From Chiloscyllium plagiosum (taxonomy: Eukaryota): 64,000 bases of DNA. The first letter of the stretch is position 1; every line of letters starts with the position of its first letter. Of the stretch, positions 1 through 64,000 are shown piece after piece. Location of the stretch: the NCBI RefSeq assembly GCF_004010195.1, contig NC_057718.1, forward strand, positions 88,564,233 to 88,628,232. The letters run 5' to 3'. The notes under the pieces are model-generated. The model had not been told where the DNA came from. It was given only the letters and a program-made list of their open reading frames with translations, and ran no database searches. The position numbers were made by a program, and so were the translations under genes.

Positions 1-150
1 ACACTATAGGGCAACCCATTTAATATGCACACCTTTCGATTGCGAGAAAAAAAAACAGAGCACCCAGAGGAAGTCCATGCGGAGAATGTGGCCGCTCCAC
101 ACAGTCATTGGAGGGTGGAATCGAACCCCGGTCCTTGGCACTGTGAGGCT
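1..150 (-). mobile_element. HE1-like tRNA-derived SINE, degenerate fragment
   Basis: Reverse complement resembles the SINE body at 12407-12750 (gaaccccggtccttggcactgtgagg on +). Confidence 0.6.
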
Positions 151-679
151 TCAATGATAGCAACCCTTAAATCTCTGTGGATTCACACCATTACTATAGA
201 TGTTGGAGGACGATGGCCTAATGGACCTATCACGAGATTGTTAATTCATAGACTTAGGTAACATTCCCCATGGCAGATGTTAGAACTTCAATGAGTCCAA
301 TGATGATGATGAAACAGTTGTCAGTTGTCAGGAAGAAAAACCATTTCATTCACTGATGTCCTTTGGGGAAGGCGATCTGTCATTCTTACCTCATCGACCC
401 CACATGTGACTCCAGACCCGTAACAACCTTGTTGACTGTTACATGCTCTCTGGGCAATTACAGAAGCGTAGGAAATGTTTACCTACCCAGCAATACCCAA
501 ATCCCTTTAATTAAAAAAAAAATGGAGTTTCTCATGCACAGCCAAATCCCTGCTGCAGCCATAACTCCCTTTTTCGATTTTACTCTGGGATTGGATATCC
601 CCACAGTGAGTGCATCATCACAAATATGAAATGATCAACTCCAAATTTGATCCAATTTAAAAGATCAAAAAATGCAGGA

Positions 680-810
680 AAATAAGGCATTCTTCCTCCA
701 GGTGTTGGATTGGAAGGTTTGCGATGAAGGAGACCCAGGACCTGCATGCACTTGTTGAGATGTTTATGCACGTGGCGGTAGGGTTTTTAAGTTCAGGTGT
801 CCCAGAGATG
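680..810 (-). mobile_element. Penelope GIY-YIG C-terminal fragment
   Basis: Minus strand gives QVLGLLHR...LEEECLIF, matching the Penelope copies at 46800-46870 and 55170-55240. Confidence 0.6.
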
Positions 811-969
811 TTTAGTGCAAAACTTGCACCCGCACCTCTCCCCTCACCTCCGTCCAAGGCCTCAAATGATACTTCGACATATGACAGAAATTTACCTGTA
901 CTTCCACCAATGTTACACCTGATGTAGTCTCCTCCACATTCGGAACATCTCTGAAACGCCAACACCAAC

Positions 970-1652
970 TGTTATGAAGGGTTGGGTGTACTTTAAGAGG
1001 GTTAAACGCAGCAGAACTATCAGATGCAGCACCAAATGTTCTCAATAAAGTAAGAATGTAATATTTGGTAAAACAACTCGATTAGCTCGTTGCCTGGAGA
1101 CAAAAACAAATTTGAATTCGGCCAATCAGTTTAAATTATATTTCGAAAAATATGAAACTCCAGTCCAGTTTTGAATTGATTATATTGACAATCTTAAAAG
1201 TCAATGACACAATCTGATGCTCTGGGGTATAAAACTGGGAAAATTTAATATTTGGGAGGAGAACTGCCATGCCACCAGTCTGCCTGAAAAATAGCTCTCT
1301 TAAAACTACTTTATAAATCTGTAATTTCTGATGCAGAAATTCCTATGAGGAAGATAAGAAGTCACAGGAAGATCCAAATAGATCAATTGAAAGCTGCCTG
1401 GTTGAGTGATAAGAAATGTGGTTTAGGAAATCTTAATTGGGAGTTTTTGGTAACTGATTTCATAGAAGGGAAGGTAAAAGATGGGTTAAAGTAAGTATTT
1501 TTTCATAGTTGTGAGTTAATTATTCTCTGTTACACTTTAAGAAATAAAGTAGTTAATTATTACTTTAAATAGAACTTGGCCATTCGAATATTTACAGATT
1601 ACAGCTAAATATTTCTGTGTTGCTCGTTTTAAATTAGGCAGAAAAGTTAACA
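970..1652 (+). mobile_element. Solo LTR (ERV/Gypsy-like)
   Basis: TGTTA...TAACA termini; CCAAT ~1121, TATAAAA ~1228, AATAAA ~1543; flanks ccaac/ccgac (imperfect 5-bp TSD); interrupts a Penelope fragment that continues on both sides. Confidence 0.65.
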
Positions 1653-1727
1653 CCGACCATCCCCACTGCTCCATGGCCGAACACTTCAACTCACCTCCCA
1701 CTCCCCCAATGAAGGATATGGAGGCAC

Positions 1728-2215
1728 TTATAGGAAGGATGTGGAGGCACTGGAACGGGTGCAGAGGAGGTTTACCATGGTGTTGCCTGGTATGGTAGGA
1801 AGATCGTATGAGGAAAGGTTGAGGCACTTGGGGTTGTTTTCATTGGAGAAAAGAAGGTTTATGGGTGACTTGATAGAGGTGTACAAGATGATTAGGGGTT
1901 TAGATAGGGTTGACCGTGAGAACCTTTTTCCACGTATGGAGTCAGTTATTACGAGGGGGCATAGCTTTAAATTAATGGGTGGTAGGTATAGGACAGATGT
2001 TAGGGGTAGATTCTTTACTCAGCGAGTTGTGAGTTCATGGGATGCCCTGCCAGTAGCAGTGGTGGACTCTCCCTCTTTATGGGCATTTAAACAGGCATTG
2101 GATAGGCATATGGAGGACAGTGGGCTAGTGTAGGTTAGGTGGGCTTGGATCGGCGCAACATCAAGGGCCAAAGGGCCTGTACTGCGCTGTATTTTTCTAT
2201 GTTCTATGTTCTATG
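1728..2215 (+). mobile_element. CR1 LINE 3' end
   Basis: ORF LERVQRRFT..YEERL..LFSLEKRR..GDLIEVYK..RGHSFKL..FFTQRVV is the canonical CR1 ORF2 C-terminus; (ctatgtt)n tail. Confidence 0.9.
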
Positions 2216-3159
2216 CTCAATCTTAAACTGAAACCACCCTTAAGGCTGCTCATCAGCACACCTCATGACCCAATTCTGTTCCCAGCTCAAAACATACAGT
2301 TCCCATTCTTCCATGTCACTGTAGTTCTGTCCTCCGTCCCCATTGCCCAAGATTCTCCTATCACCTCAAGCAACCATACCTTTTAAATGTTAATCCCTGC
2401 CATACCTTTCAACATTCGCACAACTATCAGCCTCCTTTGTGCTTAGTCCTTTAGTGTTTTCACCCCATTTCTATTTAGAACGTAATGCCTGTCCCGCCCA
2501 GGTTTCCTGGCAGCAGCCAGTGCGACCACCTCACAGGCTAGCTTCCCTGGGCAGACTGCATCCCTTGAACAGTAACGGTAGACAACAGTAAGGCCTTTCA
2601 AATCTGGTAATGAATGAGACTTTTCATGAGCTAGTTGGCTCAGGCAGGCTGCATCCCTTACACTGGAACTGTTTAAGCAAAGAACCACATTAGTTATGAA
2701 GAAGTCATGCTACTGAAGAAGTGTGTACTCACCAGTGTTTCCAGAAAGAAGTCTACCCACCATCTTTAATATAGTCATGTTTCTGATCTTCTCACTTTGA
2801 CTAACAAGATTGTGACCATCACTATAATTCCAGTGGGCTGTGGTGTTAATGAGAACTCATTGTCTGATAATAAATTTAAATCGGGTTCCAGACCATCATT
2901 GTTGGGAAAGTTGACCTGCCCGAAAGTTTCTGAGAACTTAATACCAAAATTTTAACACGCAAGCACAAATCTCAATTTTGGCCTCTTGCCCTATTAAGTT
3001 CCCCATCCTGTCTCTCTATTCAGTTGAGACGGGCCTGGAAGATTCTGCCATATTCTTCTAAGTCAGAAGGTCAAAGATGCAAGTTCCACTCCAGAAACTT
3101 GAGCCTTTAACCTAGGCTTAGACTTAAAATAAGAGGCTTAAGAGCTAGTACTTTTCAGT

Positions 3160-4761
3160 GGTCCCTAACATCACAGATGCCAGTCTTCAACCAATTTGAT
3201 TCATTCCACGTGATATTAAGAAATGGTTGAAGGCACTGAATACTGCAAATGCGACGGGCCCTGATAACATTCAGGCAATAGTACTGAAGACTTGTGCTCC
3301 AAAACCTGCTGCTCCCTTAGTCAAGCTGTTCCAGTACAGTTACAACACTGGCATGTAGATGACAATGTGGGAAATTGCTCAGGTATGTCCCGTACACAAA
3401 ACATAGAACAAATTCAACCCAGCAAATTACCGTCCCATTAGTCTAGTCCTGATCATCAGTAAAGTGATCGTGTCATCAACATTGCTGTCAAGCAGCACCT
3501 GGTCAGCAATAACCTGCTCAGTGACACCCAGTTTGGTTCCGCCAGGGCCACTCAGCTTCTGACTTCATTACAGTCTTAGTTCAAACATGGATAAAGCAAC
3601 TGAATTCTAGAAGCAAGGTGAGAATGACAGCCCTTGACATCAAGGTCACATTTGACCATGTACGGCATCAAGGTGCCCTAGCAAATCTGAAATCAATGGG
3701 AATCAGGGAGTAAACTCTCCACTCATTGGAATCATACCTGGCATATAGGAAATGGTTGTGGTTGTTAGAGATCAGTTATTTTAGCTCCAGGACATTACTG
3801 CAGGAATTGATCAGGGTAGTTTCCTTGGCTCAACCATCTTCAGCAGCTTCATCAATGACATTCCCTCCATCATGAGGTCAGAAGTCAGGATGTTCACCAA
3901 TGATTGCACAATGTTCAACACCATTCATGATTCATCTAAACTGAAGCAGATCATGCTTAATGTAACAAGGTTTGGACAATACACAGGCTTGGGCTGACAA
4001 GCTGCAAGGAACATTCACACCACACAAATGCCAGGCAATGGCCACATCCAATAAGAGACAATCTAACCATTTCCCCTTGTCATTCAATAGTGTTAACATC
4101 ACTGAATCCCTCACTAAAAATTCTGGAGGTTACCATTGACCAGAAACTCAACTGGACTCATAATATAAATACAATGGTTACAAGAGCAGGTCAGCGGCTA
4201 GGAATATTCTGAGTAACTCTCTTCCTGACTCCTGAAAGCCTGTCCACTGTAAGTCAACAGTGTGATTGAATACGCCCCATTTACCTTATAAGTGAAGCTC
4301 CATCAATGTTCTTGATGTTTGACACCATCCAGGACAAAGCAGCCTACTTGATTGGCACGACAACCATAAGCATCTACTTCCTATACCGCCATCACTCAGT
4401 AGCAGCAGTGTGTACTGTCCACAAGATGCACTGCAGGAATTCACGTAAGGTCCTTAAATTTCACTTTTCAAACCTATGACCACTTCCATCCAGAAGGACA
4501 AGGCAGCAGATACATGGGAACACCACAACCTGCAAGTTCCCCTCCAAGCCACTCACCATTCTGACTTGGCAATATATCATTGTTCCTTCTCTGTTGCTGG
4601 GTCACAATCCTGGAATTCCCTCCCTAATGACATTATGGGTCAACCCACAGCAGCAGGTCAAGAAGGCAGCTCACCACCACCTTCTCAAGGGCAACTAGGG
4701 TTGGCCAACAAATGCTGGTCCAGTCAGCGACATCCACGTCTCATGAGTAAATGAAAAAAAA
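3160..4761 (+). mobile_element. CR1/L2-clade LINE, 5'-truncated, decayed RT
   Basis: Decayed RT motifs GPDNI (~3257), NYRPISL (~3425), QFG (~3529), QGS.LG.TIFS.FIND (~3812) and an MFADD-like motif (~3890); A-rich tail at 4754-4761. Confidence 0.85.
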
Positions 4762-5169
4762 GATAGGAAGAATTAATTTATGCTGCTCAGAAGTAGTCAA
4801 GGCTAAGACAGGCCTGGAATATATTTTGGGCTCTTCCATTGACCTGGATCCCAGTTTTATTTTGGTGTCTTGGTTCAAGAGTTGGGAGTCACTCAAAGTC
4901 TCAATGGGGAAATCACCCAGCTACTTTTCAAATACATCCACACGACGACATGCTTACCCAGCCCCATCTGAGAAACTCTGTTGTAAACCCTGTGTGGATC
5001 TCGTGTCTCCACGTCCTGCCCATTTCCAGTCTTTCTACTGCTTCTTCAGCTGTTTAATACTGGATCTCTATCCCAGGCCTTGGGGAACTTTGGTAACATA
5101 TAACAACACCTCATTGTCACAATACTGTATTTGTCTAATGCCATGTGTTAAACTGAAGCCCTTTTAGGC

Positions 5170-5400
5170 TGTTAGGTTGATGCAAACGACCCCATAGCAA
5201 TATTCAGAGAAATGCAGGAAATCCAGCTGATGCCCTCACCAACGTTCCTCCTTCAACTAAAACAAGAACAGATCAATTGTTATCAATGGAATTTTTAAAA
5301 TGAGAAATTGCTGTGCACAAAACCGACCGTTATATTTAATAATAATGACTGTACTTCAAAAGTGCTTCAATTACGACTGAAATATTTCAGATTTTGTGAG
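5170..5400 (+). mobile_element. DeuSINE (SacSINE1-like) core remnant
   Basis: ttgctgtgcacaaa...tgactgtacttcaaaagtgcttca resembles the Deu domain; related minus-strand copies at ~8080-8490 and ~44120-44320. Confidence 0.6.
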
Positions 5401-6709
5401 CATGTGTTAGGTTTGGGTGTATATGGGTGTGCATACACACACATGCATGCACAAACACATGCATGCATGCAAACACACACACATTTTCCTTTCATATTAT
5501 TCATGTCCATTGAAAGCCTTTAGCTGCTTGATATTCCCCTCAAAACTGGGACTATGAGGAAAACAGATCAAGTGCAGCTTGAGTACAAGATAAATACGGC
5601 TCTGTTTTCGGTGTGATTTTTTTCCACTGGTTGTCTTCTGCTTTTGAAAAAACATATTCGTAGCACGGATATAACAATGAGGATGAAGGGGAGTAGGGTT
5701 GTAAGGGGGTTGTTCGCTAAATTTCTCTCCAGATATGGTTTTTCCTAAATTTTCCAAGCAAAAGCCACTGCCATGGTCAACACCTTTGGCTACAGAAAAT
5801 ATTGAATGGAATTCATTTACCAAGGTGTCCAGGTAGAAGAAGTGATTGATATGGATCTAACAGCTTTATCTTATCCTGTACTTTAGTTTTTAACAATTAC
5901 CTCAAAAATGAGAGGCTGACTTGATTTACAATTGAAAACTGGTAGGGCGCATTTTATATCAGATTTTTAAAATTAATTTTTACAACAATGTGCTTGCTCT
6001 ACCCTACAGGTGTATCACAGGTATCATTCAATCTACCATGACTAATGGTTGCCAGATTTTATCATTTAAGTTGCTATGGTTGCAGTGGTTAAGAGAACAG
6101 GTTGTTAGATCTGTTTGCTTAGACTAAGAAGCAGTTTAATCAAATGCAGTTTGAAGCCTGTTGCTCGTTCAAAACATTGGAAGCCTTGGCAGAAGCATTG
6201 ATGATAATGTCATTGACGGAGGTTACTCAGTCCATTGTATTTCTCTCATCTTTGTTTGAACAATCAAAATTAGTCTCGCTACCCTCCTTCCCTCCCAGAG
6301 CCTTGTGTCTTGCTTTGTTTCAGTCACTCATGAAGGTTTCCCCAAATATCAACTGTCCACTGTGACAAAGGCCACAAGAGAGATTGGTAATATATATCTG
6401 CATAGATGTTTCCTATGACCACATTTTAAATTCACCCCCAATCTACTCTCTATAAAAGATATGACAAAACTCTTGGGGGACTTCTTTAAAAAAATCATTC
6501 ACAGGATGTGGGTGTTGCTAGACCTGGTGCTGTAGGTTCACCAAAGTGCAGTTAGAAAGAGGTTTAAGCCTTGGTCAGTGCTGGGTTGTCTGTCCAGTTT
6601 CATTCTTTTTATCAGTCTTTGCAGCAGTTTGATAAAACTGAATAGTTTGCTAAGCCATTTCAAAGAACCAACCACATTGCTGAGGATTTGGAATCACAGA
6701 GTCATTGTC

Positions 6710-7862
6710 ATAGATTCATAGAGCCCAGAAACAGACACTTCGGTCCAACCAGTCTATGCTGATCATAATCCCAAACTAAACTAGTCCCACTTGCCTGTAC
6801 TTGGCCCATATCCCTCCAAACTTATTAAATGTCTTTTAAAAGTTGTAATTGAACACGCATCCACCACTTCCTCTGGAAATTCATTCCACACATGAACAAC
6901 TCTCTGTGTAAAAACAAATTAACCCTCATGTCTTTTTAAAATCCTTTTCATCTCACCTTAAAAATGCGCCCCATTATCTTGAAATCCCCCACCCTAGGTA
7001 AAAGACACCTACCATTCACCTTACCTATTAGCCTCATTATTTTGTAAACCTCTAGAGGTCACCTCTCAACCTCCTACACTCCAATCTCTCCTTGTGACTC
7101 AAACCCTCCATTCCCAGCAACATCCTGGCAAGTCTCTTCTGACCCCCCCTCCAGCTTGATAAAATCTTTCCTATAATGGGGAGACCAGAACTGAACACAA
7201 TACTCCAGAACAGACCTCACCAATGTCCTGCACAACCTCAACATAACATTCCAACTCCTACACTCAAAGGTCTGAGCAACGAAGGTGTAGTAATTGGGCC
7301 TAAGGCCAGGAGCATCTCATTGTGAGATCCTCGATTGGGGTCCATTAACCTGGGCCAATCAAGGCGCCCTGGCTGACAGGAGATTCAGCAGATCTCCTCA
7401 GCCTATGGACTGTCTTTGAGCTGGCTGGTCAGACCCCATGTACCATGCATGTGTAAATAAAGGGTGACTTGGTGACAGGATATAGCCTCTGTGCAGTTAT
7501 TTCTGAAGGCAAGCATGCTAAGTGCCTTCTTAACCACCTATCTATATGTGATGCAAACTTCAAAGAATAATATACCTGAACCCCTAGGTCCCTCTGTTCT
7601 ATGACACTGCCCAGGTCCCTACTTTTAATTGTATAAGTCTTTCCTTTGTTTGTTTTACCAAAAAGTAGTACCTTACATTTATCCAAATTAAACTCCATCT
7701 GCCACTCCTCAGCCCATTAACCCATTTGATCAAGATCTCTTTCTAATCTTAGATAACCTTCTTCATTATCCACTATACCACCAATCCTGGCATCATCCGC
7801 AAACCTATGAATCATACTTTCCATATTCTCATCTAAATCATTTACAAAAATGACAAGCAAAA
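6710..7862 (-). mobile_element. CR1 LINE fragment
   Basis: Minus ORF MEFNLDKCKVLLFG...EQRDLGV; CR1 3' tail in reverse at 6710-6800. Confidence 0.85.
7286..7504 (+). mobile_element. Short (219 bp) solo LTR nested in CR1
   Basis: Perfect 5-bp TSD GAAGG (7281-7285, 7505-7509); TG start, CCAAT, AATAAA ~7456; end TTCT probably from TTCA. Confidence 0.75.
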
Positions 7863-7869
7863 CAGGAAT

Positions 7870-8055
7870 AGGCAGGCAGGAGGCTGGAGGAACACAGCAG
7901 GCTAGGCAGCATCAGGAGGTGGAGAAGTCGATGTTTCGGGTGTAACCCTTCCTCAGGTTACACCCTGAAATGTCAACTTCTCCACCTCCTGATGCTGCCT
8001 GGTTTGCTGTGTTCTTCCAGCCTCCTACCTGTCTACTTTGGATTCCAGCATCCCC
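7870..8055. mobile_element. Fold-back Penelope-tail mini-element with a hammerhead motif
   Basis: Inverted arms ~7870-7947 / ~7956-8035; minus strand 7928-7957 reads cCTGAGGA-a-gggt-tac-accc-GAAA-ca-TC-ga. Confidence 0.7.
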
Positions 8056-8079
8056 AGTTTTTTTTTGGTCTCTAAACAA

Positions 8080-8490
8080 AACACGAGGAGCCTTTAACAA
8101 TTGTTGGACACTCCACCAGGCAATGAAATCCTTTTTGAAGGGTAGTCACTCTTAGAAATACAGCAGCTAATTTTCACACAGCAAGTCCCTATAACCAGCA
8201 AAATAATAAACAGCTAAATAATTTGTTGAAGTGATATTGGTTGAGGGATAAATGTTTGCCAGGATACTGGGGACATCTTTACTGTTCTTCTACAAAAAAA
8301 ATGCCAGGAGATCTTTCACATCCACTGAAGGGATGGGGGGGGGGGCGGGCGTGGTGTTGTTGGGGGGAGATGAAGCCTTGGCATCTGAAAGCTGGCACTC
8401 CCACACTGCTGATCTATACTGTATTGTCAAATTAGACTGAGCTTGTGACGCAGAGGCTCAAGTGTCTCCACTGAGCCACCGCTGATACTT
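8080..8490 (-). mobile_element. DeuSINE (SacSINE1-like)
   Basis: Reverse Deu-domain motifs (ttttgaagggtagtcact, cacacagcaagtccc, ggttgagggataaatg) and a reversed tRNA-like head near 8470. Confidence 0.6.
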
Positions 8491-8934
8491 TTAATCTTAT
8501 AACGCATAATTGTGGATCTTTGCTACACTGCGTGGGATTCTTTCATTTCCATGGTCAGAGAGTGGCAGCAAAATTCTGTTTAACATGACGGTAATAAGTT
8601 GGGCTTTCCAGGGGTTAGAATACAGTGTGTAAAAAGCCAGGTCTGGCTGAAGATTGCAACATTAGGCTGGGTCAGCAGCAGGCAAATAACATTGCTGGGT
8701 CCAGTCAAATGATTGTCAGCAAGCCTCACTGGAAACAAAGCTCCCCCTGCCACTTCTCAGGAATGTCTAACTCAGGGGCAACTGGCATATGCTGTAAAAC
8801 AAAGCATGAGGGGTAGGTGTACAGACCCAAAGGAGATCACACAGATTCAAAAGTCTCAAATTTAACACGGCCCATATGGCAGAAACCAAACTGAGGGCGG
8901 AGAGTTCACTAAAATGAGGTTAGCAATTTACCTT

Positions 8935-9172
8935 GTGATTCTGTGTGGGATTTGCACATTCTCCCCGTGTAAGTGTGGGTTTTCTCTGAGTGCTCCCACA
9001 GTCCGAAGATGTATAGGGCAGATGAATTGGCCAGGCTAAATTGCCAATAGTGTTAGGTACAATAGTCAGAAGGAAATGGGTCTGTGTGGGTTACTGTTTG
9101 GAGGGTCGGTGTGGACTTGTTGGGCCGAAGAGCCTGTTTCCACACTGTAGGGAATCTGTAGAGAATCTAATT
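8935..9172 (+). mobile_element. HE1-like SINE, 5'-truncated
   Basis: tttgcacattctccccgtg...ttgggccgaagagcctgtttccacactgtagggaatct. Confidence 0.8.
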
Positions 9173-9419
9173 CTGCTGTCTTCCTGCCATACCTGATTTA
9201 ACCTGCTTTTTGTATTTCTGGTCCTGAAAACATTATCATGATGATACGAATGCAAGGTTCTCCACCGCCATTTCTGCACATTTATAATATTTACCCGTGT
9301 GAAAGATTGTTAGCATATGTTCTACAATCAAATCAAAATATTTTTGTCGAATAGAAAAACTATTGTTTCATTGGTGGCCGACCGCTCCTATTGTCCAAAC
9401 TGGGACCTACACTGTAAGG

Positions 9420-9962
9420 CCACAAGGCCTAGGAGCACATATAGGCCACTTTCACCCATTAAATCTACACCATCATTCAATGAAATCATGGTTGCTCTGA
9501 TAACCTTCAACTCCACTTTCCTGCCTTTTCGCCCATTCCTCTTGATTCCCATACTGATTAAACATCTACCTTGGCCTTGAATAGACTTAATGACCCAGGT
9601 TTTCCAGTCCCCTGGGTAAATAATTCCACAGATTCACTACCCACTGAGAGAAGAAATTCTTTTTCATTTCTGTCATAGCTGGAAAATGACTTACTCTGAG
9701 ATTATGTGCTCTAATCCTAGCCTCTCTCAAAAAGAGGAAATGACATCTCCACACCTTCCCTGTCAAGCCTCCTAAGAATCTTGTATGTTTCAATAAGGTC
9801 TCCTCTCATCCTTTGATGAGACCCAATCTACTCAGCCTCTCCTAATAAGAAAACCTTTTGATACTGGGGATCAGCCTTGTGAATCTTCTCTGGTCTACTT
9901 CCAATCGCGATCTATTTGTCTTAAGCCAGAGGACCCAAAACTGCTCACAGTATTCCAGCTGT
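9420..9962 (-). mobile_element. CR1 LINE 3' end
   Basis: Minus ORF ...MKKNFFSQWVVNLWN... Confidence 0.75.
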
Positions 9963-10587
9963 GTGGTATGAATAGTGGAGTTCAGGTTCTTAACACACTG
10001 CAGGGAATTTAACATCATTACCCAAGGTGAATTTAATGGTAAGAAGGCATTTAACCAGGAGGAGACTTAATGCCCATTTCTGGGCTTCATTCCACAGCAC
10101 TCTCAGTATTGAGCCGTGTTAAATTTGAGGGGCTCACCACCTGAGAAGCATGACAAGCAACCCCACGCAGCAAGATCCCTTGCTGAAAGACACACACTGG
10201 CTAATCAAAGGACCCTGCGTCGGGAAGAAGGAATACCCTCTGAGAGCCAAACCCAAGAGCGTCCACACCCGTGTGACACTCAACCCCCATCACTCTTCTG
10301 TGCATGGAATAATTGGTGATCCGAGGTCTCAGGTGGGTGTAGTAATGGGAGCCGCCGCCACCTCCCTGTTCATTAGAGCCGCTGGCCTCTGATTTTCGGC
10401 AACTCACAGTGGCCTGACTTCTGCCCCTCGGGCCTAAATTTCAGGAAAGACCCATTTCTATGCAGTTAAGTGCCTCAGTAGCAGTTAATTCAGCAAACCA
10501 TCCCTAAGAGTGGTGACATAGGGTTCTCATCCGACTGCAGCAAAATAACAACTAAAACAACCAATATGTAAACCATCATCTTTCAGG

Positions 10588-10659
10588 TTCTGGATCAGTG
10601 GTGCTGGAAGAGCACAGCAATTCAGGCAGCATCCGACGAGCTTTACCTCGTTGATTTTA
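10588..10659. mobile_element. 72-bp Penelope-tail insertion
   Basis: 13-bp direct repeat atcatctttcagg at 10575-10587 and 10660-10672; insert tggtgctggaagagcacagc...ggcagcatcc is the reverse of the tail at 24110-24160. Confidence 0.75.
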
Positions 10660-11589
10660 ATCATCTTTCAGGGTCTAGCCTCATGGAAAGTTAATCAGAG
10701 GTGCTTTAAACACATGCTTTACTTGAAAAGATCTTGATGCAGCCTAACTTGAGAGATATTAAATGTTTCTCGAATTTGGGTCACTTTTCAGACACTCTTG
10801 AGTGAATTTAGAAATGCTACCTCATGGCAGAGAATGTCACCTGTTGGAACTGCACATCAGAAAAAAAACTGTGCGCTTCCTTCAAGATATTCTATACAAC
10901 AATATACCGATTTGTAAAATATACCCTTCTGTAGGACCACAATTACAACCATAACTTTCTTATAAATTTAAAGTCAAGAGGCAGCTTGCTAACATCCTGG
11001 CAGAGTGTCAGGGGCCATTTTGAGTTTGGGGGCTAAGCAAAAGGATCTTTATCTTAAAATTTGGCTTCTCAGTGTCCATAGCATCAGTGTATGCAGGACC
11101 AAAACAGCACTGATGCTGCATGTGTACCCTTGCAAGCTGAATAGCAATTGCCAGGCACTATTATGTGGATGGTGATAGTCCAGGTGTTTAAGAGGTTAGC
11201 AGTGAAGGCTAGTTGTGCTGATTTGATAAGACTGTTGCCACTTTCAGCCTCAATGCTCCAGCTTACACACCTCCTTAAACATACATGACTAAGCAGGCAC
11301 CCCGCAGCAGCAGGGATACACTCCCTCCTCCCCTCACCAAGACTTAAAGAGAACATCTGATACTTCAGGTTAGTTGCTTACTGCTTTCTGCTGGCTCTTT
11401 CTGAGTTGTAAGATTGCTGTGAGTGTTTCTGAAACTGTTTAATTTGATGAAGTTGACAGGGTACGGCACTGCATATGGAAAAGGCCTTCATCCTGGCTTA
11501 AACTTGCTCCCAATTGATGGTGCAATAGATACCAACTTCCTTGGGAGGACAGTGTGAAAGGAAGATTGAGCAGCATTAGTCCATAAGAA

Positions 11590-11916
11590 TCATGGAATCA
11601 TAGAAGCCCTACAGTCTGGAAACAGGCCATTTGACCCAACAAGTTCACACTAACCCTCCGAAGAGTATCCCACCCAGACCCATTCCCCGAACCTATTACT
11701 CTATATTTACCCAAGACTAATGCACCAAACCTACACATCCTTGAACACTATGGACAATGTTAGCATCGGCAACTCACCTAACCTGCACATCTTTGGACTG
11801 TGGGAGGAAACTGGAGAACCCAGAGGAAACCCAAACAGACACGCAGCGAAGGTGCAAACTCCACAGTCAGTTGCCCGAGGCTGGAATTGAACCCAAGTCC
11901 CTCGTGCTGTGAGGCA
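11590..11916 (-). mobile_element. HE1-like SINE
   Basis: Reverse complement of the 12407-12750 body. Confidence 0.85.
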
Positions 11917-11959
11917 TAAGGAGAAACAGATTGCGTAAGAATGTGGAGGAGCAGGAGAA

Positions 11960-12820
11960 TGGCTCTCAGCTATGGGCTTTTATCAGGCATGATCTACAAC
12001 TTAAAGTAGGAACTGTCTGTGTGTCAACTCCACATTCTACATGGGCTGCCTACAGAAATCAGCCAGCATTTGCAGGCAATGCTGCAGTTATAGAACAGGA
12101 CAAGGCCAGTGTTGTCAGTGACTGTGAAGGTGACTGTGACCAATGACTGCTTCATGCTGGAATACTTCCAAGTTGCAGCAGGTGATTTCTACCATCAGGC
12201 CATCCACTGCATCTCAAAGTAAATGACTAACACTCTTGACCTGGGGAAGAGGAACAACTTGCAATCTCTCTGACTAGGGAGAAGCAGGCAGAGCATGCAC
12301 ATTGCTTTACCAGGACTGTATGCAGTGTGCCATTGTCTGCAGACACATGGCTTTGTGGGTGCCTTGTCTAGATGCAGAGGAACATCACAATTACAAGGGC
12401 CTTTATGGGCGGCACGGTGGTACAGTGGTTAGCACTGCTGCCTCACAGTGCCGGAGACCCGGGTTCAATTCCTGCCTCAGGCGACTGACTGTGTGGAGTT
12501 TGCACATTCTCCCCGTGTCTGCATGGGTTTCCTCCGGGTGCTCCGGTTTCCTCCCACAGTCCAAAGATGTGCAGGTCAGGTGAATTGGCCACGTTAAATT
12601 GCCCGTAGTGTTAGGTAAGGGGTAAATGTAGGGGTAGGGGTGTGGGTGGATTGCGCTTCGGCGGGTCGGTGTGGACTTGTTGGGCCGAAGGGCCTGTTTC
12701 CACACTGTAATGTAATCTAATCTAATCTAAAATCTAATCTAATCTAATCTACTTCCTGTATGTGCAATGGGTGTATGACAATGTTTAGCACATCATGCAG
12801 TTGAATTCTGGGTCTCATGG
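11960..12820 (+). pseudogene. PIF/Harbinger transposase relic interrupted by an HE1 SINE
   Basis: Across frames: VKVTV, FQVAAGD, REKQAE.A..F, AI.CRHMAL, HNYKG; after the SINE, YVQWVYD..HIMQLN..GSH. This follows the HARBI1-family motif order. Confidence 0.6.
12407..12750 (+). mobile_element. Full-length HE1-like V-SINE
   Basis: tRNA-like head with A box (ggtggtacagtgg) and B box (ggttcaattcc), V-domain gtgtggagtttgcacattctcccc, (aatct)n tail. Confidence 0.9.
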
Positions 12821-14040
12821 CTGAGTGCCCCTATGAAATGCTAGCCCAGCAAGGCAACTTGAAGGCTGCTAACTTTCAGCAGAGGGCACTGCAGATGGCT
12901 TCACAGGATGACCTTGAGCAGTCCTAGCCATGGAGATCCTGGTGTTGAAGTGCACCACAGGGATGTCTAGTGAAAGTTTTCAGCTCTGCCTCTCCTCAGC
13001 AGACTTTGGCATCGTGGAACTTGAACCACAAGCTAGTAGGCCGGTTCTCTAGCGCAGTTATACAGAGACCAGGGAAAGTTATTAGCTTTTAACCCCTTTG
13101 TCTCATATATTCCTGTCTTTCTCCCCAACTTACCTTTCCTTCAAATCCATAAGACCATAAGATAGAGAGCAGAGTTAGGCCATTCAGCCCACTGAGTCTG
13201 CTCCAACATGTGATCGTGGCTGATATGTTTCTGAACCCCATTCTCTGGCCTTCTCCCTGTAACCTTTAATCCCCTTACCAATTAAAACCTATCTATCTCT
13301 GTCTTAAATACACTGAAATGATTTGGCCTTGATAATAATTCCATAATGTTAATATATCACCTAAAAAACAACTTCTGCAAATTTAAAATGTATTGTTATT
13401 ATTGTTATTTTTCAAAAGTATGCATTATCTTCCAAAGGTGACCAGCTGTCCGAAATTCCAGTTGTGAGAGAATTCAAGTTGGTAGAGTGCTGGATAATAC
13501 AACGTTAACTGTAGAATTAAAAATGAAAATATTGAGCATTTCTTAAGGCATCACTGTACAGACAACACAGGGCTGCTCAGAAGGAAACTAAAGTATACAA
13601 TAGAGCTGTCTAACAGAAGTTGCTGACCAGCCAAACACGTGACGATGCTGATGCTGATTTGGCAATACTTTTAGCAGGAAATCCCTGGGACATACTCATA
13701 ATGTGGATTAAAGTGGTATATGTTTGTATATTTGCTTCACAAACATCTGCCACTATTCAGTAGCCAAGGAAGTAAAATACTCACAAAAGGTCAAATAACA
13801 CTGAAAGCTTTGACTTTTTCCTTCCCATTTCACCAACAGATGGACCAAAGGTTAAAATTCACATGATCTGCAAAAGAATCAGATCCAATACCGTCGATTA
13901 CTCATCATGCCCTCAGCTGTGCCCTGAAGGGCCTGTTTTCTTAGGCTGAAGAGTCTGTTTCCACACTGTAGGGATTCTATGATTCATGAACTACAGGACA
14001 TAGTTACAGACTAAGGGATATTGGTTTAAAGAAGAAAAAA

Positions 14041-14362
14041 GTGGGTGGCACTACTACCTCACAGCACCAGGGATCCATGTTCGATTCCATCCTTGGGCCA
14101 CTGTCTGTGTGGAGTTTGCACATTCTCCCTGTGTCTGTGTGGGTTTCCTCCCCCAGTCCAAAGATGTGCAGGTTAGGTGGATTGGCTATGCTAAATTGCC
14201 CATAGTTTTCAGGAGTGTGTAGGTTAGGTGCATTAGTCAGGAGTAAATATAGGGTAGGGAGAATGGGTGTGGGTGGGTTACTCTTAGGAGGGTCGCTGTG
14301 GACTTGTTGGGCCGAAGGGCCTGTTTCCACTCTGTAGGGATTCTATGATGATTCTAATCTAA
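14041..14362 (+). mobile_element. HE1-like SINE
   Basis: Same body and tail as 12407-12750. Confidence 0.85.
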
Positions 14363-15307
14363 TTTTAAATGCAATTAGCTACATCTGGATTCCCAATAAA
14401 TCATATGTACTTATAATTGAACAATACTGGCCTAGCAAGCCTATTCTGCTGCCATTCAATAAGATTGTGTCTGATCTCTAACCTAACTCTATATACAGTA
14501 TATGCCCTTCCCTATATCCCTTAGTATCTACAGTTAACAAAATTTTATTAATCTCAGATTTAAAATGAGCAATTAGTTTAGCATCTGTTTGCTGCTTACG
14601 GATGAGAGCTCCAAACATTTTCCACCTTTTGTGTGTTGGACTGTTTCCTAATTTTGCTGCCAAGTGGTGTGGCTCCAATGTTTAGATTATGATCTTTATT
14701 CCTGGAGCTGGATTTAGTGGAGTCCACTAAAGTAGGCTTGATGACATGGGGGCCTGGGAGAAGCAGTTGGCAATGCCTGCATTGATTCCTGATGTTGGGA
14801 AAAGTGCCCCCAATTAAATCGGGTGTAGGCAGGGTAGGATGCAGGAACCCCACCTGCCAACAGTAAGAAGACAGGTAGGTTCATTAATAAATGGCTTAAA
14901 ACCCAATTATCCTTGAGTCGAGTGGAATTTAATGGTGGATCAGAGATCAACTGGGCTCACACAGGTTTCCATGAAATTCTAGTAGGTTGGTCTATAGCCT
15001 TGTCAGTTGACCCCCTATTGATTGGCAATCAATGTCCTGGCGTTGCAAAGTGAGGGTTGAAATGAAAAACACCCCTTAGCCTCCAGACCCTATTTTTCTC
15101 TCTCTGACAGATCCTTGCTTGTGACCTATATCCTATCCTGTATTCCAGATCCAAAGTCAATCCTGGTGATTGGACCTCAGGGGCTTAGCAACCACAGCTT
15201 CCTGCAATGGAGAACTGCTGGCTTCTGGTTGGCGGGCAGCTTTAAGGGTGGGGTTTCTGCCCCACTAGGGTCTAAATTACATGGGAGTCCCAGTGTGGGC
15301 CTGCCAT

Positions 15308-15610
15308 GGGCGACTCAGTGGTTAGCACTGCTGCCTCACAGCACCAGGGTCCCAGATTCGATTCCAGTCTCAGGCGACTGTCTGTGTGGAGTTTGCACGT
15401 TCTTCCTGTGTCTGCGTGGGTTTCCTCCGGGTGCTCCGGTTTCCTCCCACAGTCCAAAGATGTGCAGGTCAGGTGAATTGGCCATGCTAAATTGCCCACA
15501 GTGTTAGGTGCATTAGTCTAGGGAGATGGGTTTGGGTGAGTTACTCTTCTGAAGGTTGGTGTGGACTGGTTGGGCTGAAGGGCCTGTTTCCACACTGTAA
15601 GTAATCTAAT
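15308..15610 (+). mobile_element. HE1-like SINE
   Basis: Same body and tail as 12407-12750. Confidence 0.85.
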
Positions 15611-18600
15611 ATAAGTGCCTGATTGAGAGTTATTTATATCAGGCTGTCCTGCTCCATGGAAGTGGCATGGAATTCCACCAGTTTTTCGACCTCCAACCTA
15701 ACCTGGTTTATGAACCAAAGTCTCTCATCCTCCCAAATAGCAGAGAAAGTTTTCCTCCTGCTACTCTATCCATTTGCTCAATAAATGGCCAATCTCTATT
15801 CAAAATTTGACTCTTGAAGTTCATATATCATTCTGGCAAATTTATGTTGCGTTTTTTTCAAATATCTCCTTCCTAAACTGTGGTGCCCAGAACTGCTCAC
15901 AGTAATCTCTGTGTGCGTTTTAACCAGGGCTTTGTACTCGAGCTATGGCATTACCCCTTGTATTCTAATCATCTGGATTGAAGGAGCAGCATTCCATTAG
16001 CCTTTTGGATGATTTTCATGTCAATTTAATGATCTAGCATAGTCAAGTCTCTGTGAATCTCTATTGTTTTAGCTTTCTACTATTTAAGTACTTTCACTAT
16101 ATCAGATTGTAAAAAAAAGGTCTATCTTAATAAACATAATTATCCCACTATCATCCAAACTAAACCTGTTCAATAAAAATGCAATATTTGGGTAACATAC
16201 ACAGCTAACTATATAGAATACAGAATTATAAATGTATATCCCTGTAAAGATTTCTAAAATATGCAAATATACACACACTTCTCTGCAGAAATTGGCTTTC
16301 TGAAAATTAAATAGCCAATGGCTTATTGTTATAGGCAAAAAAAAGGCATAGGAAGTTCTGGCATATGTGGTCAAGCTACTAATGATTTGTTATGGTGATC
16401 ATAGTTGTCTCTGAAGTCTGGCGGGCTCAGGAAATGAAATTGTGAGATGTTCTTTCAATCACTCTTTCAAAAGAACAAATAGGGTTACTTTTCAGAAATG
16501 GGCAAGATCAAATGGGCAATGTGTTCACAACAAGCTTCCTTCCAACTTAGCTTTTTCTTAGCAAGCTTCCCTCCAACTGAACCAGATAAAACAGGAATCT
16601 CTCCAAACCTGTCACAGCCCCAGCAGGGTCTAAAGCAAAGCAAGTAGCCATTGTGAATCATGTGATTTCTAAGAAGACGTGTTAAAAAAAAAAGTCCAAT
16701 GTCCTCAGTTAACTTCAATAATGCCTTTAAAGCAATCACTCAAGTTACATCCACAAGACTCAAAATAAATTGTTTTTTCCACAATGCTTCAAAACCTGAG
16801 TCCTCCAAAAATGTTAAATAGAAAGAATTTTAATAATACAATCTGTACTGCTAAATAATGTTTCCGATCTCTGTGTTATTGACAATATGTGTCTAAATAT
16901 GTATATATACACACATATAGATCCCAGTACGAAGCTGTTATCAAATTTAGTGAACAGTTGAGGCCCGGCACAGATCCATCTGGCACCAGTACTCACATCC
17001 TGTTAAATAGAGTAGCTCTCCATTACGCCTTGTTTCTATCTCCTAGCATTCAACCAATTTTCTAATCAGATCAATAATTCATCTGCAATTCAATGAGCTT
17101 CAACTTTAGCAAAGTTTCTCAACAGAAACCTTAGCAAGTGTCTTCTGGAAGTCAGAACATTGAAATTCACTGCCCACTACTTTAACCATCTGTTCTACAA
17201 AGTTCAATGAGGTTCATCAAACATGACTAACCTTTATGAAAACAAAGTTTCATTAGCATGTCTGGGTGCTTACAGTTCTTCATAAACTTTAGTTAGGCTC
17301 CGTGCTTGCCTTGCATATCATAGTGACTGAAGGAGAAACCAAAGCCTGAGCTTTGAGCTACTAAATTGGTTCTACATTGGACGTGCAACCTATCTACTGG
17401 CCCACTGAAATAATTATGAGAAAGGACCAACATTTCATAATTTATTTGCAAAAAAACCTCAGCTCCCCAATTAAGGGAGGTTATTCTGAACAAGGTCAGG
17501 AAAGATATCTCAAACAGTGGTAGGCAGGTGTTCTAAATGGCAAGCTGCTTTCCTGGATCCCAAGTGACCCATTCCTGGCAATTGAATTACAGTGTAGATT
17601 CCAACTTTCCAGATTTTCTGCACACCTTTCTAAAATATGCTGTACTTATACATGTTATGAGATCTTGCCTGCAAACTCTGCCACTTCATTCAATGTGCAT
17701 AGGGATGATCCCTGGTGAGATCCTTCTCAGTTAATCTGCAGCTCATAAAATTATAGTCAGACTGTTTTCACACCTGCATTAGTACTAACATTGACTGATT
17801 GTCCATTTAGTTTAGGGCCACACTATAATTATGCTGCTAATGACAAGGGAGGATTGAGGGTGGAATGACATTAGTCATTGGGATAGTAGAAGGTGTGGCC
17901 AGACATGCCATTCAAAATTTTGGACTTATGAGAGATAATGAGGCATGCTGGGAAATCGAAACAAGTCTTGACCAAAAGTGACTGTGGTCAAAGACTCTGG
18001 AACAAACAAGCTGCAGCTAAGACGCACAGTATACAACTGATCCAGCAGCTGCAGACAATACAATATACACTTGAATTGGAATTGAATGGTATTACCCTGA
18101 ATGCAATCCTCAGGACAATCGGAACATCGAGCTTTTTAAAAATTAATATTTTTATTGAAAAGCAAGGTTTTTATAAAATTACAAAAAAAATTACAACACC
18201 AACAAACCAACAAGAGAAAAATATTACTCTATATGTATATAAAAGTAAAAGAGAAAAAACCCACACAAACAAAACACAACTACACTCATGTGCAAAATAG
18301 GCAGATCATTAAAGGTAATAAATAAATAAAACGGCTCAGCACAACAAACATTAGCTCTCGACCTCCGACAGTCCTAACTATTACACATAAATGTATTTGA
18401 AATTCTTCCTTCAAGGGCATCAAGTACACTAAATCAGATCATCATGGTTACACAAAAGGAGACAGTGAGGACTGCAGATGTTGGAGATCAGAGCTGAAAA
18501 ATGTGTTGCTGGAAAAGTGCAGCAGGTCAGGCAGCATCATCCATTTTACTAACACCCTCCACCCCCACCTCAAATTTACCTGGACCGTCTCAGACTGCTC

Positions 18601-19075
18601 CCTCCCCTTCCTAGACCTCTCCATTTCAATCTCGGATGACCGACTCAACATGGACGTTTACTATAAACCGACTGACTCCCACAGCTACCTAGATTACACC
18701 TCTTCCCACCCTGCCCCCTGTAAAAACGCCATCCCATATTCCCAATTCCTTCGCGTCTGCCGCATCTGCTCCCAGGAGGACCAATTCCAATACCGAACAA
18801 CCCAGATGGCCTCCTTCTTCAAAGACCGCAATTTCCCCTCAAACGTGGTTGACGATGCTCTCCACTGCATCTCCTCCACTTCCCGCTCCTCTGCCCTTGA
18901 ACCCCGCCCCTCCAATCGCCACCAGGACAGAACCCCACTGGTCCTCACCTACCACCCCACTAACCTCCAAATACATCGTATCATCCTGCGTCATTTCCGC
19001 CACCTCCAAACAGACCCCACTACCAAGGATATATTTCCCTCCCCTCCCCTATTAGCGTTCCGGAAAGACCACTCT

Positions 19076-19476
19076 NNNNNNNNNNNNNNNNNNNNNNNNN
19101 NNNNNNNNNNNNNNNNNNNNNNNNNNNNNNNNNNNNNNNNNNNNNNNNNNNNNNNNNNNNNNNNNNNNNNNNNNNNNNNNNNNNNNNNNNNNNNNNNNNN
19201 NNNNNNNNNNNNNNNNNNNNNNNNNNNNNNNNNNNNNNNNNNNNNNNNNNNNNNNNNNNNNNNNNNNNNNNNNNNNNNNNNNNNNNNNNNNNNNNNNNNN
19301 NNNNNNNNNNNNNNNNNNNNNNNNNNNNNNNNNNNNNNNNNNNNNNNNNNNNNNNNNNNNNNNNNNNNNNNNNNNNNNNNNNNNNNNNNNNNNNNNNNNN
19401 NNNNNNNNNNNNNNNNNNNNNNNNNNNNNNNNNNNNNNNNNNNNNNNNNNNNNNNNNNNNNNNNNNNNNNNNNNNN
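19076..19476. other. Assembly gap (401 N)
   Basis: Run of n bases. Confidence 1.
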
Positions 19477-19570
19477 CCTTAACCTCCTTCCACCTATCGC
19501 ATTCCCAACGCCCCTCACCCAAGTCCCTCCTCCCTATCTTTTATCTTAGCCTGCTTGGCACACCCTCCTC

Positions 19571-19606
19571 ATTCCTGAAGAAGGGCTTATGCCTGAAACG
19601 TCGATT
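19571..19606 (+). ncRNA. Minimal type-I hammerhead ribozyme motif (Penelope tail)
   Basis: attc-CTGAAGA-a-gggc-ttat-gcct-GAAA-cg-TC-gatt. Confidence 0.55.
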
Positions 19607-21037
19607 CTTCTGCTCATTTGATGCTGCCTGACCTGCTGCGCTTTTCTAGCAACACATTTTTCAGCTCATGGCTACACAAAAGCCCTAGTTTAAATGGCAG
19701 ATAAATCTACATCTAAATAGTCCAGAAAGGGCTGCCGTATCCTATAAAAATTTTCAGTTTTCCGGTGTACCATATTCATAAAATGTCCAGATGAATATGT
19801 TCCATGATAAGCCTATGCCAATCCGACAAACCCAGGGTGGTTTCAGAGGTCCAACACATTAGGATAATTTTCCTTGCACAGAAAGCAAGAACATTAATTT
19901 TTTTCCCATGAGGCCCAGAGAGGATATATTGGATAGACCAAGGATAAGAGAGATAGGGTCCACCTTAACATCAGCCCCCCCAAACCCTCTCTATAACTCC
20001 TGCCGTAGCACTCCAGTAAATACAGAGCCTGCAGCAAGTCCATAAACAGTGAGAGCGCCAATGCTTGTTTTACACTTAGGGCATAATCAAGATACTCCCA
20101 TCTTAAATTCTGAGAGACAGTCTGGGGCCAGATGGACCCTCTGCCAAATCTTTAGCTGCATGGCATGGGTCCTATTACAGATTAAAATCTTCCTCGCATT
20201 TTCGCAAATGGCCCCCCATGTCTCCATAGAGATCTCAACCCCAATTCTCTCTCCCAGACCCCACAAAGCCGCTCAATGTCTTCTGAAAGATCACCCCCTA
20301 ACATCTGATAAAGAGTGCTAATAGAGAGGGTACTCTTAGCATGAAGCATCCTTTTCTCCATAACAGATCTGCAGGGGTTGGTCAAAAGTGTGGTTCCTTT
20401 TTGAATAAACTCCCTGACCTGAAAAAAGCAAAAAAAAGTCTCTGTCAGTTAAACCATATTTATGGATTATTTGGTTAAGGACATCATTTTTCACCTTCAA
20501 ATAAGTCGTCCAAACAGGAGATTCCCCTAGTTGCCCACTGGGGTCCACTATCCCTGGTTGATAACCTGGCAAATCAGCTATAGGGGTAAGAAAGGACGTT
20601 TTGGATGTATTAGCCTTCCTCTGCCGCATTGTCCTCCGTGCCTTAACAGTATTGATAATTACCAGATTACAACAATATTCTGTGACCATCTTCAATTTAT
20701 CTAAAAACAGCAGATAATGAGGGGACATTTTGTCTGGGAGGCCTCAGTATCCAGCCACATTGACGCCAGGTCTTTACAAGCCCAGTCACTAACAAAAGAT
20801 AGAAGGGAACTTGATTGGTATCTTCTAATACCTGGAAAATCCACTCTGCTCGCCCCCCCCCGAGGCAACTACAATTTAGACAGCTTGAAAGGGGGTTGCC
20901 TGCAGCATCAAATAAAGGAGCTAAACCATCCATTAAGTCTCTGGAATGTTTGCCTAGGAGAAATTAAGGGCAGCCTTCTACAGGATATAACAAACGGGGG
21001 AGAATATTTAAGTTGTTTACCAGACACGGGGGTAAGT

Positions 21038-21313
21038 AGGAGAAAGTGATGACTGCAGATGCTGGAGATCGGAGCTGAAAAATGTGTTGCTGGAAAAGCG
21101 CAGCAGGTCAGGCAGCATCCAAGGAGCAGGAGAATCGACATTTTGGGCATAAGCCCTTCTTCAGGAATGAGGTCGGTGTGCCAAGCAGGCTAAGATAAAA
21201 GGTAGGGAGGAGGGATTTGGGGGAGGAGCATTGGGAATGCGATAAGTGGAAGGAGATTAAGGTGAGGGTGATAGGCCAGAGAGGGGGTGGGGCGGAGAGG
21301 TCGGGAAGAAGAT
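21038..21313 (-). mobile_element. Penelope tail fragment (hammerhead core mutated)
   Basis: Reverse of the 55370-55629 tail; GAAA changed to AAAA. Confidence 0.85.
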
Positions 21314-21329
21314 ATAACATCAGAAAATG

Positions 21330-21651
21330 CTTCCTTTCTGAACCTCCAACCAGGGTCAGGTGTGGAGGAATGAAGGGAGAGGGGGGTTCTCTTATCAAAG
21401 GAGCCCAGTTCCACCTTCCACAACCACAGGTAGAGATAGAGGGACACAGCAGGAGAACATGCGGCAGCCAGCGCGGTGCTAACACTGAGTGCACAGGACA
21501 CTACGTGCAAGAATGTAGACCCCATGCGCGGCCGCATTCACAGCCACAGGGACCACCAACTGCAGCTTCAACGCCCAAGGGACCCCCAGACGATCTAACT
21601 GACTTAACAGACGACTCTCTTAACAGATTGGAACAACTCGCTAATGACTGA
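21330..21651 (+). pseudogene. gag: gag C-terminus remnant with a CCHC zinc knuckle
   Basis: tgc taa cac tga gtg cac a gga cac tac gtg caa gaa tgt reconstructs, with a small indel, to C-x2-C-x4-H-x4-C (..TGHYVQEC); Pro-rich tail, stop at 21649-21651. Confidence 0.5.
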
Positions 21652-22184
21652 CAGCAAGGATATGTTACACAACAGGCTAGACATGACAGAACTCCTTGAT
21701 AATTCCCTGATATACAAAGAAATTGAAAGACCCCAACTCATTGTAACTCAGACCCCAGATGGCAGATCCACAACATGAATACATGATAGTACTAAAAGGG
21801 AAAAGCAGACTGAACCAGAGTGTCAAATGATAACACCCAACATTCAGGGAATCACCACTTGAGGGAATGACAGGACATGGACATGGGAACTGGGTGGATA
21901 CATCTTGCCAAGCCCCCAGAGACTGAGGATTCATGACAGACTGATGAGTCTCAGTTGGGTGCCAATTTAATGAATGCACTAAACCATGAATCCTGACAGT
22001 CTCTCAAGGTGAGGTGCGACTGTTTCTGATGGTCAAAACTCAAGTGCATTTTCACACATTTCTATACTCCCATTGGGACCACCTGTTATTCCTGTATGCA
22101 CTGATGGGATTGGCCAGGTTACAACTCTTCAGTTGTCCCAGCGTTGTTCATCGGATATAATCTCCATATCGGAATCTGGCCCAT

Positions 22185-22272
22185 GGTCACAATGACCGTC
22201 CCATCTTCACGTTTCATTTGTAGGTCACAATGACCGCTTTGTCTTACATTTAATTCGTTGGTCATAATGACT
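22185..22272. promoter_or_regulatory. Three tandem ERE-type palindromes (GGTCAnnnTGACC)
   Basis: GGTCAcaaTGACC 22185-22197, aGGTCAcaaTGACC 22222-22235, GGTCAtaaTGACT 22260-22272; 38/37-bp period. Confidence 0.6.
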
Positions 22273-22484
22273 GCCTCATTTCAGCCTTTTTCGATTGCTG
22301 CATGGTGAGGCCATTTAAACCCATGAACTCCTACCATGAAACCCGAGGCCATGTTGATTGGAAACCAAGGTTAGAACTTACCAGGCATCTCATTCCGATT
22401 AACATTCAATAACAAAAAAAAAGTGGGGGAGGGTGAGGGTATTTGCATTAAACCTGGTGTAAACTATTCAGATATTAGACAAGA

Positions 22485-22639
22485 GTCTGGATGTAGGTTT
22501 GCTTGCTGAGCTGCAAGGTTCATTTTCAGACGTTTCGTCACCATACTAGGTAACATCTTCGGTGAGCCTTCGGACGAAGCAATGCTGGTGTTTACTGCTT
22601 TCTATTTATATGTTTGGGTTTCCTTGGGTAAGGTGTTTC
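22485..22639 (-). mobile_element. Second-family Penelope tail fragment with a hammerhead-like motif
   Basis: 11-bp TSD attagacaaga (22474-22484, 22640-22650); homologous to the termini of 33068-33665. Confidence 0.8.
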
Positions 22640-23731
22640 ATTAGACAAGAATAACAACAGAAACAACCTTGATCTCTCCCCAGGACAACCATAACTACAC
22701 AAGAACATAATCAAGATCTACTTCATTGAGATTATCACCATCACTAGAAACAACACACAAGAAATACCAAACCGACCGGGATATATGTACCCAGGGTCCT
22801 TATGTTTTGGCCCACTGGATGCTGGAAAACATGAGGATGGTGTGTTCTGGGTACACCCCAATAATAGTACAATGTTCAGATGAAACAACCAGCAGGCAGT
22901 ATATAAGAAAACAAAGGGGAGCTCAGATGATTGGTACCTGAGTGTAGAAATCACTGGTGATTGATGGGAATTCTCAAACAATGGATGCCCTGAGATAAGA
23001 TGCTTAGCAAGCAGCTCAGAAAAGGGATTAGAACTCGAGCACCAGTGCCCCGGGAAACTCATAGAGAGGGAGTTACATTAAAGTTACAACTTGATGCAAG
23101 GATTTTTGGTACCGGTGCTCCAACATATAAATTAATTCCTTGGTCCGCCTTGTGTCACATGTGTCTGCGTTGTTAATCCTGGTTACCCTGGTACTCTGCA
23201 CCACCCTCACTGGTAAAGAGAACCATCGCAAAGGCTGAACCTCTAGAGACTTCACTCAATTCACGGTCTCCACGAGCTTATTAAAAGCTATAGCAACATA
23301 GTAAGTATTTGTCTAGCCGAGTAAATATTCATTTATCCTCTTGTTTGTATAAAACGTCCTCCGGATTATTGGTTCATTTGTACACAGCAACACTTGCTTG
23401 ATCACTGTTCACTCCAGTTTATAACATTTGCTCGATTATTTTTGTTTATGAATTCTTTTTTTCTTCACCAATGTCTCATTTAGTTCTAATCTACCATGTT
23501 TGTTTGATTAACCATTAAGTCCAAATTTTAATATTCCATTTAGATATAGTTTGATGATATTTGCTTGATTTTAGTTAGGTGTGATTTTCCAGTATGCTAT
23601 CTGTAAGAGTTCAGCTGTTTAAGTATGTGTTCTGCTTTTCTTAGACCTGCATGATCATGTAGTCACACACAGGAATTGGTCAATGATCATGTGATCCATT
23701 ATGTTTCATGTTCAGGATCAAGAGGAGGGAC

Positions 23732-24848
23732 TGTGGCTGGACGGGCTTCTCAAAATGATGGACTAATGAAAAATGGTCAATAAATGAGGCATGCTGGGAA
23801 ATTGAGACAAGCCTTGACTAAAAGTGATTGTGCTCAAAGATTCTGGAATAAACAAGCTGCAGAATGCAGACAGGGAACATCTCCGGGACAACCGCACCAA
23901 TCAACCACACCGCCCCGTGGCCCAATATTTCAACTCCCCCTCCCACTCTGCCGAGGACATGGAGGTCCTGGGCCCTTCATCCCCTCCCCCACTCACCCAT
24001 TGTACTCTATGCTACTTTCTCCTCTAGCTTATCTCTCCACGTTTCAGGTTCTCTGCCTTTATTCCTGATGAAGGGCTTTTGCCCAAAATGTCGATTTCGA
24101 AGCTCCTTGGATGCTGCCTGAACTGCTGTGCTCTTCCAGCACCACTAATCCAGAATCTGGTTTCCAGCATCTGCAGTCATTGTTTTTACCAGGCTGCAGC
24201 TACAGACAGACTGTATACAAATTAACCAGCAGCTGCAGGCAATACAATATATATTTGAATTGGAATTGAATGGAATTGACCTGAATGCAATCCCCAGGAC
24301 AATTGGAAACATTACCAGATACATGAGTACCTCACACCCTTATTTGGAGAGGGCTACCTAAGCTACGTGCTCCCAACACCTCCAGGAATTGATACCCAAG
24401 AACCGCCTGCCATTGATATGTCAATGCCTGGTTGGGCCCAATTGATCAAGGTGATCGAGCCCTGATCAATCTATTGGTGGATATCGAAGAGGGCGCGAAG
24501 ATTTCTAAGTATAACAATTGCCGCAACACCACCCTCAGCATGGTAACTCAAGACCAACCATCAAGAAGGGAAGACACTCCTTGGACCATTGGGAGAAGAC
24601 CACTGGTCATCGCCACGTGGATCAGGGTCAAGATGTAGTGTAGTGGGATATGATCATCCAGAATTAAGTTAAAGCACAGGATAGTTGATTAGATTTATAG
24701 TGTACATTTTTATTTTCTAGTGTATTCTGTTATTATAATACTAACTGTGTTAAATAAATATATATTATTGTTTATCATTATTAAGAGTCGACTCACAGTT
24801 TTGTTGCTAGATATCAGAGTTAAAGCACACTGTGCGGCAGGTGCAACA
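23732..24848 (+). mobile_element. 3' LTR (about 800 bp once the Penelope insert at ~23875-24189 is removed)
   Basis: PPT aagaggaggga immediately upstream; TGTGGC...GCAACA imperfect inverted termini; AATAAA ~24753; collinear with 53646-54450. Confidence 0.8.
23875..24189 (+). mobile_element. Internally deleted Penelope fragment
   Basis: REHLRD..TNQPHRPVAQYFNSPSHSAEDMEVLG followed by the tail; absent from the LTR copy at 53646. Confidence 0.85.
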
Positions 24849-24918
24849 AAAGCTAGAGTGTTAATACAGGTGTGAAAATTATGATGGGCTTTGATAGAGT
24901 GGGACTGTGGGGCGCAGG

Positions 24919-25030
24919 TGCTTGTGGCACAGTGGTATTGTCCCTACTTTCGATCCGGGCGGCCCAGGTTCAAGTCCCAACTACTTGAGCGATGTGTAAC
25001 AATATCGCTGAGCAGGTTGATTAAAAATTA
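24919..25030 (+). mobile_element. Short tRNA-derived SINE
   Basis: tggcacagtgg A box and ggttcaagtcc B box; related head-to-tail pair on the minus strand at ~57965-58197. Confidence 0.5.
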
Positions 25031-25088
25031 TCTAGCGTAGAGGGTAAGAGATTGTTTCCACTGGCAAAAGTGTTAATAATCAGAAAGC

Positions 25089-25464
25089 GGGGGATCCAAG
25101 ATGGCGACGACCCAGTAAGACTGAGTCTATAGTGCTCCTCCCAAGACTTGGGCACAGTGGGTCACCTACCCCCTACCAAGCTCACCAAATCATTTATAAA
25201 TCATTTATAATAGTTTAGTAACTCAATTAGTTGTGTAATGTTACATTTAAGCAACTTTATCCTAAGTTAAAATGACTAAAGGGAAGGGAGCCCGCAGCTC
25301 TCAGCAAGCAGGAACCCCTCCCCCACACTCTCCAGCTGCAGCAGAAATTTTGGCTATTGTATATTTGAGCTAATTGTATATCAATGTTTATATCTGAGAG
25401 TTTTGTTTATTTTTGTAAACTTGTAAAAATGTTAAATTTCTAATAAAAATATCCATAAAAAAAA
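25089..25464 (+). mobile_element. Bipartite non-autonomous L1 derivative (5'UTR plus ORF1 start fused to a 3' end with polyA)
   Basis: 11-bp TSD aatcagaaagc (25078-25088, 25465-25475); 5' gggggatcCAAGATGGCG; MTKGKGAR start at ~25272; AATAAA and polyA. Confidence 0.75.
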
Positions 25465-25508
25465 AATCAGAAAGCACCGAGTTAAGAGAATTGGTTAAAA
25501 AATCCACT

Positions 25509-28500
25509 TGGCAAGATGGCGGCGATTCAGTAGAACTGCTGTGGATGGCTCTGCTGAACAGCCAAGGCATATTGGCGTTTTTTTTTGCCATCCCTGGCAA
25601 AAGAGTTATTCATTTAAAGTCTGGGGAACACATGTTCATTAATATTTGGGAGTGGGAAGGATGCCAAAGGGAAAAGGAGCGATTGAGCAAACAGCAACAG
25701 GGAGAACACTCCCAGCAGCACCAGGCATGCCAGCAACAGCGGCCTCTCCCGAACTCCTGGGGGACTTAATGGGCTCGCAGGAATTGATGGCAGCAATGGC
25801 AAGACTTACCGCGAAGGGTGAGGCTGCGATCGAGGAGATCCGTGCCCAGATCCAACCCACCGTGTCCATGCTGCAAAAGAGGGAAATGGTTGATATCGCC
25901 CTGTTGCAGGAAACTCATCTTGACGGTGGGGAACACCTGAAGTTACAACAGGGGGTTTTGACTGGGTATTCTTTTCATTTCTTACTACTAAAAGTAGGGG
26001 AGTGGCGGTGCTTCTCCAGAAAAATCTTCCATTCACATTATTACAGCAGGTGAAAAATGAGCAAGAGCGGTTTGTGATACTTAAGGCCCTGATACATGGG
26101 AAGGAAGGTGGCATTTTAAATGTCTACTGTACCCCGGTGCATCCCCTCAAAGTTTTGATTAGTGCCTTCTCTGAGTTGAGTGCCTTTGGAACAAGGAACA
26201 TTATTATGGGGGTGGAGTTTCAATTGCCCTTTAGATCCGACAGTGGACAGGATGCCTAGTTTATCTCTTCGCAGGCCAAGCAGGTGACTGACTTATGCGA
26301 GGAGTTGGGGTGGTGGACATTTGGAGATGTCTTCACCCCACCGGCAGGAACGTCACCCTTTTTTCAAACCCACATAAAGGTGACACAAGGATTGTTCTTT
26401 CTCTGGCTCCCTCCACCCTTCTGGATTTGATTATGGGTTGTAAAATTGGGAACATAGCTATTTCTGATCACACGGAGGTTAAGGCCAAGAGTGCGGGGTT
26501 AGGTTCACGGCACTGGCGGCTGGATCCTTTCCTCCTCAAGGATTCCAAATTTGTGGAATATTTTTTGAGGGGGTTTCAGGAGTTTTTGACTATCAACTCA
26601 CACACAGCTAGTAGTCTGTCTATGCTAGGGGAGACTCTAAGGCCTTTGCTAGGGGATTAGCTATTTCCTATTCGGCTAGCCGGAAACAACAGAAGGAGGA
26701 ACAGCAGCGTCTACTTGAGACGCGGTTGAAAGCCGCCGAGGCGGCTCATTTTGCACAGCATTTGGTGACTAAGCTACAGCACATCACGGTACTCCAGGCT
26801 GCCTTGAATTCAATACTGACACAAACTGTGAAGGAAGAACTTGCTTTTGCTAGACAAAGGTTTGTTCGAGTATGGAGGTAGGCCAGGGAAGTATTTAGCG
26901 CTTCTAACTGGGAAAAAGTGTTCTCCCCAATCCATTACTGCAGTTAGAGACAGCACCAGGGTCCTTACATGTGATGCAAAAAGGATTAATGAGGCTTTTC
27001 AGAGTTTTTATTCTGAATTATATTGGTCTGAAGGATGGGTGGGCCAAAATGGAAACCTTTTTTAAGAGCCTGGACCTCCTGGGGGGTAACCTTGGAACAG
27101 GCCTCTCTCGTCAATGCCACCTTGACAGTTCAGGAAATAAAGGAGGCAGCTAGGCAACTTCAAATGGGAAAATGGCTGGCCCTGATGGTCTTCTGGGTGA
27201 GTTTTATAAGGTGTTTATAGGGATTCTGTCAGGGCCGATGCTAGAAATGTACAATCACTCCTATATGCAAGAATGCCTACTACTATCTTCGAGAGGAGTT
27301 AATATTTCCCTCATTCTTAAGAAGGGGAACGTTCCTGAGGATTGTGCCTCATCTAGGCCCATCTCTCTATTAAATTCAGATTTTAAGATTCTGTCAAAGA
27401 GTTTGGCTCTGAGATTGGAGAAGGTGTGGTCCTATATTGTCAAAGTGGACCAGACAGGTTTTAAAAGGGGCCTTAAGTCCTCTAATAATATTAGAAGGTT
27501 GCTGAATATGGTCCGAGTATATTAGCAACAATCGATCCAGGGGTTGGTGATTTCCTTAAATGTAGAGAAAGCATTTGACCAAGTTGAATGGCCGTATCTC
27601 TTTTACGTCTTAGAGCAGTTTGGATTGGGTGGAGTCTTTGCTAGGTGGGTGGAGGTATCATATCACCACCCACTGGCCGCGGTCATCACCATTGGAGTGA
27701 AAATCAACTAGGATTGGTAGGGGTAGTCGGCAAGGCTGCCCCCTCTCATCGTTGTTGTTTACATTGGTGATAAAGCAGCTGGCAGAGACCATTCGTCAGA
27801 ATGTCCTCATAATCACTCCGGAAGTGGGATCGAGGGCACACAAGATTACACTGTACGCGGATGATGTCCTTCTGTTTTTATCGAACCCAATGACCTCCGT
27901 ATTCCATCTGATACAATGTATTAATTCATTTGGGGCTTGTTCAGGATATAAGATCAACTTTGCAAAGTCAGAGGCTATGCCTTTAGGGAACCTTAAGGAA
28001 ATGCCAGAGGTTGAAGGTGGCCCTAGGTTCTACCTTAAGTGGTCACAAGTGGATTTCCAGTATCTAGGTATTTTTATTTTTATTATCCCTATGTTTGATC
28101 AGTTACTTCGGACTAACTTTGTTCATCTGCTCGACAATATTAGGCAGGATCTCCAAAGATCGGAGGCTCTTCCAATTTAGTGGTTAGGCCGAATAGCCCT
28201 TATAAAGATATGCTCCCTATAATGTTTCCCAGACCAACGTTGCGGAAACTAATGGGTTGGTTTAGTTCCTTTGTCTGGCGTCGTGGGAGGCCCCTCATCA
28301 AACTTACTACATTACAGTTGCCTCAAGGAGAGGGAGGAGTTGATTTCCCAGACATCAGGAGGAATTGAGTTCCCTGCTGTCCTTTGCGTGCGATTGGGGA
28401 AGTAATGATCCAGGCTCAATATGGCTGGATATTGAGGTCTCTCAAGTAAAGTGCCCTCTTATTAACCTGCTGTTCATGGATAAGATGAGGACAGTTATGG

Positions 28501-30019
28501 ACCACTGCCAGAACTCCATTGTTATTAGTATGGTTAAGGCATGGAGACCAATGTGTCAGAGTGAGGGTTGTTTATCCAAGACTTTGCCACTCACACCCAT
28601 AGTTGGTATGCCGGGGTTCTGAGCTGGAAATGTGTTGCTGGAAAAGCGCAGCAGGTCAGGCAGCATCCAGGGAACAGGAGAATCGACGTTTCGGGCATAA
28701 GCCCTTCTTCAGGAATGGGGAAAGTTTGTCCAGCAGGCTAAGATAAAAGGTAGGGAGGAGGGACTTGGGGGAGGGGCGTCGGAAATGTGATAGGTGGAAA
28801 GAGGTCAAGGTGAGGGTTCTGACCAGGGATGATGGACTCTGGGTTCAAACTATGGGCAGTGGGAGGAGTTTCCAGTTTGGGAGAGCTGTTTGAGGGGGAG
28901 GTTATGATGCCTTTCAAGCAATTGAGCCGCAAATGCCGGCTGTCCAGTAGCGAATCTTTCCATTTTTTTCAGGTTAGGGATCTCACTAAGCCCTATAAGC
29001 CTGATACAGAGAGGTTGTTGCTATGTGCCACAAGCACCTTTTTGGTTAGTGCCCTCTATCGCCTACTGGGTGGCAGGGCCTGGCAGGATATTAATCGGTT
29101 ATGTGAGGTCTGGGAGCAAGAGCTAGGAGTGGAGATCTCTTCTGAAATGTGGGAGGACATATGAGAGAACGCGCGAAAGATCTCAATCTGTAATAGGACA
29201 TACGCTACGCAGTTAAAAGTTCATCTGGCACCGGACCATCTGGCGAAGTTTTAAAAAGGGGCATCTCCAATGTACCCCAATGTAAGATAAGTGGAAGTAC
29301 TCTTACCCATTGTTTCTGGACATGCCACAGGCTCCGTGTTTATTGGAGCGCTGTGGTGGGACAGATAGGGAGGATATTGAGAACTGAAGTCAAAGTAGAC
29401 CCGATATCTCTCCCCCGAGGTCTACCAAATTTATCACCTTTAGACGGGCGTGGGAAGAACCTATTCAATATTCTTACTTACGGTGCAGGGAAGAATATTC
29501 TGATGAATTCTTGGGTGTCTGAGAACCCACCGGGCTTGTCGGGATGGCGGAAATTAATTATGGAGCACATTCCCTTGGATTTTTTCAGAAACATGGTGCA
29601 CACACAACAGACCTTTTTTATAAGGCAGCCTTTTTTGCGTTATTTGGACACAGATTTGTCTGCTATCTTAACAAGGGCATGTGTTTAACCAGGATGGTTT
29701 GGTTTGCTGAGCCCTGAGTCCTGGAAGGGGGAACTCCTGAGTTAATACAGGTATATATACAACACTCCCATTTTTTTGTTTGGGACCTTGGTGCCGAGCA
29801 TTGTTATTTTGTTTATTTAGTCACTTACTTATTTATTGGTGTTGTTTTGTACAGCGTTTGGTTTGGTTTTGCTTTATGGGGTAGGTTAGTTGTTAGAAGA
29901 GAATAGTTGTATTGTAATTTGCGTTTTTTAAATTATACTGGTATTCGTTATATTTTCTATAACTTTATATTTTTGTAAAGTCAAAAAAAAGTTTTTTTTT
30001 GCTAATAAATATATTTAGA
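25509..30019 (+). mobile_element. L1-clade LINE with 5' end, most of ORF1 deleted, decayed ORF2 (EN, RT, Cys domain)
   Basis: TSD taaaaa(a/g)tccact 25496-25508 / 30020-30032; motifs DIALLQETHL, ISDH, WRLDPFLL, GPDG..EFYK, RPISLLNSDFKILSK, DQTGF, RQGCPLS, YADDVLL, THCFWTC. Confidence 0.92.
28620..28816 (-). mobile_element. Penelope tail nested in L1, with an intact hammerhead core (28681-28716)
   Basis: Minus strand attc-CTGAAGA-a-gggc-ttat-gccc-GAAA-cg-TC-gatt; gggttctga repeated at both junctions. Confidence 0.85.
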
Positions 30020-30249
30020 TAAAAAGTCCACTGGAGGGGTGAGGAGACATCTTGTTACCTGTGTTATGTCTGTTCCACCACCCAGAAGATTCAACAATAT
30101 CTGCCAATGAAGAGTTAGATCATATCTGAAGTGAGCCAATTGTGATTGAGGAGGGGTGTGGGATTAATTAAATAATGGCTCTTTCAAACAGATGGAACAG
30201 ATATGACATTCTTGGTGTCGTCCTTTGCTGCATGATTCTGAAATAGAGC

Positions 30250-30510
30250 ACTGGGTGGCACAGTGATTAGCACTGCTACCTCACAGCACCAGGGACTCAG
30301 GTTCAATTCCCACTTCGGGTGACTGTGTGGAGTTTGCACATCCTCCTGTGTCTGTGTGGGTTTCCTCCCACAATCCAAAAGTGTGCAGGCCAGGTGAATT
30401 GGCCATGCTAAATTGCCCATAGTGCTGGGTGCATTAGTCAGGGGTAAATGTAGGGTAGGGTAGGGGAATGAGTCTGGGTGGGTCCCTCTTTGGAGGTTTG
30501 GTATGGATTT
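30250..30510 (+). mobile_element. HE1-like SINE
   Basis: Same head and V-domain as 12407-12750. Confidence 0.85.
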
Positions 30511-30644
30511 GCTCCCTTTTCTTGACGTACAAGTTGAGAAGTCCATGAATAGGTTCTTTATTACTGACTATCACAAATATACACATTGGGATTCCTCATG
30601 CTCTATGTTTCAAACGTTTTTGTACATGACCCCAGAATTAGTGT

Positions 30645-31568
30645 TATAGTAGACACTGAAGAAAGTTATCTAAGATTACAAATGATATGAAGGTGCTGAA
30701 TGGTTTTTAATGTATGATTTTAAGATTACAAAGAAATGTTGATCAATTAGACCAATAGGCCGAGGAGTGGTGGGTGAAGTTTAAGTTAGATAAATGCAAG
30801 GTGTTAGATTTTGGGACGACGAGCAAGGCCAGGTCTTACGTAGTTGATGGTAGGGCCCTTGGGAGTGTTATCGAACAGACAGACCTAAGGGTTCAGGTAC
30901 ATAGTTCTTTGCAAGTGGAGTCACAGGTAGATGGGGTGGTAAAGAAGGTGTTTGGCACACTTGCCTTCGTTGCTCAGGCCTTTTGGAGATAAAGGCTGGG
31001 ATGTCATGTTGTGGTTGTACACGATGTTCGTGAGGCCACTTTTGGAGTAAATGTGTAGGGGCACTGGCCGCCCTGCTATGGGAAGGTAATTATTAAATTA
31101 GAGAGGATGTAGAAAAGATTTACCAGGATTTTACCGGGACTGGAGGGTTTGACTTATAGGGAGAGGCTGGAACAGGCTGGATACTTTTTCACTGGAGCAT
31201 AGGAGGTTGAGGGGTGATCTTATAGAGGTTTATAAAAGTTTGAGGAGCATAGATAAGGTGAATAGCAAAGGCCTTTTCCTGAGGGTCGGGGAGTTCAAAA
31301 CTACAGGTCATAGGTTTAAGGTGAGAGGGGAAGGGTTTAGAAGGAACCTGAGGGCCTTTTTTTTCACACTGATGGTTTGAACTACTAGAGGAATTGGTCG
31401 ATGCAGGTGCAGTTACAACATTTAAAAGATGTTTAGACAGGTACATGAATAGGAAAGGTTTTAGAGGGATATGGGCTAAATACAGGCAAAGGGGATATTT
31501 AGGTTGGGAAACCTGGTGAGTGTGGATATGTTAGATGAAGGGGCTGTCTCCGCCCTGTATGACTCTAT
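30645..31568 (+). mobile_element. CR1 LINE 3' part
   Basis: KFKLDKCKVLDFG..EQTDLRVQVH; GDLIEVYK; tgactcta tail. Confidence 0.85.
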
Positions 31569-31569
31569 T

Positions 31570-31925
31570 ATCAGAAAATATGTAAATAGGGCACAAACCA
31601 TTCGCTCACCTTGCATGTCTGCTGCAGAAATAGAGCCCATTAAAGCTATACTACAGGACCATTCCTATCCTCCAGACATCGTTGCTCACTCTGTATCCAG
31701 CAAATTCACAAGTTGGTCAAAGTCTGCTGCATTCATCCCTGAAAAATACCAGATCTATCTCAAATTACCCTGGAAAGACAAAATATCATAAACATTTGAA
31801 CAGCAGGTTAAGTAAACAATTTAAATCTGCTACTATGCAATGGTAACACAAGTAACATTTTCCACTATTAGGATGCTGCTATCAGTCCAAAAAGACATTC
31901 CGTCCACCACAAAACTGAGCAACGT
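31570..31925 (+). mobile_element. Old Penelope RT C-terminal fragment
   Basis: NRAQTI.S....AEI..IKAILQDHSYP..IV...YLKLPW is typical of the Penelope thumb/linker region. Confidence 0.6.
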
Positions 31926-32049
31926 TGTTCTGATCCCAACGACTGGAAAAATCAGACCCCAGAATGAAACATGGCTTAATAGATCATGTTTTTGTTTAGT
32001 TTGTTAGCCAAAAGAAAGACAACAAACCAAAAGCTGCATGCATATATGC

Positions 32050-32985
32050 ACAGTGGTTCAGTGGTTAGCAGTGCTGCCTCACAGCACCAGGACCTGGGTT
32101 CAGTTCTAGCCTCAGGTGACTGACTGTGTGGAATTTGCACATTCTCCCTGTATCTGCATGGTTTTGCTCTGGTTTCCTCCCACAGTCCAAAGATGGGTCC
32201 ACTACATTTTGTCACTTATATAAATGATTTGGATGTGAGCACAAGAGGTGGAGTTAGTGAGTTTGCAGATGACACCAAAATTACAGGTGTAGTGGACAGC
32301 AAAGAAGGTTACCTCTGATCACAATGGGATCTTGATCACATGGGCCAATGGGCTGAGAGGTGGCAGATGGAGTTTAATTCAGATAAATGTGAAGGATTCA
32401 GAAAAGATTTACAAGGATGTTGCTAGGTTTGGAGGATTTGAGCTATATGGAGAGATTGAATAGGCTGGGGCTGTTTTCCCTGGAGTTTTGGAGGCTGAGG
32501 GGTGACTTTATAGAGGTTTATAAAATCATGAGGGGCATGGATAGGATAAATAGACAAAGTCTTTTCCCTGGGGTGGGGGAGTCCAAAACTAGAGGGCATA
32601 GGTTTAGGGTGAGAGGGGAAAGATATAAAAGAGATCGAAGGGGCAACTTTTTCACACAGAGGGTGGTACATATATGGAATGAGCTGCAAGAGGAAATGGT
32701 GGAGAATGGTACAATTGCAAGATTTAAGAGGCATTTGGATGGGTACATGAATAGGAAGGGTTTGGAGGGATATGGGGCGGGTGTTAGCAGGTGGGACTAG
32801 ATTGGGTTGGGATATCTGGACAAGTTGACCAAGGTTTTGTTCTGTGCTGTACATCTCTATGATTCTATGACTCTATGTATAGGTTAGGTGGATTAGCCCT
32901 GGGGAAAGCAGAAGTAGGGGATGCAATTCTCTTTGGAGGGTTGGTGTGGATTTGATGGGTTGAACTGCAGGGATTCTATGATGCA
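32050..32985 (+). mobile_element. HE1-like SINE split by an internally deleted CR1 (32195-32877)
   Basis: SINE stops at ccaaagatg and resumes at tgtataggttaggtgg; the insert has FADDTK and the CR1 C-terminus (ORF 32417-32800). Confidence 0.8.
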
Positions 32986-33067
32986 TGTCAGAATGTTCTT
33001 CATACAAAGTCTCAACTTGTTTCCCAATTTTATACATTACAGAGACTTAAATCCAGAGAAATTAATA

Positions 33068-33665
33068 TAAGTTTGTAAGTTAGCTCGCTGAGCTTGAAGG
33101 TTTGTTTTCAGATGTTTTGTCACCATACTAGGTAACATCATCAGTCAGAGTCTCTGGTGAAACACTGGTTTACAGTTCTTGCATGATATCTTGTAAACTG
33201 TAAAAAACACTACGTCGGACAAACTCGCAGGTAACTTGTCACCAGGACACATGAAAACTAACAGTCCACCAAAAGACATGACCCGCTATTGCTAGTTTCC
33301 ATGCATACAAACAAAGGACATCATTTTGACTGGGACAACACACACATCCTAGGACAGGCGAAACAAAGACACATATGAGAATTCTTAGAGGCATGGCAGT
33401 CTAACCAGAGCTCCATCAATAAACACATTGATTTAGATCCTACCCACCTCCCCTTGAAAAAAGGAACCGGAAATGACATCACCCACCTTAAGAAACCAAG
33501 ACCTATAAATAGAGAGGTGGGACATACCACTAGCACTCCACTGGAGAGTCACTGATGATGTTACCTAGTATGATGACGAAATGTCTGAAAACAAACCTTC
33601 AAGCTCAGCGAGCTAACTCACATACTTATCATCAACCTGAGCTGCAATCTTCTCAAAAATCATTA
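33068..33665 (+). mobile_element. Penelope (second family) GIY-YIG fragment between inverted tails with hammerhead motifs
   Basis: C.C.K.YVGQT.R.L..R..E...HHFDWDNTHILG..EFLEAW; inverted repeats ~33068-33145 / ~33548-33628; tca-CTGATGA-t-gttacc-tagtat-gatgac-GAAA-tg-TC-tga at 33549-33588. Confidence 0.85.
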
Positions 33666-33819
33666 CTCTAATATCTCAACTTTTCAAATTTCTACTTAAC
33701 TGACTCCTTCCAGTTTCTCATTGTTGAAGTTCTGAGTTTATTTCACAATTCTTCTCTAAATCAGATGGCATAACCCTTTCACAAAACTGATGTACTAAAC
33801 AGTTTCAATTCCAACAACC

Positions 33820-34495
33820 TGCTACAGGAAGGATGTTGTTAAACTTGAATTGGTTCAGAAAAGATTTACAAAGATATTACCAGGGTGGGAGGGTTTGAGC
33901 TGTAGAGAGAGGCTGTCTTCCCTGGAGCATCACAAACCGAGGGTGACTTTACAGAGATTATAAAATCATGAGGGACGTGAATAGGAGTGAATAGCCAAGG
34001 TGTTTTTCCCAGCATAGAAGAGTCCAAAACAAGAGGGCATTTGTTTAAGGTGAGAGGGAAAAGATTTAAAAGGGACCTAAGAGGCAGCTTTTTCACTCAG
34101 AGGGTGGTGTGTGTATGGAATGAGCTGTCAGTGGAAATCATAGAGTCATAAAGTCTTGCAGCACGGAAACAGACCCTTTGGTCCAAACAGTCCATGCCAA
34201 ACATAATTCCAAAACTAAACTAGTCCCATTTGCCTACTCTTGGTCTGTATCCCTCCATACCTTTCTAAGAATATAATTGTACCACATTCACCACTTCCTC
34301 AGGAAATTCATTCAGTGGAGGCTGATACAACACTTAAAAGGCATCTAGATGGGTACATGAATAGGAAGGGTTTAGAGGAATATTAAGGCCAGATGTTGGC
34401 AAATTAGACTAGATTAATTTAAGATATCTGGTTGGCATAGATGAGTTGGACCGAAGGGTCTATTTCTGTGCTTTCCAACTCTATGACTCTATAAC
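33820..34495 (+). mobile_element. CR1 3' end with a nested reverse CR1 tail (~34138-34312)
   Basis: CR1 motifs; the nested piece is flanked by a tcagtgga repeat. Confidence 0.75.
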
Positions 34496-34861
34496 CTAAA
34501 GATTTCTGTCCCAATTTCTCCTGCTAGGAATCTTCACAAGTTTGAAAAAAAACACGGTTGCTGCGGTGACTGATTTCCTGCTGAGAGGAAAAAACTTCTG
34601 TCTGAACTCAACTCTTAGTCCTTCTAAACTAAAACATCTGTTGTGCTTTGAACTGAATTAAAAACAAACTGATGTCTGAATGTGCTTATACTACTTGTGA
34701 TCAACCCCAAAGAATAAACATCTTACTCCAGTAGTACTACAAGGTTCACCCAAGCCCTTGATTTCGGCCACGTCTTCTAGGAAGCCTGATGAAATGCCAG
34801 GCACCTTGACCAAACACCCAATGAATAGCTGATTGAGTCAAATACTGTGTTGTTTTGGTTA

Positions 34862-35080
34862 CAGTCAGTTCTTCTATAACGCAATGGTTGCCTTCTTGTG
34901 CAACCTTACGTTACAGAAAAATCGTGCTTTAGAAACAGCACGTAAGGTGTTGGCGATGTCATCGCGTTACAGCCAACACGTGTTTTCAAAGTTCACGTTT
35001 TAGAAACAGTGTCCCCGATTCTTCAGTCACGTTACAGCAAATTCGCGTTGACCAAATGTGTGTTATAGCAAAACGACTTG
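34862..35080. mobile_element. pogo/Tigger-like MITE
   Basis: TA-CAGTCAGTTCTTCTATAAC...GTTATAGCAAAACGACTTG-TA: terminal inverted repeats and TA TSD. Confidence 0.75.
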
Positions 35081-35489
35081 TACTTGTAATGGATGGAATA
35101 CAGGCCATACTAAACCAGTCCAGATCGGAACAACTACTGTATGATGTGATTCTGTGATTGTGCAACATTTGCTGAACAATCTTAAATGCATTAATAGCTA
35201 CACTAACAACCAATTTAAGATAATTAATCAGTCAATTACCAGTGTTCCATTTATGATTGCTGGAAGTGAGGTATGTTAATATGCAAGGGCCTATCCCCTG
35301 CAAACAAAAGGAATGTATTCCAACCTGTACCTTAGTTAAATTAACCAGAGGTTTGGGAAGTCTGTAACTCCTGCTCTTTCTTCCATGAAAATGCTTCAGT
35401 CAATCAGAGTTGACCTGCCAACCAATCAGCATTGCTTTTCTCCTGTAGTATAAATTGTTGTGGCTGTTTGAAATTTGGTATTATAAACA

Positions 35490-36770
35490 AACAAGGAACA
35501 AGACTAGGCCACTTGGCCATTTGAGTCTGTTCTGTCATTCAATAAGATTATGGATGATCTAATTTTAACCTCAACTCTACATTCCTGCATATCCCCAAAA
35601 ATGTTTCATCCATTTGATAATCGAGAATCTACCTTAAAAGTATTTAAATATTCTGCATCCACTGTTTTTTTGAGGAAGGGAATTCCATAGACTCAACCTT
35701 CTGAGAGAAAAATATATTTCCTATCTGTTTTAAATGGGCACTAGCTCATTTTATAAACTTTGACCCCTAGTTCTAGATTCTTCCACAAGAGGAAACACGA
35801 TTTCAACATCCACCCAGTAAAGTCTCCTCAGGATCTTATATGTTTCAATTAATTCACCTCTAACTCCTCTACACTCTAGAGGATGCAGGCAAGCCTTTAC
35901 TCATAAGGTAATCAGATCAGTCCTGGTATTAGTCTAATAAACTTCTCTGAACTGCTTCCACTAAATTAACATCCTTCTGGAGGCATGGTGACCAGTACTG
36001 TACACAGTACTTCAGAGGAGGTCTCACTAATGCCCTGTATAACGGAACCAAATTCTCCCTACTCTTGTATTTAGTTTCCTTACAATGGACCATAGCATTC
36101 TATTAACAATTCTGATTATTTGCTGTATTAAGGTACCCAGGTCTCTCTGTATCCTCTCACCATTTAGATAATATGTTTTTTTAATTCTTTCATGCTCTTC
36201 CACAATGTACTTTATTTGTCAGAGCTTTTCCCACTCATTTAACCTATCTATATTCCTTCGTAGGCTCCATATGTCCTCTCCATAACTCACTTTGCTACCT
36301 GTCATTGTATCATTAGCAAATAGCTATCATACCTTCAGTCCCTTCAGCCAAATCATTTATATAAATTGTAAAGAGTTGAAGCCTCAGCACTGACCCCTGT
36401 GGCACACAACTTGTGACATCCTGCCAGCCTGAAAACAACAAACTCGTTCCTACAATGCGCTTCCTGTTAACCAGCCAATCTTCTATCCATTCCAGCATGT
36501 TACCCTTTACATCATGAGCTTCTACTTACTGCAACAACCTTTCATGTAGCACCTTATCAAATGCCTTCTGGAAATACGAATATGATACATCCATTGGTTC
36601 CCTTTTATCTACAGCACAAGTTACTTCTTTAAAGAACTCCAAAAAATTAGTCGAACATGATTTCCCTTTGACAAAATATGTTGGCTCTACCTGATTCCCT
36701 TGAATTTATTCAAGGGCCCTGTATAAACTCTTTATCAGTAATCTCTAACATTTTCCCTTTGACAGATATC
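35490..36770 (-). mobile_element. CR1 LINE, decayed
   Basis: Minus ORF WIEDWL.NRK..VG...SGWQDVTS.VPQGSVL...LFTIYINDL. Confidence 0.85.
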
Positions 36771-36847
36771 AGCATTTTAGCACTTATTCTGAGAAGTGGA
36801 AGATAGGAGACTTGACAACATGTTTCTCTTTTCTGCAACGTTCAAAG

Positions 36848-37060
36848 GAAAATTTACAAGTCTGTCACAATCGTGTAATTAGAATGTTATATATTTTGGG
36901 AAGAAAGATCATCAATGGTGTAATAACTAGCACAGAATCTCACAAAATGGCTCCGAGAAGTGACATGACCACTGTTATCACTGGTATTTGGACCAAACTG
37001 TACTTATCTGACAAAGAAATCAGAAGAAACCTTTCTCAAATTGAAGGAAAATTTCTAAAG
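36848..37060 (+). CDS. Candidate host exon, 71 codons, unidentified product
   Basis: Pyrimidine tract plus AG (tttctcttttctgcaacgttcaaag), open frame ENLQVCHNR...IEGKFLK, donor AAG/gtaaac; no repeat similarity recognised. Confidence 0.35.
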
Positions 37061-37509
37061 GTAAACAGAAACAATTTGACAATGGTTCCCTTGGAATACT
37101 GAATAGTTCATTATATCTCACTGCAATCTGACAATGGGAACAGCACAAACTAAATGCTGAGACAGTTCAAAATTGATTACCTTGGCAAAAAGAGACTAGT
37201 TGGATCTGTTACCTCACATGGAAACACGATGTGACAGTTTTGGGACAACAACCATCGTAAGTTTTTTAAAATTTATGTAAGACAAGCTGTGGGAGAACAT
37301 TTTGCTTAGAATTCCCAAGAGGATTCAGAGAGACAGCATCAAAGAATAAGGGTTCCCAAAATGGAGATGGACAGAAGTATACTAACTAAAAGACTGTCAT
37401 ACTTCATGAGGCCACTAATGGTCTCAACCTACAATGCCATAAAAGTTAAACAAAGGGGTCTTTTCATGCACTCCCAAAACCTGCTCTGCTCAGTCCACTT
37501 GTGGAAGCA

Positions 37510-38490
37510 ACTTCTACATAGTTGACTACTTGATTCTGACGTCTTTTGTGTTGTCTTTTGTGTTGGTGGCAGGGTAGCAGGGCTAAGTGCGGGCTCTTTC
37601 CTGAGGCTCATGTTCAACCTTCTGCTTTCTTTCTTCTTTTTCCCTTTTCTTTCATTGTGTTTTTTCTATTTTTCTTTGGCAGTTTAATCAGCGGGATTGG
37701 TGTGGCAGGGAGAATGGGCCGTGCACAGAGTGGCGGAAGTCTCCTGGTGGTCGGATGTCATCCTCATGGTGTTCGGGCCCGGTGGCGGTTGGGGACGCTT
37801 CAATATGGTGGTGACGGCAAACCCACATCTCAGAGGAGGGCAGCCGGAGTGGGACAATTGGTACAGTGGTGGCCTGGCCTGGCAGCAGAGCCAGGGACTT
37901 CTAGTTGCAGTAGGCTCGGAGTGGGGAACTCCTGGCGTTGGTGAGGGAGTGGCTGTAGCGATGGCAGCATGGTATGCCCAGAGCGAGGACTCCTGGCATC
38001 ATTAAGGTGGCAACGGAGCCAGGAGCTCCTGATTTTGATCATGTTGGGCCTGGAATGGGGACTCCTGATGATTGATGAGGCAGTGTCAGCAGCGGAGCTG
38101 AGGCCTCCTGTTTGTGGGGCGAAGTGTGGGTTTAGAATGAGATTCCGTCGCAGTATCGACGAGATGGACCCCGCGGCAAAGAGTCAGCTCCCATAGCCAC
38201 CTAGTGAGTGGTGACTCCTACAATGGGTGGGTTCAACACAGACTGTGGCAAGGTGGTGGGGGAGGGGTGGTGGCACAGGTGTCCCTGGGAGCTGACTCAG
38301 GACTCATGGTGGAGACAGCGAAATGAAGATAGACTCTCTTTCAGTTATATCTTTTCATTCTTAAACTATTCAAAATGGCGCTAGATTTTGGTGACAGTTG
38401 AAGCATTTCACTATTATTGTCTGTAAACTACAAGTGACAATTAATCATTCAAATTCAAATGCATTCAAATGGATACAAATTCAAATAAGA
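37510..38490 (+). mobile_element. GC-rich non-autonomous retroposon with a Rex1-like 3' tail
   Basis: Ends caagtgacaattaatcattcaaattcaaa..., similar to the Rex1 tails at 43345-43372 and 49015-49040. Confidence 0.35.
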
Positions 38491-39164
38491 AAGCCTTGTT
38501 GAATTCAGATTTTCATTCCCTTCACTCTGGAAAGAAAAAAAATCTTCAAACCAGGCCTGCATTGATAATAAACTGATCTAATTTTCAGTCTTTATACATA
38601 ACTTTTATCCATATCTACCTAGTCTCTATATCTGAATTTTACCTAACATCAGTACAAATGTTTTGATTAGTAACTTCCAGCAATATTTGTATAATAAAGT
38701 GACATTTACCTTGTTTAAGTCTAACACTGGTTATTTTTAAATGGAAACACTTGAAAAATTAAAATGGGGTTAATAGCTATATAAATTTGTAGTTCACAGA
38801 CCACGCGCAGGCATGGCTGGTGCAGGTTTGGCAAGACAAATGAGCTATTTCCAGTACGTGGTGAGATCTATCTTGTAGTCTTAAGGTGGAAGCCTCACTC
38901 AGCATGCAATTAAAGACTTAGATATGCAGAACAAATGCATAAAATGCCAGCTATTCCCTTTAGGCTATGGGATGTCATGACTTCCAATTGCAAAGATGCT
39001 GCCCGAGAAACTCATTGTGAGAGGAGGGCAGAAGTAGCTATCTTCACCAGGCCTTTTACAGCATTGTTAGTGAGCCTGAATGAGTAGGAGAAACAGCCCA
39101 GCTGTATAAGTAAGGCTTCCACCACCGCCCTCTTAATTCTGCCTTCTTCCAACCCTTTTTTTAG

Positions 39165-39463
39165 AATTAGAATCCCTACAGTTTGGAAACAGGCCACTTG
39201 GCCCAACAAGTTCACACCAGCCCTCCCAAATCCATTCCCCATTATTCTACATTTGCCCCTGACTAATGCACCTAACCTCCACATCCCTGAGCACTATGGG
39301 CAATTTTGCATGGCCAGTTCACCTAACCTGCACATCTTTGGATTGTGGGAGGAAACTGGAACACCCGGAGGAAACCCACACAGACATGGGGAGAATGTGC
39401 AAACTCCAGGCTGGCATCGAACCCGGGTCCCTGGCGCTGTGAGGCAGCAGTGCCAACCACTAA
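39165..39463 (-). mobile_element. HE1-like SINE
   Basis: Reverse complement of the SINE body. Confidence 0.85.
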
Positions 39464-39469
39464 ACTCTC

Positions 39470-39615
39470 TTTCCCCACAGCCTTCTTCCTGAAGAAGGGC
39501 TAATGCCCGAAATGTCGATTCTCCTGTTCCTTGGATGCTGCCTGACCTGCTGCGCTTTTCCAGCAACACATTTTCAGCTCTGATCTCCAGCATCTGCAGA
39601 CTTCACTTTCTCCTC
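39470..39615 (+). mobile_element. Penelope tail with a hammerhead motif (39487-39520)
   Basis: CTGAAGA-a-gggc-taat-gccc-GAAA-tg-TC-gatt. Confidence 0.8.
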
Positions 39616-40649
39616 TCTTTCCCCACACCAAAATTGTCAACCTTGTCTCATTCCTGAGGTGGGCTTTCAACTTGCTAGGTAGGAAATTAAGCAAGATAAA
39701 TGAAAAGTAGTCTTGTCCTTTCCAGGTTCTTTTCCAGTCTCGCTCACACTTCCCCATCTCCCATTAAAGAATGGCGATATCTCTGTTATTGCACTCCAAT
39801 GTCATATGTGTTATGTCATTTTTACTGAGAACAATTAGGAAGCTCCTGATGTGCCAGGTCTGAGTCAGAAACAAGTCACAGGTAGTAAAGGAGCTTTGTA
39901 TACAGAGGCCAAACTATATCCGAAGAATGCCTAAATGCCAAAACTAGCCTTAATATTTCTTTTCACTTGGATTCAGGTATCCCCTCCTTGTCTGTTGGCT
40001 GACTATTGGTGTTTATGCTGCTGAATGTACAGTGAGTCATCAGTCTCATGGAGCCAGCTTTACCCCAGTCTACAAGTCTTCAAAAGAAACCATGGAAAAT
40101 CAATTTAACGATGTAAGTGCCAGCTCCTAGCATCCGAATCAATGAAAGAAAAATATACAAGAGGCTGAAGATGACAGGACAAATCTTGCATTGCCTGCAA
40201 AATCAGTGCCAGAGAAAGCTGATGCAATGGAGTGACCGTACCTGAATAATTAATGTGAGCTACTGGCACAGCACTGTGTGCTGACAATAGTATTTTATGA
40301 AGTGCACCTTCCACTGTCCCAGACCAACAGCAACGCTGGATGCCTCAGATGCACAGTTCTGCACTATTGCTCAACAGCAAATAGCAGGAAATATGTTTTA
40401 TCACATATTTCTTTCATTCAGGGTATATTCGGCTCTCGATGTGATCCAGGCAGCAGGCTGCCACCAAAACACTGTTTGATGAAAATAACTCATTGTGGAG
40501 CAGGAGTGCTCAGCTTCTTTTCCCATTAAATCCATCGGCCACTGCTTGTCCTGTCCTCCAACCAGGACACTTGACAACCACCGTAGTTGTTGCCAATATC
40601 CGTAGCCAGCCCACTCCAATCAAGACAACCTAACACTCCTCACACCAGA

Positions 40650-41700
40650 CCCCATTATAATCAAACCTCTCCCAATCACGTACTATTGCCCCTCCCCAAA
40701 ACATACAATGTTCTAATCACTTTCTCTCCCAATCCATCATTATCTCAATGAGTCACTGTCCCGAATGCCCACTGTCCCCTTTGAGGAGAAAGTGAGGTTT
40801 GCAGATGCTGGAGATCAGAGCTGAAAATGTGTTGCTGGAAAAGCGCAGCAGGTCAGGCAGCATCCAGGGAACAAGAGAATCGATGTTTCGGGCATAACCC
40901 CTTCTTTAGGAATTCCTGAAGAAGGGCTTATGCCCGAAACGTCGATTCTCTTGTTCCCTGGATGCTGCCTGACCTGCTGCGCTTTTCCAGCAACACATTT
41001 TCAGCACTGTCCCCTTTCCCAATCATACACTTTCCTGATTACCCCTCTTCCAATCACTCAGTATCTGCATCGTTCTTTTTTCAATCACTTCTTATTCAAT
41101 CACCCCTTTGCCATTTATTCATTATCTGGATCATTCCTTCTCCCAATCACTCACCATTGTTCCCCTCCAAATTACCCAATTTTTCAATTACCCCTCTTCC
41201 AATTACTCACTATCCACATCACCACTCTCCCAATTATTCATTATCCCCATTACCGCTCTCCCAATTACTCACTATCCTCATCACCCCTCTCCCAATCACA
41301 CACTATCCCCATCACCCCTCTCCCAATCCCTCACTATCCCCATCACCCTTCTCCTAAGTTCTCGATATCCAGATCACTATCATGCTTGGTACCTCTCCGA
41401 ATCCCTCACTATCCCAATAACAACTTCTTCCAATCACTCATTATCCTGATCAGCTTCTCTCTCAAAGACTCACTATCTGGATTACTCCTGTCCCAGTCAC
41501 TCACTATCATAATTAGTATGTCTTCCAGTCACCATTGTCCCAATTGCCCTGTCTACCAATCATTTACCCCCCCCTTTTGTGTTCTGTCCCAATCACTCAC
41601 TACTCAATCGCCCACTCTCCCAACGACTTACCATCTCTTTCCTTATTGATCTATTTATCAAAGTTACCCATCCTCCCAGTTACCACCCACTCTAGTTACT
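40650..41700. repeat. Degenerate 31-bp C/T-rich minisatellite
   Basis: Unit cactatccccatcacccctctcccaatcact; starts at 41270, 41301, 41332. Confidence 0.8.
40783..41004. mobile_element. Palindromic Penelope-tail mini-element with back-to-back hammerhead motifs
   Basis: 93-bp arms 40820-40912 / 40913-41005 centred on ggaattcc; 13-bp TSD cactgtccccttt (40770-40782, 41005-41017). Confidence 0.9.
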
Positions 41701-42879
41701 CCCTATCTAGCCGTTCCTAGATTGTGTTTCTCAGATACTATGTCCCACCTCTCCCCTGTGGTGATCTTGATTTCCAAAGATAGTAAAGCCCTCCCCCCCT
41801 GAACCATCTCCAGTCATGCATTATCTTGCTTTGTCCTATTTGATGGCCACTTACTTTTGTGTTCGGAGTAATCTGTAATTTACTCTTTTTGAATTTTGTC
41901 TTATTAATTTCCTACCGAGCTGTCCAAATTCTGACTCCAGAACAGCATTATTCTTTCCACCTAATTCATTGGTACTGATATAGATCACCGCTGCTAGCGG
42001 TCTGCCCTCTCCTCTCAGGATTCTCTGTAGTCATTCAGTGATGTCCTTACCCCTGGCAACAGGAAGCAACGTATCATCTTGGATGCATAATTGTGACCAA
42101 AAAAACAGCTGTATTGTTCCCACTTACTATCAAATCTATTGCCCTCATGGTTCTCTTCATGCCCCTCATACAAGTGGGTTCACTGTGATACCAAGGTCTT
42201 GGTTCTGGCTGCAATCCCTAGACAATCACTTTCATCAGTATTCATGTTTAGAGAAAGAGATGCAACCAGCAGAATCTCTGCACCACCTGCCAATTCTTTT
42301 CTTGACTTACTTGTGGTCACCTACTCCCTCTTGCCCTGCATATTCTAAAGCTGTAGGTAACCAAAATGTAGTATAATAGGGTAGGGGCATGTGTCTGGGT
42401 GGGTTACTCTTCGGAGGTTTGGTGTGGACTTGTTGGGTTGAAGGGCCTGTTTCCACACTGTAGGGGATTCCATTTTATGATTCTACGATCTATAAGCATA
42501 CAATTCACAAAGCCCTTGATCTTACAAATGTATCACAGTGATGCCAATTGATACACAAGCTTCAATACACAGACTGGATGTGTTACAGCTGATCACACTT
42601 CTTGCCCAGATGGCTATTTAGAGTGCAGGAAATGCAAATGTGCATCAAGATGTGCACCTCAGGGATTGTAGCTGCCTTCACATTGCTCTATCTCAAAGAC
42701 AATGAAGTTTACCACATTAAAACAAACTCATGAGCTATTCACATCCCTGAAATAGAGGGAGGTTAATTGAAATGCTTTACTTAACTCTCATTGTTGAAAA
42801 CAGGGACATTTTAATTTCCTAGCCAACTTAGAACCAAATGTCACAGTTTGATTTGTCTCTCTCTAGTGATTCCAAAATA

Positions 42880-43545
42880 TTTTTCACTCCTCATGGTTTG
42901 CATTAAACTCCTCCCAGTCTGCTTTGTGATCCTTCCAGCCTGCTTCATAGTGATCTCTACTGCATCATACCCTCTGATCTGCTCTAAAGTAATCCCTACC
43001 TGTTTCACAGGAAGCCTGACCTCCTTCACACTTATCACATCTTGCCTCACCATGGTCCCAATCTCTTTCACCATGATCCCAACTTGTTTCATTCACTTCC
43101 TGGTGTGCTTCACAGTGATCTTGACCTGCTCCATGCAGAAGATACAAAAGCATAAACACATGTACCAACAGATTCAAGAACAGCTTTTTCCCCACTGTTT
43201 TCAGACTTCTGAATGGACCTCTCAAACTTTTATATTCAATGTTGATCTTGTGCACATTCTCTGCAGCCGTAACATTTTATTTTTTGCTCTGTTCTATTAT
43301 CCTAATGCGCTGTGTATGGTACGATCTGCCATTTCATTGCACATGTGACAGTAATAATAAATCAAATCAAAGCTTGGATTGCATCACACTGACCTTTCTC
43401 TGCTTCCCAATGATCCTAACCTGCTGTATATGCCTCCTGATCTAAGCCAGCTTCACAGCGATTGGGCCCTCCTCTATAGTTGTCACGTCCAGCTTCCCAG
43501 TGATCGCAACCTGCTTCACCGTTATTCTGATCTGCTACACATTCC
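42880..43545. repeat. Degenerate 21-bp tandem repeat interrupted by a Rex1 3' end (~43135-43372)
   Basis: Units such as cctgcttcatagtgatctcta / cctgtttcacaggaagcctga / tctctttcaccatgatcccaa. Confidence 0.65.
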
Positions 43546-43889
43546 TTCTGTTTTGGGTGATTAAATGTCTCATACTGCAAACAAATAAATGCTTTTCAGA
43601 CATTCAGCAAGTAAATTAATGCACTAGTAGACAATCCACACAAAAACGATGGAAAGGTTAACCAGGTTATTGTTCACCTTTAAGAGGCTTGCTCTCAAAG
43701 TCCATACCAATTACATTGTAGGTCATGTTAAAATGAGCAAGAGCTTTCCCTGTGAACCAGGCAGGGAATTTACACATTACTGTTGAAGTACATTGAAAAA
43801 AAAATCAATAAAGCTTGATGGGGGAAAGCTTGTTATTTATAATGTATTCCTCGAAATAAATCGTGTTGAGATAGACCTCTTGGTAGCAC

Positions 43890-44120
43890 CTCATAGAGTC
43901 AAAGAGATGTATAGCATGGAAATACCCTTTGGTCCAACTCATCTAAGCTGACCAGATATCCTAAACTAGTCTAGTCCCATTTGCCAGCACTTGGCCCATA
44001 TCCACCTAAACCCTTCCTATTCATGTACCCATCCTGATGCCTTTTAAATATTGTAATTGTGCCAGTCTCCACCACTTCCTCTAGCAGCTCATTCCATACA
44101 CGCATCACCTTCTGCGTGAA
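43890..44120 (-). mobile_element. CR1 3' tail
   Basis: Reverse of the CR1 tail (catagagtc...tacccatc). Confidence 0.8.
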
Positions 44121-44809
44121 ATTCTCACGACCTCAGAACATATCAAATTACTTTGTACATAATTAAATGTTTTTGAAGTTCAGTCACTGTTGTAACATTG
44201 CAAACAGGGCAGCAATTTACTCACAGTTAGTCCTCTTCAACAGCAATGAGATAATAATCAGATTAATAATGATTTTGAATTATGTTGGGTGGCAGATAAG
44301 TAATGGCCAAGACACAGAATTGTGAGAGGTTAGCATGAGTTCATGTCACCTTACATGACTTAAACCAGACTCTCTCTCTTAAAGGGGAGGCATTTTTTTG
44401 GATCAATAAGTCCTTTAATTTGAATTTGATTTGAGAAGGACATAACAATGTCAACAACATGCCAGACAGCAGGCTGCAAGATTCTCAGATGTTGCACAAT
44501 AAGATTTGTCTGATGAGGTGCAGAGAGCAAGAGACATTATCTAATCTTAGAAGAGGCAAGATGCCCCTCCAGACAAGCTATCAGGCAGCAGTAACAGCTG
44601 GAAGCTGCAAAGCCAGGGGTCTAGCCACAATAAGCTCCTTGCAGTGCCACAGAAGTTCAATGAACAGTAATAAATACATCTTCGGATGCCATATCCAATG
44701 AACTGCAAACCAATCTTATCGTCTGCTCATGGCACTACAGCTCAGTTACTGGAGAGTCAATGGTCTAGCAGTATTGTCACTAGACTATTAAACCAGAAAC
44801 TCATGTAAT

Positions 44810-45333
44810 GTTGGAACGTTGGAGGCGAGGGGTGACCTTATAGAAGTTTATAAAATCATGGGGGGCATGGATAGGGTAAAACGATGAAGGGCTTTTGCCT
44901 GAAACGTTGATTTTTCTGCCCCTTGGATGCTGCCTGACTTGCTTTGCTTTTCCAGCACCACACTCTTGACTCTCATTTCCAGCATCGGCAGTCCTCACCT
45001 TTACCTAAATAGACAAAGTTTCTTCCCTTGGGTGGGGAGTCCAGAATTAGAGGGCATAGGTTTAGGGTGAGAGGGGAAAGATATAAAAAGGACCTAAGGG
45101 TCAACTTTTTCACACAGAGGGTGGTGCATGTATGGAATGAACTGCCAGAGGAAGTGGTGGAGGCTGGTACACTTGCAACATTTAAAAGACATTTGGATGG
45201 GTATATGAATAGGGTTTGAAGGGATATGGGCTGGATGCTGGTACACGGGACCTGATTGGGTTGGGATATCTCGTCAGCATGGATGATTTGGACCGAACGG
45301 TCTGTTTCTGTGCTGTACATCTCTATGACTCTG
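44810..45333 (+). mobile_element. CR1 3' end with a nested Penelope tail (~44882-45005)
   Basis: RGHRFRVRGERYKKDLRVNFFTQRVV; ctatgactct tail. Confidence 0.8.
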
Positions 45334-45904
45334 TGTTCTGGGACTGGGTTCAAATCTCTCCATTTGAATTCAGTTTTAAAAAATCAGGAATTAAGAGTTT
45401 GATGATGATCATGAAACTGCTATCGTTTGTTGAAAAAAACCCATCTGATTCACTAATGACCTTTAGGGAAGGAAATCTGCCATTCTTATCTGTTCTGGCC
45501 TACGTGTGACTCAAGACCCACAGTATTGTGGGTAACTCCTCTGGACAATTGGGGATGAACAGTAAATGAAAATAGTAAAACTCTCCCACCAACAATCTCT
45601 ATCAATCATGACCAATGGATTCCATTCATAGCTTCCCCTCAATGTTACACACTTCACAGAGCTAACATCCATATATCACAGGTTGTACAGCTATTGAACC
45701 CTGGTAGCCATGTCAGCCAAAATACCATTCAAAAGGGCTTGCTGCATATCAGAGCAGTGCAGTAATCTGTGCTCCAATACATTGTGAAGATTGTTGAGAC
45801 TACACACCACAGGAATGGCCGTGGGTCATGAATATACTGTTGTCTCTTAGGAAGACAACAGTTATCCTCCCACCACTGCCACTCTGGAAATGTCCTTGTT
45901 GTTA

Positions 45905-47272
45905 CTGCTCCCACGAGGAGGTCGAATAGTTCATCAACGTCACCAATACATTCCACCCCGACCTTAAATTCACCTGGACCATCTCTGACACCTTCCTCCC
46001 CTTCTGAGACCCGTGCATCTCCATCCACAAGGACCAACTCAACACTGACATTTTTTACAAACTCACTGACTCCCACAGCTACCTGGATTACACATCCTCC
46101 CACCTATCCCATATTCCTAATTCCTCCGCCTCCGCCTCATCTGCTCCCAGGGGGACCAGTTCCATCACAGAACACACCAGATGGCCTCCTTCTTTAAAGA
46201 CCGAAATTTCCCCTCCCAGTGGTTGAAGATGCCTTCCAACACATCTCATCCACATCCCGCACCTCAGCCCTCAAACCCCACCCCTCTAACCGCAATAAGG
46301 ACAGAACCCTCCTGGTTCTCACCTTCCATCCCACCAACCTCCGCATAAATCGCATCATCCGCCAACATTTCCGCCACCTACAAATGGACCCCACCACCTG
46401 GAATATATTTCCCTCCCCAAATCTATCAGCTTTCCACAAAGACTGTTCCCTCCGCGACTACCTGGTCAGGTGCACGTCCCCTAACAACCCACCCTCCCGT
46501 CCTGGCACCTTCCCCTGCCACCGCCGGAATTGCAAAACCTGCGCCCATACCTCCCCCCCCTCACCTCTATCCAAGGCCCCAAAGGAGCCTTCCACATCCA
46601 TCAAGGTTTCACCTGCACATCCACCAATGTCATTTATTGTATCCATTGCTCCCGCTGCGGTCTACTCTACGCTGGGGAGACTGGATGCCTTCTCGCAGAG
46701 CGCTTTAGAGAAAATCTCCGGGACACCTGCACCAATCAACCCCACCACCCCGTGGCCGACCATTTCAACTCCCCCTCCCATTCTGCTGAGGACATACAGG
46801 TCCTGGGCCTCCTCCACCGCCGCTCCCTCATCACCCGACGCCTGGAAGAAGAATGCCTTATCTTCCACCTTGGAATCATTCAATCCCAGGGCATCAATGT
46901 GGACTTCACCAGTTTCCTCATTTCCCCTCACCTCACTTTACCCCAGTTCTAACCTTCCAGCTCAGCACCGCCTTCATGACCTGTCCCACCTGTCAATCCT
47001 CCTTCCTCCATCCGCTCCACTCTCCTCTCCAACCTATCACCTTTACCCCCAACCTCCATCCACATATTGGACTCTCAGCTACCTTCTCCCCAGCCCTAGC
47101 CTCCCTCCCATTTATCTCTCCACCCCTGAGGCTCCCAGCCTCATTCCAGATGAAGGGCTCCGGCCCAAAACTTGGATTTTCCTGCTCCTCGGATGCTGCC
47201 TGACCTACTGTGCTTTTCCAGCAACACACTCTCAACTCTGATCTCCAGCATCTGCAGACCTCACTGTCTCCT
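45905..47272 (+). mobile_element. Penelope-like element 3' half (RT C-terminus, GIY-YIG, tail)
   Basis: GTFPCHRRNCKTCAH linker, FTCTSTNVIYCIHCSRCGLLYAGETG..L.ERF.E (GIY-YIG), HFNSPSH; tail hammerhead mutated. Confidence 0.92.
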
Positions 47273-47769
47273 TGTTGTTACTGGTCAGCCGTGACGGGAT
47301 GGTACAGTTAACAGCTTCCAAGCCCAGCATTACTTGAGATGGTCCTGTGAGGCCATTGCATCTCCTCCTACAGGAAGTCAGCAGCATTGTACTAGCCATG
47401 CTGCTACCACCGGGGTACAACTATCTAGTAGCAGGAGGACATGATGCAACAGCATGTGGAAAACCTGTCCCAAGGGCAGTCAGATTTTGAGGGAAATGAT
47501 TCATAAGTTTGTTTTGGAATGTTTGTCTTGAGGTGGATTTTATTTTAACATTTCGTCCAAGAAGACATAATGATAGTCAGTAACAGAAGGACTATATGGT
47601 GCGAACCTATTGGTCAGGGGGAATTGGAATTACATTCAACTAGCACCACAGTCAGATAAGTTGATCAGAGTGAGCCTGGGCAGTAACAGGATGTGTAACT
47701 GCTCCTCTTCTTCCTGCCATTCTTCTTCTTCCCCCTTTAACTCTTCCTTTTCAGCCGGTTACCAAATAT

Positions 47770-48345
47770 TTAGTAGCAATGCCCTGCCCTCATTGTAAAG
47801 GATGCAGCAGACCACCATGAATCTTGACACTTGCTCAGCCAAATACTGCAGGGTTCTTCCAGATAGGTGCAGGCATTGGAAGCATTGTTTCAGCACCGTT
47901 CGTAAGCTCAATCACATTTCGTGCGAATGTTCTGTGCATGTGTTGCATGCAATGTCATGAGCCACAGATTGGTGGATAGCTGTCTTCTGCCAGTCCCAAT
48001 GTCTGATTTGTCATGGTGCAGATGGTACAGCAGACACAAGACTCATGACTGCTGCTGGATACCAGGTATTGATCTGAAGAGACACACAGTACCTGGATAT
48101 TGACAGAGTTAAATCTCCTAGTTAAGATACACCGCATGGAGACATGCTGCACTCAAAAACCAATGTGATAATTGGGCCTCTGCAACACGGAAAAGCCAGA
48201 ATTCACTGAAGAGCCAAATGCTTGCTCCAGCTGCATTACCTTAGCAAGGGACAACAATATGTATTCAGCTCTTGGAATACAGAATACCAGTGACCTCCCT
48301 TGTGCAACAGTAGATGAACTGGGAAATACTGCAAATTTCATCTAC
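47770..48345 (-). pseudogene. PIF/Harbinger transposase relic
   Basis: Minus strand across frames: ICSISQF..CCTREVT, RRFNSVNIQVLC, SSHES, EDSYP..WLMT, RNVIE, VLKQCFQCL..SG.TLQY..EQVSRFMVVCCILYN. Confidence 0.7.
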
Positions 48346-48404
48346 ATAGGTGCATATGAAGAGGTACAGGAAGAGGCTGCTCAGTCCTTTGAAACAGCCC
48401 AGCC

Positions 48405-50340
48405 ATTTAATAAGATCATGGCTGATCGTATTGTAATCTGAAATCTCCAACTACCTATGATAACCTTTCACCCCATTGTCTACCAAGAATCTATCACATC
48501 TGCCTTAAAATATTCAAAGTCTCTGTTTCCAACACCTTTTTAGGAAGAGTTTCAAAAATTCTCAATGTTCTGGAGGAAAACATTCTCCCACATTTCAGTT
48601 TTAAAAGATGACTCTGACTTTTTAAACATTATCCATAGCTCTCCCAACCTCCAGTTCTATATTCTCTTAGAAGAGCAAACATCCTCTCCACATTCATCTT
48701 GTCAAGATCCCTCAGGATCAATCACACTGCCTCTTACTCTTCTAAACTCCAGCAGATACAGCCTAGCCTGTCCAACTTTTCCTCATAAGACGATCTACCC
48801 ACTTCAAGTATTCGATTGGTTCCTTGAATTGATTCCAATACATGTAAACCCTTCCTTAAAAATGATAACACAGCACTCCAGATGTGGTCTCGCTAGTGCC
48901 TGACATAACTGAAGCGTAACCTCCTGTCTTCTATATTCAATTCCCCTTGCAGTAAATAGAATTCTATTAGCTTTCCTAATTACTTACAGTTCCTGCATAC
49001 TAACATTTTATGATTTATTGAATTGAATTTATTGTCACATGTACTGAGGCACAGTGAAAAGCTTTGTTTTGTGAGCAATACAGGCAGATCACAAAGTTAA
49101 GTAGTATAGATAAGTAAATAATAGGTAAACAGCAGCAAAAACAGAAACACAGGCGCATGTTATGAGTTTGTGAGTCCATTCAGTATTCTAACAACTGTAG
49201 GGTAGAAACTGGTTCAAAAGCAGCTAGTGCATGTGTTCAGGCTTCTGTACCTTCTCCCCAATGGTAGAGGTTGTAGAAAAACATGGCCAGGGTGGGATGG
49301 TTCTTTGAGAATGCTGGCAACGGGCCTGGTAGATGGATTCTATAGATGGGAGGTTGGCCTTTGTGATTGTTGGCCAAGTTCACCACTCTCTGTAACTGTC
49401 TCCAATCTTGAATGGTACAGTTGCCATACTGTGATACATCCAGACAGAATGCTCGCGATGGCGTACCTATAAAAGTTGGCAAGGGTATTCGCCGTCGTGC
49501 CAAATTTTCTCAGCTGCCTGAGGAAGGAAATGCATTGTTTGGCCTTTGTAACCAGTGGGTCCACATGAAGAGTCCAAGAAAGTTTGTTGTGGATGACCAC
49601 TCCCAGGAGCTTGACACTCGCCATTCGTTCCACCTCGGTGATGTTGATGTGTAGGGGACCATGAGTAAAATCCTGCTGAAAGCCAATAATGAATTCCTTG
49701 GTTGTGCTAGCACTGAGAGCTAGGTTGTTCTCAGTGCACCATTTTTCCAGGTCTTCCACCTCCGGTCTGTAGTCTGTTTCGTCACCATCTGAGATTTGGC
49801 TGACTAAGGTGGTGTCATCAGGGAACTTGTAAATGGTATTGATCTAATATCTGGCGATCAGTCATGGGTATAGTGAGTACAGCAGGGGGCTCAGTACACA
49901 CCCCTGGGGTCTCCAGTGTTGAGTGTTAGTGAGGGTGAAGTATTATCCCCAATTTTCACTAATTGTAACCTGTGGGTCAGGAAACTGAGGGTCCAGTTGC
50001 AAAGAGTGGGGCTTAGTCTGAGATCACTAAGTTTAGTAATCAGTCTAGAGGGGATAATAATGTTGAAGGCTGAACTGTAGTCAATGAGTAGTATTCTTAC
50101 ATAACTGTTCTTGGTGTCAAGATGTTCTAAGGAGGAGCGAAGGGCAAGTGATATGGCATCTGACGTGGACCTGTTGGTCCGATAGGCAAATTGAAGTGGG
50201 TCAAAAATAATGGGGAGGCTGGAGTTGATTAATACCATGACCAGCCTTTATGCACTAGGTCACCCAGATTCCTCTGCATCTCAGAGCAATGCAATCTCAC
50301 AATTACATAATGTGCTTCATTTTTATTCTTCTTGCCAAAA
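48405..50340 (-). mobile_element. CR1 3' part, split by a Rex1/Babar LINE
   Basis: CR1-like reverse sequence at 48405-49011 continues at 50250-50340. Confidence 0.6.
49012..50248 (-). mobile_element. Rex1/Babar LINE, RT domain
   Basis: [66 protein letters not shown]. Confidence 0.9.
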
Positions 50341-51538
50341 TGAGGCAGTGTGCCAGATAATTTGGTAGATGCCAGTATTGCACCTGCACTGGAATAGTTT
50401 AACTAATAGCATGGTTTTCTCTGATGCAACACCTGCCCGTTACCTACTTCCTCCTCACTATCCGATGCCCCAGGCCTACTTTCCAAATTTGCCTGCACTC
50501 CATCCAATCTACTCTAGTGTATTCGCTTCTCACAATGTCATCTTCAGTAAATCTTTAGCACTACCACCAGGTTTGGGGCCAATAGCCTGTGCTGTGTCCA
50601 GCACATTCAACTATTTCTTAATGTCACAGAAAATGTATTAAAATGGCTGAAGACTGGCATTTGTGATGGCAGGGATCTCCGGTAGAGGGGCAATGGTGTT
50701 TGAAAGTTTCAGTTTTGACTTTTGCACTCTTCAGCTGGGTCTACCACATTCAAGATGAGAATATTCATGGATCCTCCTCAAATGTCCTCCACCATTCACG
50801 ACTGGATGTGGGAAGACTTCACAATATGGTTGTAGAATCACTTGGCTCTTTCTATGGCATTTGCAGTTTTATGTAAAAAGAAATACAAACATCTCTGTGG
50901 AAAGCAGAATGGGGTAATTAGGATCTTCTATAGACTCATTTCAAGCCGTAAAATATTTACAAAAACGATTCACAAGCATAACTGAGAGGTTATAAGGAAA
51001 GATTGATTGAGGAAAATAAAAGTTGGGGCCACCTATTAGAGATTTTAAAAAATATTAAGGGCTTCAAGAGGTATATTGTAAATATTTATGAGGAAATGCC
51101 AAAATTAGAGGTCATAAGTAAGATATTCTATTGGTAAATCCAGTGAGGAATTCAGGACAGCTTTATTCATCCAGACAGTGTTTTAAATGTGAAACTAGTT
51201 TACACAGGGAATATTAAGGCGAATAAGATGGATGAATCCAAGGATAAGCTAAATAGGCACTTATGGGAGAAAAGAACAGAAAGATTAGTTTAAAAAAAGA
51301 AAGTGCTGGAGAAATTCAGCAGGTCTGGCAGAAACTGTCCAGTAACCCTGCGTCAGAACAGAAAGTAAGTTGGAAAGGGTGGTATTTATGCTGATGACAG
51401 GGTGCGGGGTGGTAGTGAATACATGGAGATGGTTGCTGAAAGAGAGTGCAAAAAAAAAAGCAAACAAACAAAATGATTGATGATGATAAGCTGAGAGGAA
51501 GATGAATGCTAATTGGATGCTAATGAGAAGCATGAATA

Positions 51539-51742
51539 CAGTCGGTTCTGCTATAATGCGTGTTTCTTAGACATGAATTGGTGTTAGTGCGACTGAAGAA
51601 CTTAGACGTGAACTTTTCTTAGCTGTAGTGGCTAGGATGCTATTCAGGCCCCATTTGCTTAAATGGCACCACTATTGCGCAATTTTCTCATAATGCGAGA
51701 TCGCATGAGAACGGAACTATCGTGGGATATCAGAACCAACTG
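51539..51742. mobile_element. pogo/Tigger-like MITE, same family as 34862-35080, opposite orientation
   Basis: TA-CAGTCGGTTCTGCTATAA...ATATCAGAACCAACTG; internal gactgaagaa...cgtgaa shared in reverse. Confidence 0.7.
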
Positions 51743-51789
51743 TGGTTGAAATAGGGCTGGCTGTGCTGGAAACAACTCAAGAAGAAGAC

Positions 51790-53200
51790 CTTGTGATGTG
51801 GGAATGGGTAATAAACCTGGAGGAGGTTGTTCATGCCCTGAAATTCTTAAACTCAATGTTGAGTCCTAAAAGGCTGTAAGGTACCTAGGCGGAAGGTTTG
51901 TTCCTCCAGTTTGCTTTGAGCTTTGTTGGAGCACTGCAGCAGGCCTGAGACAAAAATGTTGGTGTGGGAACATGGTGGTGCGTTGAAGTGGGAAGCAACT
52001 GGAAGCTCAAGGTTATTTTATGGACAGAGCATAGGTGTTCTGCAAAATGGCCACCCAGTCTATGTTTCATCTCCCCAATGTTGAGCAGACAACATTGTGA
52101 GCAGCGAATTCAGTAGAGTGAATGAAGTGCAGGCAAATCACTGTTTCACCTGGAAGGTGTGTCTGGGGCCTTGGTTAATGAAGAGGGAAAAAGTAAATGG
52201 GCAGGTGTTGCACCTTTCACGATTGCATGGAAATCTGTTTTGGGGCTGTGGAGAGGAGGGGTGGACCAGGATATCCTGGAGGGAATAGTCCCTGCAGAAT
52301 ACTGACAAGGAGGGGAAAGGAATATGTGTCTGGTGGTGACATCCTGCTTGAGCTGCTAGAAATGGTGGCTTTTGATCTTTTGGATGTGGAGGTTGATGGG
52401 ATGGAAAGTGAGGACCGGGGGAACTCAGTCATTGTTGTGGGAAGGAAGGGAAGGGGTGCGGGCAGAAGCGTGAATAATGGGTCAGACACAGCTAAGGGCA
52501 CTGTCAATCATGATTTTGGGCAATTCTCAATTGAGGAAAAAGAGGGACACTTCTGAGGCTCCCCTTTGGAAGGTAGCATCATCAGAACAGATGCGATGGG
52601 GACAGAGAAATTGGGAAAAAGTCCTTACCAGAAGCAGGTTGTGAGAATGTATAGACAGGAACTATGGGTGTTGGTGGATTTGTAATAGATTGGGTGGCCA
52701 GAGTCGAGAGTGTGGTGCTGGAAAAGCACAACAGGTCAGGCAGCATCCGAGGAGCAGGAGAATCGGCTTTTTGGGCAAGAGCTCTTCATCAGGAGGGAGG
52801 CTTGTGAGCTGAGGGGGTGGAGAGATAAATGAGAGGGGGGTGGGACTGGGGGACGCTAGCTGAGAGTGCGATAGGTAGATGGAGTTGGGGGTAATGGTGA
52901 TAGGTCAGAGAGGAGGGTGGAGAGAACCATTTCTGGAGATTTGGTGGCCAGTCTATGCCCAGAAATGGAAACAAAGATATCAATGAAGGAAATGGAGGAG
53001 CCAGAGATGGACCAGGCAAAGATGAGAGCAGGATGGAAATTGGAAGCAAAATTAACAAATAGTTCAATTCCAGACGAGAGAAGTAGCACCAATATATGTC
53101 ACTGACGTACTGGAGAAAGAATAGTGGGAAGACACTCTACTAGGACTGGAAAAGAAATGTTCTCTGTATAACTGGTGCCCATGTGGATACACCTTTGAAG
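51790..53200 (-). mobile_element. Old Penelope element with a nested younger tail (~52700-52925)
   Basis: Minus strand FVNFASNFHPALIFAWSIS..SISFIDI; KHRLGGHFAEHL. Confidence 0.75.
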
Positions 53201-53645
53201 ATTTGTTGATTGGTGGCATTAAGTAGAATTGGAGAAGCATAATGACTGATGTGGATGTTTTAGAGAATGACTTGCTTCTGTGTCATAAATTTGATGCAAT
53301 GCACAAATAAAAGGATGCTGGAAACTGGTTGAAACAAATGGAAGACAGCTTTATCGTATAAATAAACTTTTAAATGAGAAATGCTTCTGACACTCTCGGG
53401 GCAAATATTTCACATTTGTTACATGGAATGTAAAGAGCGGAAACAGCTCAGTTAGATTAACATCCTTGCTAAACTGGTTCTCTAGCAATTAGTTCTGAGC
53501 ATTAAAATTGCTTTTTATCGCTCTCTGTGGATACACCATCATCTTGTTATACATTTCAACCAATTTTCCTTTCTAATTTAGGTTTCACAATTTTCAGGTT
53601 TTTAAGACTCTTCCTGCATTTTTAAAAAAATAAAACACAACATAT

Positions 53646-54450
53646 TGTGGCCGGATGGGCCATTCAAAATGATGGATTTGTGAAAAATGAGGCATGCTGG
53701 GAAATTGAGACAAGCCTTGACCAGAAGTGATTGTGCTCAAAGATTCTGGAATAAACATGCTGCAGAATCCAGACAAGCTGCAGCTAGACAGACAGTATGC
53801 AACTGACCCAGCAGCTGCAAACAATACTACATACACTTGAATTGGAATTGAATAGAATCGATCTGAATGCCATTTCCAGGACAATGAGAAACATCAAGTT
53901 CTTTACCAGACACGGGGGAAGCCTCACACCCTTATTTGGAGAGGGATACCTGACCTACATGCCCCCAACACCTCCAGGAACGAATGCTCAAGGACCATCC
54001 AGCCATTGACATGTCAATGCCTGGTTGGGTCTGATCGATCAGGGTGATCAAGCCCTGATCAATCTATTGGCGGACATCAAAGACTCTCCCAAAAGGGTAC
54101 TAAGATTTCTAAGTACAAGAATCACCACAACACCACCTTCAGGGGTGGTAACCCAAGTCCAGCCGCTGTGAAGCGAAGACACCCCTGGGACCACCTGGAG
54201 AAGACCAGACAATCATCGCCACGTGGATCAGGGTCGAGATGTAGTGTGGTGGTGTATGATCATTCAGAGTTACGTTAAAGTTCAAGGTAGTTGATTAGAT
54301 TTACAGTGTAAATTGTTAGTTTGCAAAGTATTTTATTATAATATTAATTGTGTTAAACAAATAAATATTATCATTTATAATTTTTATGAGTCGAGTTGCA
54401 GTTGCTTTGCGAGGTATAAGAGTTAAACACACTCTGTGGCAGGTGCAATA
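53646..54450 (+). mobile_element. Solo LTR of the 17894-24848 family (805 bp) carrying an ORF
   Basis: Collinear with 23732-24848 from TGTGGC to GTGCAA(T)A; similarity stops sharply at both ends; no clean TSD. Confidence 0.8.
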
Positions 54451-54946
54451 AACCAGTTAATTGTTATTTACATGATGAGTCTGAGTGATCATAATCCTTT
54501 ATACATGAATTTTTTTTGTAGAAAACAGAAATACCACAATGATCTCTATTTCTCTCATTTGAACTTCATTTCTATCAGACTATGCCAACTTAGCAGCTGG
54601 CAAATTTGGTTTTCCAAACAGTGCTGCTAACTCTGGGTACTTCAACCCAGAACTGGGAGAAGACTGGAAACTTCCACAGCGTGGTTCTGGCACGGAGTGG
54701 CAACAGAGGCTTTGAGCATAGCCAAGAAAGTGAGCACTACAGTTGAGAAGAATGCAGTAGATACTGGAAACCATAGGGCTTTTAAACAAAATCAGATATA
54801 CAGTCTGGAGAGGTTCCAGATTCAATTCCCAGACTTTGCTGAAATTGCTAATCATAATGGGATAATAATATGGGGCTCGATAGTTAGCCTCAGTGAGGCT
54901 GGGCAGCCAGGTTGCTAATTTCCTTCTTGATTAGGGTGGGAAATAT

Positions 54947-55629
54947 TCCCAAGGGAAACTTCCATATCCGCCACAGATTCACCTGCACCTCCACCCACAT
55001 CATCTACTGCATCCGCTGCAGCCGGTGTGGCCTCCTCTATATTGGGGAGACAGGCCGCCTACTTGCGGAGCGATTCAGGGAGCACCTCTGGGCCACCCGG
55101 ACGAACCAACCCAACCAACCTGTGGCACAGCATTTCAACTCCCCCTCCCACTCCACCGAGGATATGCAGGTCATTGGACTCATCCACCGCCAAACCACAA
55201 CAACCCGACGGTCGGAGGAGGAGCGTCTTATCTTCCGACTGGGAACCCTCCAACCGCAGGGGATGAACTTGGACTTCACCAGTTTCTTCATCCCCCCTCC
55301 CCCCACCTTGTCTCAGCCGGATCCTTCCAGCCCGGCACCGCCTTCCTGACCTGCAGTCTTCTTCTTGACCTCTCCGCCTCCACCCTACTCCGACCTATCA
55401 CCCTCACCTTGACCTCTTTCCACCTATCACATTTCCAACTCCCCTCCTCCAAGTCCCTCCTCCCTACCTTTTATCTTCTCCTGCTGAACACTCTCTGCTC
55501 ATTCCTGAAGAAGGGCCTGTGCCCGAAACGTCGAATCTCCTGTTCCCTGGATGCTGCCTGACCTGCTGTGCTGTTCCAGCAATAAAGTTTCAACTTTGAT
55601 CTCCAGCATCTGCAGACCTCACTTTCTCC
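54947..55629 (+). mobile_element. Penelope GIY-YIG plus tail
   Basis: FTCTSTHIIYCIRCSRCGLLYIGETGRLLAERFREH; 10-bp TSD tgggaaatat (54937-54946, 55630-55639). Confidence 0.92.
55501..55536 (+). ncRNA. Intact minimal type-I hammerhead ribozyme motif
   Basis: attc-CTGAAGA-a-gggc-ctgt-gccc-GAAA-cg-TC-gaat: stem I attc/gaat, stem II gggc/gccc, palindromic ACGT stem III. Confidence 0.75.
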
Positions 55630-56132
55630 TGGGAAATATCAATCATGGTTCCTGCTTCTGACAACCACTGTAGGTGGGCTGTGTACATTGCTGGCTGGGT
55701 CAGCTTTCATTGCCTAGCCCTAATTACCATTGAGAAGAGCTGTATTCTTGAACTGGTGCTGGCAGGTGGGACTAGATTGGGTTGGGATATCTGGTCGGCA
55801 TGGACAGGTTGGACCGAAGGCTCTGTTTCCACGCTGTACATCTCTATGACTCTATGTTTCGATGCTGCAGTTCACTGGGATAAGTACATCTGCAGTGCTG
55901 TTTGGGAGGAGTTCCAGGATTTTTATCCAGCCACAGCAAAGAAATAAAGACATTGTTCCAAATCAGGATGTTCTGTAGCTTGGAGGGAAAGCTTTAAGTG
56001 GTGATGCTCCTGCGCATTTGCTGCCAGGGGTTAGAAATCATGGGTTTGGTAGGTACGGTCAGAGGAGCCATGGTGAGTTGCTGCAGTGCATCTAATAAAT
56101 GGTACACACTGCTACCACTGTGTGTCAGAGGT

Positions 56133-56298
56133 AGATTAGATTAGATTACCTACAGTATGGAAACAGACCATTTGGCCCAACAAGTCCGCACCGACCCTCC
56201 GAAGAGTAACCGACCCAGACCCATTTCTCCTCTGACTAATGCACCCAACACTATGGGCAATTTAGCATGGTCAATTCACCTGACCTGCACATCTTTGG
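56133..56298 (-). mobile_element. HE1-like SINE 3' half
   Basis: (agatt)n tail followed by the reverse SINE body. Confidence 0.8.
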
Positions 56299-56339
56299 AT
56301 GAAGGGGCTAAACGTTAAAGACAATAGATGGCGTGCCAT

Positions 56340-57195
56340 CAAAACCGATGAAGGCAGAGGAGGTGGGTGTTGTCTATATAGACTTCAGCAAGGCATTCAA
56401 AAAGGTTCTTCATGGTAGATTGGTTAAAGTTAGATCACATGGAAAACAGGGAGAACTAGTCATTTGGATACAAAATTGGCTCGAAAGTAGAAGACAGAGG
56501 GTGGTGGTGGAGGGTTGCTTTTCAGACTGGAGGCCTGTGACCAGTGGTGTGCCACATAGTTCCACTGAAGGGGAGTTACAGTTTGACAGGGTAGGCATTC
56601 GATATGCTTGCCTTTATTGGTTGATGCATTGACTTTAGAAATTAGAAGGTCATGTTGCAGCTGCACAGGTTATTGGTTAGGCCAATTTTGGAATACTGTG
56701 TCCAATTCTGGTCTGCCTGCTCCAGGAAAGACGTTGTGAAACTTGAAAGGATTCAGAAAAAATTTACAAGCATCTTGCCAGACTTGGAGGGTTTGAGCTG
56801 AAGGGAGATGCTGAATAGGCTGGGGTCATTTTCCCAGGAGTATCAGAGGCCGAGAAGGGGCACCTTATAGAAGTTTATAAAATCATGAGGAGTATGGGTA
56901 GGTTGAATAGCCGAGTTCTTTTTTCCCAGGATAGGGGCAGAGGTTGAAGGTGAGAGGGGAAAGATTTAAAATGGACCTAAGAGGCAACTTTTTCACACAA
57001 AGGATGGTATGTTATGGAATGAGCTGCCAGAGGAAGAAGGGGAAGCTGGTACAAATACACCATTTAAAAGGCAACTGGATGGGTGCATGAATAGGAAGGG
57101 TTAAGAGAGATATGGCAAATGAGACTAGATATCTGGTCAGCATGGATGAGTTGGACTGGAGGGTCTGTTTCTATGCTGTACATGTCTATGACTAA
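56340..57195 (+). mobile_element. CR1 LINE, internally deleted
   Basis: VVYIDFSKAF.KV.HGRL..WIQNWL..RRQRVVVEGCFSDWRPVTSGVP, then the CR1 C-terminus. Confidence 0.88.
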
Positions 57196-57421
57196 TACAA
57201 CACTTTCCAAATTCTCACAATTTAAGAAATACTCTGCATCTCTGTTCCTCCTAGCAAAAGCAGATAACCTCATACTTATCCAAATTATATTCCACCACCC
57301 ATACTCTTGACCACTACCTCATCCTGATTGATCCCACTGAGGCTTCTACATTCTCCACACATTTCACATTCCCACCAAATTTTGAATCATTTTAAAACTT
57401 GGAAACTTTACAATAGGCCCT

Positions 57422-57947
57422 TGTTATGGACCAGGCCTGACCCCCTCAAAACATTTAAAGAAGGTAGCCTAACTTTGCTAGTTGTTTTAAGCAGGTGTAG
57501 AGCAGATATTCCAGGAGTGATGCAGCTGGCCCAACCACTCAGTTTTAGAACAGAATTTATTTACAGACTATTGAATGAAACACGGAAAGAGAACCGGATT
57601 CAAAATAACAACCTATCTGAAAACCCAATCAACGTTATCGCAACTTAATGATACTTGCAACATCCCCATAAACACCCCCTTGGCAAAAAAAGTAATATCA
57701 AACACAGGTTCCGACAGGAGAGATGTCAGGGAGAGAGAGAGGATCAGCATGCTGCAAACAAAATAGTTTGCTAAACCCAAACCTAACCAAACACTGAACA
57801 CCTTTCATTGCACAGGTGTTTTAAAAGAAACTTCGAAGCTTTTTCAAGTAGATATTTCCAGACATATTAGAATCTCTGCCTTTATAACTCCTCTGACAAA
57901 AAAAGCCAAGGACAACATAACCTTGTTAAAGGAGTAGCATCGTCACA
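57422..57947 (-). mobile_element. Solo LTR
   Basis: TGTTA...TCACA termini, flanks ccct/cccc; TATAAA (~57881) and AATAAA (~57556) on the minus strand in LTR order. Confidence 0.6.
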
Positions 57948-60079
57948 CCCCACACTCAATTATTTTAATCAATCTGTCTAGGTACATAACGATAAGACCC
58001 CTGAGGCAGCTGGGAATTGAACCCACACCCTCTGGTCTAGTAGTAGGAACAATACCATTGCACCATAAGACCCTCTAGGGCTGAGTTGAATCAAACTGTT
58101 CAGACATGTTATAATACACCTCTTGATCAAATGAGACTTGAACCTAGGGCTCTGTGTCCAGAGGTAAGAACACTACCACTGCACCAAGTGAGCCCTTGGT
58201 CTGCACAGCCAAATCACTGACATGGATTGTAAACAGATGGGAGCTAAGCACTGATCCTAAGAGGACCTCACTAGTCAGAACCTGTCAAGCTGAGAATGAC
58301 CCATTTATGTTGACTCTCTGCTTTCTGCTGAATAATTAACCTTCAATCAATGCTACTATTTTACCCCCAATTCCATCTGATTTATTTTGGTTTTCTAACC
58401 TGTGTGGGACTTTAGCAAAAGGTTTTTTGAAAATCTAAACACAACATATTCATTGCTTTTCCCATTTCAACTCTGCTCGTAACATCCTAATAAACTCTAT
58501 CAGGTGTGTCACACACAATTTCACCTTCATAAATTCATGATCACTGCCTAATCAGACAATTATTTTCTAAATGTCCAGTAATCGTGTCCTTTGTAACATT
58601 CTAATATTTTCCTGACTACTGATGCTAGTGACATGGAGGAGTACTGATTCATCAGCAGGAGGCTTCCTTGACCACTTTTGCACTCATGCCATGAGAATTC
58701 ATCTGGAATCAGTGTTGAGAATTTCTAGGCAGTGCCCAACTGACTGTACACCACAATGCTGGTGGGTCTAGTCCTACCAGCGGGACACAATGTACATGGT
58801 TTGGTGATGGCGATGTCTGGGAAGTTCTAGGTTTGCATTCTGTATGACGATATCAGGTTGTTGCTGGACTAGCCCGTAACACAACTCTCACAAAGTTGAC
58901 ACAAACCCCTCAGTTATTAATAAGAAGGACTTTGCAGGGCATAGGTCTGGGTTGCTGTTATCATTGCCTAAGTTGATGCCAGCTGATTCCAGTCAATTTT
59001 TTTATGGCTTTGTAATCAGTGGATACAACTGAGCAGTTCAGAGGGCAATCAACCACATTGTTGCAGGTTTGGAGTCACATGTAGGCCAGACTTGGAAAGA
59101 GTGGCAGATTTCCATTCCCTAAAGCATGTAGTTCAAAAGCAAAGGAGCACTTCTGTTTCTCTCTCTGTGGGTCTTTGGAACTTCCTTTCTCAAAAACACA
59201 ATGGATACAGAATCTTTAAATATTTTTAAGCAGAGATTGATAGGTTTTTGATTACCAAGGGAATTAAAGGCTATCGGGAATGAAATGTTGCGGTTAAAAA
59301 TCAGATCAGCTATGATATTAATGAATGGTGCAACAGCTTGAAGGGTCAAGTGGCTTACTTTTGTTCCTTGTTTGTATGTTTGCAAGATCATTAGTGAACC
59401 AGATGGGATTTCATGACAAACAGCAGGGGTTTCACGGTCACCATTTGACTAGCTTTTAATTCCGAATCTATTAATTTAAATTTCACCAACTGAAACCATG
59501 TCCCAGAGCATGAGCTTGGTTGCTGGACTGTTAGTGCAGTAAAATTGCCACAAAACCACGACTCATCCTGAGAGCCTTCCCATCCAAGTTCAGCCCAGGA
59601 AAAGTCAGAAGGCGGCCAGTGTCACCAGGATCCCAACCCAAAATCATTTTCTGGACTTGCCCCATACAGTGGAACATTACTTTCATCGGGCTACGGAAAT
59701 TCTACTCTTTGTCCCGATATTATGAAAGTAGTACAGAAGCACTGGATAAGATTGGAAGTAACTTTACAAGGATAGTAGTAGAACGGAGAAAGTATTTTTT
59801 TTATCAGAGAAGATTAAATAGGTAGTGTCATTTTTCTGAAAAGAGTGAAGTCTCAGTATGTTTGCAGTAGAGATTATTGGATTTCTGATTTCCAGTACCA
59901 TACAGAACTATGGGGATGGTGAGAGAGTGGCTAAGTGTTTAATCAGCCACAATTACATTGTTGGGTGGGGCACGTTTGATGGGCTGAATGGTCCATTGCT
60001 GTTTTTACGTTCCCACTTAGAGGTTAATCAGTTGAGGTCTTTCTGTAGACTCTAGATGTGAAAAGAATGTTTCTACTTA

Positions 60080-60818
60080 GAGTCATACACCACTGTAACA
60101 GACCCTTTGATTCAATCAGTTCATGCCAAATATAACCCAAGCTAAACATGTCCCGCCTGCCTGCTCCTGGCCCATACCCCTCCAAACCTATCCTATTCAT
60201 GTACTTATCCAAATGTCTTTTAAATGATGTAATTGTACCCACATCCACCACTACCTCAAAGTTCATTCCATGTGAGAACCACTCTCTGTAAAACAAAATT
60301 GCCACTCATGCCTTTTTAAATCTCTCTCTCCTCTCACCTTACAAATGTGCCCCCTAGTCCTGAAATCCCCAGTCCTAGAGAAAAGACAACTACCATTAAC
60401 ACCATCTATATCCCTCATTATCTTGTAAACTTGTATAAGGTCACCTCTCAACCTCTTATGCTCCAGTGAAAAATGTCCCTGCCTATTCAGCCTTTCTTTA
60501 TAACTCAAGCCTTCCATACCCAGAAACATCCTGGTAAATCTTTTCCTAACCTTTTCCAGCTTAATAATACCCTTCTAATAGCTGGGCAATCAGAACTGGA
60601 CACAGTATTCCAAAAGAGGCCTCATCAATGTCTTGTACAACCTCAACATGACATCCTTACTCCCATACTCATAGGCCTGAGCAATGAAGGAAAGTGTGCT
60701 AAATGCCTTTTTAGCCACCTGACTACACTTGACACAAACTGCAAAGAATTATGTACCTGCACCCTCATGTCCCATTGTGCTTGAACACTACCCAAGGCCC
60801 TACCATCAACTGTACACA
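60080..60818 (-). mobile_element. CR1 LINE 3' part
   Basis: LSYKERLNR...FSLEHKRLRGDLIQVYKIMR. Confidence 0.88.
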
Positions 60819-62039
60819 ATGACTCTTACAATACCTCTTGTAAGAGAATCCCTTAAATAGAAGGTTAGCTAATAAATCTAAAAGGAAAATATAAAGAAAT
60901 TTATTTACTCAGAAAACCTTTCTAATGTGAAACGTTGTACCATGTAAAGTATTTGAAGTAAATGACTTAGATGTTTTTGAAAAAAAAACTAGATTAGTGA
61001 GAGAAAAGGAAATAGAACAACACACTGAAAAGCTGAGATAAAGAGAATGGGAGGACATGTGTAGAATATGAATGCAAGCAAAAAAAAAACATGGTTGGCC
61101 ACTGACACGCATATTCTATGAACCATTCCTGGAAGAGCTCATTTACTGCTACTGCATCAATCTGTAATATCTAATGCTTCCACAGCCTTCTATTGCCATG
61201 TTACCTTCTATGCAAGCTCTCAATGGGCTTGATGTTTTGCCAGGCATTGGGGTATCTGAATTCTGGTCCATTACGTATTGCAATTCTGCTCATGTAATTA
61301 ATAATAGACAAAAAAACCCTGCAGATGCTGGAATCCAAAGTAGGCAAGTAGGAGGCTGGAAGAACACAGCAAGCCAGGCAACATGAGGTAGGGGCATACT
61401 TGTGTTATCAGTATGCCAATATAACCTTCTGTATAGTATTCGCCTAATAGACTGCCTTCATATTTTCCCATTCAATGCATGCAGGCCAAAACAACTGTAC
61501 TAGAAGAGCTACGTGCTAACAAGGCAGGCAGGCAAGCATGTTGCCACCTTTACATATCTACTTGTATTGACAGTATACATTAGAGGCTGGGAGGGGCCAC
61601 TGGGTTGGAGGGAAGATCTCCAGCTGTGTGCCACTTTAATTGAACTGGAAGCTTCTGTATACGGCGGGGAAAAATTCTTAAGTTGATAAAATACCAGCTC
61701 TGAAACAAAGTGGCTCCTGCAGGCCTTAATTGCTCTAAATGTCTGCCTGCCTCTGTGGTGCAGGTTGATGTCCTCAGAGTCAGAAATTCATCGGGTTGCA
61801 GACCTGATGTGGCTTCCACAAATCTTCCCAGACATTCCACCTCCAAACCTTCTTCTTCCATATAGTGGTCTCCTAATAGACTGCCTTCATGTTTGCCAAT
61901 CAATGCATTCAGGCTGAAAGAGCTCAATGCTCTTCTGCAACACTATTTGCTGTCAATTGTTTTATCAAAAGGATATTTTGCTCAGAAACGTATATAAATA
62001 GACTTAACTGCTGCATCTTACAGACATGGACATATATCG

Positions 62040-62920
62040 GAACTTAAGTGGCATTAAAACCAGAAAAATTCTAGTAAACTCAGCAGGGTAGGTAGCCTCT
62101 GTACAGAAAGAGAAACAGTGTTTCACGTTTGCGACTTGATCAGAACGGAGAAAGATTAGAGATGCAATTGATTCTGGAAAGAATTGGGTGTGACGAAGTT
62201 GAAAGAAATCATATTTTAAGAAGCAAGATTTGAGGTGACAGAAAACTTAGCTTTCCAATGCCAAAGAGAATAGGAATGGGGGCAAGAAAAGGGAAATTCT
62301 TAAAGCAGGTGAGCAGCTAACTGGAAGAAAAATGGTCAAAGCCAAGAAACAAAATAGGGACAGATCTTAAAGTATGAATTTGCTGAACTTAGTGTTGAGT
62401 GAAAAAGACTTGTGAAGTTCACAACTGAAAGACTAGCTGCTGTTTATGACATTTATGTTGAACCTCACAGGTACAGTACAGTAGACTGGAAAAGAAACTT
62501 AAGTGTGAAGGCAAGGTGGAAAATTAAAATGAAAGGCCACCAAATGCTAATGAACTGAACAAAGGTGTTCTGCAAAGCAGTCACCCAATCTGTGGAGAAA
62601 GATTGTGATTAGCGACTACAACAGGGTGAGACTGAAAGAAGTTCATGTAAATTGGTGCTTCACTTGGGTGGAGTGTTGGGACCATGCATAGTGAGGAGAG
62701 CAGAGGTAAAAGGTCACGTTACATATCCTGCTTTTGCATTGAATTGTGTTGTGAGGAGGTCACAGGGTCTTAGGCATGACTGAGGAATAGTCCAGGGTAT
62801 ATATCATTGAGGGAAGATGCATTTGGAGGCAGACTCATGTTGAAGGTGATGGGAAATGATCCAGTGAACTCAAAGACTGGTGGGGTGAAAGTGGGGCAAG
62901 GGTATTAGTTCTATTGTGAG
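62040..62920 (-). mobile_element. Ancient Penelope relic
   Basis: Weak similarity to 51790-52500 (ggtgttctgcaaagcagtcacccaatct, tgcttcacttgg). Confidence 0.45.
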
Positions 62921-63919
62921 GGGAACACAGAAAAGATTAACATTTCACAGGATTTCATTCATACTGTTCTTGTGCACTTATCAGTGATTGACTCAAATAA
63001 CTCTACCTTGGTATTTTCTGTTCTCTGGTTAGGAATAGTTTTAGTTAGGGAATTAAACAAAAAAGGAGACATGTACGGGGTGGAGTTGCGGAGATTGAAG
63101 TTTATGTGCCTTTATCCACCTTGGTTTCAAATGCTTTAATTCACTTGGCTGATAAAAATCTGTTGTTCTCAGATTTAACTTAATAAATATGCTTGCTTAT
63201 GTTCCTTTTTGTGGAAGAGAATTCCAAACTTTTACTGCCATTTGAACGAAAAAGTGTTTCCTAATTTTTCTTCTGAACAGCCCGGTGCTGAATTTCAGGT
63301 CAAGATCTCTTGTTCTGGAATGCTTCATTAGCACAAAGGGTTTCTCAATATCTACTCAAACAATTCTTATCAATGAGCACTGAAGATACGGAGGACAATT
63401 GCAGCAAGATGGATGGGGGTTTAAGAAGAAAACAGCACCATGGGGCAAGCTGGCTGAAGACTTTGGCAGAACAGATCCAGTTTGAATGGCTTTTATTTGC
63501 AAATGGTGACTTGACATCAATGTGAGTCACATACCTTACTAACACCAAAGTACATTTATATAGCACCTTTAATGTAGTAAAATGTCAGAAAGTGTCTCAC
63601 AGGTTCATTACCAGACAAAGTCTGCCAACCAAGCCACCTGAGGAGATATTACAGCATGCAACAAAAAGCTCGGTCAAAGAAGTTTTAAACAATATCTTAA
63701 AGGAGGAAAGCAAGGTGGAGTGGCTTGGGGAGGAAATTCTAGGACATGTGGCTTAGGGCAATGGATGGCATAGCAATTATAAATTTTGGATGCACAGCAT
63801 GAGAAAATGGAAAAAGCACAGAAATCTTGTGGAGTTGCACTGCTGGGAAAGATTACAGAGATAGAAAGAAGTGAGACCACGGAGAGATTTCAAAAATAAG
63901 GGTAAGGATTTTAGAAATG

Positions 63920-64000
63920 GGGCAGCACTGCTGCCTCACAGGACCAGGTTCGATTCCAGCCTCGGGCAACTGTCTGTGTGGAGTATGTACATTCTCCCCG
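63920..64000 (+). mobile_element. HE1-like SINE 5' part, cut by the window end
   Basis: gcactgctgcctcacag..ggttcgattcc..gtgtggagt. Confidence 0.8.

What the first reader, a model, noticed from the sequence alone, without database searches (positions are those of the whole stretch)
22185..22272. Triplet of estrogen-response-element palindromes inside the LTR element
Seen: GGTCAcaaTGACC twice and GGTCAtaaTGACT once, at 38/37-bp spacing; the palindromes are better conserved than the spacers. A TTTAAA follows at 22314-22319 and ATGs follow. Established: GGTCAnnnTGACC is the consensus ERE, tandem EREs act synergistically, and some complex retroviruses use hormone-responsive (MMTV) or internal (foamy virus) promoters. 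Inference: an estrogen-inducible internal enhancer/promoter for the element's accessory region, possibly timing expression to reproduction. Alternatively these are small RNA stem-loops used in packaging.
Basis: partly seen in the sequence, partly recalled or inferred. Interest (0 to 1): 0.75.

Follow-up and report, generated by a model that had tools for sequence, protein, structure and literature searches.

The report
Decaying estrogen-type repeats in shark retroelement
Three estrogen-receptor-like palindromes sit in a 38-base tandem repeat inside an old, broken retrovirus-like element of a likely shark genome; they were likely a switch for the element's last gene while it was active, but other copies carry imperfect versions, this copy shows no sign of being preserved, and no estrogen response has been tested.

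Summary
The triplet is real (22185, 22223, 22260). It is three units of a diverged 37/38-bp tandem repeat in the internal region of a multi-copy LTR element, about 1.45 kb before the 3' LTR. Between units 1 and 2 the 13-bp cores differ at 0 of 13 sites and the spacers at 10 of 25 (Fisher p 0.007; 0.045 after allowing for hindsight). That contrast is shared by other copies, so it predates the family's spread, and most displayed copies keep the TTTAAA. Against a tuned estrogen switch: only 1 of 6 flanking bases fits PuGGTCA; unit 2's right half starts TG, CG or CA in different contigs, a CpG-decay pattern; spacing and unit number vary; orthologues in two related organisms show no protection of the cores. 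No gag, pol or env and no homologue of the ORF remnants was found; the one RNA run laid gave no test. Best reading (0.45): a fossil nuclear-receptor-type enhancer and internal promoter of the once-active element; estrogen receptor specifically about 0.25. Rivals: neutral duplication polished by CpG decay (0.3), an RNA splice or hairpin signal (0.2).

The parts
22185..22197 (.). Unit 1 core, perfect 13-bp IR3 palindrome; last base is the C of a CpG and reads T in most other contigs
   Evidence: row 22197 (X2 41.6 of 49.3, X10 21 of 45.8, X14 20.4 of 20.4, X19 111.5 of 111.5 summed depth)
22198..22222 (+). Spacer 1, 72% pyrimidine, ends in an acceptor-like TAG whose G is the first base of unit 2
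22223..22235 (.). Unit 2 core, perfect here; at 22231-22232 other contigs show TG, CG or CA
   Evidence: tables 3 and 7
22236..22259 (+). Spacer 2, 71% pyrimidine; one base shorter than in paralogues, hence 37 instead of 38 bp
   Evidence: tables 4 and 7
22260..22272 (.). Unit 3 core, one arm mismatch; laid in most paralogue contigs; changed at 22268 in the orthologue of organism C
22273..22311 (+). Downstream stretch that can fold as a hairpin (-15 kcal/mol, z -2.5); paralogues carry an extra outward-facing pair of half-sites at about 22292-22308 that the window lacks
   Evidence: table 7
22314..22319 (+). TTTAAA, TATA-like, 42 bp after unit 3
21320..22184 (+). Upstream internal region with broken reading frames (ORF remnant A, cysteine-rich end); no family found
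22330..23300 (+). Downstream broken reading frames (ORF remnant B) ending in a hydrophobic stretch; limits inferred; no family found
22470..22640 (-). Very high-copy insert (likely a Penelope-type end piece; name recalled), absent from paralogues, present in the orthologues
   Evidence: tables 2, 5c and 8
23720..23731 (+). Purine run (polypurine-tract-like) just before the 3' LTR
23733..24849 (+). 3' LTR-like repeat, TG...CA, AATAAA at 24753, Penelope-like insert at 23872-24189
17894..21031 (+). Broken upstream LTR copy: 17894-18138, an L1/Tx1-like insert (about 18130-21015), a short resumption near 21015-21031; rest missing; whether it is the partner of the 3' LTR is not shown
53646..54452 (+). 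Solo copy of the same LTR

Best explanation
The triplet is a tandem repeat of a 38-bp unit in the non-coding middle of an old LTR element, and it was likely a nuclear-receptor-type DNA enhancer that, with the TTTAAA behind it, would have driven an internal transcript for the element's 3' reading frame while the element was active; at this locus it is likely a decaying fossil. Shown: the repeat, its position, the core-over-spacer contrast, its presence in 6-10 paralogue contigs per run, variable unit number and spacing, the mixed CpG states, and unprotected decay in orthologues. Inferred: that selection in the replicating element kept the cores, that a receptor dimer bound each GGTCA-n3-TGAC(C/T) with several weak sites acting together, that transcription started near 22340, and that the downstream frames were a gene. 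The estrogen receptor is the natural candidate because IR3 spacing of GGTCA is its signature, but poor flanks and extra half-sites in another arrangement leave other receptors open (estrogen receptor specifically about 0.25).
For: Core vs spacer between units 0/13 vs 10/25, p 0.007. Paralogues carry the same unit-2 spacer as the window, so the units diverged before the family spread (tables 3, 7, 8). The repeat begins exactly at the first palindrome; the 38 bases before it do not align with the units. A period of 38 is not a multiple of three, so the array is unlikely to be coding. One contig of organism B keeps both arms of unit 3 with a different 3-base spacer (table 7). Paralogues add two more half-sites before the TTTAAA, which most displayed contigs keep. 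In interior positions 22260-22271 table 3 lists one difference, in one contig, among the 6-10 contigs per run that cover it (the table is visibly incomplete). The CG state gives half-site GGTCG, and position 1 is not contacted and prefers purines (PMC1904296 section 14), so it may still bind. Precedents: foamy-virus internal promoters ahead of accessory genes (PMC6955096), the MMTV hormone response element and gonadal activity of the snakehead retrovirus LTR (PMC12193657), spawning-timed WDSV (PMC3185748).
Against: Hindsight-corrected chance of so long an exact run is 0.045, and the locus was picked for its palindromes out of thousands of windows. Only 1 of 6 flank bases fits PuGGTCA. Unit 2 is broken (CA state) in single contigs of all three organisms and reads CG in the majority line of 4 contigs of organism C. 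Orthologue changes fall in the cores 2 of 6 times (3 of 7 counting the X14 state), with 30% expected. Spacing is 37, 38 or about 44 bp and one contig has two units; 38 bp is 3.6 helical turns, so neighbours are not in phase. The LTRs hold no site with fewer than 2 mismatches. TTTAAA is common and CATTTAAA is a weak TATA. No homologue supports the downstream frame as a gene.
Confidence: 0.45

Rival explanations
1. Neutral history: a short segment holding a near-palindrome was duplicated in the element, drifted, and methyl-CpG decay after insertion turned some cores into perfect EREs; the scan then noticed the copy that happens to have two.
For: TG, CG and CA at 22231-22232 and C/T at 22197; window CpG observed/expected 0.28; the G at 22236 that makes units 1 and 2 match over 14 bases is private to this locus in organism A; paralogue pieces are 82-89% identical (table 8), like the LTR copies at 82-91%; flanks do not fit; hindsight p only 0.045.
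Against: Unit 3 shows T at 22268 in all listed paralogue contigs, so at least that arm is not a CpG product; spacers diverged 40-60% while cores diverged 0-15%; two more copies of the same pentamer follow in paralogues.
Confidence: 0.3
2. RNA signal: each unit is a branch-point-like TGAC plus a pyrimidine tract, the AG at 22222-22223 is a splice acceptor for a subgenomic RNA of the 3' frame, and GGTCA pairs with TGAC to weaken or tune it; or the units are small hairpins for export or internal translation.
For: All three spacers are 71-72% pyrimidine against 44-46% in most flanking internal sequence; 7 of the 10 differences between spacers 1 and 2 are transitions; the AG at 22222 ties for first among 144 AGs by upstream pyrimidines and has a TNAY 28 bases upstream. 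22180-22320 folds at z -2.96 on + and -1.92 on -. Fish retroviruses make accessory RNAs by splicing (PMC3185748, PMC12193657).
Against: Only one of three units ends in AG; the minus-strand control reaches the same or higher scores (15-17 of 20 among 125 AGs); 22040-22180 and 23300-23720 are also 59% pyrimidine. Single hairpins are weak (-3 to -7 kcal/mol, 3-base loops) and repeats of a palindrome beat shuffles by construction. Half-sites in both orientations fit double-stranded DNA better.
Confidence: 0.2
3. Host co-option: the locus now serves as an estrogen-responsive enhancer for a host gene, for example the estrogen receptor gene that earlier notes place about 0.45-0.5 Mb away.
For: Two perfect cores in organism A and in one run of organism B; unchecked notes e1-9927034 and e1-8021476 place an estrogen receptor gene 445-509 kb beyond the window.
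Against: Orthologue divergence in the triplet (3/131, 5/131) matches the flanks (2.4-5.8%); organism C has changes in cores 1 and 3, and two runs of organism B differ at 22197. No host-gene domain among 147 open frames of the window.
Confidence: 0.05

Closest known systems
Consensus estrogen response element (PuGGTCA-n3-TGACCPy; PMC1904296, passages and sections 13-14 read)
   Same: 13-bp core with 3-base spacer, perfect twice and one mismatch once; tandem arrangement before a TATA-like box
   Different: 5 of 6 outer flank bases miss the purine rule; cores vary between copies at CpG sites; binding and response untested
MMTV hormone response element (mention in PMC12193657; details recalled)
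   Same: Several steroid-receptor-type sites upstream of a start site in an LTR element
   Different: MMTV sites lie in the LTR and are glucocorticoid-type; these lie 1.45 kb inside the element, are GGTCA-type, and the LTRs lack them
Foamy-virus internal promoter (PMC6955096, passages)
   Same: TATA-like box in the 3' part of the element ahead of an unassigned reading frame; the LTR also appears to hold a reading frame
   Different: Foamy promoters sit in the end of env and answer to a viral transactivator (recalled); here no env or pol was found and the upstream sites are host-receptor-like tandem repeats
Complex fish retroviruses SnRV and WDSV, and SnRV-like shark ERVs (PMC12193657 and PMC3185748 passages; PMC4422223 part 1 of 2)
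   Same: Extra 3' reading frames, activity tied to gonads or spawning, relatives known in cartilaginous fish
   Different: Their accessory RNAs are spliced from the LTR transcript; no sequence link to this element was found
Retroviral enhancer direct repeats such as the three HTLV-1 21-bp repeats (recalled, no call)
   Same: Three imperfect tandem units with a kept core and drifting spacers
   Different: Those are in the LTR with CRE cores

Membership tests
Estrogen response element | 13-bp GGTCA-n3-TGACC core | tested here: met
   2 of 3 perfect, 1 with one mismatch
Estrogen response element | Purine before each GGTCA (15-bp palindrome) | tested here: not met
   1 of 6 positions (rule from PMC1904296)
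Estrogen response element | Arms kept better than spacers between the units | tested here: met
   0/13 vs 10/25, p 0.007; hindsight p 0.045
Estrogen response element | Arms kept better than spacers in orthologues | tested here: not met
   2 of 6 changes in cores, 30% expected; few events
Estrogen response element | Perfect palindrome shared across family copies | tested here: not met
   unit 2 TG/CG/CA, unit 1 last base mostly T; tables incomplete
Estrogen response element | Receptor binding and estradiol response | not testable with these tools
   needs EMSA, reporter or ChIP
LTR retroelement | Long direct repeats with TG...CA ends and a purine tract before the 3' copy | tested here: met
   three copies start at the same TG; two end at the same place (CA, and TA in the solo copy); 13-17 contigs per run in three of four runs (9 in the fourth) cross 23700 towards the LTR
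LTR retroelement | Target-site duplication and primer-binding site | tested here: inconclusive
   flanks match at 3 of 5 for the pair and not for the solo copy; the end of the upstream LTR is missing
Endogenous retrovirus | pol with downstream env (criterion of PMC4422223) | tested here: not met
   nothing in this copy; other copies could not be read
Foamy-type internal promoter | TATA box at the 3' end of env ahead of accessory genes | tested here: inconclusive
   TTTAAA present and mostly shared; env not identified
Foamy-type internal promoter | Transcripts starting behind the TATA box | tested here: inconclusive
   0 reads from about 2% of one single-cell run on 131 bases; the tool calls this no test
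MMTV-type hormone-responsive LTR | Response elements inside the LTR | tested here: not met
   no site with fewer than 2 mismatches in either full LTR copy
3' splice site | Branch point, pyrimidine tract and YAG in order | tested here: inconclusive
   met at 22195-22223, but the minus-strand control scores as high

The most novel reading that the evidence does not exclude
An extinct complex LTR element of sharks carried an estrogen-driven internal promoter, a tandem ERE array with its own TATA box, that switched on a 3' accessory gene in breeding females; this would join the MMTV hormone switch and the foamy-virus internal promoter in one element.
Probability: 0.22. Interest if true: 0.65.

Novelty: new member of a known kind. 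Interest (0 to 1): 0.3.

Why it matters
If it works as read, it is a hormone-controlled internal promoter in a vertebrate LTR element, which my eight paper searches (open-access library only) did not show, and it offers a testable link between fish retroelements and host breeding. If not, it is a useful warning: CpG decay can turn near-palindromes in old repeats into perfect EREs, so one striking copy says little about its family.

Tried and rejected
No whole genome was available. Rfam on 15000-26000: one chance hit. Pfam on 18 open pieces, 9 X-read frames and 147 open frames of 78 aa or more: nothing for this element; 5 hits, all in other repeats. Protein searches for remnant B, the LTR frame and remnant A against longer proteins: none at E 0.01. 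The full HMMER search gave one hit, P0003, an eightfold tandem-repeat translation matching 32 residues at 34%; rejected as an artefact. Pattern scans of viral and metagenome contigs for the triplet and the LTR: 0. Earlier notes near the place or by sequence: none. The look-alike search by language model was not obtained for the ORF remnants, so remote homology stays open. I first took the purine run at 22415-22432 for the polypurine tract; rejected, as the LTR starts at 23733. Packaging signal: set low for position. Dating with the rate assumed in PMC4422223 was not used, as that rate is a guess by its author. Table 3 omits known differences (22197 is absent) and one search showed 40 of 980 rows, so no full per-site count of paralogues was possible.

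Full report
Observation. The three palindromes are at 22185, 22223 and 22260, spaced 38 and 37 bp, with TTTAAA at 22314-22319. Two perfect GGTCA-n3-TGACC sites against 0.04-0.08 expected in 64 kb, and six half-sites in 100 bp, make this the densest cluster of the window. With one mismatch allowed the window total (5) is reached by 8 of 100 shuffles. The sites are not independent. They are units of one tandem repeat, missed by the tandem finder but clear by alignment; the 38 bases before unit 1 and after unit 3's spacer do not align. Units 1 and 2 differ at 0 of 13 core and 10 of 25 spacer columns (Fisher p 0.007); an exact run of 14 or more appears somewhere in 4.5% of random placements of those 10 differences. 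Unit 3 differs from units 1 and 2 at 2 of 13 core and 14-15 of 25 spacer columns.

Setting. Self-comparison shows an 800-bp repeat at 23733-24849 (with a Penelope-like insert), a solo copy at 53646-54452 and a broken copy from 17894. All three begin at the same TG; the 23733 copy follows a purine run, ends in CA and has AATAAA about 95 bp from its end. Target-site duplications are not recognisable, and the upstream copy is no closer to the 3' copy (82-87%) than to the solo copy (84%), so the pairing is not shown. Between 21320 and 23732 lie two sets of broken frames with the triplet between them. No Pfam family or protein relative was found for them or for the frame in the LTR; the single hit was a repeat artefact. 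Pfam on 147 open frames found only domains of other repeats. So this is an LTR element of unknown family; 'retrovirus' and 'accessory region' are possible, not shown.

Other copies. Runs of three coded organisms hold the stretch. I laid four DNA runs on 21320-23760 (40 of 980 difference rows shown) and three of them plus one RNA run on 22172-22302 (8, 11 and 7 contigs laid, 24 of 27 pieces and 18 of 22 loose-end rows shown). Orthologues are recognisable because they run into the locus-specific insert at 22470; they differ from the window by 2.4-5.8%. Paralogue pieces are 82-89% identical, the same range as the LTR copies.

What the copies show. First, paralogues have the same unit-2 spacer as the window, one base longer, so the period was 38/38 and the units had diverged before the family spread (tables 4, 7). 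Second, unit 2 is not perfect family-wide. At 22231-22232 the three orthologues and three paralogue contigs list no change, and the majority lines of 5 contigs in B and 2 in A read TG; the majority line of 4 contigs in C reads CG; single contigs in A, B and C read CA. That is the pattern of methyl-CpG decay (my knowledge; one search found no paper joining it to EREs). The last base of unit 1, also in a CpG, is T in most other contigs, and two runs of organism B differ there. Third, unit 3 is laid in most contigs with one listed change in 22260-22271, in the orthologue of C; one B contig keeps both arms with another 3-base spacer. Fourth, spacing of about 44 bp occurs, and one C contig has two units. 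Fifth, paralogues carry two more half-sites, facing outward, before the TTTAAA; the TTTAAA is kept in three displayed rows (10 contigs) and lost in one (2 contigs). The same paralogous loci probably recur across organisms, so these are not independent counts, and table 3 omits differences near the ends of the stretch.

The locus today. B differs at 3 of 131 bases, none in a core; C at 5 of 131, with 22268 listed and 22197 inferred. Counting events, 2 of 6 fall in the 30% that is core (p 0.75 for depletion). There is no sign of host selection, on few events. The RNA run gave 0 reads from about 2% of its data, which is no test.

Is it an ERE? The consensus is a palindrome of PuGGTCA; positions 6 and 1 are not contacted but prefer purines, and G+2 is contacted (PMC1904296, passages and sections 13-14). 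One of six outer flanks fits. The CG state keeps a purine at position 1 and may still bind; the CA state changes G+2. So the array looks like several weak sites, not three tuned ones. Cooperation among weak tandem EREs is my recall; one search returned no paper that tests it.

RNA reading. The spacers are 71-72% pyrimidine; the AG at 22222 ties for first among 144 on the plus strand with a branch-like TNAY 28 bases upstream, but the minus strand gives equal or better scores and only one unit has an AG. The region folds at z -2.96, expected of repeated palindromes; single hairpins are -3 to -7 kcal/mol.

Mechanism. I commit to a cis-acting DNA array of the once-active element (0.45): receptor dimers would bind two or three IR3 sites and the extra half-sites 40-130 bp before a weak TATA box and start a transcript near 22340 for the 3' frame. 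On that geometry the ATGs at 22323 and 22336 would precede the start, leaving 22351 in this decayed copy. Repeat, position, contrast and decay are shown; binding, start site, gene and hormone are inferred. Neutral duplication with CpG decay (0.3), an RNA signal (0.2) and host co-option (0.05) remain.

Known kinds. Hormone response in an LTR (MMTV) and gonadal activity of the snakehead retrovirus LTR are in PMC12193657 (passages); internal promoters ahead of accessory genes in foamy viruses in PMC6955096 (passages); spawning-timed WDSV in PMC3185748 (passages); shark ERV lineages in PMC4422223 (part 1 of 2) and PMC4977317 (passages); PMC7778262 (passages) mentions nuclear-receptor sites in Alu. 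Other papers were seen as search listings only, and no supplements were read; shark ERV data sets in supplements could hold this family. Eight searches showed no estrogen-driven internal promoter in an LTR element; the library lacks most subscription papers. Two unchecked notes describe similar ERE-like repeats that faded on comparison; they are not support.

Verdict. It is a plausible fossil regulatory repeat of a known kind, less striking in the family than in this copy, and cheap to test. Interest 0.3; the estrogen-driven internal promoter has probability about 0.22 and would deserve 0.65.

Noticed in passing
window 17932-18126, 23784-24640, 53647-54300: The LTR seems to hold a decayed reading frame of roughly 200 codons in its 5' part, open for 65 codons in the upstream copy; like nef, sag or bel2 in position (names recalled). 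No Pfam or protein hit.
   Followed up: partly
window 22030-22105: End of ORF remnant A has a CxC...CxxC cysteine cluster in one frame, as in some viral transactivators; the snakehead retrovirus 3'ORF has a cysteine cluster too. No homologue found.
   Followed up: partly
window 23131-23238: Hydrophobic, transmembrane-like stretch with a short basic tail at the end of remnant B; could be a membrane protein or a captured host sequence.
   Followed up: no
window 23770-23785: The three LTR copies differ in length at one spot; the 3' LTR has an 8-base insertion there that holds a GGTCA half-site.
   Followed up: no
window 40816-41009 and 41014-41623: A 97-bp arm inverted repeat with no spacer (96%), followed by a 31-bp C/T-rich minisatellite.
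   Followed up: no
window 25080-30000 and 18130-21015: Two decayed L1/Tx1-like elements, 66% alike; the first has RVT_1 hits and two similar 5' starts (about 25100 and 25515); the second interrupts the upstream LTR.
   Followed up: partly
table 5, window 22034-22644: Some paralogue contigs skip 370-600 bases that include the triplet (bases between not known), so copies without it or with a very different version may exist.
   Followed up: no
window 19077-19476: 400-base assembly gap inside a Penelope-like insert, within the upstream LTR region.
   Followed up: no
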